Shown here: positions 1 to 64,000 of the stretch, piece by piece | Position numbering within the stretch: the first letter of the stretch is position 1 | How the letters are laid out: the number at the start of each line of letters is the position of its first letter | IMG/VR virus record: IMGVR_UViG_3300020201_000009 | Location: 32,001-96,000 of that record | Reading direction: 5' to 3' (one strand) | Source of the DNA: a virus | DNA length: 64,000 nucleotides | The notes under the pieces: model-generated | What the model saw: the letters and a program-made list of their open reading frames with translations, nothing else | Database searches by the model: none | Told to the model about the DNA's origin: nothing | Position numbers and translations under genes: made by a program

Positions 1-9816: not shown

Positions 9817-10283
9817 TAGATTGCTCTGTTAAGCCAGAGTGTCACATATTCTTTATTAAATAAACCGTGAGGTCGTTCAACGGAATCTAGTGTAAATTTA
9901 TAACCATCAAACTCTACTTGTTTTACATCTAGGAAAATTTGATCGTATGCTGCGACTTTGAGCTTAATACGTACTCTGCCATCGGGTACGTTATCTTTTA
10001 ATTGAGTTTCATCCTTAGCTCCGCCTACATAAGGATAAGCATAGGGATAATCTTGTTGTTTTTGATACCAAATTCTTGCCATAACATCAAAACGCTGTGG
10101 CACTCTCTCTGGTTCACTGTTATTTTGTATCGCGGCTTCAAATCGATTATAATTCTCATTTGAAGAGATTATGAGCTGTCCGGCCTCTTTATAAATTACA
10201 ATAGGTCTTTCCCACGTATCTGCTATATAGCTAATTACGGTGGCTAAAGCTTCCTTTTGGGCTGTTGTAAGAAATGATGGCAT
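9816..10283 (-). CDS. Putative head-closure protein
   Basis: 155 aa, beta-rich C-terminus (VEFDGYKFTLDSVERPHGLF); first gene of the neck operon. Confidence 0.5.
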   Translation of the reverse strand: MPSFLTTAQKEALATVISYIADTWERPIVIYKEAGQLIISSNENYNRFEAAIQNNSEPERVPQRFDVMARIWYQKQQDYPYAYPYVGGAKDETQLKDNVPDGRVRIKLKVAAYDQIFLDVKQVEFDGYKFTLDSVERPHGLFNKEYVTLWLNRAI

Positions 10284-10337
10284 AATACAGTTTACAAGAG
10301 ATATACACTAAAATCGCATTCTTTTGTCAATAGACAC

Positions 10338-10366
10338 AAAAAAGCCGCACTTTTTGGAGTACGGCT
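10338..10366 (-). terminator. Rho-independent terminator
   Basis: AGCCGTACT-loop-AGTGCGGCT stem followed by a T-run on the minus strand; separates the structural operon from upstream genes. Confidence 0.75.
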
Positions 10367-10394
10367 ATTTGTCGCAAAAAAATGATGAATCGAT

Positions 10395-10592
10395 TTAAGT
10401 TGAAGTCATTTTCAGAATAATTGGTTTCGAGGCCGGGGCGTTATTTGCTATAAGCTTCTCCATATGAATTTTTAGATCAAGGATACAATCATTATAACCC
10501 TTTTCGTAACTCCCGCGACTTGGCCTAATTTGAGAATTTAGCCATTTATGAAGTTCTGTGACAAGCTTCCAATTTTTAGGGAGATCACTCAT
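10395..10592 (-). CDS. Small hypothetical protein
   Basis: Likely start ATG 10592 (MSDLPKNW...), overlapping the end of the upstream gene. Confidence 0.55.
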   Translation of the reverse strand: MSDLPKNWKLVTELHKWLNSQIRPSRGSYEKGYNDCILDLKIHMEKLIANNAPASKPIILKMTST

Positions 10593-10914
10593 TGATAGTG
10601 ACGAGTTTCGCTCCAAGGGCCTTTGAATACAGAATGACAACCTCTTCGAATTCTTTTCGAGTCAAATTTAATTCTCCGTTTAACCTAGTGCTTGTTAATA
10701 TACCGCTAAGAAAACATTCAATTGCCAATGTATAGGTCTCCGGATTCGGAATGGGAGATAAGTACTTACACGTAAGATGAGCAATAAATTGAAACAGAAA
10801 CAATTTTTCCCCCTTTAGCTCCTTCAATTTCTTTGAGGCGTCATCCATTCGGACTTTAGCTTCAAGATCTAGATGGTGTGACGATGTTTTTTTTTCTCTG
10901 TTTTCGTTTGGCAT
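10585..10914 (-). CDS. Hypothetical protein
   Basis: 109-aa ORF tightly packed in the operon. Confidence 0.65.
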   Translation of the reverse strand: MPNENREKKTSSHHLDLEAKVRMDDASKKLKELKGEKLFLFQFIAHLTCKYLSPIPNPETYTLAIECFLSGILTSTRLNGELNLTRKEFEEVVILYSKALGAKLVTINE

Positions 10915-10917
10915 TTT

Positions 10918-12021
10918 TTATAGTTTTGTAATTTGACCATCAACCCAATCGACATATCTCTGATTTTGACTGCGAATAGTTTCTAACAAAATCTTTCCCT
11001 TTGTGGATGTAAGGGTAGGAATCTGTATAGCGGAAATTTGTTTGGCAAATTCTTTTAGTTTTTCTTTGTCCGGAGCCGCTTCTTTACGTTCGGTTTCTTC
11101 TTGGGCTTGCTTAATAGCTCTTGTTTCGAATTCTTGTTTAAGTCTTAACTCATTTTCTATTTTTTTCTTCGCCTCTATTTCTACTCTTAATTTATCTGCA
11201 AATACTAATCGCTCTTGTTTAGCTTTCTTTTCAAGAGCCTCTTTTTCATCCTTAGCTTTCTTTTCAAAAATCTCTTTTTCATCCTTAGCTTTCTTTTCAA
11301 AAATCTCTTTTTCATCCTTAGCTTTCTTTTCAAGAGCCTCGCGTTCCTTCCTAGACTTAGACTCACGCTCCAACGCCTCTTTTTGGAGTCTAATATTTTC
11401 GATCCTAATCATCGCTTGTTCTTCCGCTTTGGCCTTTTCATCGGCCAGTCGCTTAGATTCTAATTCCTTCGCGATTTGCTGCTTACGTTCAAAAGCAAGT
11501 TTACTATTTTCGAGTAACTGATTATAAGAATCGTCTGGCATTAACTCTAATACATAACCGGTAGTATCAATATCGAATACTTTGAGAGCTGTCTCTCGCC
11601 TCAGCTTCAATTCTAACTTTCGTTTTGCCTCTTCGCGCTCAACGAATTCTTCCTTTTCCAGTAATTGCTTTTCTAGAGGTTCAATAATTTGTTTACAAAC
11701 ATTAGAAAAACCGTCAATGACACGACCGTCACGTAGCAAATTTTCTTTAAGAGCCTTTCGACTCTTTTCTAGGGCAATCCTAGATTTTGTTACCTCTAAA
11801 CGCGCTCTCTTAGCGAGTTCTATTTCTTTAGTCTGAGAGGCATCGGTAATTACAAGAGTTTCTACAACCTTTTGCCATTTTTGCGCTGTTACAAGAAATG
11901 GCTGGAAAGTTTTAAGTAAATCTTGAGCAAGTTGAAGTTCAAAATTATTCTGGGTAAGAATTAATTGAAATTCCTTTGGCGTTTGTACTTTTTCTACGAT
12001 TTCTGCTTCAATGGTTTCCAT
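10918..12021 (-). CDS. Coiled-coil hypothetical protein with an 11-aa tandem repeat
   Basis: 367 aa, E/K-rich, with EKKAKDEKE(I/A)(F/L) repeats. Confidence 0.8.
   Translation of the reverse strand: METIEAEIVEKVQTPKEFQLILTQNNFELQLAQDLLKTFQPFLVTAQKWQKVVETLVITDASQTKEIELAKRARLEVTKSRIALEKSRKALKENLLRDGRVIDGFSNVCKQIIEPLEKQLLEKEEFVEREEAKRKLELKLRRETALKVFDIDTTGYVLELMPDDSYNQLLENSKLAFERKQQIAKELESKRLADEKAKAEEQAMIRIENIRLQKEALERESKSRKEREALEKKAKDEKEIFEKKAKDEKEIFEKKAKDEKEALEKKAKQERLVFADKLRVEIEAKKKIENELRLKQEFETRAIKQAQEETERKEAAPDKEKLKEFAKQISAIQIPTLTSTKGKILLETIRSQNQRYVDWVDGQITKL
11221..11340. repeat. 33-bp in-frame tandem repeat (about 3.6 copies)
   Basis: AGCTTTCTTTTCAA(GAGCC/AAATC)TCTTTTTCATCCTT units start at 11221, 11254 and 11287, with a partial copy at 11320. 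Confidence 0.95.
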
Positions 12022-12956
12022 TATTTAGACTCCGATTCTTTAATTTTTGACAAGATTCTATACACGTCTTCTTGGCTAATCGAAAGCCAAGAATCCCAAT
12101 CTTCAGGATTAGAAGATAAAATAGATTTATATTTCTTACTACAATTAGACTTTAGCTGAGAAAAAGTGATATTCATCTTCAAACATTTTTGTTGAAGAGC
12201 ATCGACTGGATTATGGCCTGTCACGGGTGTTTGATCTACCTTATCTGGAACGATTGCTGAAGAAGTCGAATTTACATTGGGAACAACAGATCCCTGATCA
12301 GGTCCAATTTCATCAAAACCAACAATGTTAATACCTAAATAGTTACGAATCGCACGAACAAAGGCTCGATTTTCTGCAATAGTTTCGATATATCGTTGAG
12401 CGAAATCAAAAGTGTTGGCTAATGAAGCGCCGCCGATACCGGAGTATTCATGGAATCCAAAAGCACCACTCGTTTTGGTTTCAAAATTTTCTATGAAAGT
12501 AATATTAGCTGTTATAGTACAAGAAACGACACACCGATAATTGTTATCGTATATAACATTATTAACAGTTGGGCGATACGATTCGATTCCTCGTAAGTGA
12601 GCTAAAAATTTAATACCAGCAAGATTTATAAGTAAAAATTTGTCTTCTGGATTAAGATCAACAATATCTTGGGTCTTGCAAAACCTTGCTTCCTTGCCAT
12701 ATTTCTTTAAAAACTCTTCTGAAAGACGCTCGCTCTTTGAGTTGACGTATAGATGTTCTGGTTTGAGCATAGCTCGCCAGTTGACACGGCCCTCTGGAGT
12801 AAATGTGTAATTGTAATTTTTAATTAATCCACGAGCATCTCTTTCAAAGAGATTTTGAGTGGGTTGTGTAATATCGTTTACCGTGGAGACCACTTCTTGA
12901 GTGACTTCATCGCTTGGAAACGGAATGTTTTCTGTCTCGTTTTTTTTCTTGCTCAT
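12021..12956 (-). CDS. Putative Rad52/Sak-like single-strand annealing protein
   Basis: IAENRAFVRAIRNYLGI helix resembles the conserved AExRAxxRA motif of Rad52-fold phage recombinases. Confidence 0.45.
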   Translation of the reverse strand: MSKKKNETENIPFPSDEVTQEVVSTVNDITQPTQNLFERDARGLIKNYNYTFTPEGRVNWRAMLKPEHLYVNSKSERLSEEFLKKYGKEARFCKTQDIVDLNPEDKFLLINLAGIKFLAHLRGIESYRPTVNNVIYDNNYRCVVSCTITANITFIENFETKTSGAFGFHEYSGIGGASLANTFDFAQRYIETIAENRAFVRAIRNYLGINIVGFDEIGPDQGSVVPNVNSTSSAIVPDKVDQTPVTGHNPVDALQQKCLKMNITFSQLKSNCSKKYKSILSSNPEDWDSWLSISQEDVYRILSKIKESESK

Positions 12957-13070
12957 AAAAGCCTATTAAACGAAAAACTGATAAGTTCCGCAACCTTTTT
13001 TTACTCACGAAAAATATAAAAATGTGGGATTTCCTCCCAAAATACAGGATCTGGAATTACCTCTTGGATA

Positions 13071-16000
13071 TTATGTTCGAAGCCTTGCACAGGTTGATTT
13101 GCTATCCAAGCCGCTTTTGATTAAATATATATTTCCATTTGAAAGTAAATATTTATTGCTACGATAAAGTAACTTTCTGTTATCGGAAGATAAGATATCT
13201 AAAAGTAGATCGTAATCAGTATTCTGGTACTCAGCGGATTCTTCAACAAAGTTTTTGTATGACTTGACCGAAAAGCGCTCGATATTCCCTATATCAAAAT
13301 ACGTGAGTCTTATCGAAGATATTTCTTCTTGACTCGCGGTTTTATTGTATAATTTATATTTAATTCCAGCAGACTTAAGATTTTTAACAAATTCTAATAC
13401 GGAACCATCTCTAACTTCTACTGTGACTCCAACAACGTTTTTACGAAAAGATGTTAGCAAATTAATATTAATAGGTTTATCGGTAATAATACTTACTGGA
13501 CGGGTTTGTAAAGCCCCACTTAGGTTTTCTTCACTAAAATGGTAATCCATTCTACAAATAAGAGCTTGTCCATTTAAAAATTGAGGGCTAACGTTTAAAT
13601 CGGGGACCCATTCGATAACGGTCTGATTATAAGCTTCCCCAATGAGGTAACTTTTACGCTGAAATTTATTTGGACCATTAAAAATTTCTAAAATAGCATT
13701 AATGACATTTTCGGGAGGAATTTTGTTAATAGTTTTTGGGTGTTCTTGAGAATACGAGGGTACTCGGTTATTTCGATGGGACTCCAGTAAAAAAGTCTTA
13801 CTTGGGTTTTTCCACGCGGGGCCATGAGCCGAAATAGAAGTTGAGCCGTACAGGGAAACAAGGGGTTTGCCAAGAAATCCGGCTACGTGTGTCTGCCAGC
13901 TGTCGGGACCAATATGGCACATACCGTGGCGTAGTAGGTGATAGGCTTGGCGAATTGTAGTTTTTCCTTGGAAGTGTTCGCAATGTTTCAAAGGCGAATC
14001 CTCTTTCCCTCCCAACTGAATCATACGAATGTTATTGACTTTTAGAAGAGGGGATAAAATATCTAGAACTTCATTCATGTAATCGTAATTTTTTGATTGC
14101 TGTCCAGAGCCATTTTGAAAAGTAATATAGTTTCCTTCTATATTTGGGAAATAAGATTCTTCAATTTCAATAGATCCAACTTGGAGGGCGGTAGATCTGG
14201 AATATGTTTCGATTAAATTTGAATAAGAGAGATAAGATAATTGTCTTTGCGTATGAATAGCTGGATGAAAGTAATATTGGAAAAGCGCCTTTTCCTTATT
14301 CTGGCCAGCACCGATAGCAAACATTTCTTGTTCAAAGTGTTGAATATAGGGGAGAACTTTAAAAATTCTTGCGTTTCCTTCTAGAACCTCAAAATATTTC
14401 TGTTCACACATTACATATAAATCGACATTTGGATATTTTTTCTGAAACGATTCAAATAGAGAAGTACATAAAATAATATCACCAATTGATTCTTTGATTA
14501 AAAATAACGCTCTTTTGTTTGGGCGAGACCAATCAACAAGGCTATTAAAATCAAACGATTTATGTTTATTGTTTTCTTCGATTGCGACATTAATAAATAC
14601 GTTATGAACTTGCTGGCGAGTCATACCGTTTTTTATTTGATTGACCCAATGTAAACGACCATGACCCTCTGGACCTTCATCTAGTTTTAAAATTTCTTTA
14701 TAGAGAGTTGTTAGAAAATCATACTCTGATAAATCTTGAGGAAACGGAAAGTTTTGATTCTTTTCTTCCGCTTCGAGTTTAACCATTTCCCAATCAACGA
14801 ACGGTAATGAGTCAATAAATTCCTCAATTTTTTTGCCGTTAACTTCTAGATCATAATTTTGTTTAGCCCATTCGCGAGATTTTTTACCAAGTTCTTCCCG
14901 CTTTTTCGGCGGCATTTCGTAAACTTTTGTAAACATTTTCGCAATGGAAGATGGGTAAGGACTCGACTTTATAAAGTGAGTACCAAATTCGGTATATTTT
15001 GCCCAATCAAAACCTAGAGATCCCTTATTTAATTCAATAATATCTTCTCCATAGGAATAATCAGCGGTTAAAATAATCTTTTCTGCCGCTGCGGCTTCGA
15101 CACATGGTAATTCACACGCGCCCGAAGTCGCGGGATGAGAAAATACATCCATAATATTATACAATTCGTTTAACTGTTCTTCGGTGACACCTTTACCAAC
15201 GGATACAGTGTGAAGAGATTTTTCTTTACCCGAAAATGGACATGTCTGGTCATTTCCGGCGAAAGGATGAACAACATATTCGCTGGATTCGCTAGAGACG
15301 TAAGCCGTCCAAATGTCTTTATGGTTAACTCCATATTGAGTCGCCAGTCTCATAATATCCCAGCCCTCACCGAAGTTTGTGACTAATAACAAAATAGCCT
15401 TAGCTTTCGGGTTTTGCTTCTTAAAGAGAGCAAATCCCTCCATTCCATTTGTCACCGTTAGTTTTCTAAGCTGGTTACGAAATACGTCACCAATGATAAA
15501 CGTATCTGGGGAAATATTGTATTTTGCCCGAATTTCCCTCTTCTTTTGTTCTCCTAGATTATAAAAACCACTCAAATCAACAAGTGGATATTGAGTTTTT
15601 ACATGTTGGTATTCCTTACCTTGTTTATGAAATTCTTTACGAGCGAAATCACTCCATGTCCAATAGTGTTTGGTCTTTGTTGCGTCTTCTTTAGCGATAA
15701 GCGGAATACTATCATGGGTTGCCCAAAAGACGGATGAAATTTTACCCCAAAAGTTTTTGCCAGTGTTGAAGCCAATCCCCCATGCGTCCTCGACGAAAAA
15801 CGCGACATCGGGCCTGAATTCAGACACAACCTTTTCGACAAAATACTCTCCATAAGCTGCACGTTGGGCTTTGGCGGGATCGGAGTTCAGCACCTGAATC
15901 TCTGGCGGCGTAAAGGGTAATGCTCCATGGGCTTTCCATGGAAGTTGCTGGAGATCAGGGTTATTCGCCTGCATTTGAGCGGCGTATTCTAACAGTTCAT

Positions 16001-16115
16001 ATTTGCCAGTTTTCTGTAAATAGGTGAGAACATTTTTTGTGTTCTTGCCAAAGCCTGTAAATAGCTTTGAATAGTTGCTATTATATAATACCCTCTTCTT
16101 GCGCAATTCTGCCAT
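13071..16115 (-). CDS. Giant multidomain glycosyltransferase (GT4-like plus GT9/heptosyltransferase-like domains); probable frameshift near the C-terminus
   Basis: GT-B motifs TGFGK, RNQLRK, YNIMDVFSHP..SGACELPCVEAAA; SIGDIILCTSL (GT9 N-motif); QLGG...GKTTIRQAYHLL...HIGPDSWQTHVAGFLGKPLVSLYG (GT9 C-domain). Confidence 0.85.
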   Translation of the reverse strand: MAELRKKRVLYNSNYSKLFTGFGKNTKNVLTYLQKTGKYELLEYAAQMQANNPDLQQLPWKAHGALPFTPPEIQVLNSDPAKAQRAAYGEYFVEKVVSEFRPDVAFFVEDAWGIGFNTGKNFWGKISSVFWATHDSIPLIAKEDATKTKHYWTWSDFARKEFHKQGKEYQHVKTQYPLVDLSGFYNLGEQKKREIRAKYNISPDTFIIGDVFRNQLRKLTVTNGMEGFALFKKQNPKAKAILLLVTNFGEGWDIMRLATQYGVNHKDIWTAYVSSESSEYVVHPFAGNDQTCPFSGKEKSLHTVSVGKGVTEEQLNELYNIMDVFSHPATSGACELPCVEAAAAEKIILTADYSYGEDIIELNKGSLGFDWAKYTEFGTHFIKSSPYPSSIAKMFTKVYEMPPKKREELGKKSREWAKQNYDLEVNGKKIEEFIDSLPFVDWEMVKLEAEEKNQNFPFPQDLSEYDFLTTLYKEILKLDEGPEGHGRLHWVNQIKNGMTRQQVHNVFINVAIEENNKHKSFDFNSLVDWSRPNKRALFLIKESIGDIILCTSLFESFQKKYPNVDLYVMCEQKYFEVLEGNARIFKVLPYIQHFEQEMFAIGAGQNKEKALFQYYFHPAIHTQRQLSYLSYSNLIETYSRSTALQVGSIEIEESYFPNIEGNYITFQNGSGQQSKNYDYMNEVLDILSPLLKVNNIRMIQLGGKEDSPLKHCEHFQGKTTIRQAYHLLRHGMCHIGPDSWQTHVAGFLGKPLVSLYGSTSISAHGPAWKNPSKTFLLESHRNNRVPSYSQEHPKTINKIPPENVINAILEIFNGPNKFQRKSYLIGEAYNQTVIEWVPDLNVSPQFLNGQALICRMDYHFSEENLSGALQTRPVSIITDKPININLLTSFRKNVVGVTVEVRDGSVLEFVKNLKSAGIKYKLYNKTASQEEISSIRLTYFDIGNIERFSVKSYKNFVEESAEYQNTDYDLLLDILSSDNRKLLYRSNKYLLSNGNIYLIKSGLDSKSTCARLRT

Positions 16116-16167
16116 ATGTTACCCAATACTATCTATTTTACATAAAAAAACAACAAATATGGACAAT

Positions 16168-16192
16168 AAAAAACCCGGTTATTACACCGGGG
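16168..16192 (-). terminator. Rho-independent terminator after the SSB-like gene
   Basis: CCCGGT-6nt-ACCGGG stem with T6 on the minus strand. Confidence 0.75.
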
Positions 16193-16226
16193 ATTTTATA
16201 ATCAAAATACAGATTAATTATTCAGT

Positions 16227-16931
16227 TCAAAAAGGAACATCTTCATCATTTACTTCGACCTCTGTTGAAGTATTAGATGATGTGTCCGCCGCTACATCGG
16301 CTTCGTGAGTCGGTTTAGAGACCCCGACTGACTTAGCAGTCTTCCCGTTGACCGCCGTAGCAACGGCCTTGAGTTCTGTTAAATAGAAGCTATTTAATTC
16401 ATCGTATTCCTTTGAGACGATCTGACCCTTCGAGTTTTTTACCGGGAGGGGTTGTGGAAGTTCATCTTGGGTAAATTTACCCTTGATAAAATTTCCAGCT
16501 TGAAAAAATCCAACATTGGAATACATTTCACCATTCTTACCCTCTTTCTTATAAAGAGTGATTTCGATATCGTGAAAGTTTTCTAGTGCTAGAAGACAAT
16601 TGAAGATATTTCGACTAGAGAAACTCATACGATTCTCTACAAGATAAGTTTCCTTTGCAACCTTGTCTGTGAGGAACAATTTTACAATATCATAGGGCTT
16701 ACCTTCATATTCTCCAGTGTCAAAGGTGATTCTTGTTAAATCACCAGAAACAGCGTACTCAATATTGGGAGACGATTCCCATTTACCATCTACATTCTTT
16801 TCTCTAACCTGAAAACCATTGGGCATTAAAGGGATGTCCTTTTGGGTTTTTGCATCCTTCAACTTGTTAATGATCTTCAGAATCTTTAACTTATATTCAC
16901 TCTGACCTTGATTTTTTCTTCCTAGTGCCAT
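16227..16931 (-). CDS. Single-stranded DNA-binding protein-like
   Basis: Beta-rich body, low-complexity linker and acidic tail ending DEDVPF, like the bacterial SSB C-terminal DDDIPF. Confidence 0.65.
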   Translation of the reverse strand: MALGRKNQGQSEYKLKILKIINKLKDAKTQKDIPLMPNGFQVREKNVDGKWESSPNIEYAVSGDLTRITFDTGEYEGKPYDIVKLFLTDKVAKETYLVENRMSFSSRNIFNCLLALENFHDIEITLYKKEGKNGEMYSNVGFFQAGNFIKGKFTQDELPQPLPVKNSKGQIVSKEYDELNSFYLTELKAVATAVNGKTAKSVGVSKPTHEADVAADTSSNTSTEVEVNDEDVPF

Positions 16932-17013
16932 TTTATTTTACTTTTTCGATTTTTATTTTACTTTTGCAAATGAGCTGTTAAGCTCATAATTTAATACACT
17001 AATAATTTAGTTT

Positions 17014-17280
17014 TTATTCAAAATCCGAAAATTTCTTAGGGATCTTAATCCACTTTTGCGGTCTATATTTTTCGAACTTAACTGATTTATTATTAGTAAT
17101 CTTATCCGTGTACCAAAATGCGTCATATCCGCGCTTAACTTTACGTGCAGTAGATATAAGAACATTCTCCATGGCCCGATCATTGGATGGAAAGGGTTCG
17201 TGAAATGCTCTTGAATACGACTCTTTCAAATCGTGAATTATAGTTGTAATATTTTCTCTACCGTCTCGTGCTTTTTTCAT
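17014..17280 (-). CDS. Hypothetical protein
   Basis: 88-aa basic ORF co-oriented with its neighbours. Confidence 0.55.
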   Translation of the reverse strand: MKKARDGRENITTIIHDLKESYSRAFHEPFPSNDRAMENVLISTARKVKRGYDAFWYTDKITNNKSVKFEKYRPQKWIKIPKKFSDFE

Positions 17281-17319
17281 CTGGTACGAGGGCCATTATA
17301 AGAAAAACTTTGACGAATG

Positions 17320-17751
17320 TCAAGTAAGTTTACGTTGCACATTTCTTGACCGATTTTGAGCCCGCTCCGAAAGAGATATCTTAAGTTTTTTTAATTTTTC
17401 TTGAGCCAGTTTTTTCTTCTTAACTGGATTAACAATTCCAGTATCCCTTTCTATTTGATCATCATGTTTTTGTTTAATGGGATCAATACCTTCTTTTTCG
17501 GCTCGCCTAGAGGAAAATTCGGAAGAGCGTTCCCATAGTTCTCCGAAATTTCCCCCGTTTTTGTTGGTAACTTTTACGAAATCCTTCGAGCTATATGGAT
17601 CTGATTTTGTATCTTTTGAGGCTTGTGGTACTGTATAAATTCTTTTCCATATAACTTTGGTTTCATCAATATAAACTTTATCGTCTTTCATATGAAAGAA
17701 GATATCTTTCGTTTCTCCGCTAAGAGGATCTTCGAATAAATAATAAGGCAT
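17320..17751 (-). CDS. FmdB-like (MPxY) hypothetical protein lacking the Zn-ribbon cysteines
   Basis: N-terminus MPYYLFEDPLSGETKDIFFHM follows the MPxYxYxCxxCG pattern without the Cys residues. Confidence 0.55.
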   Translation of the reverse strand: MPYYLFEDPLSGETKDIFFHMKDDKVYIDETKVIWKRIYTVPQASKDTKSDPYSSKDFVKVTNKNGGNFGELWERSSEFSSRRAEKEGIDPIKQKHDDQIERDTGIVNPVKKKKLAQEKLKKLKISLSERAQNRSRNVQRKLT

Positions 17752-17766
17752 TAATAAATTTTAGGT

Positions 17767-18843
17767 TTAAACACCTCTAATAGCCGAATTATTAGATATA
17801 AGAGTATTGAAAGTATCGGCATAGGTTAAATAGCCAAAAGATCTTTTAGGTCCGGGGGCGGCGAGGGCTTGCTTTAAAACTTCAACAAATTCCTTTTCGT
17901 CCCAATCAAAGAAATTACCCTGATTAAAATCGGCACCGGGATGGAAGAAAATATTATCGTAGGCCGGAAATTTAGCGTTAGGTTTTACGACCCAAGAATT
18001 TTCGTTGTTAAAGTAATCTTTGTAGGCATGAGCATCCAAAGATACGATTTTTTTACCTAAACAAGCAGCTTGATAAACTGGTAAATCTCTACCTTCCCCG
18101 CCCGACATTCCTAAAAATACATCGCAGCTGTTTAGAAAATCATTGTATTCCGCGTTCTTAGGCATCGCTGGCATCGAAGGGAAATTATAAGGTCTGACTC
18201 CATTAAAAGTATGATGGAGAATTTTTGCATTGTCTTCTGGATTGAAGAAAGGATTGTTAACGGCGGCATGGATGGCATATTCCCCATTATTACCAAATTC
18301 TTTTTGAAGAACCCGAAGAATCTTTTGGGTTCTTTTGCGATTCTCAAATTTCCCCCCTAATCCGATAACCTTGACATCTTTTGGATATTTTCTACTGTTG
18401 ACTTCTTTAAAGTTATGAGTGTCAAAACCTAATTCTAAAAATACTACGTTCTTTAAACCATAAGATTCGAATACTTCCTTAGTGAAACTAGAAGTCACCC
18501 AAACCACGCTTTGCTGGGATAAAATATTGACCTCAGTCGGAGTCAGGGTATCGGTTTCATGGAAGGTGATTAGCTCTTGGTTGTTAGAAAACGATTCTAG
18601 GGAACCATTGATATGCCAAAGCTTGATTGTTCGAAAGGCACGAGAGTGATTCTTCATGTGACTCGTAATCTTGCTATTCACCCATTTTTCAAATTCCTGA
18701 TCTGGAACTTGAGCTGCCATTGATACGTTACCAATAGGAATAATTGTACAATCTAAATTTTTCTTATAAGCTTCACGTAGTAAAGCGATTGATGTTTGAC
18801 CCAGACTTAAGTCGTTAATTGGGAAGTGGAAAGTGACTGGCAT
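17767..18843 (-). CDS. Glycosyltransferase (GT4 / GT-B)
   Basis: GKFENRK, CDVFLGMSGGEGRDLPVYQAACLGK. Confidence 0.85.
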   Translation of the reverse strand: MPVTFHFPINDLSLGQTSIALLREAYKKNLDCTIIPIGNVSMAAQVPDQEFEKWVNSKITSHMKNHSRAFRTIKLWHINGSLESFSNNQELITFHETDTLTPTEVNILSQQSVVWVTSSFTKEVFESYGLKNVVFLELGFDTHNFKEVNSRKYPKDVKVIGLGGKFENRKRTQKILRVLQKEFGNNGEYAIHAAVNNPFFNPEDNAKILHHTFNGVRPYNFPSMPAMPKNAEYNDFLNSCDVFLGMSGGEGRDLPVYQAACLGKKIVSLDAHAYKDYFNNENSWVVKPNAKFPAYDNIFFHPGADFNQGNFFDWDEKEFVEVLKQALAAPGPKRSFGYLTYADTFNTLISNNSAIRGV

Positions 18844-19400
18844 TAAATTTCATTATGAATTTTTTCTTCTATTTTCTTTAGGTTGCGTATGTATATCATT
18901 CTCGCCCCTTGTTTTGTAATATTATAAAGTTTGGCAATTTCTGGCCAAGTTGTTTTTTTGAGACTACAATGTCTTAGTTCAAATATTTCTTGGAACCTTT
19001 TGTCATCTATATTATGAAATTCAGATTGAATGTAATCAATTAATTGTTTATCGTTACAGGTTTCTTTATCCGATAAATTTTCCAATCCAGAATCTTCAAC
19101 TTGTATAATACCTTCGTTATCATGAAGTAGTCTCTGGCATTGCCAACGAATATTTTGTCCAATCCAACTAGAAAATTTCATTTTCCGATCTGGATTGTAG
19201 TTCATTGCATAATTGTAAATATTATACATTTTATGTTCAAGTAACTCGTCTCGTTCAATTTTAGGAACGTAAGTATATTGATTTACGATATTTACATAAA
19301 TACCGGTATGACGATTTACTAATTCTAAAAGAGACGCGGAATCTTGTTTAGATTTAATCTCTTGAATCAATTGATGATCATTAACTTCGGCTGGAAGCAT
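18843..19400 (-). CDS. Phage sigma70-family RNA polymerase sigma factor
   Basis: Region 2 (ELVNRHTGIYVNIV...YNPDRKMKFSSWIGQNIRW) and region 4 HTH (IFELRH...TWPEIAKLYNITKQGARMI). Confidence 0.85.
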   Translation of the reverse strand: MLPAEVNDHQLIQEIKSKQDSASLLELVNRHTGIYVNIVNQYTYVPKIERDELLEHKMYNIYNYAMNYNPDRKMKFSSWIGQNIRWQCQRLLHDNEGIIQVEDSGLENLSDKETCNDKQLIDYIQSEFHNIDDKRFQEIFELRHCSLKKTTWPEIAKLYNITKQGARMIYIRNLKKIEEKIHNEI

Positions 19401-19671
19401 CGTCTTCTCTTTTAACTAAATTTTTAAATGCTAACTCGATAAATAAAACAACAACTGGTGAAGTTATAATAAAATGACCCGGGATAAGCAGGAAACTCCA
19501 AATTAAAATTGAGATCCAAAAAGCGCTACAGAGAGCACAGGTCGTACTATATGCTACCCATGGATTTAGATATCTATTTAAGCTCGTGCGGAAAAACGAA
19601 AGAAGGAAAGAGTGGTTATATAGAAAAAAGAAAAACCAAACCGAAAGACAATAAAAGATAAAAATTGACAT
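19381..19671 (-). CDS. Small membrane protein (CxxC-x-FW, DUF1360-like)
   Basis: Hydrophobic segments; TCALCSAFWIS. Confidence 0.6.
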   Translation of the reverse strand: MSIFIFYCLSVWFFFFLYNHSFLLSFFRTSLNRYLNPWVAYSTTCALCSAFWISILIWSFLLIPGHFIITSPVVVLFIELAFKNLVKREDDASSRS

Positions 19672-20109
19672 TTATTCATCGCCTTCTGGACTACCATCGG
19701 ACAAGCTTTGGTTTTGTAATAAATTATTAATCACAATACACAAAAACTGAATATCCTTATCTTGGATAGACATTTTATTGGTCATAATCGATCCATCTTC
19801 TAGTTCTCCTGAATAAGCGTTTACGATCTCCGCGACCGCATTTGCGGTTATCATAGAAATTTTCACGTTTTGACCCTCGGAGAAGATTGGATTGCTTAGG
19901 ACATAAATTGCCTTATCGCCATCAACTCCTAAGATTGCTTGACAGAAGTTAGACTCTTTTAGTTCTGACATTGCGAGTTTAACTAGTTCTAGTTTAATGT
20001 GTTCTTGTGGTTTACTAACAAGAACCTTCTTTAAATCTGTTGGTATTACAAATGTGTCGCAATCGATAAAATGTGCGACAATTTGGTTTCTAATTTCTAA
20101 TAGAGTCAT
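19672..20109 (-). CDS. Hypothetical protein
   Basis: 145-aa first gene of the leftward operon, directly after a promoter. Confidence 0.75.
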   Translation of the reverse strand: MTLLEIRNQIVAHFIDCDTFVIPTDLKKVLVSKPQEHIKLELVKLAMSELKESNFCQAILGVDGDKAIYVLSNPIFSEGQNVKISMITANAVAEIVNAYSGELEDGSIMTNKMSIQDKDIQFLCIVINNLLQNQSLSDGSPEGDE

Positions 20110-20118
20110 TTACGCTTT

Positions 20119-20146
20119 ATACTATTCAATTGTAAGTATAAGTCAA
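20119..20146 (-). promoter_or_regulatory. sigma70-like promoter for the leftward operon
   Basis: TTGACT-16nt-TAGTAT, 9 nt before ATG 20109. Confidence 0.65.
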
Positions 20147-20331
20147 CATTTTTTTTTTGTTAAAAGTGCATAGTAGTCCTATGTGGCGCAGACACAAAGA
20201 CTTATAAAGTTTATAGAACTCATAAACAGTTTAAAACACTTGGGGAAACTTTAAGTAAGATCTTAAAACACCAAATATTAGACGAAAAAGTCATTTTGCG
20301 GCAAGTGAAGAACTTACTACCGATAAACTTT

Positions 20332-20601
20332 AAACAACTCTTCGGAGCCATTCGTCCAGCCCTGCGGTCTGAACTCATGGAACCTTCGGTTCATTGAAAG
20401 GCAATTTACATTTGCCATTCATTGTACAGTTTCTAAGTTGTACATTTTCCTTTTACTCACCATTTAGAAAACATACAGTTATTAACTGTAAAGTCTAATA
20501 ATGTACAAGTCTAAAACGGTAGAGGAAACTAGAAGAAAAATGCCTTTATAATGAACCGAAGGTTCACAACGATTCTTTACTTTAGTAAAGATGAGTTGTT
20601 T
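20332..20601. repeat. Nested imperfect palindrome (~270 bp), candidate replication origin/cruciform
   Basis: Inverted pairs 20332-40/20593-601, 20380-95/20550-65 (perfect 16 bp), 20397-403/20541-47 and 20438-46/20500-08, plus central palindrome 20474-90; located at the coding-strand switch. Confidence 0.75.
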
Positions 20602-20749
20602 GATTGGAAAACTTTACGGAATCTCGGACTTTACATTAGAATCTTTAGACTTACTAGACTCGCGTTGCTTCTCTAAGAATACTACCGTAAGAGATTTTTA
20701 ACAAACGCACTTTACAGAAAGGAAGATTAAAAGATTCTTTCTTTTTCAA

Positions 20750-21357
20750 TAAGAGCACCGCCCGCAGGGTGGGGCTCGTTCTGCCCCGAAGGGCCATAAC
20801 CCCCCAATGGAGCCCTTTTACATCACTTTGATTGACTCAAAAAGTGCGTATTATCGGTTATTCTAACCTACCCAACGTGTGATTAACTACCGGGCCACAA
20901 TTATAGTCAAGGCATTGTCATGCTCAGGGTGATCCCGCTTTTCATCTATTCAAATTCTTTTAGGTTTCAACCGTTATGTCGTTCAGCATTTCTCATAATC
21001 CGACTCGATAACCTGTTTTGACAGATCGGGACTACAAGGCCAAACACGTATCTAACCCGAATGTGAGGGTGTTTTATCACATTCTGTATGAGAATCTTAC
21101 TAATCCGCCCCGAGTTAATTCTCGGTTTCCACGTCCCAAAGGGCTCCTGAAGGGTCTCGTGCATAGTATTTCTACGTTTAAAGTAACGCATTAAGTTTTC
21201 AACCCCAATGGCCGTCACATCTTGACGGTAGTTTGACTGTCACGCTTAAACTTGTGAAGGACTTTCAAAAGTTATCTGGCCCTCGCGCAGGGCTCTAATT
21301 ATAAAGTATTATGTTAGTTTACGCCAAAAAAGGTTAATTTTATCTCAGGCGCTCTTA
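20750..21357 (-). ncRNA. Large, highly structured non-coding RNA candidate (~608 nt), family unassigned
   Basis: 5'/3' closing stem UAAGAGCGCC/GGUGCUCUUA; nested long-range stems 21336-28/20805-797, 21147-38/20818-09 and 21094-87/20997-90; many hairpins with G-U pairs that work only on the minus strand; C(UUCG)G loop; promoter directly upstream; no credible ORF. Confidence 0.75.
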
Positions 21358-21366
21358 ACTTTCACT

Positions 21367-21394
21367 ATAATACACATAATTTTTTGAAAGTCAA
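21367..21394 (-). promoter_or_regulatory. Promoter of the large ncRNA
   Basis: TTGACT-16nt-TATTAT with an overlapping GTGTA motif, about 10 nt upstream of the 5' closing strand. Confidence 0.7.
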
Positions 21395-21507
21395 CACAGT
21401 TTGCGTTAAAACTTTTTCGAAAAACCGAATCCATAAAAAAGTTTGCATCTAAAACATGTTGACTTTTGCCGCGTTTTAAGGGAAAATCCCTTTTAAGAAC
21501 AAATAAA

Positions 21508-22404
21508 ATGAAAATTTTCTCGGATGGGGCAGACTGCCCTCAGTGTCAAAGATGGAGAATCGAACGGGGTTTCAAGAAACTCGGCCATCAAATAGTTCTT
21601 GATATCAGTAAAGCCGATTTGATATATATTAATAATCCTTGGTATGATTCTATATATAAAGTTAATATATTAAAAAATAAAGTTAAAATCATTTTAAACA
21701 TTTTAGATTTGGCCCCGCATCTTGGAGATGATTTTCCACTAGAAAAGTTAAAGAAGTGTTTAAAAATGTCAGATGCTGTTACATGTATATCTGAAACAGT
21801 CAGAGACGATTGCACGGAAAGACTTAACATAACACCCCATGTTATTTACAATCCAATCATGGATGTTTTTTTACAAAAAAATCCCAAACCAAGAAAATTT
21901 AGAGCCCTTGCATCGGGAAGATTGCTTGACCCCAATAAGAGATCGCATTTGGGACTAATGGCATTGCAGGTACTCGGCGTAAAATCAGAAGAAATCGCAA
22001 TTTGCGGCTCAGAATATCCCGGATATGGAGAAAATTTGGGCATCGTAGGGGTAGACACTTTAAGAGAATTGTATAACGAAGTCGATTTTGTTTTGGTCAC
22101 TTCCCGACATGAGGGCTTGGGCTTACAGGTTCCCGAGGCGATGGCGGCGGGGGCTATCCCGGTTATATGTAATGATCTTTCTACGAAGCAGGAATTTTTA
22201 CCATCTATTTATTTTCCAGAGTACGACGAAGTTTACCCAAATGTAATATCTTTGGTTCATTTCATTTCTCGGTATATGGGTAGTCAAGAAAATATGTTGG
22301 ATTTCAAATCTAGGATTTATACCTATTACAATGCCAAATTGGCACATAAATTTAGTGATATCGGTGTTGCCAAATCAATTCTAGACATTTATTATAAACT
22401 ATAA
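21508..22404 (+). CDS. Glycosyltransferase (GT4)
   Basis: GRLLDPNKR; LYNEVDFVLVTSRHEGLGLQVPEAMAAGAIPV. ATG 21508 preferred over TTG 21466. Confidence 0.9.
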   Translation: MKIFSDGADCPQCQRWRIERGFKKLGHQIVLDISKADLIYINNPWYDSIYKVNILKNKVKIILNILDLAPHLGDDFPLEKLKKCLKMSDAVTCISETVRDDCTERLNITPHVIYNPIMDVFLQKNPKPRKFRALASGRLLDPNKRSHLGLMALQVLGVKSEEIAICGSEYPGYGENLGIVGVDTLRELYNEVDFVLVTSRHEGLGLQVPEAMAAGAIPVICNDLSTKQEFLPSIYFPEYDEVYPNVISLVHFISRYMGSQENMLDFKSRIYTYYNAKLAHKFSDIGVAKSILDIYYKL

Positions 22405-22405
22405 C

Positions 22406-23224
22406 ATGACAGCCGATTACATTTCCTCGTTAGTTAGTATCGTAATCTTAGACTATAAGAGACCGTTCGAAGCAGAGCTTCTTTTAGCCAGTCTTAAAAA
22501 ACATGCGCATTTTCCTTACGAACTCGTTTATGTAAGCAACGGGGGGGACCAAGGTTATGTACAAGAATTTTACAACCAAGGATTAATTGATATTTTAGTT
22601 CTTTCCAAAGAAAACGGCGGGACCGGGCTAGGTACTAGGTTGGGATTTAAAGCCGCATCTGGCGCATACGTAATGTATTTACAAGTTGACCAATGGTTAG
22701 GATCAGATATTTCGTCATTCGAAATCTCAGATATGGTAAATTTCCTCGTGCACCACCCAGAATGCTTCTATATCGATCTGGCTGGTAATCAGGGTCATGG
22801 CAATTACTCCGAAAGAGCGGGATTTCTAAATAGGGAGCGATATTTAAATATTCCAGAATTGGGAAAAGCATACGGAGGACCCGGTCCTTTCGCCCATATT
22901 CAATGGTCCGAAAATGGTGTTCAAGAGCATATTAAAAAGAATAATCTTAACATCGTCATTGGTCCCAAAGTTTTCGGAGACAATGGTAAAAATTCCGTTA
23001 GAGAATATCCTTGCGGTGGAATTTTAATGTTATCGACTGACGAAAAAAGACTAACTATTATTAAACAAATCAAAAAAAGGGCAGATTTTCCAAATTTGAA
23101 ATTAACAGACGCCGAGTGGGAACTAATTTTAGATGAAAAATGGATTGATGGTACAATTCCAGAGGGTCACAGGGATAGCAGTTTTGTTGCATGGAAAAAC
23201 GTGATTACGATTGCAAATTTGTAA
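22406..23224 (+). CDS. Glycosyltransferase (GT2 / GT-A)
   Basis: VSIVILDYKR...ELVYVSNG...ENGG...GFKAASGAYVMYLQVD. Confidence 0.8.
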   Translation: MTADYISSLVSIVILDYKRPFEAELLLASLKKHAHFPYELVYVSNGGDQGYVQEFYNQGLIDILVLSKENGGTGLGTRLGFKAASGAYVMYLQVDQWLGSDISSFEISDMVNFLVHHPECFYIDLAGNQGHGNYSERAGFLNRERYLNIPELGKAYGGPGPFAHIQWSENGVQEHIKKNNLNIVIGPKVFGDNGKNSVREYPCGGILMLSTDEKRLTIIKQIKKRADFPNLKLTDAEWELILDEKWIDGTIPEGHRDSSFVAWKNVITIANL

Positions 23225-23997
23225 TGATGAAAATTTCAATCTACAGCTCTGCTTGGTCGGCCAAAAAGATGGGATTCGATCTTAAAGGCGCGTTAGATAA
23301 TTGGTCTAAGTACGCCGATGAAATTATTATTGCGGTCAATAAATGCAATGAAACGTTTTTAGAAATCGCCGAATTGGAAAATCCAAAGGTAAGTATCGTC
23401 ATGACCGATATCGATTTTGAAAAAGACCCATTTGCATATGGTAAAGTCATTGATTCCGCGCTTCAATTTACATCGGGGGATTTACTTATTCAACAGGACT
23501 TAGACGAACGTTTCCGGGTAGATCCAGAAATGTTGCCGAAAATTTATAAGAGATTGAAGGATAATTTTTTTGGATCTTGTTTCGTACCTACAATTGACCT
23601 TTATGGAGATACCGAATCTTATGTTAATATTGGGAAAAAATGGTATATTCATTTACCGGGATTTCATCGTGGCCCTGTTAAATTTGGTATTAAGTCCGAT
23701 AATCACCCTGATTACAATAAGACCAGCACGGATGAGCTAATTGATAAAGACGGTAATCTTGTTCCGACATTAAATCTTTTTGATGGCAATATTAATGATC
23801 TTCAAAAATATGTTGAAAGAGGAATGCCTATTGTCTACCATCTTGGGTATTTGAACCTCATAGACAGGGCTGAACGCGCTAAGTGGTGGAAAGATTTTTG
23901 GGTTAGAGCTACAAATGGGGACTCTAATACACATATTACAGATGTCAAAGAATTACTGAAGAGAGAAACGAAAAAACATGGATTGCCGCTATGGTAA
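23224..23997 (+). CDS. Glycosyltransferase (GT2-like)
   Basis: ADEIIIAV, ALQFTSGDLLIQQDLDE (DxD), VYHLGY. Start probably 23224. Confidence 0.75.
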   Translation: MMKISIYSSAWSAKKMGFDLKGALDNWSKYADEIIIAVNKCNETFLEIAELENPKVSIVMTDIDFEKDPFAYGKVIDSALQFTSGDLLIQQDLDERFRVDPEMLPKIYKRLKDNFFGSCFVPTIDLYGDTESYVNIGKKWYIHLPGFHRGPVKFGIKSDNHPDYNKTSTDELIDKDGNLVPTLNLFDGNINDLQKYVERGMPIVYHLGYLNLIDRAERAKWWKDFWVRATNGDSNTHITDVKELLKRETKKHGLPLW

Positions 23998-24031
23998 ATC
24001 ACCGAAAATTTGAGGCGGAAAACAAAAAAAT

Positions 24032-24892
24032 ATGAATAAAATTTTTATAGGTATAATTACCCAAAATGAAAAATCTAATATTGAAGATCTTACGGCCTAT
24101 TATCGATATTTCGACGGGCTTGCGTCAGTTGATCATGGAAGCGACGATGGTACGTATGAAATTCTAGACGAAAGAAAGGGTGTGGGTTTTGTAGAAAAAA
24201 TTCCTTATTACGGGCATCATGGTCATTCCATGAACCATTTCCTTTTAAATCCAAAAATCGGCATTGGAGATTGGATACTTTTAAGGGATTCCAACGAAAG
24301 AATCAACGAGGATTTTGCCAAAAATATTCGCGGCTTTTTGAGTCAAATGGAAAATAACGGCATTGGCTCAATTTATCAATATAGCAAGTTGTTATTATTT
24401 AAAAGATTTCCCAATCAATTTTTTGCGAACACTCCTCATTGGGGATTACAAAACGCTCAACCAAAACATATTCAAATAGACCAACAGAATTGGTTTTCGT
24501 CCGATGAGAAATATTGTTATAGTGTGAGAAACAAAAATAGAGACTGTTGGCATTTTGTTGGAGCGTATCTTCGCTACTATCTCATGAAAGATAGTAATCA
24601 TTGTTTGCTTGGTTTAGAAAAAAATGGAGACCCAAATATCTTGTTTCCCATTAGAAATAACCGTCGGATTAGATTTCTTCTCGCGCTTGAAGAATATAGT
24701 ATTCCAGCAAGTAAAGACGCAGTAATTGATGTTGCTGGCCATTTATATAAATATCCTAATTTAACAATATTTTTTAATGAAGAAAAAATTTTAAATGACG
24801 CATATCGTTATCATATTCTAGGCGATAGACAATTCAAAGATAATCACGATTTTAAAGATATGGTAGAGATTAAGTCAACTACCCCGCCCTAA
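24032..24892 (+). CDS. Glycosyltransferase (GT2-like); the last residues come from the IS end
   Basis: IITQNE, VDHGSDDGT, DWILLRDSNE. Confidence 0.75.
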   Translation: MNKIFIGIITQNEKSNIEDLTAYYRYFDGLASVDHGSDDGTYEILDERKGVGFVEKIPYYGHHGHSMNHFLLNPKIGIGDWILLRDSNERINEDFAKNIRGFLSQMENNGIGSIYQYSKLLLFKRFPNQFFANTPHWGLQNAQPKHIQIDQQNWFSSDEKYCYSVRNKNRDCWHFVGAYLRYYLMKDSNHCLLGLEKNGDPNILFPIRNNRRIRFLLALEEYSIPASKDAVIDVAGHLYKYPNLTIFFNEEKILNDAYRYHILGDRQFKDNHDFKDMVEIKSTTPP

Positions 24893-26245
24893 AGGGCGAG
24901 GCTTGTAATACATAAAGTCCCAATTACTTGGAACTTAACGGTTTATATACGTTTGGCTTGTTGACAGAAGCCTGCCCGTCGAGTCCCGTAACCGCTAGGT
25001 CACTGAACGAAACAGGGAGTTTGGAACGACCGGCTATATTGATCGCCGCATTTACATCTGCGTCCAATACAGTTCCGTCCTTGCAGTAGTATCTACTGCC
25101 TTTTCTTTGACCATCCATCAATCCGGTTCTTGAGTCAATTTGACTCGTAAACCGAGGATTGATTAGCCTAACCGTTTTCCCGTATATGGGTGCCTTGTAT
25201 GTCAAAATTCTTTTGAGTTCCGCAAACGGAACTTGGCCGATCTTATTGTTGTTAGACCGACTCATCTTTTTCTTTTTCGTCTTGGCGTTCTTCAATCCCG
25301 TCAGGTCTTCCAATACCAGCGTATTTCCTTTTGTGTTTCTAATCAGCAGATTAGCTAGGACATGAGACTGATTTCTGTTCTTGTTCGCCTCTTTATGCCG
25401 AATCTTAAACAAGTGGCGTTTTGCCGACTTGGTTCCCTTTGCTTGCAGTTGTCTTTTCAGAAACCTTAACTTTCTTTTGTCCTTATTGAACTTCTTGTCG
25501 ATATAAATTTGTCCTTCGGAAGTAGCGATGGCCCGATTTACTCCGAGATCAATACCGGTCGCCAATTTATTTAATGGTTCGGGCTTGACGTTTACTTCAA
25601 ACGTAAAGGCTATCCAAATCTTGTCGTTCCGAAAGAAAAGCAAAGGGTCGCAGAATTCATACTCGGCCAACAAACCGTCCAATTTCGCGTAACGCTTGAA
25701 GTCTACAGTCACTCTTTTCTCTAACGAAGTCAGCAGTATTTTTCCCTTCTTGTAGGTGTAAATGCGCTTATCCAAGCGCATCGAAAGATTCTTCTTGTTG
25801 ATCGGACCTACAATTCTGTGTTTATTGCTTTTGACAGAGCGATACGAAGACAGACATTCAGCCTGCGCTCTTATCACTATTTGCGATGGAATTCCCGGAT
25901 TTTTGTCGCGAAATTGCCGGTAAAACTTAGCGTGAAGCTCAATCACGGAGTTTTTTCTCTTACTTCCGTCGCCATAGTGTATGACACTGGCCTCGTTAAA
26001 AGCCGACCGTTCGGCCTTTAAAACGGCAAGGATTTTTTCAAAGTCCGCTTGACTTTGAAACAAAACCTCCGTATTGTATGTTAAGTGAGTCACTTCACTG
26101 AAATATACACGCATTCTTCAACTCTTTTATACAAAAATCTTTCAATCTGTGATAAATAACTTATCTTGCTATTCCGCGAATACCGCCAAACCGGCGAGGC
26201 TTCCTCCCGGTCCTAAAGGACCGGGTTTCCGCCCCATCCCCTGAG
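24874..26245 (-). mobile_element. Non-autonomous IS200/IS605-family (IS1341-like, tnpB-only) element
   Basis: Left-end hairpin CCCGGTCC-TTTA-GGACCGGG (26225-26206) with GAAA guide; right-end hairpin (24901-24882) with CAAG guide, ending TTGAC; TAM TTCAT; no tnpA. Confidence 0.9.
24924..26114 (-). CDS. tnpB: RNA-guided endonuclease TnpB
   Basis: RuvC I GIDLGVN, RuvC II LVLEDL, RuvC III DADVNAAINIA; LTYKA and TSQ motifs. Confidence 0.95.
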   Translation of the reverse strand: MRVYFSEVTHLTYNTEVLFQSQADFEKILAVLKAERSAFNEASVIHYGDGSKRKNSVIELHAKFYRQFRDKNPGIPSQIVIRAQAECLSSYRSVKSNKHRIVGPINKKNLSMRLDKRIYTYKKGKILLTSLEKRVTVDFKRYAKLDGLLAEYEFCDPLLFFRNDKIWIAFTFEVNVKPEPLNKLATGIDLGVNRAIATSEGQIYIDKKFNKDKRKLRFLKRQLQAKGTKSAKRHLFKIRHKEANKNRNQSHVLANLLIRNTKGNTLVLEDLTGLKNAKTKKKKMSRSNNNKIGQVPFAELKRILTYKAPIYGKTVRLINPRFTSQIDSRTGLMDGQRKGSRYYCKDGTVLDADVNAAINIAGRSKLPVSFSDLAVTGLDGQASVNKPNVYKPLSSK

Positions 26246-26665
26246 ATGAAAATTTTTCTAGTATACATTAAGGATTGGCCGGAAGATACTTATCGTGTCA
26301 TTTCCGTTTATACGTATAAAAAAGACGCCGAAGAACAAGCTAGGCAACTTCAGGCAAGAGTAAAAGAGGTTGAATTAAATCCTCCCCATAGACTCCCAGT
26401 GGGCTACATTCTATGGGAGATTCATGCAGAAAAAGAAGGTGATATTACATATCTAAGACCAATTGACATTGAATATTGTAAAGATCTACCCGAAGTTGGA
26501 GTCCAATATCCAAAATATGGCATTGGAAATGAAGACTATGTTGGTTATGCAATCTACACCAAACTATGCAAGACGGCGGAAGATGCGAAAAGAGAGTGTC
26601 TAATCGACAGAGAAACAGCGATATCTAGGGGAGAATTCCCATACGACGGACAACCGCAAAAATAA
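26246..26665 (+). CDS. Hypothetical protein
   Basis: 139-aa ORF whose ATG abuts the IS left end. Confidence 0.7.
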   Translation: MKIFLVYIKDWPEDTYRVISVYTYKKDAEEQARQLQARVKEVELNPPHRLPVGYILWEIHAEKEGDITYLRPIDIEYCKDLPEVGVQYPKYGIGNEDYVGYAIYTKLCKTAEDAKRECLIDRETAISRGEFPYDGQPQK

Positions 26666-26668
26666 TTT

Positions 26669-27454
26669 ATGCAAATACCCATTACAATCTGTTTATTTAC
26701 AACCACAAAAGGTCATTGGGGTACTAAAGATCGCTACAAGGAAACGATTAATTGGTTGGACAACAAAATTCCCTTACGTTATTTTTCGGGTCTAGTGGCA
26801 AATATAAAAGTTTCCCCCGAAGACGAGGGAACGCCGCACCATGTAGAGATGTTGAGGTTTTTGACTTCGAAAGGGTTTTCAATCCATCAGGATATTTATT
26901 CTTGGGCTCATGGTGCAGAATCTCACCAGAAGGGTTACATAAACGATATGCGGAAAGTATATAACAATCCTAAGGTTTTAAAAACGCCCTATGTACTTCA
27001 CCTTGAAGACGATTGGAAAATTAATTCTTTAGACGGCGAATTAATCGATTGGATTCGTATAGCGTTGAGTGTTCTAGATGAAGACCCGGAAATTTTACAA
27101 GTTCGCTTTGCTAGATTTTCCGACGAATATGATAGAATTCTAGGTTTGAAAGCCAAACATAATATTGACGGGAAGGTTAAGATTTTGACCGATAATATTT
27201 TTGCTTCCAACGACCTTAGCTTAAACCCGTCTATCTTTAGAGGGAGGGATTTAAAGAACGCTTTGATTCTTTATCTTCGTAACCTTCCAAATCTTCCCTT
27301 ACATGTTGAAATGGGTTTTTCAATTGCTCTTAAATACTTTAGTGAGAGCGCCACCCCCTTTGCGGTATTAAATCCTGAAAAAGTAAAGGCCGCTCATATT
27401 GGTAGCCCCCTTGGGGGCGAGGACGACCCTTTAATACTTAAGAAAGCCGATTAA
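26669..27454 (+). CDS. Glycosyltransferase-like protein (GT-A)
   Basis: TPYVLHLEDDW (EDD motif), SLNPSIFR, HIG. Confidence 0.7.
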   Translation: MQIPITICLFTTTKGHWGTKDRYKETINWLDNKIPLRYFSGLVANIKVSPEDEGTPHHVEMLRFLTSKGFSIHQDIYSWAHGAESHQKGYINDMRKVYNNPKVLKTPYVLHLEDDWKINSLDGELIDWIRIALSVLDEDPEILQVRFARFSDEYDRILGLKAKHNIDGKVKILTDNIFASNDLSLNPSIFRGRDLKNALILYLRNLPNLPLHVEMGFSIALKYFSESATPFAVLNPEKVKAAHIGSPLGGEDDPLILKKAD

Positions 27455-27478
27455 TGGCACCGATGGGACAGCCAAAAG

Positions 27479-27506
27479 AAACCCGGTTGTTACGCCGGGT
27501 TTTTTT
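27479..27506. terminator. Probably bidirectional terminator between convergent genes
   Basis: AAACCCGG-8nt-CCGGGTTTTTTT. Confidence 0.8.
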
Positions 27507-27524
27507 ATTGTTTTTAAGTGTCGA

Positions 27525-28502
27525 TTATTCGGTATCTATAGAATCTTCGCCGCGACTTTCGAAATACTGGATAATCTCCTTTCTTAAACGCCAATTCCTT
27601 TCTGTCAATGTATATAAACCAGTGACATCTTTCTTAAGGTCTAATTCTGGGTTAAATTGATTTTCAACTAAGATTGACCATCTATCTCTATACCCCCTAT
27701 TAGCTTTCTTTCCGTGCCAATGATGGGTTATCAAACCCGGTAAGTAACCGATATTTCTATGAATATAATGACGGCAACGAACTTGCCAAATTTTTAAATA
27801 TTTAATATAAACTGGGTGGACTTTTGGATGAACACTAAATTGCACTTTATCTACTAACGCATAACACATATGACGATCTGCACTACCTAACACTGCCCAA
27901 TCTATTAATCCGCCCACCTTTTCTAAAGCGTCTCTACGTGCCGCCCAACAATAACCGGGATGCCAAGAACCAGCCGCATATTTTTTGTAGTCCCACTCCA
28001 TTTTCATATTATCATACCACGCTTTACAAAAACTCATTTGTGGTTTTTTATCAATCGGCTCTCCATTTGGACCCAAATCTTGCGCATGTGACCATGGCTG
28101 AATAAAGTCATGCAATTGTAACTTTTGTACGGTTTCTTCCGCCCAATCAGGTCTTTGAAAAACAATATCGGCGTCGCACCAGCAAATATATCTAGCTTCC
28201 TTTGGAAGACGTTGAATCATAAGATTTAAGAGATTTTCTTTTGACCAAATCACATTTCCCTTACGATCCTCGCCGCCAGTTCGAATTTGTAAATGGAAAG
28301 GATTATCAGAATTAGTAATAACAAAAGATCTTTCTCCATAAGCAAGTTCTACTGTCCAAAGTATAGCCCCCGCATCTTTAATTCTTTTAGCAAATTCTGC
28401 ATATAGCTCATAACGAGAGTTATAGTTAATAGGATTACTTATTGCAGTAACCACATGAAGCTTGTTTGCCCATCCTTCTAATCCATCAAATAGCGTTTTC
28501 AT
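27525..28502 (-). CDS. Glycosyltransferase-like protein (GT-A), antisense to the cluster
   Basis: WSKENLLN, YICWCDADIVF (DxD), GYCWAARR..LEKVGGL..WAVLGSAD, HHWHG. Confidence 0.75.
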   Translation of the reverse strand: MKTLFDGLEGWANKLHVVTAISNPINYNSRYELYAEFAKRIKDAGAILWTVELAYGERSFVITNSDNPFHLQIRTGGEDRKGNVIWSKENLLNLMIQRLPKEARYICWCDADIVFQRPDWAEETVQKLQLHDFIQPWSHAQDLGPNGEPIDKKPQMSFCKAWYDNMKMEWDYKKYAAGSWHPGYCWAARRDALEKVGGLIDWAVLGSADRHMCYALVDKVQFSVHPKVHPVYIKYLKIWQVRCRHYIHRNIGYLPGLITHHWHGKKANRGYRDRWSILVENQFNPELDLKKDVTGLYTLTERNWRLRKEIIQYFESRGEDSIDTE

Positions 28503-28550
28503 AGTTTCTTCTCTTTACCTTAGATTACACCTAAAATCCAAATAAAAATG

Positions 28551-28578
28551 TTGACTTTCTTCCCGTATTTCGCATTAT
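28551..28578 (+). promoter_or_regulatory. sigma70-like promoter
   Basis: TTGACT-16nt-CATTAT upstream of ATG 28598. Confidence 0.55.
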
Positions 28579-28597
28579 ATTAAATATTAACTAAAAA

Positions 28598-29101
28598 ATG
28601 GCAGATATAAACAAAGACGAGCTAAAAAACTTACAAAAAGTTTTCATGGAAAGTACCGAAATCGATAAACTTTTTGACGAGTACAATGATGCACCAGATA
28701 CGATTATTTATAAAAATAACCCACATAAGTCTGGCAAACTTCTCTTAGAGGTTGATGCATCATATGCTTATGATTTTTTATCTATTTACGAAGTTAAAGA
28801 GGCGATGCATTCTACCGATAAACAAGCCGCCTTAAATTCAGATATGACCGAAGAGTTTTTAATTAGACAGTTAGGAAAAAATTTTCATGATCTTATAGTA
28901 GAATCAGATGAATATCAAAACCTTCTAGAGATTAACTTAGAATTATACCGTTTGGTTGATATGGTTAAAACCGAACCTCACCTTGGTAAAGAGGTGGATA
29001 TGGCGGTATTTAAGAGAAGGCTTTCTAAAATAGCTTTACAAGAAAAATTCTTTCCAAACACAAAGATTTCAGAGCAAAAATTCGGTTACGAAAAAGTTTA
29101 A
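28598..29101 (+). CDS. Hypothetical protein (DUF6165-like, glycosylation-cluster associated)
   Basis: EVDASYAYDFLSIYEVK...LLEINLELY...R..K...ISEQK pattern. Confidence 0.55.
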   Translation: MADINKDELKNLQKVFMESTEIDKLFDEYNDAPDTIIYKNNPHKSGKLLLEVDASYAYDFLSIYEVKEAMHSTDKQAALNSDMTEEFLIRQLGKNFHDLIVESDEYQNLLEINLELYRLVDMVKTEPHLGKEVDMAVFKRRLSKIALQEKFFPNTKISEQKFGYEKV

Positions 29102-29340
29102 TGGCGAAAAGTCTTGAGTTTTGTCTCATTCTAGAGACAATCGACGAAGGGTCAAAAAATAATTATTGGACGGAATTCTCGAATCTATACCGAGAGGGCC
29201 AATGGGAAGTCGTTTCTTTTTATGGTGTAAAAGCAAAAGCCAAATTAGTACACGACACAAAACCAACAGTGTTTATTAAAATATCCGATGATTTTCTATT
29301 TTTTAAAATAATAAATGGCGTTAAACAATTCGTGGCCTAA
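29101..29340 (+). CDS. Hypothetical protein
   Basis: 79-aa ORF overlapping both neighbours. Confidence 0.55.
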   Translation: MAKSLEFCLILETIDEGSKNNYWTEFSNLYREGQWEVVSFYGVKAKAKLVHDTKPTVFIKISDDFLFFKIINGVKQFVA

Positions 29341-30535
29341 ATTTAATTGGCCTTTAGGTATTTCCACAATGACGTGGAAAGACAAGTTAAAAATTAGTAA
29401 ATTTCTATTTACAGAGCCCCAATGGACAGCGGGTAAGTGGGTTGAATACTACGAGAATCTTTGGAAGGAAAGTACGAAGGCTCCATATGTAGTAATGACT
29501 TCGAGTGGTTCTTCAGCGAATCAATTAATTGCCCTTCGCCGGAAATGGGAGTTGAAACACTCGAACGAGAAGCACGGCAATAAAGTCCTTTTCCCGGTAG
29601 TCAACTGGATTAGCTCAGTTTCCCCCTTTGTACATGCGGGTTTTGATCCCGTTTTTGTTGATGTAGGACACAATCTTTGCGCAACGGTATCTGATATTGA
29701 AGATAAACTAATTTCCGATCCTCAGATTAAAACAGTTTTTTACACAACCCTTTTGGGTTTTGCATGTAATCTCGCTCATTTACAGAGAGTCTGTTTAAAA
29801 CATGGGGTCAAACTTTTACTCGATAACTGTGAATCGTCTTTTTCATATTTTGATGCAGGGGGGTCTACGTCTACATACTTTAAATCTTTTAATAATTTTG
29901 TCACTTGTTCGACTAGTATTTATATTTCCCATTTTACTAGCGGTGGCAATGAGGGGGGGTTAATATTCTGCCAAAATGAAGAAGAATATGAGTGGTACAA
30001 GATGGCCCGTAACCATGGCATGACTAGAAATATGCCTAAAAAATACCATAATCTAGATGCGAATGAAATGTTCGACTTCTATCTTATGGGGACAAATACG
30101 CGATCTTCAAATCTTCTGGCCTATATGGCTTCTTTGGATTTTGAGAGATCATCCAAGTTTTCTTGCGAACAAAGGAAAAATATAGAAATAGCATTTTCTT
30201 ACGCTCTAGATCATAACAAATACGATATGCCACATTATTACAATGAGCAATCGTCGAAATATTCGCCACTTGCTATTCCAATTATTAAAAATAAAAAATG
30301 CAAGGATGAATCTTTAATCGCAAAAGTGCAGTTTTTTTTAAAAGTTTGCGATGTTGCATATCGTCCAATTGTTGGCGGAAATCTTTTACGGCACACAGCT
30401 TTTAAAGAGTATGGAAACGCACGGTATTTTCCCAATGCTGAGTGGATTCATAACCAAGGTTTATATATTGGTCTCCATCAAGGCGTAACAATTAAAATGG
30501 CGGAAAATCTAGCAAACCGCCTATCAGCATTATAA
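29315..30535 (+). CDS. colD: DegT/DnrJ-family PLP enzyme, ColD-like GDP-4-keto-6-deoxymannose 3-dehydratase
   Basis: SSGSSANQL, PVFVDV, LLLDNCES, SIYISHFTSGGNEGG (His at the Schiff-base Lys position), ARNHGMTRNMP, RPIVGGNLLRH. Confidence 0.7.
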   Translation: MALNNSWPKFNWPLGISTMTWKDKLKISKFLFTEPQWTAGKWVEYYENLWKESTKAPYVVMTSSGSSANQLIALRRKWELKHSNEKHGNKVLFPVVNWISSVSPFVHAGFDPVFVDVGHNLCATVSDIEDKLISDPQIKTVFYTTLLGFACNLAHLQRVCLKHGVKLLLDNCESSFSYFDAGGSTSTYFKSFNNFVTCSTSIYISHFTSGGNEGGLIFCQNEEEYEWYKMARNHGMTRNMPKKYHNLDANEMFDFYLMGTNTRSSNLLAYMASLDFERSSKFSCEQRKNIEIAFSYALDHNKYDMPHYYNEQSSKYSPLAIPIIKNKKCKDESLIAKVQFFLKVCDVAYRPIVGGNLLRHTAFKEYGNARYFPNAEWIHNQGLYIGLHQGVTIKMAENLANRLSAL

Positions 30536-30536
30536 G

Positions 30537-31532
30537 ATGAAAATTGCTTATATTGATTTGGGGGTAAACCGCCCAAGAGAAAGTTATGCCTTAAATCCTA
30601 AAAGATACGGCGGCGGGGCTTGTTTTGCCAGATATGCAAAAATCGAATTAAACACATCGAATGATCTCTTCGATATCCACGCCCCTATTGAATCTTTTAA
30701 TGAATTGGGTGAAGACGAAGGTAGGAGTGGCTGCTTTGGGCTAACTGAAGCAGAAATGTCGGCGATGAGAAATGGCGAAAATATTAGAGGGTATATCAAA
30801 GATGCTGAAAAATATGATATATTTGTATATCATCACGATTGTCTCGCAATTAATGCTTCCGGGTTAAGTGGAAAATTAGTGTCGTGGTCTTTAATGGGAG
30901 ATAACGGGGCGCAACACCCTTCCACTCCGTATGTATTACTTTATCGACCCGGCGAGCAGGCAAGATACGGAAAAGGTTTTCCGGTCACTATTGGTAAATT
31001 TGTTCCGAGTTGTTTTACTTATCCTTCTCTGAAAACAGAAAGTTTGTTCCAATGCTCTAGACACGATGTCCATATGAACACAATAGAGGTTGCTAAATTT
31101 TGTTTAGCTAACAAAAATATTAGCGGCATTTTCGCGGGTCCCATCCTTGATAACTATCCACTAATAGATTATATTAATAATAAGGATACCGTTTATCTTG
31201 GGTTGATTTCCGAAATAGATAAATTAGATTATTGTAAACAGGCCATCGCCACGACATATCTTCATACATGGGATACGGCCTTTAACCTCAGTGCAATCGA
31301 ATCTTTATCTGTCGGCACACCAATCATTGCAGCAAAGCGAGGTTGTTTTGAATATATCATTGAGGAGGGTGTAAATGGATATTTTTGGCAATCTGGAGAC
31401 GATCTTTCTGCTTTGGTTGAAAAATGCAAGAGACTAGACCCTTTGAAGGTCTGGGAAACAGCGCATAGATTTTCTCATAAGGCTATGGTTCGTAGTTTTC
31501 ACAAAGCATTCCAAGAAATTTTATCATTATGA
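30537..31532 (+). CDS. Glycosyltransferase (GT4)
   Basis: YLGLISE..K, FNLSAIESLSVGTPIIA..RG..EYIIEEGVNGY. Confidence 0.85.
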   Translation: MKIAYIDLGVNRPRESYALNPKRYGGGACFARYAKIELNTSNDLFDIHAPIESFNELGEDEGRSGCFGLTEAEMSAMRNGENIRGYIKDAEKYDIFVYHHDCLAINASGLSGKLVSWSLMGDNGAQHPSTPYVLLYRPGEQARYGKGFPVTIGKFVPSCFTYPSLKTESLFQCSRHDVHMNTIEVAKFCLANKNISGIFAGPILDNYPLIDYINNKDTVYLGLISEIDKLDYCKQAIATTYLHTWDTAFNLSAIESLSVGTPIIAAKRGCFEYIIEEGVNGYFWQSGDDLSALVEKCKRLDPLKVWETAHRFSHKAMVRSFHKAFQEILSL

Positions 31533-32242
31533 AAACACAAGAATACCAGAAGTTTAGCATGAAAATTGAACATATTACAGTTTGTGTTAACTATCTGGAT
31601 TTCTTAAGGGTAGCCTATTTACATAATACGCTGGCCGAAGCTTTTGATCACTATATTGTAGTCTCTGACTATAAAGATAAGGCAACCGAAGATTTTTGCA
31701 AACAACACTCAATTACGTTAGTAAGGACAAATCATTTTTATGATCGAGGGGCTGTTTTTAACAAGGGTCTCGCGATTAACGAGGGTTTTAAAGTATTAAA
31801 ATATAGGGATTGGGTGTGCCATATGGATGCCGATACATTTGTTCATAGGAATTTTAGGAAAGATATTGAATTATATCCATTAAACAAAGATTGGTTCTAC
31901 GGAACAGAAAGGGTACTATTAAAAACACCACAAGATCTTTTTTTATATCGTCGCGGAATAGCCGATGAAAGTTTTGAGATCCCGGAAGGGTTCGGTTATG
32001 GTTGGTTTCAGATGTTTAATTGGCAAAGCGAAGTAATCCAGAATACTAGCTATGGCGAATGGTATCCATCATTTCCTGATTGCCGACAATCGGATTGGAT
32101 GTTTCGCGTGAAGTTTGGTGATTTTGATGGTTCTCACGCGAAATGGAAAGGTAGGTTTGATAAGCTTCCATTTCGTTCGTATAACTTGGGGCAGCATGGC
32201 GTAAACCATTTCGGTCGGGTGAGTGAGGAATTTATAACATGA
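31529..32242 (+). CDS. Glycosyltransferase (GT-A)
   Basis: ITVCVNYLDFL, FNKGLAINEG, WVCHMDADT (DxD). Confidence 0.8.
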   Translation: MKTQEYQKFSMKIEHITVCVNYLDFLRVAYLHNTLAEAFDHYIVVSDYKDKATEDFCKQHSITLVRTNHFYDRGAVFNKGLAINEGFKVLKYRDWVCHMDADTFVHRNFRKDIELYPLNKDWFYGTERVLLKTPQDLFLYRRGIADESFEIPEGFGYGWFQMFNWQSEVIQNTSYGEWYPSFPDCRQSDWMFRVKFGDFDGSHAKWKGRFDKLPFRSYNLGQHGVNHFGRVSEEFIT

Positions 32243-32469
32243 ATAAACTTTGGACAGAAGCCGAGATAGATTGGTTGAAAGTGAATTTCCCCCTTTATGG
32301 GGACAAATATCTTTCAGATAATTCGAAATTTTCATATCAACAAATAAAGAATAAGGGAAAATCAATGGGCTTAAAGAAAAGTGCAGAAGTGCGAGAACAA
32401 GAGGCATATGGAATTGATGATGAAGACGCGTTTGACGTCGAAGATTTCGGCGAAGATAGGTACTATTAA
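32239..32469 (+). CDS. Small Myb/SANT-like HTH protein
   Basis: WTEAEIDWLKVNFP...QIKNKGKSMGLKKS. Confidence 0.6.
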   Translation: MNKLWTEAEIDWLKVNFPLYGDKYLSDNSKFSYQQIKNKGKSMGLKKSAEVREQEAYGIDDEDAFDVEDFGEDRYY

Positions 32470-32537
32470 ACAAAATAATTTTAACTATAAAATATATCCC
32501 CTAGAATATAACGCGGGGCTCGCAACATTAAAAAAAA

Positions 32538-33020
32538 ATGAATAATATGGAACAAGAATCAGATAAAACAATATTAGGCAAACTAGAAACTATCAAGCAT
32601 ATACATGAAGTTCGCAAGAATCTATACCGAGCAATTGCAGAATTAGACAAGCGGGCGCGGGAGCATGACTTATCGAAGCTGGAGTCCCCAGAAAAAGAGA
32701 TTTTTGGAGAATTCACACCCGAATTAGCCAAGACCGAATATGGCTCTCTCGAATACTACGCGCTATTAAAAAAAGTACAAGTAGCTTTAGACCATCATTA
32801 TAAACACAATATTCATCACCCTCAGTTCCATGCGAACGGCATTGATGGAATGGATTTATTTGACGTGACAGAAATGTTATTAGATTGGTGCGCCGCAACA
32901 AAGAGAAATAAAAATGGGGATATCCATACGTCAATTGATAAAAATTCGGATCGTTTTAACATGAGTCCGCAACTAACACAAATTCTTCATAATACAATTA
33001 ACCGACACTTTAACCCATGA
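32538..33020 (+). CDS. HD-like metal-dependent phosphohydrolase (DUF5662-like)
   Basis: HI..V, HDLSKL, HHYKHNIHHPQFH, EMLLDW. Confidence 0.7.
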   Translation: MNNMEQESDKTILGKLETIKHIHEVRKNLYRAIAELDKRAREHDLSKLESPEKEIFGEFTPELAKTEYGSLEYYALLKKVQVALDHHYKHNIHHPQFHANGIDGMDLFDVTEMLLDWCAATKRNKNGDIHTSIDKNSDRFNMSPQLTQILHNTINRHFNP

Positions 33021-33898
33021 GTAAATTTAACATCCTATGTGGCCGCGCTGCGATGATTGGCGACACAGTTTCAGCGTTGCCAATTGCGAGTTATTATAAA
33101 CGCAAGTATCCCGACGCAAATATTATTTGGCCAATTGCTAAAAAATGCTCACAGGCGGCTCCCATATTTCTTAACCATCCCGATATTGATCAAGTTATTA
33201 TTTTTGATGGTCAAGAAGGACCTGAGTCAGAAAGAGATTGGAACTTAGTAAGCTCATGTAAGATCGTCATTAATCCCAACCCACCGCATCCCGATAATCT
33301 TTATCCGGCTGAGTTTAGCATTTATTCAGAAACTTGGCGTATGGCGGGCTTACCTATGTCGGAATGGGACTCTTTAACGCCAGAGCAACGCAGACCGAAG
33401 CTCGTGAAATGGTGGAATGAAGAGAAACCCGAATCATTCGGGAAAAAGATAATTTCCTACTGGCCTTGCGCTGGTTATGGTGTTGAAAATAAACGCAATG
33501 CTTCGAAAGAATGGTGTCAAGACCTTACGAATGCTTTAATTAAAGAAGGTTACTGCGTTCACCAATACGGCACCCCTCGGGATTACTCATTCGATATTTT
33601 GGAAGACTATCAGAATTTTAGAAGTTTTAAACAACTTTCTTTTTTGGAACAAATTAAACAAAGTTTAACGAGCGATTTGATGATTGGTACCGATTCTGGA
33701 TCTGCATTAGTAACAGCTGCTTATCAAACCCAACTACAAATTTCACTATTGACTAATCATTGGCCGGGAATTGAGCGTAATAAAACAGCCCTCGCCTCGG
33801 ATTCACCGAAAAACTTCAACTTTTTTGGCCTTGACTCCGCAGACAGAATAGAGATAAAAGAGGTAGTGGAAAAAATCAAAGAATTAACTTATGGGTGA
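33017..33898 (+). CDS. GT9 ADP-heptose:LPS heptosyltransferase-like protein
   Basis: MIGDTVSALP...KRKYPDANI, NHPDIDQVI, DLMIGTDSG. Confidence 0.8.
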   Translation: MSKFNILCGRAAMIGDTVSALPIASYYKRKYPDANIIWPIAKKCSQAAPIFLNHPDIDQVIIFDGQEGPESERDWNLVSSCKIVINPNPPHPDNLYPAEFSIYSETWRMAGLPMSEWDSLTPEQRRPKLVKWWNEEKPESFGKKIISYWPCAGYGVENKRNASKEWCQDLTNALIKEGYCVHQYGTPRDYSFDILEDYQNFRSFKQLSFLEQIKQSLTSDLMIGTDSGSALVTAAYQTQLQISLLTNHWPGIERNKTALASDSPKNFNFFGLDSADRIEIKEVVEKIKELTYG

Positions 33899-34076
33899 AC
33901 TAGATAGACAAAGCGTAATAGACATTATAGATCAAGAGGGTTTCGATTACTCTTTTGCTCATTTTAGTAGTTTCGAGGAAATTAGAGATAAAAAATTCCA
34001 CGAACTACGTGCGGCATATATTGACGCTCGAAACGCCTTGTTAGATTATATTGATTTTGATGAGGGCTCTTTTTAA
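33891..34076 (+). CDS. Small hypothetical protein
   Basis: 61-aa acidic ORF with coupled start and stop. Confidence 0.6.
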   Translation: MGELDRQSVIDIIDQEGFDYSFAHFSSFEEIRDKKFHELRAAYIDARNALLDYIDFDEGSF

Positions 34077-34882
34077 TGGCAAAAATTGGAATTATCTATT
34101 GTTCATATGGGATGCCAGATTATCTATCCAAAAGCTTAAGTCCTTGGATTGAGGCCAAGAAAATTAATCTTGGCGGTAATGAATTTCTTATCGCCGCAGT
34201 TTCGACTCCTTTCAAGGAATATAAAGATTATCAAATTTTAGATAATTCGACACCGACGTTTTTATCAGTGGCCTTGGCCGAAGGTGACATTGACGATCTA
34301 TACGCGGAAACCGAGTATCTGTTGGAATCCGAAGTTCGAGATAAAGCGTTACAGTTCCTTTTAAAGGAGGACTGTGATTCTATTCTAATCGCAGATGGGG
34401 ATGAATTCTTTACTCGGGAACAAATAGAGAGGCTTTTAAAATTTACCGATTTAGATCCATGGACATCATGGTTTAAGTTTAGTTATAAGAATTATATTTT
34501 TGATTCTAACCATTATCTAGCAGAACCATTCACGCCGCCACGTTTTTTTCGCGTACTAACAAACGGTTATCGTCTAGATACATTCTCATGGGATAACGAT
34601 GTGTTTTATAAAGGCACGATTACTTCGAATGGAAAATTTGTCAATAAAAATTTGGATTACAAGGAATTGCCGTCTAGGACTATCCCAGTAAATATAGCAT
34701 TTATTAAACATTATACATGGTTTTCAGATCAAAGGTCAAAAAATAAGATTCGGTATCAAATGGAGCATTTTAAAGGTTCTTGTAGTTATAGATGGAATGA
34801 AAAAGAAAATAAATTGGAATTTAATCCAGAATATTATAATCAGATTGGGCAACGCAATCCGGAGGTTTTAGAAGATGTTTGA
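34076..34882 (+). CDS. Glycosyltransferase (GT2-like)
   Basis: ESEVRDKALQ, ILIADGDEF (DxD), IKHYTW. Confidence 0.75.
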   Translation: MAKIGIIYCSYGMPDYLSKSLSPWIEAKKINLGGNEFLIAAVSTPFKEYKDYQILDNSTPTFLSVALAEGDIDDLYAETEYLLESEVRDKALQFLLKEDCDSILIADGDEFFTREQIERLLKFTDLDPWTSWFKFSYKNYIFDSNHYLAEPFTPPRFFRVLTNGYRLDTFSWDNDVFYKGTITSNGKFVNKNLDYKELPSRTIPVNIAFIKHYTWFSDQRSKNKIRYQMEHFKGSCSYRWNEKENKLEFNPEYYNQIGQRNPEVLEDV

Positions 34883-35087
34883 AATTAAAGTTATTTCGGT
34901 TAATAAAAAGGGCATCGCAAAATGTTCTTACAAATACGATAAAGAATTTTTATCATACTATAGGTCAGAAACGGGTCGCAAAAAAATCGTAGAAAGCGAA
35001 GTATCACAATTTATTGAAACTTATATAATTAATACATTTGAGGATCTAGACTTAAATAAACCTACACCAAAAAAGAGGCGAAAATAA
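34875..35087 (+). CDS. Hypothetical protein
   Basis: 70-aa basic ORF. Confidence 0.55.
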   Translation: MFEIKVISVNKKGIAKCSYKYDKEFLSYYRSETGRKKIVESEVSQFIETYIINTFEDLDLNKPTPKKRRK

Positions 35088-35168
35088 AGAAAGTTTTTAA
35101 AGTTTTTTTACTTACTCAATTTCTAAAGAATTGGGGTAATATACTCTACACTTTAAATATCAAACTAA

Positions 35169-36152
35169 ATGCATAAAAATACAATTTTTAATGAACAAGT
35201 TAGCCGCAAGCCAGATCGTTATCCATGGGCTCAAGATTATATCGATGCGATGTGGGCGGGACACTGGACCCCTAATGAATTTTCCTTTACGAGTGACCTC
35301 CAACAATATAAAACGGAGATGACGGAGCAAGAGCAAGACATTGTAAAAAACGCTTTGTCTGCGATTGGTCAAATCGAAATATCCGTTAAAAAGTTTTGGT
35401 CTCGCTTAGGCGATAATCTTCCCCATCCGTCGTTAACAGATCTCGGCCTAACGATGGCAAATATCGAAGTAATCCATAATAAAGCCTACGAAAAGCTTTT
35501 AGACACATTACAACTTCAAGATATCTTTGAAGAAAATCTAAAATTAGATATTATCCAAGGAAGGGTAAAATATTTAAAAAAATATCTAGATAAAACTTAT
35601 ACAGATAATCGAAAACAATATGTTTATTCTCTAGTTCTTTTTACGCTATATGTAGAGAACGTTTCTCTTTTTAGCCAATTTTACATAATTAATTGGTTTA
35701 ATAGATTTCGTAACAAACTCAAAGACACAGCTCAGCAAGTCGCATATACAGCTAAAGAAGAACAACTACACGCATTAGCGGGAATAAAAATTATTAACAC
35801 GATTCGAGAAGAATTGCCAGAATTATTTGATGGGGAATTAGAGGAAAGAATCAGATTTGAAGCGCATGAAACATTCAAGGCCGAATCCAAAATTATCGAT
35901 TGGATGTTGCGTGAATATGAGGCGGAAAGTTTAAGCTCCCCAATTTTGAAAGAGTATGTGAAGCAACGCATAAATGATTCATTGATCCAAATAGGCTTCG
36001 CTAAAATCTTTGAGGTATCAGAAGAACTATTGGCGGAATCTGCTTGGATGGACGTAGATGTAAACGCGAATAGTATGACAGATTTCTTTCATAAAAGACC
36101 AATAGAATATTCTAAAAAGAATCAAGTTTTTAGCGGCGAAACCCTTTTTTAA
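35169..36152 (+). CDS. nrdB: Ribonucleotide reductase beta subunit (class Id-like)
   Basis: YPWA..Y, HWTPNE, QIEISVKKFW, EVIHNKAY, VENVSLFSQF, EEQLH, DFFHKRP.EY. Confidence 0.95.
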   Translation: MHKNTIFNEQVSRKPDRYPWAQDYIDAMWAGHWTPNEFSFTSDLQQYKTEMTEQEQDIVKNALSAIGQIEISVKKFWSRLGDNLPHPSLTDLGLTMANIEVIHNKAYEKLLDTLQLQDIFEENLKLDIIQGRVKYLKKYLDKTYTDNRKQYVYSLVLFTLYVENVSLFSQFYIINWFNRFRNKLKDTAQQVAYTAKEEQLHALAGIKIINTIREELPELFDGELEERIRFEAHETFKAESKIIDWMLREYEAESLSSPILKEYVKQRINDSLIQIGFAKIFEVSEELLAESAWMDVDVNANSMTDFFHKRPIEYSKKNQVFSGETLF

Positions 36153-36161
36153 TTTAAAAAA

Positions 36162-37811
36162 ATGTCTAAAAGTATTAAGTGGTTAAATAAAGACTCTCGC
36201 CTTTTTCTGGAAAGAGGATATTTAGAGGCGGGTGTCACACCTGAACAAAGAATCAGGCAAATTGCCGAGTCGGCTGAAAAGATTTTGGGTGAAAAGGGGT
36301 TTGCTGATAAATTTGAAGACTATATGGCGCGTGGGTTTTATAGTTTGTCGTCGCCGATTTGGGCCAATTTTGGCAATGGGCGGGGTCTTGCCATTAGCTG
36401 CAATGGTAGTTGGATAAATGACGATATGACTTCGATTTTCGACACGTTGGGCGAGGTAGGTATCCTTACAAAGTACGGCGCGGGGACATCGGGGTATTTT
36501 GGTGCTTTAAGGGCAAGAGGAGCGAAGATTAGCAAGGGAGGTGTGTCTTCTGGTCCAGTCCATTTCATGGAATTATTCGATACTGTTACTAGAGTTATTT
36601 CACAATCGAATGTTAGGAGGGGATCTTTTGCCGCGTATCTCCCTGTCGAACATCCGGATATAGAAGAGTTTTTGGGGATCAGAGGGGAGGGTCATTCGAT
36701 CCAAGATATGTCTATCGGAGTGTGCGTATCGGATGAATGGATGAAAGCAATGGTAGAGGGGGATAAGAAGAATCGCAGTATCTGGGCAAAAATTATCTCT
36801 AAGCGTTTCGAGTCTGGATATCCATATATATTCTTTTCCGACAACGTAAACAAAAATGCGCCCCAAGTCTATAAAGATAAAAAAATTAATATTCACGCAT
36901 CAAATTTATGTTCTGAAATTTGCCTTAGTTCTTCGAATGATGAAACGTTTGTTTGCAATCTTTCTTCGATGAATCTGTTAACGTATGATGAGTGGAAAAA
37001 TACAGACGCCGTAGAAATTATTACTTACTTCCTTGATGCCGTTATGGAAGATTATATATCGGCAACACAAAATATTCCCTATTTAGAATCCGCCCATAAA
37101 TTTGCTAAAAATCAAAGGGCTTTAGGGATCGGTGTTCTTGGTTGGCATTCGTTTTTACAAAGTAAGATGATCCCGTTTGAATCGTTCGAGGCTAAACTAT
37201 TGAATACAGAAATTCATCGTTTTATCCGTGATAAAAGCTTGGCGGCAAGCAAGGAGATGGCGCTTAAATATGGGGAGCCCGATCTCTTAAAAGGTTACGG
37301 ACTTCGGAATGTCACGACGATGGCTATTGCCCCGACAACTTCGAGTTCTTTTATTCTAGGTCAAGTTAGTCCTTCTATCGAACCACTCAACAGTAATTAT
37401 TTTGTAAAAGATCTAGCAAAGGGTAAATTTACCTACAAAAACCCCCAGTTGATAGAATGTCTCAAAAAACACAGTAGAGACGATAAGGATACTTGGAAAG
37501 ATATTCTTTTGAAGGGTGGTTCTGTGCAGCATTTAGAGTTTTTGACCCAATTAGAAAAAGACGTGTTTAAGACTTTCGGCGAAATTAGCCAAAAAGAAAT
37601 TATTATACAAGCTAGTGCTCGCCAAAAGTTTATAGATCAAGGGCAATCCTTAAATTTAATGATAAATCCCAAAACCTCAGCTAAAGACGTTAATTCTTTA
37701 ATGATTTTTGCTTGGGAAAATGGAATAAAAACCCTTTATTACCAAAGAGGTACAAATCCTGCTCAAGAACTTGGTAGATCACTTATGGATTGTAAAAGTT
37801 GTGAGGCTTAA
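36162..37811 (+). CDS. nrdA: Ribonucleotide reductase alpha subunit (no ATP cone)
   Basis: ISCNGS, ASNLCSEI, VCNLSS, RALGIGVLG, AIAPTTSSS, TLYYQR, C-terminal CKSCEA. Confidence 0.95.
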   Translation: MSKSIKWLNKDSRLFLERGYLEAGVTPEQRIRQIAESAEKILGEKGFADKFEDYMARGFYSLSSPIWANFGNGRGLAISCNGSWINDDMTSIFDTLGEVGILTKYGAGTSGYFGALRARGAKISKGGVSSGPVHFMELFDTVTRVISQSNVRRGSFAAYLPVEHPDIEEFLGIRGEGHSIQDMSIGVCVSDEWMKAMVEGDKKNRSIWAKIISKRFESGYPYIFFSDNVNKNAPQVYKDKKINIHASNLCSEICLSSSNDETFVCNLSSMNLLTYDEWKNTDAVEIITYFLDAVMEDYISATQNIPYLESAHKFAKNQRALGIGVLGWHSFLQSKMIPFESFEAKLLNTEIHRFIRDKSLAASKEMALKYGEPDLLKGYGLRNVTTMAIAPTTSSSFILGQVSPSIEPLNSNYFVKDLAKGKFTYKNPQLIECLKKHSRDDKDTWKDILLKGGSVQHLEFLTQLEKDVFKTFGEISQKEIIIQASARQKFIDQGQSLNLMINPKTSAKDVNSLMIFAWENGIKTLYYQRGTNPAQELGRSLMDCKSCEA

Positions 37812-37906
37812 ACACTTATTTTAAGTTATACTAAATTGGTCTTTTTAGACAAACTTAATCTATTTAGTGTATAAACATTTACACCCCATTATCGAAGTTT
37901 TAACAA

Positions 37907-38326
37907 ATGCCTGATCCTATCATTACATTTACTAGTAAAATCCCGGATCATCTATTACATAATGTATCCCCCGAATCACGTTGGCTAATGGAAAACGTGT
38001 ATTTACAAGGTCAAAAAACGGACTATTTAGTTACAACGCAACAGGTCCAATCAGATAAGTTAGACAAGTTAGACAAAAGATTGGAATATACAAACGGTAA
38101 AGTGGGGGAAGCAATTCGCGATATCCAATTTTTTAAAGATAAAATTATATTCGAGAAAGACCGAGACGAACACTTAAAACAGATCGTTGCTACAAAAATG
38201 TTTTTAGAGAAGCTTCTTCTTAGTAAATTATTTTGGATTTGTTTTGGATTGTTTATTGTTGGAACTATTACAATATTCACGAACATTGTTATTAAAGATT
38301 TATTCCCTTTCTTGAAAAAAGGGTAG
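37907..38326 (+). CDS. Coiled-coil protein with a C-terminal transmembrane helix (possible holin-like)
   Basis: LDKLDKRLEYTNGKV coiled coil; hydrophobic LFWICFGLFIVGTITIF; GTGTA motif upstream. Confidence 0.5.
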   Translation: MPDPIITFTSKIPDHLLHNVSPESRWLMENVYLQGQKTDYLVTTQQVQSDKLDKLDKRLEYTNGKVGEAIRDIQFFKDKIIFEKDRDEHLKQIVATKMFLEKLLLSKLFWICFGLFIVGTITIFTNIVIKDLFPFLKKG

Positions 38327-38348
38327 TCCGAAATTTTCAGTTTCAGGG

Positions 38349-38376
38349 TTGACTTTTTCCTCAGTTTTTCGATAAT
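38349..38376 (+). promoter_or_regulatory. sigma70-like promoter
   Basis: TTGACT-16nt-GATAAT. Confidence 0.6.
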
Positions 38377-38397
38377 CTTCCAACAGGGAACTACCTA

Positions 38398-39372
38398 ATG
38401 GATTTATCAAAAAACAGCAAAATCGCAGTTACGGGGGGTCTCGGATTTATCGGAGCGAGTTTTATTCGCTTTCTTAATTCCGAAGGTTACACCAATATAG
38501 ATATTTATCAAAAAAATTGGGAGTCTAAGTGGAAAAATTCGATTGGACTTATATATAATAAACCAATATATCGTCTGGCTCTAAACTATAAAAATATAGA
38601 GTCAATGCGTTGCAAAAAATACGATGTAGTTATCCATTTGGCGGCAGATAGTAGTACAACCGCACCGCCCACTTTTGAGACATGGTTTAATAACTTTCAT
38701 ATTCCCACGAGAATGTTTGAAGTTTTAGATTCCAAAACAAAGATTATTTTTGCTTCTTCAGCTTCAGTCTATGGCTCGGAAGAGTCGGACTTTGCTGAAA
38801 GGGTTGCTGGTTTACAGCCAATTAATTTTTACGCCTACACAAAACTCTCGGTTGATGAATATATTATTCTAAATAACCCTCCGAACGTAACGTCTTTACG
38901 TTTTTTTAATGTTTACGGTGGTCCCTTAGAGCAGTATAAGGGAAAAATGTGTTCAGTCATACATAAATGGTTAACCGATCCTATTACGGAAAATTCTCCA
39001 ATTTCGCTGTTTAAATCTTACAGACCGAATTATACTGATGGTATGCAAGAAAGAGATTTTATACATGTAGAAGATGTTTGCCGAGTAATTCTTGCGGCTA
39101 TACGATCAGATAAGAATAGTATTTATAATGTTGGGACCGGTAAATCATCCACCTATAAAAATATCGCCCAAAATATTTTGTCGCTAAGAAAAATCGATGT
39201 ACCAATTCATTATAAAGATATGCCTAGCGAATTAAGTCAGCAATATCAATATAAAACCGTAGCGAACATAACCAAACTTCGTCATGTGATGAATTATACC
39301 GCCCCAATGAGGACGGTAGAACAAGGTATAGAAAAAACGTATAAAGAAATCTACCTACCAAATAGAAAATAA
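38398..39372 (+). CDS. hldD: ADP-L-glycero-D-manno-heptose 6-epimerase
   Basis: VTGGLGFIGA, ASSASVYG, YAYTK, LRFFNVYG..EQYKGKMCSV, LFKSYRPNYTDGMQERDFIHVEDV. Confidence 0.85.
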   Translation: MDLSKNSKIAVTGGLGFIGASFIRFLNSEGYTNIDIYQKNWESKWKNSIGLIYNKPIYRLALNYKNIESMRCKKYDVVIHLAADSSTTAPPTFETWFNNFHIPTRMFEVLDSKTKIIFASSASVYGSEESDFAERVAGLQPINFYAYTKLSVDEYIILNNPPNVTSLRFFNVYGGPLEQYKGKMCSVIHKWLTDPITENSPISLFKSYRPNYTDGMQERDFIHVEDVCRVILAAIRSDKNSIYNVGTGKSSTYKNIAQNILSLRKIDVPIHYKDMPSELSQQYQYKTVANITKLRHVMNYTAPMRTVEQGIEKTYKEIYLPNRK

Positions 39373-39435
39373 AATTTTTCCGATTCTATACTTAAAAAGT
39401 AAGTTAGAAAAAAAAATATAAATATATAATAAAAA

Positions 39436-40440
39436 ATGATTAAGCAAGCATACATTAACCACGTCGTACTATTACTAGACAGATCAGGTTCTATGAAAGG
39501 TCTCACGAATCAAGTTATTAAAGTTACTGATTCTATTGTTCAAAATCTTGCGAATCGGTCTAAGCAAATGGAACAGGAAACACGAGTTTCTATTTATCAG
39601 TTCAACGGGAGTGTTGAAAATATAGTTTATGATCAAGACGCCCTTCGTCTAGCATCTGTAAATGGTGTTTATGATTGCCGTGGTAGCACAGCCCTTATTG
39701 ACGCAACCCTCAAGGTCATCTCTGATCTAGAAAAAACCGCAACTCTATATGGCGATCATTCATTTTTAATGTATGTTATTACGGACGGCGGGGAAACGGA
39801 TCGTCCTAATGGTGCGCAAGAACTTTTCGCAAGAATTGGTAAACTGCCTGACAATTGGACCCTTGCGGCTTTCGCGCCGAACCCAATGTGTGTTGGTGAA
39901 GCGAAGAAATATGGTTTTCCAGCGAATAACGTAGCTTTGTGGTCCACTACGGAACAGGGGATGGAAGAAGTTGGTAAGGTTATTAATGAGGCCACTAATC
40001 AATACATGACAATGCGTTCTACTGGGAAGAAGGGTACTAAAAACCTTTTCTATCTTAATACGAATATTGATACCTCAACTATACAAAAATCTCTTAGTGA
40101 ATTAAATCCGAAAACCTTCGACATTTTACATGTTCGTGATTATGACGATGGAAAGGCTATTAAAGAATTTGTAGAATCATGGAAGATAGATTATAGAGTT
40201 GGCTCTGCTTATTTTCAACTCTCAAAACCAGAAAAGGTGCAGGCTAGCAAAAACATTATCGTAAAGAAAAAGTTTGATGGTAAAGTTTTTCATGGGCCGG
40301 AAGTAAGATCTTTACTGGGTTTGCCAGATTGTGAAGTAAAGGTGTCCCCGACGTCATTTAAAGATTTTGAGATTTTCGTGCAATCCACCAGTATAAATAG
40401 AAAATTGGTAAAAGATACTATGTTGATCGTAATAAAGTAA
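39436..40440 (+). CDS. vWA domain protein with an extra C-terminal domain
   Basis: MIDAS LDRSGSM, TALIDA, VITDG.E. Confidence 0.85.
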   Translation: MIKQAYINHVVLLLDRSGSMKGLTNQVIKVTDSIVQNLANRSKQMEQETRVSIYQFNGSVENIVYDQDALRLASVNGVYDCRGSTALIDATLKVISDLEKTATLYGDHSFLMYVITDGGETDRPNGAQELFARIGKLPDNWTLAAFAPNPMCVGEAKKYGFPANNVALWSTTEQGMEEVGKVINEATNQYMTMRSTGKKGTKNLFYLNTNIDTSTIQKSLSELNPKTFDILHVRDYDDGKAIKEFVESWKIDYRVGSAYFQLSKPEKVQASKNIIVKKKFDGKVFHGPEVRSLLGLPDCEVKVSPTSFKDFEIFVQSTSINRKLVKDTMLIVIK

Positions 40441-40491
40441 GCGAAAATCGAAAGCGTTAAAATTAAAGTTAACTTTTTAGGGGTAGCGACG

Positions 40492-40519
40492 TTGACTTTT
40501 ATGGAGTTAACCATAATAT
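40492..40519 (+). promoter_or_regulatory. sigma70-like promoter
   Basis: TTGACT-16nt-TAATAT. Confidence 0.55.
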
Positions 40520-40531
40520 CATAATAAAATT

Positions 40532-41227
40532 ATGAAAGAAAATAGAACGTTAATTGTATTAATCGTCGATAATTCCGGCAGTATAGAATCCATTCGCGGC
40601 GACATGGAAGGGGCGTTAGACGCTCTCATTAAAGACCAAAAGACTGTAGATGGCGAATGTTTCATCTCTTACTACCCTTTTGACAGTAAGATCATTGTGG
40701 AAGAGCGGAAAGAAATGGTTGTTTTGAAAGATTTTGGAAAGATTCGTATTACCCCTCGCGGTGGCACGGCCCTTTACAAGAGCGTTTGTGAAGTTATTGA
40801 TAGCGTCGGAGTACAATTATCTAAAATATCAGAAAATAAAAGACCGGAAAGAGTTTTAGTTGCGATTGTTACGGATGGCGACGAAAATTCTTCTGGTGCG
40901 GTTACTGGGGATGATGTGAAGAAACGTGTGGCGCATCAAGAGTCAGTGTATAAGTGGAAGTTTGTTTATCTAGGGGCAAACCAAGATGCGTATAATGTTT
41001 CAAATACCATTGGCTTGAGCCTCTCGAATTCTATGAATTACTCCATTAGTAAACTTGGTATCAATAATATGATGACAGGTGTTTCGGAGAGCTTTAAATC
41101 AATGCGTTCTGCGACTCTTTCTGCTTACGAAAAAGACGGGGTAGTTTTCTCAGAAGCACAGAGGGCGGCGGCAGCAGAAAACCCAACAGAATCGACGAAA
41201 GTAGTAGCGGATAAAATTGGTGTCTAA
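40532..41227 (+). CDS. vWA domain protein
   Basis: VDNSGS, PRGGTALY, IVTDGDENSS, WKFVYLGANQDA. Confidence 0.9.
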   Translation: MKENRTLIVLIVDNSGSIESIRGDMEGALDALIKDQKTVDGECFISYYPFDSKIIVEERKEMVVLKDFGKIRITPRGGTALYKSVCEVIDSVGVQLSKISENKRPERVLVAIVTDGDENSSGAVTGDDVKKRVAHQESVYKWKFVYLGANQDAYNVSNTIGLSLSNSMNYSISKLGINNMMTGVSESFKSMRSATLSAYEKDGVVFSEAQRAAAAENPTESTKVVADKIGV

Positions 41228-41361
41228 ATGCGCCTATACGGGTTCGGATCTTATACTTTGCGAAAATTACATAAAAATATTAATAAAATGAAACACGGTT
41301 TTAGTAACGAAAAATTTTTTAGAGTATATCTCTTTAATTTATAAAAATAAGAAAGAAAACA

Positions 41362-42378
41362 ATGTCGGATAAAAAAGCAATTATTTTTGGTATAAATGGT
41401 ATGGACGCTAAGACCGTTGCCCATCTTTTATTAGATAAAAAATATCAAGTGGTAGGAACTTATCGTAGAAATACACTTAGCATTAAACATGATATACATA
41501 GTTTGTATGATTTTAATCAAGACATTTCATTCGAATATTGCGATATCAACGACTTCAATTCAATCAAAGTATTACTCAATAAACATAAAGATGTTACGGA
41601 AATTTATCTTTTAGCAGCGCAAAGTCACGTTGGTTTTTCTTTTGAATCTCCGTCAGTATCTTCTGCAAATGGCTATTCGGTATATAATGTTTTAGAAAAT
41701 GTAAAAAATATATGCCCAAAGTCTAAATTATATTTTGCGGCGACAAGTGAGTTATTTGGTGGAAATAATCCGCAGGAATCTTATAATGAAAATTCTCCAT
41801 TTGACCCCAGATCCCCTTATTCTATCTACAAGGAAGTCGGAACCAGATGGATTAAGTTTTACAGACATATGGGTATATTTGCTTGCTATGGTCTCTTGTT
41901 TAATCACTCGAACATTTACAGATCTGAAGATTTCTTTATCCGTCGCGTCACAAAATCCGCAGCAAGGATTGCTACAGGGAAGCAAAAAGAATTAGTATTA
42001 GGTAACTTAGATTTTTATAGGGACGAACACTGGAGTGATTTCGGATGCGAAATGATGTGGAAGATGTTACAAAATGAGGAGCCGAAAGATTATGTTATTG
42101 CCACCGGAAAGACTTGGCACGGTTTAGAATATCTTCAAAGGTCTTTCGACTATTTTAATTTAAAATGGGAGGACTACGTTAAAATAGATAAATCTCGTTT
42201 TAGACCAAATGAGGTTGTAAAATTGATTGGAGATAGTCGCTTGGCTCAACTAGAACTTGGATGGAATCCGAATAGAATGTCATTCGCTGAACATATTAAA
42301 GAAATGTGTTTTTATGACTTCGAAATCGAAACCGGGAATACACCAAAAAGAAAAAACTATTTAGAATTATATAAATAA
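41362..42378 (+). CDS. gmd: GDP-mannose 4,6-dehydratase
   Basis: IFGINGMDA, EIYLLAAQSHV..SF, ATSELFG, PFDPRSPY, LFNH, LGNLD..RD, DYVIATG, RPNEV..LIGD. Confidence 0.9.
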   Translation: MSDKKAIIFGINGMDAKTVAHLLLDKKYQVVGTYRRNTLSIKHDIHSLYDFNQDISFEYCDINDFNSIKVLLNKHKDVTEIYLLAAQSHVGFSFESPSVSSANGYSVYNVLENVKNICPKSKLYFAATSELFGGNNPQESYNENSPFDPRSPYSIYKEVGTRWIKFYRHMGIFACYGLLFNHSNIYRSEDFFIRRVTKSAARIATGKQKELVLGNLDFYRDEHWSDFGCEMMWKMLQNEEPKDYVIATGKTWHGLEYLQRSFDYFNLKWEDYVKIDKSRFRPNEVVKLIGDSRLAQLELGWNPNRMSFAEHIKEMCFYDFEIETGNTPKRKNYLELYK

Positions 42379-42379
42379 T

Positions 42380-42472
42380 ATAAAAGGAAGGATTCATAGT
42401 GCGCCAAATTTAACAATGGCATGTCTTAGTTGCAATTCATTAAAAATTAATTTTAGATCAAATGGAAAATAA
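42380..42472 (+). pseudogene. Relic of an HNH endonuclease C-terminus
   Basis: Startless frame KGRIHSAPNLTMACLSCNSLK matches the HNH motif G.H...NL..AC..CN..K. Confidence 0.5.
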
Positions 42473-42596
42473 ATTCGAAAACTTTGTTATTCCGGTAACA
42501 TACATGGTTGGTTATGCCCAAGTTCATTTAGATCAACTGACCCAATTTAAAAAATGGTAAATAACGAACATAGAATTTTAATTAAAAATAAATAAA

Positions 42597-43619
42597 ATGG
42601 CAATTAAAGCACAAATTATTGCCGATTCAATTGGCCCAACGAATAAAAGGCTAACGACTTGGATACTTGAATATCCTCGGTTTGTTCATAGTGAACTAAT
42701 GACACATCGCGTATTTTCGAAAAATGCGGCTAGTTCTAGGGCTATTCCTGTTGAAAAGATGATCCAAAGCGTTATTGATAATCCCGCAATACCGGTTTGG
42801 TGGGGCAAGAATCAAAGTGGTATGCAGGCGAATGAAGAATTGGATAACAATATTCGTAGGCCGCGCCTATTGGAAGATGAACATAAAGAATTTAAATCAC
42901 ACTGTACTGGTTACGAGCATGGAGATGACGGATTTAAATTTTATAGATATGACCTCACTGATTTAGAATTTTCTAAAATTCTTTGGCTATACGCAAGAGA
43001 TGGGGCTATTAATAACGTTCGAGGCTTATTATCTTTAGGGCTTCATAAACAAATTTCAAATCGCATTCTAGAACCATGGTTCCATATGCGTATCATCCTT
43101 TCTGGTACGGATTTTGATAATTGGTTTGCTCTTCGCGCACACAAGGATGCGCAACCAGAAATTCGCGCTCTGGCCTATGAAATGTTGGAAATTTATAATG
43201 CCTCAGAACCAAAATCGCTAAATCCTTTTGACTGGCATATTCCGTTTGGGGATCAAATGGATGACATTAAATTGCGTAATGCGGTTATGAAGATTTTTAG
43301 TGAGAAACCCGTCATTGATCGCGAGACACAAGATATCGATCTTAATGAATATAAAATTAAAATTGCTATCGCACGCTGTGCGCGTATTAGTTATTTTAAT
43401 TATGAAGGTAAGGATGATTACTATGCTGACATTAATCTTTGTGAAAAATTATTCGGCTCTGTCCCAAGGCACTTGAGTCCAACCGAACATGTCGCGCAAT
43501 GTTTACGAGAAGACATTAGCTATGGCAACTTTCGAGGCTGGAAACAGTTTCGGTATAATTATTTTGATCAGAGTTTAGTTGATTCAAGAGTGATTAAGAA
43601 AACTTGGAAAAATTCTTAA
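42597..43619 (+). CDS. thyX: FAD-dependent thymidylate synthase
   Basis: RFVHSELMTHRVFSKNAASSRAIP, HKQ..NR.LEP, LRAHKDAQPEIR, ARCARISY, HLSPTEH. Confidence 0.9.
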   Translation: MAIKAQIIADSIGPTNKRLTTWILEYPRFVHSELMTHRVFSKNAASSRAIPVEKMIQSVIDNPAIPVWWGKNQSGMQANEELDNNIRRPRLLEDEHKEFKSHCTGYEHGDDGFKFYRYDLTDLEFSKILWLYARDGAINNVRGLLSLGLHKQISNRILEPWFHMRIILSGTDFDNWFALRAHKDAQPEIRALAYEMLEIYNASEPKSLNPFDWHIPFGDQMDDIKLRNAVMKIFSEKPVIDRETQDIDLNEYKIKIAIARCARISYFNYEGKDDYYADINLCEKLFGSVPRHLSPTEHVAQCLREDISYGNFRGWKQFRYNYFDQSLVDSRVIKKTWKNS

Positions 43620-43622
43620 ATC

Positions 43623-43865
43623 GTGAGTCAATACCTTTGTGACAATGAACTATGTAAGAGCCATTGTTTAATTGAACCGTTTCGAGGCTTCAAAGATCCT
43701 AACCAAAAAGGGTGGTCCGATTATCAATATTCAGACGGTTTTAAAGCCAATGTCCGGAAAGTTGAATGTAAAAACTTTGATCCTAATAAACTAATAAACT
43801 ATTGCGCATCCTGTAACAATATGATATCATTTCCAATTCAACTGCCAGAAATCCAAGAACCATGA
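43623..43865 (+). CDS. Small Cys-rich hypothetical protein
   Basis: CxxxxC...CxxC, a possible Zn ribbon. Confidence 0.5.
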   Translation: MSQYLCDNELCKSHCLIEPFRGFKDPNQKGWSDYQYSDGFKANVRKVECKNFDPNKLINYCASCNNMISFPIQLPEIQEP

Positions 43866-44071
43866 TCACTAGTTTAAAAGAATGGCTACCCTTTACAGAA
43901 TCAATTTCTTATATTAAAATTGAAGGTGGTATTATTATCCCAGTAAAACTTAAAAGAGAAAACGATATAGCTAGCCAATGGATAAGTGAAATTGATGAAA
44001 AATCTTACGATTGTAAATCTTATAAGGTATGGGCTCCCCATTACCATGATTTTGTAGATAAAATAAAATAA
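43862..44071 (+). CDS. Hypothetical protein
   Basis: ATGA-coupled 69-aa ORF. Confidence 0.55.
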   Translation: MITSLKEWLPFTESISYIKIEGGIIIPVKLKRENDIASQWISEIDEKSYDCKSYKVWAPHYHDFVDKIK

Positions 44072-44072
44072 A

Positions 44073-44465
44073 ATGAAATATAAATTTAGAATATACGATG
44101 TTAATACAGAATCCTATATGGAACATGGCTTAAGCGGCAATGTCCCAATCTGGAAATCCGGTTTGGGCGGAATTACATTAGACATCGCTTTAGCCGCTGG
44201 CGTAACGTCATTTATAGTAGAAATGATGGTACCAAACAAATTTGATAGTACGGATCAAAAGATATTTGAAGGCGATATCATCGAAATCGAACGTTATGGT
44301 CGATTCTCCGGTTCAATGTATTTAGTTAAATGGATTTGTCAACCGACGGGACATTCTCTTGGTTTGGTTGATCAATCGGGCTTTTCTTTGTCAATATGGC
44401 CAGCCAAGATCGATATGACTGTTGCGGGCAATATCAATCAAAACCCAGAACTTTTTAATGAATAG
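44073..44465 (+). CDS. YopX family protein
   Basis: KFRIYD...IFEGDII...VAGNINQNPEL. Confidence 0.8.
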   Translation: MKYKFRIYDVNTESYMEHGLSGNVPIWKSGLGGITLDIALAAGVTSFIVEMMVPNKFDSTDQKIFEGDIIEIERYGRFSGSMYLVKWICQPTGHSLGLVDQSGFSLSIWPAKIDMTVAGNINQNPELFNE

Positions 44466-45003
44466 AAAGCCAGTCATAGGTGAGCGGGTACAGGTAATCG
44501 GCTTGGAAGGTTACGAACCCCAAAATATGAAAGGGGCATACTGCAAGGTTGATGGAATATTTCTCGATACTGTATATCTAAAACCTTTTCGAAAAAAAAA
44601 CAAAATTGAAGTCGATTTAAATCAAATCGTTTATTTAGAACCCCCAAAACCAGATACTCTGTCTCAAGAAGAGAGAGTATCTATACTAAAACGCATTGTC
44701 AAAGCGGAGTATTTTACCAGTCAAAGTATTGGAATGGAGATTGCTTTTTTAAATCGGTTAGTAAAAGATAACCCAAACTTGGGTTTTTGGAGAAACGGCT
44801 TCAATCCCGATTACCAAGTGAAATCTATGATTTGGTGGATATCGGGTGGTAAAGATCAGCTACATACTATGTACCAACTCTTTACAACAGATATTAACAA
44901 GCCTAAAGAAAATTTGATTCAGAATCTTCAAAAAGAAAAAATCGGCGAGGATATTGTCTTGACAAAAAAACCAAAATCACTTATAGACTTGTTCGCAAAG
45001 TAG
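44458..45003 (+). CDS. Hypothetical protein
   Basis: Likely start ATG 44458 (MNRKPVIG...). Confidence 0.65.
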   Translation: MNRKPVIGERVQVIGLEGYEPQNMKGAYCKVDGIFLDTVYLKPFRKKNKIEVDLNQIVYLEPPKPDTLSQEERVSILKRIVKAEYFTSQSIGMEIAFLNRLVKDNPNLGFWRNGFNPDYQVKSMIWWISGGKDQLHTMYQLFTTDINKPKENLIQNLQKEKIGEDIVLTKKPKSLIDLFAK

Positions 45004-45012
45004 CGATAACAT

Positions 45013-45249
45013 ATGATTACCGGACACACAAAAAATAAATCCCAGAGCATGAAATCGGTTTATAAAAAACCAAATGATCAATTTTGGAAAAATTGTTTAA
45101 TGAAAGTCTTAGCGGCTATGTATCACGAAGAATGCACTTGGGCATCAGATCAGTGGCAGAAATATGGCATTTCCAACGCTGACAAGGGTAAAATTGAAGA
45201 GGCATTTAAGCTTAATCAAAAATCTGTTGAAAACAAAAAGGATCAATAA
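45013..45249 (+). CDS. Hypothetical protein
   Basis: 78-aa ORF before recA. Confidence 0.5.
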   Translation: MITGHTKNKSQSMKSVYKKPNDQFWKNCLMKVLAAMYHEECTWASDQWQKYGISNADKGKIEEAFKLNQKSVENKKDQ

Positions 45250-45251
45250 AT

Positions 45252-46412
45252 ATGGCAAAAAAGAAGGTTTCCGTAGAGGAAAACGAACAGATAGACGGAG
45301 TGGCATTAACACCGAATGATATTCTAAATGCGGAATTAAGTTCTAAAGAGAATAAAAATTCTCATTACAATTTTGAAAAGGAAATTGTTATACCAAAAAT
45401 ATCAAGCGGTAGTCTCAACGTGGACTTAGAGTTAGGAGGGGGATTTTCATCCGGTTTACAAAGGTTTGTCGGTTTTACCGAAGGCGGCAAATCCAGCGCG
45501 TCATTAGAAATGATGAGAAATTTCTTTCTCGTTGTACCTAACGGCAGAGGCTTATATGTAAAAGCTGAAGGAAGATTATCAGAGGAGATTAGAAATAGAA
45601 GTGGTCTTAAGTTTGTATTTAAAACTGAAGAATGGTTAGACGGCACATGTTTCGTATTAGAAACGAATACTTATGATTTGGTCATTAATGTCATGAGGCA
45701 GTTAGTATTTGCTGATGACAAGAGCACAAGATACTTCTTTATCTTAGATTCGATGGACGGATTAATCTTAAGAAGCGATATGGAAAAGGAAATTACGGAA
45801 GCGGGCAAGGTTGCGGGCGCTCCAGCGTTAACGAAAAAATTCCTACAACGTTGTTCCAGTGCCATGAACAAATTCGGGCACATTTGCGTGATGATTGGGC
45901 AGGTTTCGTCGAAGGTGGAAATCGACCCATATGCATCGAAAGAAGTGCGGCAAATTTCAGCAACGGGAGGTAACGCCGCAATGCACTTCGCGAACTGGAT
46001 TATCCAATTCGAACATCGGAACAATGGAGATTTAATCTTGGAGAATGCAAACGAGAAACCAGACCCATTTAAAAATAAGATTATTGGTCACTTATGTAAG
46101 ATTATTCTAAAGAAAACCCCAAATGAAAAGAGTAATATTATGATCAAATATCCAATTCGATATGGTCGCACGGGCGGAAATAGTATCTGGAGAGAATACG
46201 AAATTGTTGATATAATGCTTATCTATAGACTCTTAACAAAGAAGGGGGCTTGGGTTTCAGTATCAGAAGAGTTAGTAAAAGAAGCGAAAGATAGTGGTTT
46301 AGAATTAAAAGAACAGCATAACGGACAGGCAGCTTTCCGTGTATATCTAGAGGATAACGCACAGCTTACAAACTGGTTGTTTGAAAAGCTTAAAGCGACG
46401 ATTTCCTCTTAA
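45252..46412 (+). CDS. recA: RecA/UvsX-like recombinase
   Basis: ISSGSLNVDLELGGG, Walker A GFTEGGKS, ILDS, TGGNAAMHFA, GAW. Confidence 0.9.
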   Translation: MAKKKVSVEENEQIDGVALTPNDILNAELSSKENKNSHYNFEKEIVIPKISSGSLNVDLELGGGFSSGLQRFVGFTEGGKSSASLEMMRNFFLVVPNGRGLYVKAEGRLSEEIRNRSGLKFVFKTEEWLDGTCFVLETNTYDLVINVMRQLVFADDKSTRYFFILDSMDGLILRSDMEKEITEAGKVAGAPALTKKFLQRCSSAMNKFGHICVMIGQVSSKVEIDPYASKEVRQISATGGNAAMHFANWIIQFEHRNNGDLILENANEKPDPFKNKIIGHLCKIILKKTPNEKSNIMIKYPIRYGRTGGNSIWREYEIVDIMLIYRLLTKKGAWVSVSEELVKEAKDSGLELKEQHNGQAAFRVYLEDNAQLTNWLFEKLKATISS

Positions 46413-46831
46413 TGAAGTTAACCAAGTTAAATTCCTATAAACTAGTCAATATAAAAAATTTACAAAAGTATTATATTGATTGGGATTATAAGATTTCTGG
46501 CCCGCAGAAAAGAGTAAAAGATTTCTTATATCCTTATTGGAGAACTCATTGTGTATTAGAGGAGCTTATTATTCCGGGAAGCCTTCTAAGATGCGACTTA
46601 GTAAATTTAACTAGATCTATCGTTTTAGAGGTTTCCCCGCTTCAGCATACAAAATACAATGAATTTTTTCATCGTTCTCTTTCTGGGTTTAAGGAATCTC
46701 TAAAACGCGATTTAGCTAAAGGGGCATGGGCGGAAAGAAATGGGTTCACTTTTGTAGAAATTTTTGATGATGACTTAAAAAAGGGTCTATCAAAAGCATG
46801 GTTTTTAGAAAAATATAATATTACACTATAA
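46412..46831 (+). CDS. PD-(D/E)xK / Vsr-like endonuclease
   Basis: LEE..IPGS.LRCD...VLEV...QH...FH......RD..K..WAE.NG. Confidence 0.7.
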   Translation: MKLTKLNSYKLVNIKNLQKYYIDWDYKISGPQKRVKDFLYPYWRTHCVLEELIIPGSLLRCDLVNLTRSIVLEVSPLQHTKYNEFFHRSLSGFKESLKRDLAKGAWAERNGFTFVEIFDDDLKKGLSKAWFLEKYNITL

Positions 46832-46832
46832 T

Positions 46833-48128
46833 ATGGCATTAACAGAAGAGTTTAAGAATAAATTGAAAAAAGTTTTGACGGAGCGTAATCTTACCGATAC
46901 TGAAGTTCGTGAGTATATACGAGAGACATTACATTTAAGCAGGTCACAGGGAAATAAGATCTTTAATAAACTTTTATCGGAATTTGAAAAGGAGTCTGCT
47001 GGTCAAAAACCCACTGAGGTCTCTCAGTTTTGGAAGTTCCGAACGATTCCCATAAAGCCGCCAAAGCCAGCGGCGGCATTCAAAGCTAACGGTAATAGTG
47101 CGACCGCCGAAGTGAAAGGGATTGATTCTATCAGGACCCTAGAAGATCTTGTTGCATACTGTAACATTGATTTGAAAATTTGGGAACCTAAATCATTCAT
47201 TTCGAATATTTGGGACGAAAAATTACAAGTTAAAGCGGAGTTTAAACGAAGGGCCGATCAAACTAATATTCAAGATTTGATTAAATTCTTTGCCAAAGAA
47301 TCTGCTAATTTTAGCCCAACTAATTTTTCCTTCAATAAAACAGTAAAAAAAGGTAAGACTATTATTTTGAATCTACAAGATCTTCATTTAGGTAAACTTT
47401 CGACTAATAAAGAAACGGGTCACGGTAATTATGATTTATCAATTGCGAAAAGTTATTTTATTAACGCCGTAGCTAGTATTATGGAAAAAGCCCCCTTGAA
47501 TGAAATTGAAAAGGTCGTTGTAATTTCTGGGTCGGATTTAATCCATTTTGACACAGAGGAAACCACCACGACAAAGGGCACCCGATTAGATGGCGATTCG
47601 CGTTGGTCAAAAGTATTTAATGAGGCTTGCTCCCTCATGTCCAAAGTTGTTGAAGACTTAGCAACCCTCTTCAAGGTTGAAGTAATCGGAGTTTACGGGA
47701 ATCACGCGCGTCTAAGCGAATACGCTTTAGGAGCCTATTTAAAGGCTTTCTTTCGCAATCATCCTAACGTCACGGTCAACAATGATCCGCTAGACCGTAA
47801 ATATGTTGGATTCGGAAAAACGTTGGTGGGTTTCGCTCACGGAGACGAAACAAAATTAACAGATTTACCATTAATAATGATGCGGGAAAACCAATCGACG
47901 ATTTCTCAATACGAACATATGATTTTTCTTACTGGGCATATTCACCAAGACAAAGTAATCGAAGTCAAGGGTATTAAAGTTATGGTTGCACCCGCTTTAT
48001 GCCCACCCGATAAGTATCATTCCGCCCATGGGTATGTAGGTAATGTACAAACTTCTCAGGGTATTGTACTGGGAGAAGATGGGTTAGAAGCTATCTTCTA
48101 TTCTAAACCGCCTGCAAAGATGGTTTAA
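46833..48128 (+). CDS. Calcineurin-like metallophosphoesterase with an N-terminal extension
   Basis: DLHLG, GSDLIHFD, GNH, AHGD, GHIH. Confidence 0.85.
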   Translation: MALTEEFKNKLKKVLTERNLTDTEVREYIRETLHLSRSQGNKIFNKLLSEFEKESAGQKPTEVSQFWKFRTIPIKPPKPAAAFKANGNSATAEVKGIDSIRTLEDLVAYCNIDLKIWEPKSFISNIWDEKLQVKAEFKRRADQTNIQDLIKFFAKESANFSPTNFSFNKTVKKGKTIILNLQDLHLGKLSTNKETGHGNYDLSIAKSYFINAVASIMEKAPLNEIEKVVVISGSDLIHFDTEETTTTKGTRLDGDSRWSKVFNEACSLMSKVVEDLATLFKVEVIGVYGNHARLSEYALGAYLKAFFRNHPNVTVNNDPLDRKYVGFGKTLVGFAHGDETKLTDLPLIMMRENQSTISQYEHMIFLTGHIHQDKVIEVKGIKVMVAPALCPPDKYHSAHGYVGNVQTSQGIVLGEDGLEAIFYSKPPAKMV

Positions 48129-48405
48129 TTTCCTCAACAATAGTAGGATATTTATTAGAGGGACCGGGACGGAAACCGTCTCTGGCCTTTGTAAACATAT
48201 CATTGGTTAGATGAATATCCCTAATATCACTAACCAAAAACTGTTTCCATCTGTTCTCTCTAGTATCGAAACCAGAGAGGTGGAGCATATTCCCCGCAAT
48301 TATCCCCAGTTGGTGCGGTTCAATGACCCTCATTTTGTCTCCGTAGAAAAAGCAAATAGCTCTCATTTCTGCAATCGCTTTGCGAATCAAGGTGGTTTGG
48401 TTCAT
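48103..48405 (-). CDS. Stand-alone WYL-domain protein
   Basis: AI.EMRAICFFY...RVIEPHQLG...WKQFLVSDI, typical of WYL; has its own TTGACT promoter at 48441-48414. Confidence 0.75.
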   Translation of the reverse strand: MNQTTLIRKAIAEMRAICFFYGDKMRVIEPHQLGIIAGNMLHLSGFDTRENRWKQFLVSDIRDIHLTNDMFTKARDGFRPGPSNKYPTIVEEIKPSLQAV

Positions 48406-48458
48406 TCCCCGTTAGCTTGCGTCGCACACGTTTAAAGTCAAGCGAATTTTTTTATACA

Positions 48459-49961
48459 ATGTCGTCAGAGTCCTTTTACAATATCGAGTTGGAACTATCC
48501 TTTATTGCTGGTATTTTACAATATCCAGATCTATATAATGAAATATCACACATAACCTACAAAGATTTTTCCAACCAAAATGCGTCTATTTATTCTGTTA
48601 TCAAAAATGTAGTAGAAAACAAGGGGGAACCGACACCGATTGTTTTAGCTAACCACATGAAGGCCATTGGTATCAACCTAGATGGGGTTGAGCCAATTGA
48701 TTTGCTTGTCGGGTTAATGCGGAGAGGTGTCACTAAGAAGGGGATGTTTGAAATTGCCAAGGAATTAAAGACAATCGCACTTGTAAGAACCATTTGCGAA
48801 AATGCAGATAGGTTAAAGAGAGAGGTCATTGATAACAGAAATAAATCTGGAACTGAAATCATTGGTTTAATAGATAAGTATTTAGGAAATACTATTACGT
48901 CTTTAGAAAGCGATGAAGGTGGCGCGGTTAACTTAGACGATGGTATGGCCGATTATTTAGACGAATTGGGGAATACCCCTATCGACTCAGTTGGGTTTAA
49001 TACCCCGTTTGAACTTTGGAATGGCTATTTCTCCGGACTGGAAAAGGGGGCGGTTTCGATGGTCGGAGCTAGAACTGGTTCGGGTAAGAGCACTTTCCTA
49101 ATCGCCATGGCTGATGGTATAGTAAATAAATGTAATCCAGATAGGAACATAAAGGTTTTATATATCGATACTGAGATGGATATAAATAAGCAAAGAGAAC
49201 GTGTCGCGGCGGCAAGAATTGGGTGTCCGTATCATTTAATCCGTACTGGTAATTACAGAAGAGATCCCGTTTGGGCTCCGAAAATGAGAGAGGCTATTCT
49301 GCTCATGAGAGATAATAAGAAAGAAAACTTTTGGTTTAAAGAGGGACACGATTTAACAGGTACCGATTTAAAGAACTTTATTAAACGCTGGTTTTATCGT
49401 TATGTTGGCAGAGGTGGCGATGCTTTAGTTGTTTTGGATTACTTAAAACCGCTTGCCTCGGATATGATGAAGTCCAATCGCGCCGAATGGGAAATTATAT
49501 ATCAAAAAATGCAGATGTTAAAAGATGTAGCTCTAGAGTTAGGAATTCACATTATGACCGCTATTCAACTTAATACATCGGCATCGACTAAAGATAAGAG
49601 CATGGGACAAGTAGACGATACGGAAAACGCCCTAACAATGAGTAAGCGTCTGGATTGGTTGCTTAATTGGTCGGGCATCCTTCGTAAAATGATTCCTGAC
49701 GAAATGGCCCTATATGGTCCAGAATTTGGCACTCACGTTTTAATTCCCCATAAATCTCGCGAACAGGGTATTTTAGGTTCTGGGCATCATAATCTTGTAA
49801 AGGTATTCCGTGAAAAAAAAATACGCTATGTAGATAACTTTCTCACCTATAGAATTGAAAATTTTAGGGTAGAAGAGACCGGCGATCTCAAAATGATAGC
49901 TGAGCAAAAAGGTTGGAATAAAGTACCGCTGCAAAAGAAAGACGAATCGCTACCAATATGA
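48459..49961 (+). CDS. dnaB: Replicative DNA helicase
   Basis: GARTGSGKST, IDTEM, VLDYLK, AIQLN. ATG 48459 preferred. Confidence 0.9.
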   Translation: MSSESFYNIELELSFIAGILQYPDLYNEISHITYKDFSNQNASIYSVIKNVVENKGEPTPIVLANHMKAIGINLDGVEPIDLLVGLMRRGVTKKGMFEIAKELKTIALVRTICENADRLKREVIDNRNKSGTEIIGLIDKYLGNTITSLESDEGGAVNLDDGMADYLDELGNTPIDSVGFNTPFELWNGYFSGLEKGAVSMVGARTGSGKSTFLIAMADGIVNKCNPDRNIKVLYIDTEMDINKQRERVAAARIGCPYHLIRTGNYRRDPVWAPKMREAILLMRDNKKENFWFKEGHDLTGTDLKNFIKRWFYRYVGRGGDALVVLDYLKPLASDMMKSNRAEWEIIYQKMQMLKDVALELGIHIMTAIQLNTSASTKDKSMGQVDDTENALTMSKRLDWLLNWSGILRKMIPDEMALYGPEFGTHVLIPHKSREQGILGSGHHNLVKVFREKKIRYVDNFLTYRIENFRVEETGDLKMIAEQKGWNKVPLQKKDESLPI

Positions 49962-50815
49962 TCGATACAAGTATATTAGAAAAACTCTGTAAAACCCCCC
50001 AAGGATGGCAAGCAAGATGTCCAGCTTGCGCGTCCGAAGGCTCGGATAAATCGGGAAACCATCTTTCGATATTGGCTGATGGTCGTTTTAATTGTGTTAA
50101 ATACAGTGGGGATAAAGATCATAACAAAACGATTTTAGCGTTAGCTTCGGGGGAGATACCCGAAGGATTTTATGTTCCACCTCAACCCAAAATCGAAATG
50201 CCTCAAGAGTGGCCGATAACGATTCTAGATGGATTAATTAAAGAATATAGTTACTGGGTTAAAAGAGGGATTAGTGTTGAAACTTGTGAAAAATTCCAAG
50301 TAGGTGTTGCTAAGAAAGGCCAAATGCATGGAAGAAGCGTATTACCTATTTTTAACATCGATCATACAAGAATAATTGGGTTTACCGGCAGAAAAATGGT
50401 AGAGACTTATAATGGCCCGCGTTGGAAACATTTGGGAGACAAAAAAACGTGGCTTTATACTGGGCAATTATATGTTCCAAAGAAGATGGCTAGAGTTGTC
50501 CTTGTGGAATCTCCCGTTTGTATTATGAGGTTATCCATGGAAAAAATTGATGATACATTTTGCTTATTTGGCATTAAAATGACAAGCGCGATTATGTCTT
50601 ATCTAATTCAATATAATCCAGACGAAATATTGATTGCTACTAACAACGAGATCGAAAACAATTCCATTGGCAATTTAGCGGCAGAAGATATTAGAAATAA
50701 ACTACTTAACTTCTTTTCTGCTAATAAAGTAAAAATTGCATTACCAATTGCCAAGGATTTTGGTGATCAGACAGAAGAACAGATGAAAGAATGGAAATCA
50801 AAATGGAGCATCTGA
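49958..50815 (+). CDS. dnaG: DNA primase (Zn-binding domain plus TOPRIM)
   Basis: RCPAC...H...FNC, KRGIS, IGFTGR, LVES, KDFGD. Confidence 0.8.
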   Translation: MIDTSILEKLCKTPQGWQARCPACASEGSDKSGNHLSILADGRFNCVKYSGDKDHNKTILALASGEIPEGFYVPPQPKIEMPQEWPITILDGLIKEYSYWVKRGISVETCEKFQVGVAKKGQMHGRSVLPIFNIDHTRIIGFTGRKMVETYNGPRWKHLGDKKTWLYTGQLYVPKKMARVVLVESPVCIMRLSMEKIDDTFCLFGIKMTSAIMSYLIQYNPDEILIATNNEIENNSIGNLAAEDIRNKLLNFFSANKVKIALPIAKDFGDQTEEQMKEWKSKWSI

Positions 50816-50863
50816 ATGGACTTGACACTATGATCAGTTTAGATATCTTTAAACAAAATTAAA

Positions 50864-51793
50864 ATGGCGATCAGAATTTCAGCCTCACGGCTCAAAAGTT
50901 TAAAACAATGCAGTTGGAAGTTTTATTGTAACGAGGTTCTAAAGCTACCAGAAACCACACACCCAAAAACAATTGTTGGTAGTTTAGCCCATTCGATTTT
51001 AGAATGTTTGCTGAATTCACGTCATAGAAAGCATTATAACAGTATCATGTCTGGGATTCCAAGTATATATAATTGTAATTCGATTGCTCGTTTGGTTGTA
51101 TGGTGGCAGAATAAGCATAAAATTAAACCAGAACTTTTAGAAGATCTTAATTCGATGGTTATGGTTGTTTTAACTTTAACCGATTATTTCGAAGAGAAAG
51201 CTGACGAAGTATTCAAACCGGAACATGAGTTCCTTTTTACTATTTGTGAAGGGAAATATCAAATTAAAGGGTTTATTGACAGAATGGCTAGGACCGGAGA
51301 TTTGATGATTATCAAAGACTATAAAACCCAAGGTAAGAGATTCGATGAGGACGAGTTAGCAAATAATTTTCAAGCGGCAATGTACCAAATGTATGTGATG
51401 AAAAAATTTGATTTAAAAGCGTCAGTTCAGTTCATCATGCTTCGTCACCCGCCAACAAATCGGACCCCATATAAACATATTCAAACAGTTTCGGCTAGGA
51501 CAAAAGAAGAGTTAGAAGGTTTTGAATCTTATTTGGAGTATATCGGAAGTATTTTCTCTAATTTTGGTATGGAGCACGCGACAATGAATTTTTGTGCCGA
51601 TAATCCAAAAGATAAAGGTTTTTGTACCTACGTTTGTCAATTTAAGTCTGGTCTTGAATACCAATCTTTAATTGATGCAAACGGAAAATTGGTAAAGAAT
51701 GCTTTTATGGATGAAATTTTAGAGCCGGATTATCTGTCTGGAGAAAAAATTGAGATAAAAACTTATGAGGGTTGCCCCAGATTTCGGGGTTGA
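50864..51793 (+). CDS. RecB/AddB-like PD-(D/E)xK exonuclease
   Basis: ISASRL...CSWKFY, GSLAH, KGFIDR...IKDYKT, FQAAMY, C-terminal Cys cluster. Confidence 0.85.
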   Translation: MAIRISASRLKSLKQCSWKFYCNEVLKLPETTHPKTIVGSLAHSILECLLNSRHRKHYNSIMSGIPSIYNCNSIARLVVWWQNKHKIKPELLEDLNSMVMVVLTLTDYFEEKADEVFKPEHEFLFTICEGKYQIKGFIDRMARTGDLMIIKDYKTQGKRFDEDELANNFQAAMYQMYVMKKFDLKASVQFIMLRHPPTNRTPYKHIQTVSARTKEELEGFESYLEYIGSIFSNFGMEHATMNFCADNPKDKGFCTYVCQFKSGLEYQSLIDANGKLVKNAFMDEILEPDYLSGEKIEIKTYEGCPRFRG

Positions 51794-51818
51794 CTTTTTT
51801 ATCAGGAAATAGCAGAAT
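51790..51818 (+). promoter_or_regulatory. sigma70-like promoter, probably leaderless
   Basis: TTGACT-17nt-CAGAAT, 6 nt before ATG 51825. Confidence 0.55.
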
Positions 51819-51824
51819 CAAGAA

Positions 51825-52442
51825 ATGGAAAAAATCAGCTATTGCTCTCTTGAATTTATAGTTGGAGAGCATACTTATTGGCTTCGCAGTAATTGTGCTG
51901 GAAAGACTAAAGATCCTTACTTTCTTTTTGTTAAATTACCAAAAGTTTTATTTTTGGGTAAAGAGCTGATTGAATCCAAATTAATTTCCCCTCATACGGG
52001 GATGTATGTTTTAAGTAAACAAGGATTGACTCGTAGATATCTAATGTTTGATAGCGGTGGCCCCCCACCAGAAAACTATGTCCCCGATTTAAATTTTGAC
52101 TTGGAAGAGTTTGAAACGATTAGATGGCAAGATATGTTTTGGTTTTTAAGGGAAAATGGTTATACAACTCAAGAGCTTACGTCTTTTTGGATCAGGCATA
52201 TTGTACAAACAAAAGACGAAGAATCAAAGGAGCAAACCAAATATGTTATTAGCGAATTTTTGCCCTCCCAAGGTGGCCTATTGTCATTTATGTCCCTCGG
52301 TCAACACCCCGATTTTAGTATTTCTTGGGACATTTCACAAAATTTCTCATTAAAAGGTTTGTCATTAAAAGGTTTCGATACGGAATTGAAAAAATTAGAA
52401 ATAGTTTCAATCTTTTATGCTAAAAATTATTGGTATGTCTGA
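51825..52442 (+). CDS. Hypothetical protein
   Basis: 205-aa ORF with no recognised motif. Confidence 0.65.
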   Translation: MEKISYCSLEFIVGEHTYWLRSNCAGKTKDPYFLFVKLPKVLFLGKELIESKLISPHTGMYVLSKQGLTRRYLMFDSGGPPPENYVPDLNFDLEEFETIRWQDMFWFLRENGYTTQELTSFWIRHIVQTKDEESKEQTKYVISEFLPSQGGLLSFMSLGQHPDFSISWDISQNFSLKGLSLKGFDTELKKLEIVSIFYAKNYWYV

Positions 52443-53223
52443 AGAAGTTCTTGGTGTCTTTTATGAAAACGGTTCTGGAAAATCAATTCTTACGAATTGG
52501 TCTCTAAAAGAAGTCGAAGACGCGGGAGATGGCTGTCCCGTTTCTCTTGTTCAACTCGCCAAAGAAGAGGGACTTAAGGAAATATTGGTGATCAGTTCTA
52601 ATTTTAGAACGTTTATTCCCCTATTAGAGAATATGGATAAGATTGGGGTAAAACTGACTTTTGGCTTAGAGATTTTGATGACCAAAGATGCTGATGATCA
52701 TTCAGATATTTCTCGTTGGTCTAATTATAAGGTTATTGTAATAGCCAAGAATTCCAAGGGGCGATTAGATTTGTTTAAAATTTTCTCCGCTTGGAAAACG
52801 CGGAAAGAGAATAAATATTACGATTTTCGTTTTGATGAAAAACAATTATTACCCTTACTTACTCAAAATTTACAACTGGTATATCCATTCTTTAATTCTC
52901 CAATAGCCAAAAATCTGTTAGTTCATAATTCTAATATCGTTCCAAATCCGCCACCTGATACAATTCTTTTTAGAGAAGTCGATTCGGAGCATCCGCACGA
53001 GGATATTATTAATTCAACTTTGAATCGTTATAACGGCGATAAAAGATTCAGGGAAATCCGAGTAAAAAGTATCTATTATAAGAACAGGGAGGATTTTAAG
53101 AAACTCCTTGTATTTAAAACAATTTTAAGCGGAGACGGTAATTTTAGTGCGCCAGAAATGTCGTATTGTTGTTCAGACGCTTTTTGTTATGAGTCTTTAA
53201 AGGAAGTAAATAAAAAAGTATGA
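52435..53223 (+). CDS. Stand-alone, probably inactive PHP domain of DNA polymerase III alpha
   Basis: GKSILT, LVQLAKEEGL, TFGLEI, VIVIAKNSKGRLDLFKI, IYYKNRED; canonical metal-binding His residues absent. Confidence 0.7.
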   Translation: MSEEVLGVFYENGSGKSILTNWSLKEVEDAGDGCPVSLVQLAKEEGLKEILVISSNFRTFIPLLENMDKIGVKLTFGLEILMTKDADDHSDISRWSNYKVIVIAKNSKGRLDLFKIFSAWKTRKENKYYDFRFDEKQLLPLLTQNLQLVYPFFNSPIAKNLLVHNSNIVPNPPPDTILFREVDSEHPHEDIINSTLNRYNGDKRFREIRVKSIYYKNREDFKKLLVFKTILSGDGNFSAPEMSYCCSDAFCYESLKEVNKKV

Positions 53224-53867
53224 TTGGTTCAGAATTAAGACGTTACGCTATTAACCAGAAGTATAATTGTGCGGATTTAGAAACAGAAGGCTTGAACCTT
53301 TTCTTTTCTAGACCTTGGCAAGTCACTTGGACTCTCTTCAACATTAAACAAAATCTTTCTGAGTCAACGAGATACATTTGGTGGCCAGATTTAAAAGTGT
53401 CAAAAAGGGCGGCGATTGTCACAAGATTCGATTTTAATGCTTATAAGCAAGCAGCCGAAGATCCGAAGAAAGTATTGGAGGAATTTGAAGACAAAGTACA
53501 TGATTCTAATTACGATTTGGTTTCTCATAATTGGCTAGGTTACGATTGCATGATATTGAACGCTTGGAGACGAGGAGTTGGATTAAAACCCCGAAACGAT
53601 TATTATACCAAAGTTTTCGACACGTTAGCTATGGCACGAGCTTATAAAGAAAATATAACGCCCGATGTTTCTTCTTTTGAAGCTTTTCTAGCATTCCAAT
53701 ATAGGATGTTAAATTATAGATATCCGAAATGCCCAAAAACCAGTTTGGGTGTAATATCCAAAGATTTGGGTATCAAAGTTGATTCAGATAAATTACATGA
53801 TTCTTCTGTAGATGCCAATTTAAATGTTGAAGTGTTCCGAGGGCTTATTTGGAAAATGCCAATTTAA
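53220..53867 (+). CDS. DEDDh 3'-5' exonuclease (DnaQ-like)
   Basis: DLETEG, HNWLGYD, FDTL, LHDSSVD. Confidence 0.9.
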   Translation: MIGSELRRYAINQKYNCADLETEGLNLFFSRPWQVTWTLFNIKQNLSESTRYIWWPDLKVSKRAAIVTRFDFNAYKQAAEDPKKVLEEFEDKVHDSNYDLVSHNWLGYDCMILNAWRRGVGLKPRNDYYTKVFDTLAMARAYKENITPDVSSFEAFLAFQYRMLNYRYPKCPKTSLGVISKDLGIKVDSDKLHDSSVDANLNVEVFRGLIWKMPI

Positions 53868-53897
53868 CCCAAAGGAAGAACTTTGAGAAATAAAACC

Positions 53898-53926
53898 TTG
53901 ACTAGATTGTCATTTTTTCTTATAAT
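53898..53926 (+). promoter_or_regulatory. Near-consensus sigma70 promoter for dnaE, probably leaderless
   Basis: TTGACT-17nt-TATAAT, 6 nt before ATG 53933. Confidence 0.75.
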
Positions 53927-53932
53927 CCGCGA

Positions 53933-56551
53933 ATGAGTTTCTTAAAAGAGTGCGAACCTTACGTAATCGAAAATTACGGATATGTGCGTTTGCCCGAAAT
54001 CGTAATTACTTCAGCGCAAAAACAAGATCTTGGATTAGAGGATACTGCGACAAACCGAGAGTTTATCACCGCTTTAGCGCGTCGGGGATTTGGGAAGTAT
54101 GGAAAGAAGATTGATAAAAAGAAATACAAGACCTATGGGGATCGGGTAAAGTATGAATTGGATTTATTGGATGAATTAGGTTTTATCGATTATATTCTTC
54201 TCGTTTGGATGGTTATCCATAAAGCCAGAGAGCTAAACGTTTTTATTGATTACGGAAGAGGCTCCGTAGCCGGTAGTTGCGTTTGTTGGTTATTGGGTAT
54301 TTCTGGCGTTGATCCAATTAAATACGGCCTTTTCTTTGAAAGATTCGTATCTCGTGCTCGTGCGGGAATCAAACTTGTTGATGGGGTTGTTTATTTAAAG
54401 GGCGATCTTTTAGCCGATATTGATGTTAATTTAGGTGATGGTAGATCGGCTATTGTGGAATGGTTGAAAACTGTTTATCCGGGTAAGGTGGCGAATATTT
54501 TAAATCTTTCCACATTTACTACAAAGATTCTATTAAAGGATGTTTATAAGAATCTTGAAGAGGCCGATGAAAGAGAGGCTAGACGTATCGCGGATATGGT
54601 TGAAGTGAAATTTGGTATAGCCCAAACGATTGATGAAGCCTATGCCGCCAATCCAGACTTTAAGCTCTGGTGTGACGATCATAAAGAAGTAGTAGCTATC
54701 TCAAAGGGGCTTTCGGGTCTAGTCAGACAAGCATCGACCCATGCATCTGGTTATCTCGTATCTAATGTAGCCTTATATGATTTAATTCCCCTAGAGTTAA
54801 CGAAAGACGGAGAATGGGTAAGCGGCTTTGATATGAGAGACGCTGCGAACTTTGTCACCAAATTAGACCTACTTTCTCTCACGACAAATGCCGTGATCAA
54901 ACGGGTACTTGAAGCAATTCCTGAGACTATCGATGAAATCAATGAAAAGCTAGAAGATGATCCCTTCATTTATAACATTTTACAAGATCGATATGCTCGT
55001 TATGGCATTTATCAAATTTCGGCGGACACTGGCTATAATGTTACAAGAAAGATTAAGCCAAAGAATGTATTTGAGTTGTCTGACGTAAACGCTATAGCGC
55101 GTCCGGGGGCGCTCGCGTATCTAGACGGTTATGTTGAAAATAACCATCCCTGTGCGCATCCAGCTTTTGAACCCGTGTTAAAAGAATCTCGGAACTATTG
55201 CCTTTATCAAGAACAAATGATGAAGCTTGCCGTCGTTATCGGTTTTACTTTAGACGAAGCTGAAATGTTGAGAAAAATAGTCGGTAAAAAATTAGTCGAT
55301 AAAGTCAAAGAATGGAAAGAAAAGATTTATAATAAAGCTGAGCAAAATGGTTTCGAAAAAGAAATTGGAGATATCTTATGGAAAATTTTGGAAGATTCTG
55401 CAAAATATTCGTTTAATAAATCGCATTCGCTTTCTACATCGTTTTTAACCGCGTTAACGGTTTATTTAAAGTATAAGTATCCAGTTCAATTCTTTTGGAG
55501 TTGTTTGATTTCCGCTAAAGATCTTGCGAGCGCTCACGATGAAATTACCGAGATTCAAAAAGAACTGAGAGATTTTAATATCAAACTTTTGCCGCCCGAT
55601 ATCAGTAAGAACTATCCGGATTTTACAATTGATGGGGCTAATATTCGTTTTGGTCTATCGTCCATCAGGGGCTTAAAAGACAAGAACTTAGATAAAGTAA
55701 TCCTTCTCCGCAAGGAAAATGCGAATAAGTTGGAGTTATTTGAGGCATTACAGACAGCAAACATTCCAATAAATGTAGCTACTGCGCTTATTCTCAGCGG
55801 TTGCTTAAATCAACTAAATATTACTCGCAGTCGTTTACTATTGGAATACGAATTTTATACACTCCTTACTGGGAAAAACGAAACTAATTTGGTCCATACA
55901 GTTGCACCCCATTATAACTTTGATGTTTTGGAAACTGTTAGTCAGATGGTCAAAAATCTTAAGGATGAAAAGGGAAAGCCCCTGATGAAAGAATCTAGAC
56001 TGGAGACGATTAAAAAGAAATATTCTATATACAAAGAAAAATACCAAAGAAATTCGCAATTTGAAAAGTTAGCCTGTTACATTTATGAAAACGAATACCT
56101 CGGTTTCGCGTATTCAGAAAGTTTAAAACAGATTTATTCATCTAAAATTAATGATTTAGAGAGTACCTCAGATCTTCGTAAACTACCAGATAATAGCAAA
56201 GGAAGAGTGGCGGTTCTTATTGTTGATGAAGTAGAAAGAAGAATTTCCAAGAAGGGGTCGCCATATCTTCGGATCAATGGGAAAGATGACATGGGCTCAA
56301 TTACTATAATGATGTTTATGGAGGAAAGAATCGAAGCTATGAATAAGAATAACGGTGGTCCTTTAGATGAAGGTGATATTATTGTATGTCATGTGGACAA
56401 GAAAAGCGGGGACACGTATTGGTCTAACAATATTGTAAGACAAGAAAACCCGATATTACTCAAGAAAAGCCAAGTGGAAAAAATTCAAGAAAAAGAAGAG
56501 AAGAAAAATAAAAAAGATCAATTGGAGAACGCGGTAGACGCCGCAGTTTAA
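53933..56551 (+). CDS. dnaE: DNA polymerase III alpha catalytic core (no PHP domain)
   Basis: GRGSVAGS, FFERF, DIDVN, HASG, KLDLL, RPG, YQEQ, YSFNKSHS, IRFGL, C-terminal OB fold. Confidence 0.95.
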   Translation: MSFLKECEPYVIENYGYVRLPEIVITSAQKQDLGLEDTATNREFITALARRGFGKYGKKIDKKKYKTYGDRVKYELDLLDELGFIDYILLVWMVIHKARELNVFIDYGRGSVAGSCVCWLLGISGVDPIKYGLFFERFVSRARAGIKLVDGVVYLKGDLLADIDVNLGDGRSAIVEWLKTVYPGKVANILNLSTFTTKILLKDVYKNLEEADEREARRIADMVEVKFGIAQTIDEAYAANPDFKLWCDDHKEVVAISKGLSGLVRQASTHASGYLVSNVALYDLIPLELTKDGEWVSGFDMRDAANFVTKLDLLSLTTNAVIKRVLEAIPETIDEINEKLEDDPFIYNILQDRYARYGIYQISADTGYNVTRKIKPKNVFELSDVNAIARPGALAYLDGYVENNHPCAHPAFEPVLKESRNYCLYQEQMMKLAVVIGFTLDEAEMLRKIVGKKLVDKVKEWKEKIYNKAEQNGFEKEIGDILWKILEDSAKYSFNKSHSLSTSFLTALTVYLKYKYPVQFFWSCLISAKDLASAHDEITEIQKELRDFNIKLLPPDISKNYPDFTIDGANIRFGLSSIRGLKDKNLDKVILLRKENANKLELFEALQTANIPINVATALILSGCLNQLNITRSRLLLEYEFYTLLTGKNETNLVHTVAPHYNFDVLETVSQMVKNLKDEKGKPLMKESRLETIKKKYSIYKEKYQRNSQFEKLACYIYENEYLGFAYSESLKQIYSSKINDLESTSDLRKLPDNSKGRVAVLIVDEVERRISKKGSPYLRINGKDDMGSITIMMFMEERIEAMNKNNGGPLDEGDIIVCHVDKKSGDTYWSNNIVRQENPILLKKSQVEKIQEKEEKKNKKDQLENAVDAAV

Positions 56552-56554
56552 TTA

Positions 56555-56878
56555 ATGCAAGCACGAGATGAAATGAAAGAAAAAATTCATAATTATATCG
56601 AGGAAAACGGTTTGGAAATTCTTGGGCATCTGGAGGAGGATGCCAAGGAAGATATTTGCGAGCATTTGCTAATCTTCCCCTCTCAGTATGTTTTTTGGAC
56701 CATACTGAATGGTAGATTTATCGGTTATATGTATAGTTTAGGTCTGGTTAATCGTCTTAGAGCGGAAGGCTTTAACGAAACAGAAATTGCTAACGAAGCG
56801 GTATATATTAAGACGGAAAGCCTAGACCGATTTCTAGAGCTACTTACACCGAATGACATTAAAAATCAACAAAATTAA
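56555..56878 (+). CDS. Hypothetical protein
   Basis: 107-aa ORF in the operon. Confidence 0.6.
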   Translation: MQARDEMKEKIHNYIEENGLEILGHLEEDAKEDICEHLLIFPSQYVFWTILNGRFIGYMYSLGLVNRLRAEGFNETEIANEAVYIKTESLDRFLELLTPNDIKNQQN

Positions 56879-57338
56879 AATGACACTATTACTAAAAAAA
56901 GTTACACCTCTAGATATTAAAAAGAACGGATTAGCTAGTCTGTTAACTCATAAGTTTATATCCGTTTATGCGGTTTCGGACCCAGCTATTGACGGAGATA
57001 TGACTTTTGGATATTATAAGTCGGTAAACAATATCGTTTATTCGACTAACTTATTTATCACCGCTAGTCTAGCAAAGGATCTTACGGAAGGCTACAAAGT
57101 TTTAACTGACTATTTTACCCCTAAATTTATTTTTAAAAATAATGTCATTAGCCCAATTGTGTATACACAAAAAAATGAAAGTGGTTTTCAAGTAATGGTA
57201 AGATGCAAATATAACTTCCAACCAGAAGACACTGTCGAAGAAAATCTGGCATCTGTTAATTTAGATAAAATTTATAAAAATGGCGACGTTCTTCTAGATA
57301 TTCGCCCAACCTTAGCTTTCCATGTCTTAAAGTCTTAA
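56853..57338 (+). CDS. Hypothetical protein
   Basis: Start at 56853 or 56880. Confidence 0.6.
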   Translation: MTLKINKIKMTLLLKKVTPLDIKKNGLASLLTHKFISVYAVSDPAIDGDMTFGYYKSVNNIVYSTNLFITASLAKDLTEGYKVLTDYFTPKFIFKNNVISPIVYTQKNESGFQVMVRCKYNFQPEDTVEENLASVNLDKIYKNGDVLLDIRPTLAFHVLKS

Positions 57339-57339
57339 T

Positions 57340-57984
57340 ATGTACACTATCACCAAAGTCAATTCTAACGTTAAAAAAGAAATGGCAGTGAGTGTTAACG
57401 ATAAGCCAGTCTTAGCGGTCAGTGAATATACTTCCTACAAGCAAGCAGGTAACTACTACCTTTACGGCAGAATCGAAGAAGAGACGATTAAGCCCGTTAT
57501 CGAATGGATTTTCGATGAAAACTATAGAAATAAACACACCCACTTAAATCTTATTATTACATCTCAGGGGGGTGCGGTTATAGACTGCTTTGCTCTACTT
57601 GACGCCATGGAAGGCTCATATATTCCGGTAAATACATTGGGCATGGGTCAAATAGCATCCTGTGGTTTAATTATCTTTTTAGCGGGGCAAAATAGAGTTT
57701 TAACACAAAACACCCAAGTTTTGTCCCATCAATGGTCGGGCGGGAATTACGGAAAGGGGCATGAATTGTTGGCGGGTCGAAAAATTGAAGACTGGCTGAC
57801 AGATAAATTAAATAATTATTATGCAGAAAAGACGGGCCTTTCTCTGAATTTTATCAAGAAAAATCTTTTACCAGAATCAGATGTGTATCTGACTCCAGAA
57901 GAGGCGTTAAAGTATAATATCTGTACGGAAATTCGCGGAAGAAAATGGCAACCAAAAGAACAAAAAAAATCAAAGAGCAAGTAG
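57340..57984 (+). CDS. clpP: ClpP-like serine protease
   Basis: ITSQGG.V, GQIASCG (Ser), LSHQ (His), SDVYLTPEEAL (Asp). Confidence 0.9.
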   Translation: MYTITKVNSNVKKEMAVSVNDKPVLAVSEYTSYKQAGNYYLYGRIEEETIKPVIEWIFDENYRNKHTHLNLIITSQGGAVIDCFALLDAMEGSYIPVNTLGMGQIASCGLIIFLAGQNRVLTQNTQVLSHQWSGGNYGKGHELLAGRKIEDWLTDKLNNYYAEKTGLSLNFIKKNLLPESDVYLTPEEALKYNICTEIRGRKWQPKEQKKSKSK

Positions 57985-58571
57985 TCGAAGAAAAGAAAAT
58001 TTTGGCTATTATTGGCAGCGCTGGCAGAAATGAAGATTTTAATCACTACACTATTGAAAAATGGAATGAATCAAAAAGAATTCTGTTGAAAGTTGTACAA
58101 GATAATAAATTTAAAACTATTATATCGGGAGGTGCGGCTCATGTTGATCATTTGTCGGTTCAAATGTTTAATAAGGGTTTGGTAGATAAACTTTACTTAG
58201 AACTACCGTGTAATTTCGATGAAAAAAAAGTACAGTATTACGACGAACAAGATTATAACACAATGAATGTCACAAACTATCATCATGAAACATTTTCTCA
58301 AAAATTTAGAATCAATAGCTTAGCCCAAATTAAAGAGGCGATGCGTAATGGAGCGAAATGTACAATCGGACTGGGTTTTTACGACAGAAATGTATCTATT
58401 GCTTCGAAGGCAACTGACTTAATTGCATTTACTTTTGGTAATTTGGATCAAGTTAAAGTTAAGAGTGGTACGGCGCATACGGTATTTTCGTTTTTAAATC
58501 GGCATCCAAATGGGAAAACATGGCATGTTGATTTAAACACGATGCGTATACATGAAGGAATTAGAATTTAA
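57945..58571 (+). CDS. SLOG/DprA-like (YspA-type) nucleotide-binding protein
   Basis: AIIGS, ISGGA..VD, F..RN..IA, LIAF, SGT..T. Confidence 0.65.
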   Translation: MATKRTKKIKEQVVEEKKILAIIGSAGRNEDFNHYTIEKWNESKRILLKVVQDNKFKTIISGGAAHVDHLSVQMFNKGLVDKLYLELPCNFDEKKVQYYDEQDYNTMNVTNYHHETFSQKFRINSLAQIKEAMRNGAKCTIGLGFYDRNVSIASKATDLIAFTFGNLDQVKVKSGTAHTVFSFLNRHPNGKTWHVDLNTMRIHEGIRI

Positions 58572-59134
58572 TGAAAAAAACAGTATTTTTAGACTTAGAC
58601 GGAGTAATCGCTAATTGGACGAAGAGGACAGTTGAAAGCACGTTTAAGTTAAACTATGAAGATGTAACAGGGTTCAGTCGCGAAAAGTTTATTCCATTCA
58701 TTACTGATAGAACGGGGTTGACAAAAACAAATATTAACGCTAAAATTTACGAAAATGACTCTGTTGATTTTTGGACTGGAATCGAAAAATATTATTGGGC
58801 CGATGAATTGGTGACATTAGTAAATCGTAATAGCTATCAGTGGTTTTTCCTTACAAAGCCTATGAGGAGTCCCGAGTGTTATTTTGGAAAAGCGCAATGG
58901 ATTAAGAAATACTATCCAGCATTCTTCCATAAGTTAATTATTACCCCCGGAAGTAAAGGTCTATGTGCTAGAAATTTAGACTGTATATTAATTGACGATA
59001 ACCTCAAGAATATTGAGGAATGGGTCGAGGCGGGCGGCGCAAGTTTTCCTTGGTTGGAAGTTAGCAGTAATCCATTGAAATCTTCGGATGTAGTAAAAGA
59101 CCGTATCGAAAAAATTAAAATTATATTATCATGA
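58571..59134 (+). CDS. HAD-family 5'(3')-deoxyribonucleotidase
   Basis: FLDLDGVIAN, FLT.P, GKAQWI, LIDDN..N...W..AGG. Confidence 0.85.
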   Translation: MKKTVFLDLDGVIANWTKRTVESTFKLNYEDVTGFSREKFIPFITDRTGLTKTNINAKIYENDSVDFWTGIEKYYWADELVTLVNRNSYQWFFLTKPMRSPECYFGKAQWIKKYYPAFFHKLIITPGSKGLCARNLDCILIDDNLKNIEEWVEAGGASFPWLEVSSNPLKSSDVVKDRIEKIKIILS

Positions 59135-59391
59135 GAAGAGTTAAAATCACTAAAATCGCTACTATAAACGTAAACCCGAATGGTATTGATGATGCTTATT
59201 GGGCGATTGGGACGATTGTAGCGGAACCGACTGTGGGTAATCAATTCACGATCTATCGCGAATCAAATATTCATAAGGTCGGTCACGGAGTTTTTAAAAC
59301 CTCTCTAGTTGTCTTCGTAACGCCGACTGAAGATGGAAAAATTTTTATTAAAACAGAAAATGGTGAGTATTCACTAGAAAACCATGCCTAG
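59131..59391 (+). CDS. Hypothetical protein
   Basis: ATGA-coupled 86-aa ORF. Confidence 0.6.
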   Translation: MRRVKITKIATINVNPNGIDDAYWAIGTIVAEPTVGNQFTIYRESNIHKVGHGVFKTSLVVFVTPTEDGKIFIKTENGEYSLENHA

Positions 59392-59851
59392 TAAACTTAT
59401 TCTTTTATCGGGAATGCCGGCTTCGGGTAAAAGTACTTACGCCCTTAAGTTGTCCAAAGAAATTGGTTATGTGATTGAATGTGCTGATACTTGGAGGGGA
59501 ATTCTTTCTTCGACGGGTGACGAGGGAGATCAATCAAAAAACCTAGAAATCTTTTTTTCGATTTTACCAAAACAAATCAAAAAACATTTAAATAATGGAA
59601 ATGGTGTCATCATTGATGTGACGGGTGTGAATAAGAGGACGAGAAAGATTTGGACTAAGTTCGCACAAGATAGCGATACAAACATTGATTGTCATTGGTT
59701 TAGACCAAATATCGATCAATCTCTAGAATGGAATAAAAATAGAAAGAGGCAGGTTCCCGAGGATATCATTGTAAAATATGAATTGAATTATAGAGAGCCC
59801 GGTCTAGAGGAGGGTTTTAAAGAAATTGTAGAGGTTGATTTAAAGAAATAA
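59384..59851 (+). CDS. Polynucleotide kinase (AAA_33 P-loop)
   Basis: GMPASGKST, AD..R, IIDVT....R, RKRQVPE...PG..EGF. Confidence 0.85.
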   Translation: MPSKLILLSGMPASGKSTYALKLSKEIGYVIECADTWRGILSSTGDEGDQSKNLEIFFSILPKQIKKHLNNGNGVIIDVTGVNKRTRKIWTKFAQDSDTNIDCHWFRPNIDQSLEWNKNRKRQVPEDIIVKYELNYREPGLEEGFKEIVEVDLKK

Positions 59852-59853
59852 TA

Positions 59854-60702
59854 ATGCCAAGAAAATTACCACAATTAATTACTGTAAAGTCAGACGCTGT
59901 TATTAAAATGTTTTTTGATTTTTATGTCCTAAATGAAATATGGTTTAAACTTGTAGCAAAAGATGTTATCTATGGATATAAAACCGATACAATTATTCCT
60001 TTCAGAAGAGAAAGCGTTTTAAATGAGGCGTTTTTAGAAATTTGTGAAAAATTAAAATTTTTAATGGTTAATAGTTTGGAATGGAGCGTTCGTCGAGAAT
60101 GCAGGCATTTTAACATATATGGCCCCTTGGGAACTCTAATAAGTCGTAAATCATTGAAAAAATTAATGATAAAAGCGATTTCTCATAATGATCAAAAAGA
60201 TATTAAAAAAATTAAAGAAGAAATAAATGCGAGAAAACAACATAATTCTTTTATTAAGAAAAATAAACCTTGGAGTAAATGCTCTCTAGAGGCAATTCGC
60301 GAGGCTTTCATGATGGAAGGGTGGGACTCTGAATTTGGCGGCGTTAAATGGGGAGAAGGTACAAATTATTTAATTAAGTTAAAAGAATCAAAATCAATTA
60401 AAGATGATATTTTTTATATCGATAGAATCTTCGACCTCCAACATAATAACGGATTTATTTTAAATAAGACATGTTTTGAGGCTTTGGAAAATTTATGTTT
60501 GATAGATCTGAATCCAAAAATTAAAACAATCCATAGTCACGTAGATGATTATTGTTTGCTAGATGCCAGATTTGAACTATCTATAGAAATCCTATCTAGT
60601 TTTTGCTCGCCCAAAGTTAAAAAACTTTATCAATCCAATAAACATTTGTTACAAGGTAATTTTGAAAAGTATTATATTGGAGAGAAAATTAATACTAGAT
60701 GA
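59854..60702 (+). CDS. Hypothetical protein
   Basis: 282 aa; notable GG.KW and IDRIFDLQHNNG motifs, function unknown. Confidence 0.65.
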   Translation: MPRKLPQLITVKSDAVIKMFFDFYVLNEIWFKLVAKDVIYGYKTDTIIPFRRESVLNEAFLEICEKLKFLMVNSLEWSVRRECRHFNIYGPLGTLISRKSLKKLMIKAISHNDQKDIKKIKEEINARKQHNSFIKKNKPWSKCSLEAIREAFMMEGWDSEFGGVKWGEGTNYLIKLKESKSIKDDIFYIDRIFDLQHNNGFILNKTCFEALENLCLIDLNPKIKTIHSHVDDYCLLDARFELSIEILSSFCSPKVKKLYQSNKHLLQGNFEKYYIGEKINTR

Positions 60703-61072
60703 AACGGGATTAAAAATAGTATTAGAAAAAGATTTTATAAAATACTATAAGTGGTTAGTGGAATCCCATACGTATAAAACAATACAGCTTATTTGCCCTA
60801 AACACGGCGCGCATATTACAATCGTATCGAGCAAATTACATAAAGAGTTTGATAGGATAAAATTAAGTCAGTATAACAATCAGTTAGTCAGTTTTATATA
60901 CAACCCAGAGGATATCAGAGTCGGCGGCAATGATTTTACCAATTATTGGTTGCCAGTTTTGTTTCCTCTTGGAGATCAGATTAAGATAGACCTAGGTATA
61001 GTCGAAAGTGACTTTCTAGGTTTTCATATTACAATAGCAAATAATAAAAATAAAGCAAGGTATAATCAATGA
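60662..61072 (+). CDS. 2H phosphoesterase (LigT/Acb1-like)
   Basis: Two HxT motifs, AHITIV and FHITIA, about 70 aa apart; exact start uncertain. Confidence 0.8.
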   Translation: MKSIILERKLILDETGLKIVLEKDFIKYYKWLVESHTYKTIQLICPKHGAHITIVSSKLHKEFDRIKLSQYNNQLVSFIYNPEDIRVGGNDFTNYWLPVLFPLGDQIKIDLGIVESDFLGFHITIANNKNKARYNQ

Positions 61073-62436
61073 AGTTATCAGTTAAAGCAGAAAATACAAA
61101 TTACGCAGCGGAAATATTCCTACTACCGAAACCATGTAAACACCCAAATGCCGATAAGCTTTCTTTAATTAATTTTAAAGGAAATGTAATCATTACCGGG
61201 ATGAATTCCCGCGAGGGTGATTTATATGTTTACTTTCCTTTGGAAACCGCTATTAATAAAGAATATCTCTCATGGTCTAATTCTTTCAGTCACCCAGAAT
61301 TAAATGCGAACACGAAAGTGCAGGGGTTCTTTAATGACGCTGGGAGAGTGAGGGCGGTAAAGTTGCGATCTCAACCTTCGATGGGTTATATTGTCCCACT
61401 TACCGATTTAATATTATGGTTGGATGCAAAGAAAATTAAATGTTCGGTTGAAGATTTTACGGTTGGTACAGAGTTTGATTATATTGACGAAAAGATTGTT
61501 TTGTGTGAAAAGTATGTCAATATTGAAGCTCTGCGTAAATTAGACAGTCTTACTAGAAATAATTCGAAAAAGGGAAAGGTAAAGAGAACGTCTAAGTTAG
61601 TTGACGATCAATTTAGGTTCCATATTGATACCGAACCTCTCAAGAAAAATATCCACCTTATTAAGCCCGAAGATAATATTACCGTATCGTATAAAATACA
61701 CGGATCTTCAGCTGTCTACGCCCATATTCTAGTCAAACGTAAGCTGTCCACTCTTGATAAAATCGCCCGTTGGTTCGGGGTAAAAGTGGAAGAGACTAAA
61801 TATGACTACGTATATTCAAGTCGCAAAGTTGTAAAAAATGAATATGAAGTGGAAGAAAAGCAAAACCTTCATTATTACGATTCTAATATTTGGAGTCTTA
61901 CTGGAAAAATTGTAAATGATTCTATCAAACCTGGAATTACCTTATATGGAGAATTGGTTGGGCAAACACCATCTGGCAAATGGATTCAAAAGAATTACGA
62001 CTACGGGACATTGCCGAATCAGCAAGAGTTTTATGTATATCGTATTTCAATTACAAATGCCAAAGGAGATGTTTTTGAGTTCACAACAGAACAAGTCATC
62101 TCCTACTGCTCGATGCATGGTCTAAAAATGGTGCCGATTTTCTATCGCGGCAAAGCTAAAGATCTATTCCCAGAACTAAGTATAACAGAACATTGGAATC
62201 AGAATTTCTTAGATGCCTTACTAAAAAAATATACGGAGAAAGATTGTTATATGTGTACTAATAAGGTTCCAGAAGAGGGTATTGTTGTCGCAAAAGACGG
62301 CGTTACATTTACACCTTTTAAACTGAAATCTTTTCGTTTTCTTGAGGCCGAGTCGGTTCAACTGGACTCCGGGGAAATTGATATGGAGAGTGCAGAAAGC
62401 GTTGCGCCCGTAGCTGATCCAGAACCGGCAAAATAA
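61069..62436 (+). CDS. ATP-dependent RNA ligase (Rnl2/DRB0094-like)
   Basis: N-terminal HPNADKL OB-like domain; motif I KIHGS, YGEL, FYVY, EGIVV, FKLKS. Confidence 0.85.
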   Translation: MKLSVKAENTNYAAEIFLLPKPCKHPNADKLSLINFKGNVIITGMNSREGDLYVYFPLETAINKEYLSWSNSFSHPELNANTKVQGFFNDAGRVRAVKLRSQPSMGYIVPLTDLILWLDAKKIKCSVEDFTVGTEFDYIDEKIVLCEKYVNIEALRKLDSLTRNNSKKGKVKRTSKLVDDQFRFHIDTEPLKKNIHLIKPEDNITVSYKIHGSSAVYAHILVKRKLSTLDKIARWFGVKVEETKYDYVYSSRKVVKNEYEVEEKQNLHYYDSNIWSLTGKIVNDSIKPGITLYGELVGQTPSGKWIQKNYDYGTLPNQQEFYVYRISITNAKGDVFEFTTEQVISYCSMHGLKMVPIFYRGKAKDLFPELSITEHWNQNFLDALLKKYTEKDCYMCTNKVPEEGIVVAKDGVTFTPFKLKSFRFLEAESVQLDSGEIDMESAESVAPVADPEPAK

Positions 62437-62497
62437 CCATTGACGAGGGGGCGAAAAAGTCCCCTTCTAGAAGAGCACCGGAAAAAATTAAAAAAAC

Positions 62498-63049
62498 ATG
62501 AAAACATTCGCGATCATTAGTGGAATAGTATTTACAGGGTTTGTTTTATTTGCAGTCATCCTTGGAATATGGATAATGAGTATGTATAATACCCAGTCCT
62601 CTCTCAAAAATACTTATGAGTCTAAAATTGTTGCCAATAGGGCGGTTTTTGATAATACATACAAAAAGATTGATCAGTCGTCACAGGCGACACAAGCCCA
62701 AAAGAACGCTCTCAAAGAGATCTTTACTAGCTATGCCGAGGGCCGAGCTGGTAATGGTGGTGGAAGTCTTGCTACGTCAGTCAGGGAAGCAATTCCAGCG
62801 GTTGATGTATCGATTTACAAATCATTAATGAATGTAATTATCGGTGCTCGTGACGAATTCACAGCTAACCAAATTCATTTGGTAAGTATCGCCGAACAAT
62901 ATAATAAACATTTAGCGGTACAACCAAGTGGGTTTATTCTTGGCATGTTCGGTTTTACTAAAATCGACGCGAAGATTATCACTTCGACTCGGACGGAAAA
63001 TGTTTATGCAACCGGTAAAGATGACGATGTACAACTACCAATAAGATAA
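62498..63049 (+). CDS. LemA-like membrane protein
   Basis: N-terminal transmembrane helix followed by YN, helical body, YN...PSGFILG.FGF. Confidence 0.65.
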   Translation: MKTFAIISGIVFTGFVLFAVILGIWIMSMYNTQSSLKNTYESKIVANRAVFDNTYKKIDQSSQATQAQKNALKEIFTSYAEGRAGNGGGSLATSVREAIPAVDVSIYKSLMNVIIGARDEFTANQIHLVSIAEQYNKHLAVQPSGFILGMFGFTKIDAKIITSTRTENVYATGKDDDVQLPIR

Positions 63050-63053
63050 TATA

Positions 63054-63284
63054 ATGAACTTAGTTATTATATCCCTGATTTGGATGATTCTTGGAATTCC
63101 CCTTTCCTGTTTCATGATGGCGAATTTAAACATAGAAAAACCCGTCTTCGGAATTCTTGTTGCTTATTTTGCAATCGGACCCCTAGGATGGGCTTTCGGA
63201 ATTGTTAGCGTTATACTTGTATTTTTATTATTAATTTGGCTACTGATGAATAAGCGTAGCCTATGTGAATATTATTGCTACTAA
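63054..63284 (+). CDS. Small membrane protein
   Basis: 76 aa, highly hydrophobic. Confidence 0.55.
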   Translation: MNLVIISLIWMILGIPLSCFMMANLNIEKPVFGILVAYFAIGPLGWAFGIVSVILVFLLLIWLLMNKRSLCEYYCY

Positions 63285-63289
63285 TTTTT

Positions 63290-64000: not shown

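What the first reader, a model, noticed from the sequence alone, without database searches (positions are those of the whole stretch)
20750..21357. Candidate large, ornate phage ncRNA (~608 nt) with its own promoter
Seen on the minus strand: a TTGACT-N16-TATTAT promoter (21394-21367) precedes a GC-richer block with no credible ORF, whose ends close in a 10-bp stem (UAAGAGCGCC 21357-48 / GGUGCUCUUA 20759-50). Nested inside are UAACCUUUU/GGGGGGUUA (21336-28/20805-797), a perfect GGAGCCCUUU/AAAGGGCUCC (21147-38/20818-09) and UUCUCAUA/UAUGAGAA (21094-87/20997-90). Hairpins include GCCCU/AGGGC (21293-79), CCGUCA/UGACGG (21228-12), CCGAG/CUCGG (21125-10), GAAUGUGA/UCACAUUC (21084-59), GGUUAGAU/GUUUGGCC (21057-38), UUGACUAU/GUAGUUAA (20910-883) and GCCC(UUCG)GGGC (20794-83). 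The many G-U pairs work only on the minus strand, which points to RNA-level rather than DNA-level selection. Established: large phage-associated RNAs such as ROOL and GOLLD exist, but I cannot match this one to them by eye. Inference: it may be an undescribed large RNA class. A local 3' hairpin (20777-20753) competes with the closing stem, suggesting a conformational switch.
Basis: partly seen in the sequence, partly recalled or inferred. Interest (0 to 1): 0.9.

Follow-up and report, generated by a model that had tools for sequence, protein, structure and literature searches.

The report
Orphan folded RNA beside phage origin
A 146-kb uncultured phage appears to carry a 608-base folded non-coding RNA gene that matches no catalogued family, at a spot where its relatives carry other, unrelated large folded RNAs next to what looks like the DNA replication start site.

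Summary
The promoter and every helix listed are in the sequence. The minus strand folds better than chance (z -3.3, 0/100 shuffles; 0/30 genome control windows), the plus strand does not. There is no Rfam match and I found no homologue, so covariation could not be tested for this RNA, and no expression data were obtainable. Context supports the RNA call. The block sits at the divergent junction of a glycosyltransferase-rich phage clade. About eight relatives carry a promoter plus a 430-800-nt block there, mostly folding best on the sense strand, yet unalignable to this one; the closest relative has none. Three further RNA families absent from Rfam lie in the same clade, two with tested covariation; this RNA is in none of them. 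Just downstream lies an origin-like stretch with DNA-type C-GNA-G mini-hairpins, enriched across junctions (27 vs 5.4 expected). Best reading: a stand-alone early ncRNA carried as variable cargo, working like ROOL/GOLLD but not a member (0.4). Main rival: a ColE1/T4-like origin primer (0.3). The scan noted this stretch before only on this same DNA.

The parts
21367..21394 (-). sigma-70-type promoter of the RNA (-35 and -10, 16-nt spacer); start site expected near 21360-21357
   Evidence: similar strong promoters precede the junction blocks of L166, L177, L179, L220, L260
21387..21466 (.). 31-nt imperfect inverted repeat holding back-to-back -35 boxes: divergent promoter pair (RNA leftwards, glycosyltransferase arm rightwards)
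   Evidence: I1; plus-strand site 21459-21487
20750..21357 (-). candidate 608-nt structured non-coding RNA closed by a 10-bp terminal helix
   Evidence: no Rfam hit
20750..20818 (-). 3' 69 nt that pair in nested order with four or five 5' segments in the MFE; includes a G6 run (20805-20800) and the alternative local 3' hairpin 20777-20753 (possible weak terminator)
21251..21271 (-). hairpin with an AAGUCCU loop that could pair with 21137-21133; resembles the pseudoknot core of RNA families a and b of relatives, not statistically supported
   Evidence: by eye; covariance models did not hit
20959..21217 (-). 27-nt internal direct repeat (21217-21191 and 20985-20959, 70% identical, 232 nt apart)
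   Evidence: D2
20110..20749 (.). AT-rich ORF-free stretch downstream of the RNA, origin-like: eight copies of one hexamer (about 12-fold over genome) and long inverted repeats
20552..20566 (+). DNA-type C-GAA-G mini-hairpin, 6-bp stem (CCGAAGG core)
   Evidence: one of only three with stem of 5 bp or more in the 146-kb genome
20380..20392 (-). second, inverted C-GAA-G mini-hairpin, 5-bp stem; the two lie in the arms of a 28-nt inverted repeat (20380-20407 / 20538-20565)
   Evidence: (I2)
21505..22404 (+). GT4 glycosyltransferase, first gene of the rightward arm; synteny marker
18843..20109 (-). 145-aa, 96-aa and 185-aa (sigma-factor-like) genes, first genes of the leftward arm; synteny markers

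Best explanation
A stand-alone, early-expressed structured non-coding RNA gene that this phage carries as variable cargo at its main divergent promoter junction. Host sigma-70 polymerase starts near 21358. Transcription stops at or near the weak 3' hairpin (about 20750). The 3' 69 nt then zip onto several 5' segments, closing the ends and giving a compact, nuclease-resistant RNA. It most likely acts as a folded particle, possibly a homo-oligomer as ROOL and GOLLD do, that binds or sequesters a host or phage component early in infection. Shown: promoter motif, non-coding status, above-chance sense-strand fold, interchangeable RNA-like blocks at this locus in relatives. Inferred: transcription, ends, stability, oligomerisation and any target.
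For: Fold z -3.3, 0/100 shuffles, sense strand only. Paired ends, p 0.94. At the same junction L010, L013/L016, L166, L176, L177 and L179 have a promoter plus a block folding 19-40 kcal/mol below shuffles on the sense strand, less on the other. L013 against L016 differ by 11 pair-preserving one-sided changes and GNRA-to-GNRA loop swaps. The L013/L016/L176 RNA shares its 3' core with family b (HMM E 0.001; CM E 0.09), which elsewhere sits beside a kinase gene without mini-hairpins (2 in 7.9 kb), so such RNAs do not need the origin. The closest relative (L006) keeps the origin-like repeats but lacks a folded block, and about 13 relatives have an empty kinase site: optional cargo. Family a shows strong covariation (12 of 21 pairs, 0/500).
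Against: No homologue of this RNA was found, so it has no covariation of its own. No canonical terminator, and the closing stem drops out of the MFE of transcripts 50 nt or more longer. It is about 59 kb from the tRNA cluster, unlike most ROOL/GOLLD. Palindromic 4-mers in several loops are about what chance gives. Some junction blocks fold no better than chance (L167, L011).
Confidence: 0.4

Rival explanations
1. Origin-activating pre-primer, working like ColE1 RNA II or T4 oriF transcripts. The promoter fires into the origin; the folded 5' body and G run let the 3' part stay hybridised to the template (R-loop). The displaced strand exposes mini-hairpins that load primase or helicase, and the RNA primes or opens replication.
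For: The RNA points directly into an AT-rich block with repeats and two inverted CCGAAGG mini-hairpins. C-GNA-G hairpins are enriched across 17 junction regions: 27 vs 5.4 expected (stem of 3 bp or more), 19 vs 1.0 (4 bp or more), while other C..G triloops are not (26 vs 35); other gaps of this genome have 1 in 6.4 kb. PIF1 helicase genes flank the junction in L011, L177, L260. RSF1010 ssiA has a CCGAAGG mini-hairpin (PMC13037366); T4 origins are promoter plus unwinding element (PMC4412123); ColE1 RNA II starts 555 bp upstream of its origin (PMC4555960). Conserved anatomy without conserved sequence fits.
Against: L006 has the origin-like repeats without a folded block. Related RNAs (family b) occur at sites lacking mini-hairpins. 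Paired 5' and 3' ends are typical of free stable RNAs. The junction is not proven to be the origin: GC skew follows gene direction. The junction list was chosen by me, partly after seeing the motif, and a few entries (L132, L220, L228) were picked as gaps without full synteny checks.
Confidence: 0.3
2. No functional RNA: the block is structured single-stranded DNA or fast-evolving spacer belonging to the origin, genome end or packaging region, and the promoter serves the downstream genes or only opens the DNA.
For: Two 3' hairpins read on the plus strand as 3-bp C-GNA-G DNA hairpins (20763, 20787). No conservation found. z -3.3 is moderate, and 150-nt windows inside the block are mostly unremarkable.
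Against: Fold begins at the predicted start site and closes both ends; strand asymmetry with 27 G-U pairs; a UUCG loop with a better 4-bp stem as RNA; syntenic blocks show RNA-type substitutions; the 145-aa gene has its own promoter-like sites (20163, 20146).
Confidence: 0.15
3. A far-diverged or rearranged member of a catalytic class (RNase P-like or group I-like), or of families a/b, beyond the reach of current models.
For: Paired ends, a GAAAGUCC word as in RNase P region I, and the same order of loop, partner and hairpin as family b (local alignment to L143, p 0.02 before correcting for 18 comparisons).
Against: RNase P and group I models do not hit the block; the RNase P P4 partner after the last hairpin does not pair (by inspection); models of families a and b do not hit.
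Confidence: 0.15

Closest known systems
ROOL (Rfam RF03087) and GOLLD (RF02032) RNAs; PMC12286853
   Same: Phage-encoded, 600-800-nt, ORF-free, multi-helix RNA with its own promoter, patchily present among related phages, function unknown.
   Different: No model match; not beside tRNAs; no conserved GOLLD 3' domain; oligomer or cage formation untested.
ColE1 RNA II pre-primer and T4 oriF/oriG transcripts (PMC4555960, PMC4412123)
   Same: About 600-nt folded transcript with a G run aimed at an AT-rich origin-like region; alternative folds.
   Different: Ends are paired in the best fold; no antisense RNA I found; absent in the closest relative; the phage encodes its own DnaE-like polymerase and DnaB-like helicase and no Pol A.
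RSF1010 oriV ssiA/ssiB and N4 promoter mini-hairpins (PMC13037366)
   Same: Downstream stretch has a CCGAAGG mini-hairpin on each strand within an inverted repeat, plus short repeats.
   Different: Applies to the DNA downstream, not to the RNA; the recognising protein is unknown.
Bacterial RNase P RNA type A (RF00010)
   Same: Closing stem and a GAAAGUCC word near the 5' end.
   Different: No model match; P4 partner and conserved regions II-V not found in order; 608 nt.

Membership tests
GOLLD (RF02032) | match to the conserved 3' domain model | tested here: not met
   best E 6.1, elsewhere in the genome; none in the block
GOLLD / ROOL | usually near tRNA islands | tested here: not met
   tRNAs at genome 112-117 kb, RNA at 52.7-53.4 kb
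ROOL (RF03087) | match to the family model | tested here: not met
   (no ROOL hit at E up to 10); one search also empty but its controls did not ring
ROOL / GOLLD | RNA-only homo-oligomeric cage | not testable with these tools
   needs cryo-EM or mass photometry
RNase P RNA | P4 pseudoknot between conserved regions I and V; model match | tested here: not met
   (controls rang in 11 genomes); partner strand does not pair by inspection
Group I intron | P3-P7 core model match; interrupts a gene | tested here: not met
   (no hit in the block); lies between divergent genes
OLE, HEARO, tmRNA, group II intron | Rfam model match | tested here: not met
   the TnpB gene (24924-26114) is 3.5 kb away
   only an uncorrected p 0.02 local alignment
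ColE1/T4-type origin primer | promoter upstream of and aimed at an origin-like element | tested here: met
   (origin identity itself inferred)
ColE1/T4-type origin primer | persistent RNA-DNA hybrid and priming | not testable with these tools
   needs R-loop mapping or a replication assay
Structured ncRNA in general | covariation among homologues | tested here: inconclusive
   only identical copies found
Structured ncRNA in general | transcription | not tested

The most novel reading that the evidence does not exclude
This phage clade keeps a slot beside its replication origin for interchangeable large folded RNAs: at least three undescribed families plus about eight unalignable 430-800-nt singletons, this 608-nt RNA among them. 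They would do one common job through unrelated sequences, either as ribozyme-like or cage-forming RNAs or as structured primers that license phage DNA replication.
Probability: 0.25. Interest if true: 0.85.

Novelty: new variant of a known kind. Interest (0 to 1): 0.6.

Why it matters
Only a few classes of bacterial or phage RNA above 500 nt are known, and most lack a function. This locus supplies a new candidate and a natural comparative series (present, absent, swapped) in one phage clade, next to a recognisable origin-like signal. That makes two open questions testable: what large ornate phage RNAs do, and how large dsDNA phages of uncultured hosts start replication. The side families a and b already have covarying alignments ready for structure work.

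Tried and rejected
Rfam scans at gathering and E up to 10 and single-family searches: nothing in the block. blastn of cultured phages and tblastn of the sigma-like gene (97): none. Two DNA pattern scans of IMG/VR: five chance hits (one read, inside a coding region; none extends beyond 20 nt) and zero. blastn over 35 whole related contigs: one 17-nt chance match. nhmmer over about 250 syntenic loci: only identical copies. No prophage relative in GTDB genomes, so host unknown. RNase P, permuted group I and group II readings were tried by eye and dropped. The 83-codon inner ORF was rejected as a gene. PIF1, Pol A and the phrog_4756 protein are not detectable in this genome (122-124). GC skew was rejected as origin evidence because it tracks gene strand (88). 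Papers searched showed no description of these RNAs; the library is incomplete.

Full report
Observation. The window comes from a 145,870-nt phage contig, 37.5% GC, 92% complete. The block 21357-20750 is 44% GC and holds only an 83-codon GTG ORF that gene callers ignored. The minus strand folds at -183.2 kcal/mol (z -3.35; 0 of 100 shuffles) and the plus strand at -159.3 (z -1.37). None of 30 control windows from the genome reached this level. The signal comes from long-range pairing, since most 150-nt windows are unremarkable.

Fold. The best fold is nested: the last 69 nt pair in order with 21147-38 (p 0.98), 21156-47 (0.87), 21284-77 (0.94), 21293-88 (0.51) and the 5' end (0.94). The two differ largely because the hairpins at 21293-79 and 20794-83 have nearly the same stem and can swap strands. 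The local 3' hairpin is 5.6 kcal/mol less favourable than the closing stem and is followed by a short U-rich run, so a weak terminator that later refolds is a simpler reading than a switch (inference). No canonical terminator was found, and in longer read-through transcripts the closing stem is lost from the best fold.

Known families. No Rfam family matches at gathering score or at E up to 10 inside the block. Single-model searches for GOLLD, ROOL, RNase P and group I introns found nothing there. tRNAs lie about 59 kb away. No homologue was found in cultured phages, IMG/VR patterns, 35 related contigs or about 250 syntenic loci; only two identical copies from related samples. Covariation is therefore untested for this RNA, and expression could not be examined.

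Context. The block lies at the junction where a leftward arm (145-aa gene, sigma-like gene, glycosyltransferases) diverges from a rightward arm (GT4 gene, later ribonucleotide reductase, UvsX, DnaB-like helicase, DnaE-like polymerase). This junction is conserved across a clade. In L010, L013/L016, L166, L176, L177 and L179 it holds a promoter and a 430-800-nt GC-richer block that folds 19-40 kcal/mol below shuffles on the same strand as here; L220 and L260 look similar (L220 shows no strand bias). L167, L011 and L009 are weak. The closest relative L006 (about 62% protein identity) has a 918-nt junction with short direct repeats and no folded block. None aligns to the window RNA. L013 and L016 differ by 11 pair-preserving single changes and GNRA loop swaps (the pairs were chosen by the folding program, so this is supportive, not proof).

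Sister families. Near the same genes, other clade members carry three RNA families that Rfam scans of representative loci did not hit. Family a (about 400-450 nt) has 12 of 21 pairs with compensatory changes, 0 of 500 shuffles as high, and slid controls far lower. Family b (about 400 nt) has 5 of 16 and a weakly supported pseudoknot; L013, L016 and L176 share its 3' core. Family c (about 300 nt) was aligned but not tested. Each family carries a genome-specific short direct repeat near its 3' end. About 13 relatives have an empty site. HMMs and covariance models of these families do not hit the window RNA; a resemblance to the family b core is only p 0.02 before correcting for 18 comparisons.

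Origin-like DNA. Downstream (20749-20110) is AT-rich, with one hexamer eight times (about 12-fold enriched) and a 28-nt inverted repeat whose arms each carry a CCGAAGG mini-hairpin, one per strand; these are two of only three such hairpins with stems of 5 bp or more in the genome. Across 17 junction regions C-GNA-G hairpins number 27 against 5.4 expected, other C..G triloops 26 against 35, and control gaps 1 in 6.4 kb and 2 in 7.9 kb (the junction list was mine and partly chosen after seeing the motif). PIF1 helicase genes flank the junction in three relatives. Such mini-hairpins are reported at phage G4 and RSF1010 priming sites and N4 promoters (PMC13037366). The junction is therefore probably the replication origin (inference).

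Mechanism. I favour a stand-alone early RNA carried as optional cargo (0.4): paired ends, absence in the closest relative, and family b living both at and away from the mini-hairpin region. Its likeliest mode is a folded, perhaps oligomeric particle like ROOL and GOLLD (PMC12286853), which is inference. The main rival (0.3) is a pre-primer like ColE1 RNA II or T4 origin transcripts (PMC4555960, PMC4412123), given that it points into the origin-like block and has a G run near its end. DNA-only structure (0.15) and a far-diverged ribozyme or family a/b member (0.15) remain open. The chance that it is a real transcribed structured RNA is about 0.75-0.8.

Verdict. It is a new variant of a known kind (large phage ncRNA of unknown function), not a member of ROOL, GOLLD, OLE, RNase P or the intron families. 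Interest 0.6, held down by the lack of homologues and expression data and raised by the clade-wide slot of unrelated large RNAs beside an origin-like signal.

Noticed in passing
L084:4683-5110, L091:4950-5360, L095:4662-5060, L101, L115, L141, L145, L148, L232 (+): RNA family a, about 400-450 nt, between the 145-aa-like gene and a dNMP kinase gene; not in Rfam; strong covariation; apparent pseudoknot; a 15-nt genome-specific repeat occurs twice about 200 nt apart.
   Followed up: partly
L082:460-860, L083:2620-3010, L087, L098, L107, L109, L130, L139, L143, L151; junction members L013, L016, L176: RNA family b, about 400 nt (560-590 nt in junction members); hairpin loop pairing downstream with a bulged U, a U-rich internal loop and two copies of an A-rich repeat that could alternately form a triple helix (idea untested); not hit by Rfam in the loci scanned.
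   Followed up: partly
L124:12263-12551 (-), L103, L106, L113, L116, L119, L120, L122, L125, L127, L131, L144: RNA family c, about 290 nt with own promoter and a 3' repeat, in low-GC clade members; no Rfam hit in L124.
   Followed up: partly
L010:1950-2740 (-), L166:20-680 (-), L177:3678-4260, L179:3568-4000, L220:2890-3400, L260:3190-3760: Singleton promoter-driven structured blocks at the divergent junction, mutually unalignable; L177 has a 23-bp long-range helix.
   Followed up: partly
window 20375-20600: Long imperfect hairpin (about -69 kcal/mol, z near -4 on both strands) carrying the two mini-hairpins; only weak microRNA-model hits.
   Followed up: partly
L009:1587-2783 (-), L174:1612-3024 (-): 400-470-aa phrog_4756 protein at the junction, with motifs that look polymerase-A-like by eye; absent from this genome.
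   Followed up: partly
L006:4460-4800: About six copies of a 13-nt direct repeat, iteron-like, in the closest relative; similar repeats in L220 and L145.
   Followed up: no
window 24924-26114 (-): TnpB/Cas12f-like IS605 OrfB gene inserted against the direction of the rightward arm.
   Followed up: no
L106:13640-13990: By eye a tmRNA-like gene next to a family c RNA on the opposite strand; not scanned.
   Followed up: no
window 61069-62436 (+): RNA ligase gene (phrog_968) in the replication arm; possible partner for the tRNA-like RNAs noted elsewhere in this genome.
   Followed up: no
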